From Ascoidea asiatica JCM 7603 (lineage: Eukaryota; Fungi; Ascomycota), in contig BCKQ01000010.1 in assembly GCA_001600695.1 (NCBI GenBank), forward strand, positions 596,201 through 603,311: a stretch of 7,111 nt of DNA, given 5' to 3'. Below are positions 1 to 7,111 of this stretch, piece by piece. The position numbers and the translations under genes were made by a program. Below the pieces are notes generated by a model. That model saw only the letters and a list, made by a program, of their open reading frames with translations. It did no database searches and was not told the DNA's origin. How positions within the stretch are numbered: the stretch's first letter is position 1; the number at the start of each line of letters is the position of its first letter.

Positions 1-189
1 TTTAACATATTCATTTTCCAAACACTTCTATGAGGTAACATGGAAACTGTCTAGTAGGACTTTTTGTTTACCTTTTACTTGTCAAATTATTTCTACATTA
101 AATATTTTTAAATTACTTTTGTTCTTTTTTTTCCCTTTTTATCAGAATTTTTTTAGTCTTTTACAAATTATCTACTCGTAACCCTGGTT

Positions 190-398
190 AAAATTGGTAT
201 TAAATTCTTTAACATTGGTATCAAATACTTTAATATTATTATCCAACTGTTTCTATATGAATATAAGAAAGTTAACACTCGTATTAAAATCTATAACATT
301 GGTATCAAATACTTTAACATTGGTATCGAATTGTTTTTATATATGTATCAGAAATTTTTAATTGGTATCAAACACTTAATATTAGTATCAAAAACTAT
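190..398. repeat. Degenerate 21-bp tandem repeat (consensus AACATTGGTATCAAATACTTT) with an 84-bp higher-order period
   Basis: Identical copies at 211-231 and 295-315. Variants in exact 21-bp register start at 190, 232, 253, 274 and 316, followed by 20-22 bp units to ~398. Block 232-315 aligns with 316-398. Confidence 0.85.
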
Positions 399-526
399 CA
401 TATTACATTGTCCCATAAATAGGGCCTCCATTTGGTATGATCATATTTTTCCTCTATTTGAGCAACAATATTTCTTTTTTTTCTCTTCGAACATAATTTA
501 TTTTCGACATCAAATCAATTTACAAT

Positions 527-1530
527 ATGACTTCATTATCTACATCAAAGTCGGAAACAATTAGCAAAATCAACTATAAGGTTAAAATATATAAGTTGCC
601 TATTCTTGAATTTTGTTTCCTTAACAATAAAACATCATTTTGTATTGACATGCAATCAGACAGTCAAGTTCATTTTAAATTGGCAAGGGTTATATCCGAA
701 ATCATGATGACCAGTGCCAATCATTTCCCAATATCAGTATAGTTTACGAAAGCTGATTTTTTTATTTCATACATTAATAATAAACTTTATTATCTAGGTA
801 CGAGCACCACCCTTTTACTCTCTGCCCTCATGGTTGTCCAAAAGATAGTCCGTTAAGTTATGGCATAGGCTATCAAATATCCGCTTTTCTTTAATGCCAC
901 AAAAAAATGGCTTTTTCAAAATATTCTTCGTCTGTTCAATATATTATAATTGTACATTCCATTTTGTTTAGGGAAAAGGCTAGATGTATCTGTTATTAAC
1001 ACGATATCTCCCAAAACATTTGTGATCTAGTATTACATCCCCTCAAATACTCCACGGAACATCGTTACTTAATTGAGGATGTTATGCAACATCAGTTGAC
1101 TATTACGAGTATGCAACAAGACATTGAGAGTATTAAGGTTGTTGTTGAACAAGGTGTGACAGCGGAATTCTGTAACAAAATACTTTCAGGCAATCCAACT
1201 CAATTAAACGGCTTAATAAAATTACAAAAATTCCATTTTTACTTACATACGGATGGTACCGTTTGTTATCACATGGTTAAAAAGGATATTGGAAAATTGG
1301 TAATTAATGCAGAAACCTATAACCAATCCGTTCTACATCTAATGGAAGTTGACTCTAATCAAAATACCATCCCGAAGGATCATCTCTGGCGTATAATGAA
1401 ACGTAAGTATTTTAATTTTACAAAAGCTGCCTTCGATTGTTTATATACAGAATTTAATAATTTTACTGCCATATCTAGTGATTCAAGTGGTTCTGGTGAT
1501 GTTGAATTCATTGGGTTTTCTACGTCTTAA
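527..1530 (+). pseudogene. Orphan protein-coding gene, probably disrupted; the intact 3' part is ORF 1084-1530 (148 aa)
   Basis: The frame of ORF 1084-1530 extends upstream to 799 as YEHHPFTLCPHGCPKDSPLSYGIGYQISAFL*CHKKMAFSKY...RCICY*HDISQNICDLVLHPLKYSTEHRYLIEDVMQHQ, broken only by TAA at 892-894 and 997-999. There is a candidate GT..AG intron at 737-797 and a candidate upstream exon from ATG 527. A T-rich 3' flank follows 1530. The 5' structure is uncertain and no family is recognised. Confidence 0.55.
737..797 (+). other. Candidate 61-nt spliceosomal intron
   Basis: GTATAG donor at 737, very AT-rich interior, ...TTATCTAG acceptor ending at 797. Composition shifts to coding-like sequence right after it. 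Confidence 0.45.
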
Positions 1531-1739
1531 GTATATTTTTTTTACTATAAATGAACTCGCTTTTTATTTATTTTTATCAATTTATTTCAATCTTTTTAAA
1601 TTATCAACTTTTTGCATTATTTTTTTACAATTAACATAATTCTATAGTTTGTCCAATAATCAATATTAAAATATTGGTTATTGCATTTTTAATATATTAT
1701 TATTTTCATAAATTTTTACTTACTTTAAATTAATTTTTT

Positions 1740-2249
1740 TTACTGCTCACTTTTAGAAGCAGCTTTCAGTTGAACCATTCACTCAAATGGTTTTACAACG
1801 GAAGTTTTGTAATAATGATGTTTTGACCTTCTTTGTGTTGTTTCAATTTCTGCCATGTTGGTATCCTGGATTAGGGTTTCACCTGTTTTTGGCTTCGAAG
1901 ATTTTTTTTCAGGATTTAACATCTGACTGACAGTTAATGGTTTTCTTGGCCTATTGGACTTTGGGTTTAGATTTTGAGCCGCTTTTGTCTTTTGTATGGC
2001 TTTTACCTTGAATGGTTCGACAATTGTTTCGGCAACATTATTAATAAGTAAATATTCTGAGCTTAGAGTCATATAGTGACTGAATTCATCACCTGAAGCA
2101 TTATAATTAACGTCTTCCTCATCACTTACATTAGTGTGCTCTTGAGAGAGTCTTAATAAGTTAATATTGGCTTTATTCTCTTTTTGTTTTTCTTTTTCAT
2201 AATACTGTTGAATATAAGTAGATTTGTTATTGGTGAAAATAATAGAGAT
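1740..2249 (-). pseudogene. Orphan Lys/Ser/Thr-rich, probably disordered protein (contains ORF 1779-2072); likely frameshifted and nonsense-disrupted
   Basis: The frame is open from 2249 to 1782 (…EKEKQKENKANINLLRLSQEHTNVSDEEDVNYNASGDEFSHYMTLSSEY…KPFE). TGA at 1779-1781 is followed by MVQLKAASKSEQ-TAA (1740-1742) and then an A/T-rich flank. An ATG at 2200-2198 (MKKKNKK) is out of frame by one base across an A-run. A TATA-like element lies at 2251-2257. Confidence 0.5.
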
Positions 2250-2250
2250 C

Positions 2251-2257
2251 TATATAA
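2251..2257. promoter_or_regulatory. TATA-like element (TATATAA)
   Basis: Lies about 50 bp upstream of the minus-strand ATG at 2200. It reads as TATA-like on both strands. Confidence 0.35.
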
Positions 2258-2280
2258 GCCAGGGCATATATTGGTACTAA

Positions 2281-2542
2281 CACCATAGGTGGTGAAGGTC
2301 TAAAAGACACGTATCTATAGTAAATGTAAAAGAATTATGTATTATACAATAAGGTGTGTACACCATGTATAATTATGCATAGAGATGCATAATTAGGCAT
2401 AAATATACATATTGTTGCATAAAGTTGCATGAAGAATACATTAATTTACATGACCTTTCATGAGTCTGTGAACAGGTACACAGAGAGTCGGATATCATGT
2501 GATATTCTAGTCACATGTCATAGGTCATGTGTGCTTACGTCA
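2281..2542. promoter_or_regulatory. Inverted-repeat-rich segment with E-box-like and CRE-like motifs
   Basis: Perfect inverted repeats: CACCA/TGGTG 2281-2294, ATTATACA/TGTATAAT 2341-2373, AATTATGCAT/ATGCATAATT 2371-2394, ACATGACCT/AGGTCATGT 2448-2530 and TCTGTG/CACAGA 2465-2484. Motifs: TCATGTGA 2495, TCACATG 2511, TCATGTG 2525 and TTACGTCA 2535-2542. Confidence 0.4.
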
Positions 2543-2568
2543 GGTATAGCGTACAAAGTAGAAAAGAC

Positions 2569-2920
2569 CTTGAGATTGGTACGAGCCATAGTCGTACAAC
2601 CTTTAAGAGCATATTAAAGCTAAGCCACTCGGTACGAGGAGAATTAAAGAGGAGTTAGGATTTAGCGTCTATCCGGATAGAAGTTAAATCCGAAAGGTCA
2701 ATCCGATCCAGGTAGGGACGCCTTCTGGGTGGCTGGATTGGCTAAGCCTAGTTTTATGTGAGATAAGGTACAATTCTCACTGCGTATACCGCATTGTCTC
2801 GGAGTAAACAGGAGACTAGTGGAGATACTCCCGTAAGGGATCTATTCTGAGTACGGCTTTGGGATTAAAGATTATTCCCAGCAATTAGTGCGATTGTCTA
2901 CCCCACTGGAAAGTGGGCTG
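2569..2920 (+). ncRNA. Candidate large structured RNA of unknown family
   Basis: About ten helices found by eye, including GGATTTAGC/GTTAAATCC 2658-2691, GGTCAATCC/GGATTGGCT 2696-2743, CCC-GTAA-GGG 2830-2839 and CCCACT-GGAA-AGTGGG 2902-2917. Long-range helices: 2622-2632/2847-2859 and 2639-2645/2772-2778. G-U pairs work on the + strand. No credible ORF. Confidence 0.55.
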
Positions 2921-3043
2921 GTTGGTTTTACTATGGTAAAATTGAAATGTGAATTTCAATTGATTTCTAATCAAGTTTTCAACCCTTTTTACAAGGTAAA
3001 CTTGATTCCCACCCTGATTCTACGAAGGAATCCTGGGACTTTT

Positions 3044-3108
3044 GGAAATTCCCGAGAATTCTCGATAGTTCTGCGGGACCCCGTAGGAATACTGAATTAA
3101 TATAAAAG
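3044..3108 (+). promoter_or_regulatory. Heat-shock-element-like array followed by a TATA box
   Basis: TTC at 3049, 3059 and 3069 (TTC-N7-TTC-N7-TTC, the step-type HSE pattern defined in yeast). Palindrome CGAGAATTCTCG at 3053-3064. TATAAAAG at 3101-3108. Confidence 0.3.
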
Positions 3109-3125
3109 GAATTTCCTCTTATTTT

Positions 3126-4028
3126 TTAATATAATTTATTTAGTTTTCTTTGTAGATCATCGATTAGCACGAGTTAATTGATTAATACATAGTTTGTAAG
3201 TACGTAAATTTTTATATATTCGATTTTGTAAAATGAATGAAAATTCACAACAATTTGTTCAATGGCACTAGCTAGGTCGCCGTTGATAATATCACCTTTG
3301 GTTAGCGGAATATGGTCAGTGTTAATGCTAAATTCATTTTTCCAATAGGATTTTTGTGTATCAGATTTGCTCGGGGCAAAATTATTACCATATTTAGGTA
3401 GAACTGCAGGTAGTGAAACAGCCATGGCTGGTGGGTCATAGTGTATATCAACATTATCAGCACCAGGAATACCAAACAAATAACCAACTGCATTTATTGA
3501 AGATTTCAATTTTGTCCAATTCTGTAAAGGAGATTAATCTCCATAACCTTATCTATAATGTTGCAACTCTGGATCAGCAGCATTCACAGTACGCATGGTA
3601 AGTGAAAAGTGTTTGCATAAAAATTTAAGGAGGTGGATAAAAGACACATTTTTATTTTTCTTAATAGCATATGTCACTTGGGTGAGAATATTATCTAGTG
3701 TATCAGCATCTTTTTCTGGAGACTCGCTTAAGATTTTTTCTAGTTCTTGAGATAAAGAATACAATGCTTTCACATATCTATCATAAGCATTATTAATGAA
3801 CGACCAATCAATATTTTCCATGGAGTCTAATGATTCAAACTCATCGATAAACAACATTACTTTTCTTTGAACAGGAGCACAAACATATTTTAAATCTGCT
3901 AAGTATGCTAACCACATGTTAGAAGTAATAGTTGGAGTTAAAGTAGCAACATTTTTGATTGATTTAACAAACTTTCCTCCTTCAGTTGTAACATGAATAG
4001 GACTAATTTGTTGCTTTTTAATTTCCAT
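3126..4028 (-). pseudogene. Orphan ~300-codon gene split by in-frame TAA codons (joins ORFs 3549-4028 and 3174-3509)
   Basis: Both ORFs are in the same frame. The junction reads ELQHYR*GYGD*SPLQNWTKLKSSINAVG (TAA at 3549-3551 and 3534-3536). After TAA 3174-3176 the frame continues LVLIDDLQRKLNKLY* to 3126. Amino-acid composition is globular-protein-like. No family recognised. Confidence 0.7.
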
Positions 4029-4112
4029 ATTTTGAAAACAGTTTTAATTTGGTAAAGGAAACTTATGTAAAATGAAATAAAAATTAAGGAAATAAAATTT
4101 CATAATAAAATG

Positions 4113-4138
4113 TTTTTTTTCTTTTTTTTTTTTTTTTT
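4113..4138. repeat. Poly-T tract (T8-C-T17)
   Basis: Seen directly, about 85 bp upstream of the minus-strand ATG at 4028. Confidence 0.9.
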
Positions 4139-4714
4139 GACTATTATGGCTATTGATGAATAAATAGATAGCAAACGACCAACAAGTAACAGTTGTTACA
4201 TTAGCTAAATTAATCCACAATGTGCGCGTACGACCTCCAAACTTGTGAGACTTGATGACTAAGCCTACACCCAACTGATCTTTTGAAAAAAAAAGTATGC
4301 AGAAGATAAACTAATAAAAGTAAAATGCAATATAAATAAAAGGCTTATACTCAAAAAATAAGTATAAACAAAAACATATAATACATATAGTGAATATAAA
4401 AAATTTGAATAAAAAACAATAATTTAAAATGTTTAGTACTAAAAACAAATGGGGGTAACTTTAAGAAAATTCTTAATAAGGTAATATATATATAATTGAT
4501 AAGTGAAGGAAAATATTACTATCTTATGTAGTAACCAAAAATTCGATAATTAAAATAAATAAAAAAAACAAATAAATTCAACAATTCTTAGCATATAAAT
4601 AGTAAACAGGATTTTGTGAATTTGCAAAAATAATAATAAAAAATATTATTGAAAAATAAACGTGGATAAAAATTTAAATAGTAAAAAAGTTATTGAAATT
4701 TGTTGAAAAAGTAA

Positions 4715-4958
4715 ACCTTTGTTATCGGGATTTTGGGGTGCATGAAATTTGCTTTCATGCAAAAAATCTCTCTTAACCGCAATTAAAAAAGGACCAATTT
4801 TATGGTTATGAGGGGTGTCTTGACTATGTAGAACCCTTCTAACCCGGATAAATTTGATAGTTTTGAGAACAAAATGCGGTTAAAACAGGTGGGGCCGGAT
4901 ACGGGAGGTGCTTATCCTGCATGATATTTGATTTTTCAGGATAATTGGTAATCGGGGT
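4715..4958 (+). ncRNA. Second candidate structured RNA or fold-back element (~245 nt)
   Basis: TGCATGAAA/TTTCATGCA 4739-4761 extended by GGGATTTT/AAAATCTC. TTAACCGCA 4773-4781 / TGCGGTTAA 4875-4883 encloses hairpins 4792-4807 and 4810-4839. TTATCCTG/CAGGATAA 4912-4944. The ends close through 4715-4726/4947-4958. It is a GC island in extremely AT-rich flanks. Confidence 0.45.
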
Positions 4959-6069
4959 AAAAATTGTAATAAATTTTATTGGTTCAATTTTTTATTTATA
5001 ACTTTTTTATGTTATGATGAAATTTCACATGACTACTGCTTACCCACAAATTTGGTTTCAGGATATTTTGAATAAAGTTGAAGTTGATAATTAATTTTAA
5101 TATTATAATTGAAATGAAATCTAAAAAAATTGCACAAGTGATGAAAATATTGTAGTTCCATAAAATTGGTCTTCTTAGTAGCAAAGTAATAGTAGGGAAA
5201 ATATAAAAAAAATTGAAAATAAAGATGTTTGTGAACATAAATGAAAACCTAAAACCATTATGATGGTACTTAATTAATAAGTTTGAATGGTTTTAGCTGG
5301 AAGGAGCTCGCTTCCTTACACGGGACTTCAACGGAAGGTTTTATAGCTTTAGAGGGCCCAACTTTAGACAAATCCCAATACGGTAACTCAAAATTTCCCA
5401 AAACTCCATTTTAACATAATAAAGTTATGGTTTTGGAAAAGATGCCTTTAATCACAGCTGTACGAGTTTGCGTTTTCATTTGCTGAAAAAGTTAGGTTTC
5501 CTGAGAGAGTTACGTTGGAACAAAAAAGTTACGTTTTGAAAATGAAAAACGTTACTATTGAGGAAGAAGACAAAAATCGTAACCGACTTTTTTTTTCAAA
5601 TGCATTTGTGTCTTTTGGTTTTTCTTCTGTTGTTGCTGCATTTGATGCCCTTTTACAAAAAGCTTTAATTTAAGAAATATTACAATTGGCAGTTTCCCAT
5701 TTCTTATTTCCCCATTTTAATGCATTTTTTTATTTAGAAAGAGACTGCTTTTCAGGATTTTATGAGAAGAACTTAAAGCATTTGGTAGAAAGCTCCTAAT
5801 AAAAATACGACTATAAAAAGTCATTAATTGTAACCTTTGTTTTCTACCAGTTACTCTGATTTTTGTAAATGTAGTTTTGTTTTTGAATTTTTGAATGTCA
5901 TTAGAATATTCTTGGGATATTTGTATCATTGTTGCAAACATGCATGTGACTTTGCCATTGACAATTTCTCACCGTTGATATATCAAGGAGTGTTATTTAG
6001 ATTTTGGTTAGTGACTACAAACGTTGTCAAAAACAGAAATAATTATGGTCTTTACCGGAGACCCTCTAT

Positions 6070-6119
6070 AAACTGAACGCGGGAATGTTGGAGCAGATGA
6101 AACTGAACGCCGGAATGTT
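6070..6119. repeat. Two 20-bp direct repeats AAACTGAACGC(G/C)GGAATGTT, 30-bp period
   Basis: 6070-6089 and 6100-6119 differ at one position. A partial inverted copy AACATCCCGC lies at 6264-6273. Confidence 0.85.
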
Positions 6120-6841
6120 TTTTTGTTTGATGAAACACAACTAGTGTACAGACCCGAACTTTATAACTCGGGGTCCCAGTAGAGACCCAATTTTCTCAAT
6201 TTTGCCTTAAGCGGTCCTTCTTTTTGACAGGACAGTTTTTCTAGCCCGAAACTACTTTTCGGGAACATCCCGCAACCTGTGGAACCGGGAGTATCCAACT
6301 AAATATTCACATGTCAGATGTGACTTCAATAGCCCGAAAACTTTAAAAACGCCAAGATGTGACATTCTGAATTTGCTTTTACATTTTCATGCAAACGATT
6401 CCTCTCCCAACTCAATAGCTAAACTAAACCCACTCTCCAACCACGTAATTAATTAGGACTACCACGCCACACTGTGGCCAACGTAATTTAGCTGGACACA
6501 TGCTCCGTGGAACCTGGACTTCATTGCGAAAAGTCAACCCTAAAGAATTCGGAATATTATTTAAACGGTAATTGAAAAGAAAATATTGTCTTTAGATTCT
6601 ATTGATCAATTATCTCAATTTAATGAAGAATTATATAAAGTCATTGATGGTGAAGATGAAAATATTTAATTGCCACTTCTTAGCAACCAATTTGGGCTTA
6701 TCATGTTGGTCAGTGGTTTGAAAGTGTTAAAATCACCCTAGTAAAGCCCTTCGTTTTATGGGATTTTCTTTTTTTTTGTTTCCGTTTATTTTCGTGTCCG
6801 TTGATTGTTAATCATCTTATTCTTTTATTAGAATTGTCTTC

Positions 6842-7052
6842 GAATATTCTAGGCTATTCTTAGACTTTCTAAGATTGCATAGATTGTTCTAGGACTACAT
6901 TCTATTGCGTTCTCAGAACTTCCGTGTGCATGTTAAATGTACTAGAAGGTTCTGGGTCTGCATTATTTATTCATTATTCGAAGTTCTGTGTGCATCTCGA
7001 ATGTACTGGAATCTTTGTGTTTGTTCTTAGAATGACGTAGTGTCTTCTAGAA
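6842..7052. repeat. 10-bp-periodic TTC (HSE-like) array plus a 32-bp imperfect direct repeat
   Basis: TTC at 6847, 6857, 6867 and 6887, then at 6900, 6910 and 6920. 6916-6947 vs 6980-7011 match at 26/32 positions. TTCTAGAA lies near 7045-7052. Confidence 0.6.
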
Positions 7053-7111
7053 CAATACTTTATTCTATTTCTTTTCTTAAGTATGGGAAGTGAACTTTCA
7101 CATACTAAATT

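What the first reader, a model, noticed from the sequence alone, without database searches (positions are those of the whole stretch)
2569..2920. Unclassified ~350-nt highly structured RNA candidate with nested multi-way junctions
Seen in sequence: an outer helix AAGCCACTCGG(2622-2632)/CTGAGT-AC-GGCTT(2847-2859) encloses GAGAATT(2639-2645)/AATTCTC(2772-2778). That helix in turn encloses two long hairpins, 2658-2691 and 2696-2743, joined by GAAA. Three more hairpins sit in the outer junction: 2781-2793, 2796-2816 and 2823-2843 (GTAA loop). Flanking hairpins lie at 2569-2607, 2860-2880 and 2902-2917 (GGAA loop). Established knowledge: GNRA tetraloops, G-U pairs and nested junctions are typical of ribozymes and RNP scaffold RNAs. 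I could not fit the consensus of group I or II introns, RNase P/MRP, SRP, snRNAs, or hammerhead/HDV/twister ribozymes. Inference: a new ncRNA, ribozyme or mobile-element RNA transcribed from the + strand.
Basis: partly seen in the sequence, partly recalled or inferred. Interest (0 to 1): 0.8.

Follow-up and report, generated by a model that had tools for sequence, protein, structure and literature searches.

The report
Hairpin-rich part of a retrotransposon LTR
The folded stretch is real, but it is the middle of a 1-kb end-repeat left by a Ty1-like jumping gene with about 80 copies in a yeast genome, not a new RNA gene or ribozyme.

Summary
The hairpins exist (z -3.8) and Rfam finds nothing. 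The stretch lies inside a 1,022-bp repeat (window 2231-3252) with at least 83 loci in a 20.3-Mb genome that matches the yeast Ascoidea asiatica by size and scaffold count. The repeat has TG...CA ends and 5-bp target duplications. One locus shows LTR end, initiator-Met primer site, gag, integrase, copia-type RT, polypurine tract and LTR start. So this is a solo LTR of a Ty1/copia element, inserted in the gag of a decayed gypsy element. A TATA box (3101), 3'-end signals and the gag start (3233) place the fold in U3, the 3' UTR of the parent's RNA (inferred; no RNA data). Across 24 independent copies the changes look neutral: pair-keeping share 0.220 against 0.220 expected, no extra conservation, no significant strand asymmetry. 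The outer helix is stable in only 5-7 copies, and hairpins fill the whole U3. Decaying copies cannot show whether the fold was selected in the active parent, so that stays open. The scan noted another copy earlier (s1-627346). Verdict: new member of a known kind, with an unusually long and structured U3.

The parts
2231..3252 (+). Solo LTR of a Ty1/copia retrotransposon, 1,022 bp. The left end is slightly altered in this copy (2225 is an alternative start). No target duplication at this copy.
   Evidence: 40 scored matches at 86-100%; common boundaries; TSDs, PBS and PPT at other copies; at least 83 loci; loose ends and depth jump at both ends
2231..3100 (+). Inferred U3 (about 870 nt), hairpin-rich throughout; 3' UTR of the parent element's RNA
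   Evidence: upstream of the TATA box at 3101; z -9.3 sense and -6.0 antisense
2326..2530 (+). Long rod-like hairpin and short repeats in the 5' part of U3
   Evidence: z -4.4 at 2326-2475; fold
2569..2920 (+).
2658..2691 (+). Hairpin topped by a perfect 14-nt palindrome (2668-2681)
   Evidence: above 0.5 in 13 of 24 copies
2696..2743 (+). Long hairpin
   Evidence: above 0.5 in 12 of 24 copies
2829..2840 (+). 4-bp stem with a GTAA (GNRA) loop
   Evidence: above 0.5 in 17 of 24 copies
2902..2917 (+). 6-bp stem with a GGAA (GNRA) loop
   Evidence: 15 of 24 copies; 60 genome hits, 57 at mapped LTR loci
2940..3092 (+). Further hairpins in the 3' part of U3
3101..3108 (+). TATA-box candidate, 152-155 nt from the LTR end in 8 of 8 copies checked
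3186..3218 (+). Three TAYRTA motifs (yeast 3'-end efficiency elements); inferred R region
   Evidence: meaning of the motif from established knowledge
3233..3252 (+). Start of the gag reading frame inside the LTR, as in Ty1
   Evidence: ATG 20 nt from the end in 8 of 8 copies; at L043 the frame runs through the PBS for about 149 codons, broken by a stop at codon 5
3253..4028 (-). Host site, right side: broken gag-region frames of a decayed Ty3/gypsy element
   Evidence: 82% match to L031, where protease, RT and RNase H follow on the same strand
1797..2224 (-). Host site, left side: continuation of the same gypsy element; about 230 bp present in the C12 copy are missing at the insertion point

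Best explanation
The fold is the GC-rich middle of the U3 region of a long (about 1.03 kb) LTR of a Ty1/copia retrotransposon. This copy is a solo LTR, left by recombination inside the gag of an older gypsy element, and it is decaying neutrally. SHOWN: LTR identity, copia parent, neutral decay of copies, hairpins across U3. INFERRED: in an active element, transcription starts downstream of the TATA box near 3101 of the 5' LTR, gag starts at 3233, and 3'-end formation occurs near 3186-3230 of the 3' LTR. U3 is then copied into RNA only as a 3' UTR of about 1 kb on the + strand. The most likely role of the hairpins is as cis structure in that 3' UTR, stabilising the genomic RNA or aiding its handling (dimerisation through the 14-nt palindrome, packaging), like the 3' UTR stem-loop of Ty1 but larger. 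Odds: LTR identity about 0.97, U3 position about 0.85, selected RNA-level role in the parent about 0.5. At this solo locus the fold lies upstream of the promoter and probably is not transcribed from it.
For: Dispersed repeat with fixed ends. Exact 5-bp TSD at 8 of 27 distinct junction pairs and one mismatch at 4 more. At L043: LTR end, then an initiator-Met-type PBS, gag frame, integrase (PF00665, C10:2919-3221), SH3 (below cut-off), RVT_2 (E 3e-28), purine tract and LTR start. Purine tract plus LTR start also at L020/L022, and a variant after RVT_2 at L035. TATA, TAYRTA and ATG positions kept in 8 copies. Copies closer to the centre of the family fold better (Spearman 0.50, p 0.003), so the progenitor folded better than today's copies. 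U3 z -9.3 against -4.5 to -6.0 for two other LTRs and -4.8 for the RT coding region. Ty1 has a 53-nt 5' UTR and a 318-nt 3' UTR with a long stem-loop seen in vivo (PMC7969010).
Against: No RNA run holds the sequence, so start site, 3' end and transcription are untested. A second TATA-like motif lies at 2251. No covariation support. The sense/antisense difference is not significant across copies. This copy has no TSD. No intact full-length element was read: the L043 element is broken and both its LTRs are incomplete in the DNA held (N run; contig end). Long-window z-scores are inflated by local composition. No close relative from another species was found to test conservation.
Confidence: 0.8

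Rival explanations
1. Same LTR, but the inverted repeats have no selected RNA role. They arose by template switching and local inverted duplication during reverse transcription, or act as palindromic DNA sites in the U3 enhancer.
For: Near-perfect Watson-Crick stems fold on both strands and as DNA (z -3.4). Other LTRs in the window are also hairpin-rich. 2654-2694 matches its own reverse complement. Palindrome-rich cis regions are known in Sirevirus LTRs (PMC4728375).
Against: Two clean GNRA-capped stems and a GC-rich island in an AT-rich LTR suit an RNA-level role. Sense folds better than antisense over the whole U3 of this copy and at LTR positions 361-540 and 781-900.
Confidence: 0.4
2. The LTR carries a captured or newly evolved catalytic or compact RNA domain, as retrozymes carry hammerheads and Cassandra, Helenus and Ajax carry small-RNA sequences.
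For: Precedents exist (PMC4918200, PMC10886601). GNRA loops, multiway junction and a GC step in this copy.
Against: No Rfam or tRNA match in six copies. No hammerhead core motifs on the + strand. The enclosing helix is unstable in most copies. No clear non-LTR donor: 57 of 60 hairpin hits sit at mapped LTRs and 3 were not read. Cleavage in U3 would cut the R repeat off the genomic RNA of an autonomous element (inference).
Confidence: 0.06
3. Transcription starts near the TATA-like motif at 2251, so the fold is a long structured R/U5 leader, for example an IRES-like element.
For: The motif at LTR position about 20 is present in 8 of 8 copies.
Against: 14 ATGs lie between it and the gag ATG. It leaves almost no U3. 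The motif at 3101 fits the Ty1 layout with a short 5' UTR (PMC7969010).
Confidence: 0.08
4. A stand-alone host ncRNA gene that happens to lie here.
For: Fold better than shuffles; no Rfam hit.
Against: At least 83 dispersed copies bounded by LTR ends. Substitution rate 0.048-0.051 per site in the fold against 0.044-0.054 in the rest of U3. Neutral share of pair-keeping changes.
Confidence: 0.02

Closest known systems
Saccharomyces Ty1 (Ty1/copia, Pseudoviridae) LTR and 3' UTR
   Same: TG...CA ends, 5-bp TSD, initiator-Met PBS, gag start inside the LTR, integrase before RT, many solo LTRs; a stem-loop in the 3' UTR of the RNA (PMC7969010).
   Different: LTR about 1,030 bp against about 335 bp for Ty1 (own knowledge). 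Inferred 3' UTR about 1 kb against 318 nt. The RT has no close relative in the word search (best 24-30% identity).
Sirevirus LTR palindrome region (plant Ty1/copia)
   Same: A complex palindrome- and hairpin-rich region in the cis-regulatory part of a copia LTR (PMC4728375).
   Different: Yeast host. The region is not a hotspot of sequence change here. No small-RNA data.
Retrozymes; Cassandra, Helenus, Ajax (LTRs carrying a ribozyme or small-RNA-derived sequence)
   Same: A structured segment inside an LTR.
   Different: Those are non-autonomous and carry recognisable hammerhead, 5S or tRNA sequence. This LTR belongs to a coding copia element and no such motif was found.

Membership tests
LTR retrotransposon LTR | TG...CA termini with short inverted repeats | tested here: met
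   left end altered in this copy
LTR retrotransposon LTR | 4-6 bp target site duplication | tested here: met
   5 bp exact at 8 of 27 junction pairs, one mismatch at 4 more; absent at the window copy
LTR retrotransposon LTR | Two direct copies flanking an internal region, PBS after the first and PPT before the second | tested here: met
   L043; both LTRs only partly held (N run, contig end)
Ty1/copia | RVT_2-type RT with integrase upstream of RT | tested here: met
   PF00665 at C10:2919-3221 and PF07727 at C10:1281-1928, both minus strand
Ty1/copia | tRNA primer binding site | tested here: met
   Ty1-type initiator-Met PBS directly after the LTR; tRNA assignment from established knowledge, host tRNA not compared
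U3 / 3' UTR placement | Lies upstream of the transcription start | tested here: inconclusive
   motif positions only; no RNA run
Rfam RNA families (group I/II introns, RNase P/MRP, SRP, snRNA, small ribozymes) | Covariance-model match | tested here: not met
Retrozyme | Hammerhead core in the LTR; non-autonomous | tested here: not met
   coding internal region at L043
TRIMp3 (Cassandra, Helenus, Ajax) | tRNA- or 5S-derived sequence in the LTR; no coding region | tested here: not met
Conserved structured RNA motif | Covariation among homologues | tested here: inconclusive
   3 double changes, 47 pair-keeping single changes, 177 breaks; 0.220 observed against 0.220 expected. The copies are neutral insertions, so the parent is not tested.
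Self-cleaving ribozyme | Site-specific self-cleavage | not testable with these tools
   needs an in vitro assay

The most novel reading that the evidence does not exclude
This copia lineage evolved or captured a large folded RNA domain (GNRA-capped stems, palindrome-tipped hairpin, multiway junction) in U3. It works in the roughly 1-kb 3' UTR of the genomic RNA as an undescribed stability, export or packaging element, or less likely a new ribozyme.
Probability: 0.2. Interest if true: 0.55.

Novelty: new member of a known kind. Interest (0 to 1): 0.2.

Why it matters
As it stands it is an annotation result: a yeast copia family for which I found no description, with an LTR about three times Ty1's length. 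It explains several structured-RNA and orphan-gene notes in this window as pieces of nested retrotransposons, and some 80 copies will keep raising the same false ncRNA call. If the U3 fold proved functional it would be a large retroelement 3' UTR module, a part of the Ty1 RNA whose role PMC7969010 lists as still to be worked out.

Tried and rejected
Rfam on the window and five other copies, and ARAGORN: nothing above chance. Window ORFs against Pfam: none significant. A P7-like pairing of group I type near 2812-2831 was seen by eye and rejected: only 7 nt separate the strands, leaving no room for P3/P8, and there is no Rfam hit. A group II domain V likeness of the outer helix was rejected because the AGC-to-bulge spacing is wrong (own knowledge). 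DIRS or DNA-transposon reading of the inverted pairs of copies: rejected by TSDs, PBS and PPT. A LINE as the host element: rejected, since protease, RT and RNase H order is gypsy. Assembly artefact: rejected, both junction contigs are identical in three DNA runs from two studies. Relatives for covariation: the protein word search gave only remote copia RTs and two exact metagenome patterns gave no match; these blanks do not prove absence. The big protein search was not used, as Pfam settled the protein. The exact look-up of two host ORFs to name the organism failed. The sigma-70 scan is irrelevant to a yeast. Searches were input slips, and searches were read in the wrong frame.

Full report
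Observation. The window copy of 2569-2920 folds at -116.7 kcal/mol, z -3.83 on the + strand and -1.77 on the - strand. The outer helix, the inner 7-bp helix, the two long hairpins and the GTAA and GGAA hairpins have pair probabilities of 0.86-1.0; hairpin 2781-2793 does not form in context. Rfam (E up to 10) and ARAGORN find nothing, and Rfam finds nothing in five sister copies.

The stretch is part of a repeat. A search of the window's own genome (20,313,720 bases, 71 contigs) gave 40 scored matches at 86-100% over the whole 501-nt query. Similarity runs from about 2230 to about 3253. End patterns and a hairpin pattern together mark at least 83 loci. In three DNA runs from two studies the contig depth jumps over the repeat, loose ends pile up at 2237 and 3250-3256, and both junction contigs match the window without a difference. 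No RNA run was found.

It is the LTR of a Ty1/copia element. Copies begin with TG and end with CA inside short inverted repeats. Eight of 27 distinct junction pairs have an exact 5-bp duplication and four more have one mismatch. At L043 an LTR end is followed directly by a Ty1-type initiator-Met primer binding site. Then come a gag frame that starts 20 nt inside the LTR, an integrase core, an SH3-like domain (below cut-off), a copia-type RT (PF07727, E 3e-28), a purine tract and the start of a second LTR. That internal region is broken by stops and by an inserted gypsy LTR; I describe it as found. The window copy has no internal part and no duplication. Its flanks match a decayed gypsy element at C12, with about 230 bp missing at the insertion point. 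This fits a solo LTR formed by unequal recombination or an adjacent deletion (inference).

Where the fold lies. In eight copies a TATA motif sits 152-155 nt from the LTR end (window 3101), TAYRTA motifs lie 40-67 nt from the end, and the gag ATG is 20 nt from the end. By analogy with Ty1 (53-nt 5' UTR, 318-nt 3' UTR; PMC7969010), R and U5 are short and U3 is about 870 nt. The fold is then upstream of the promoter in a 5' or solo LTR and is transcribed only from a 3' LTR, as 3' UTR on the + strand. The alternative TATA at 2251 would put 14 ATGs ahead of gag.

Is the structure selected? The tree of copies is star-like, with end branches up to 0.09 and 0.028 for the window copy. In 24 independent copies, predicted pairs show 177 breaks, 47 pair-keeping single changes and 3 double changes. 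The pair-keeping share is 0.220, equal to the 0.220 expected from the mutation spectrum of unpaired columns. The lower rate in paired columns (0.053 against 0.065) is partly circular, as pairs were picked from these copies. The fold is no more conserved than the rest of U3. The outer helix exceeds probability 0.5 in 5-7 of 24 copies, the local hairpins in 10-17, and the mean z is -3.4 sense and -3.0 antisense, p 0.14 (only 12 shuffles per copy). Several G-U pairs are private to the window copy. The copies therefore decay neutrally. This does not test the active parent. Copies near the centre of the family fold better (Spearman 0.50, p 0.003), the segment is GC-rich (45% against 21-37% elsewhere in the LTR), two stems carry clean GNRA loops, and one hairpin ends in a perfect 14-nt palindrome.

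The fold has no boundaries of its own. Hairpins run through the whole U3. U3 scores z -9.3 sense and -6.0 antisense. Two gypsy LTRs score -6.0 and -4.5, the copia RT region -4.8, and the host gag +1.0. Long-window scores are inflated by local composition, so only the ranking is used: this U3 is the most structured, but hairpin-rich LTRs are usual in this region.

Mechanism. Most likely the hairpins served the parent element as cis structure in a long 3' UTR (stability, dimerisation or packaging), about even odds. The main rival is that they are DNA-level palindromes or by-products of reverse transcription, as discussed for Sirevirus LTRs (PMC4728375). An LTR-borne ribozyme or captured small RNA, as in retrozymes or TRIMp3 elements (PMC4918200, PMC10886601), failed every sequence test available and is put at about 6%.

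Limits. One search printed a majority line of the LTR copies before their nature was known. One search used per-column majority bases to count changes and printed the majority pair at the paired sites where the window differs.

Verdict. Real hairpins in an ordinary class of element: the U3 of a new Ty1/copia family with an unusually long LTR. Interest 0.2. The novel reading, a functional large 3' UTR RNA domain of a new type, has probability about 0.2 and would merit about 0.55.

Noticed in passing
window 4244-5320 (minus strand): A second repeat of about 1.08 kb with TG...CA ends and at least 6 other copies. It lies upstream of the broken gag frames and pieces recur at the far end of the C12 copy, so it is probably the LTR of the host gypsy element. 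The fold-back island at 4715-4958 is inside it.
   Followed up: partly
window 6801-7111 and L041: Start of the LTR of another Ty3/gypsy family with many 93-98% copies; gag and pol (RVT_1, RNase H) follow after an N run in L041. Tandem palindromic units give z -7.6 at 6826-6975.
   Followed up: partly
window 1-1800: A repeat with at least 4 other long copies at about 90%, 84-bp tandem units at 187-354 and a 148-aa ORF without a Pfam match. It interrupts the gypsy element; class not determined.
   Followed up: no
window 6057-6801: Another repeat (97% at C10:662675, 91% at C3:257360), ending where the gypsy LTR starts at 6801.
   Followed up: no
L036:1810-5900; L043:6158-9028; C37:18332-21588: An LTR start and an LTR end lie 3-4.7 kb apart, with an N run between them at L036 and L043 (C37 not read). 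These may be unresolved two-LTR elements.
   Followed up: no
genome-wide: LTR copies cluster in nested transposon islands, often as close pairs in opposite orientation. Several are segmental duplicates with identical flanks (L006/L007, L018/L019, L020/L022).
   Followed up: partly
L035:1838-2869 and 5249-6282: Two opposite LTR copies share the same 3' flank around an N run, suggesting a local inverted duplication or a mis-assembly.
   Followed up: no
C2:1840979, C2:2021602, C6:375866, C14:354632, C15:192409, C18:244573: Other initiator-Met-type primer sites with different LTR ends: further copia families in this genome.
   Followed up: no
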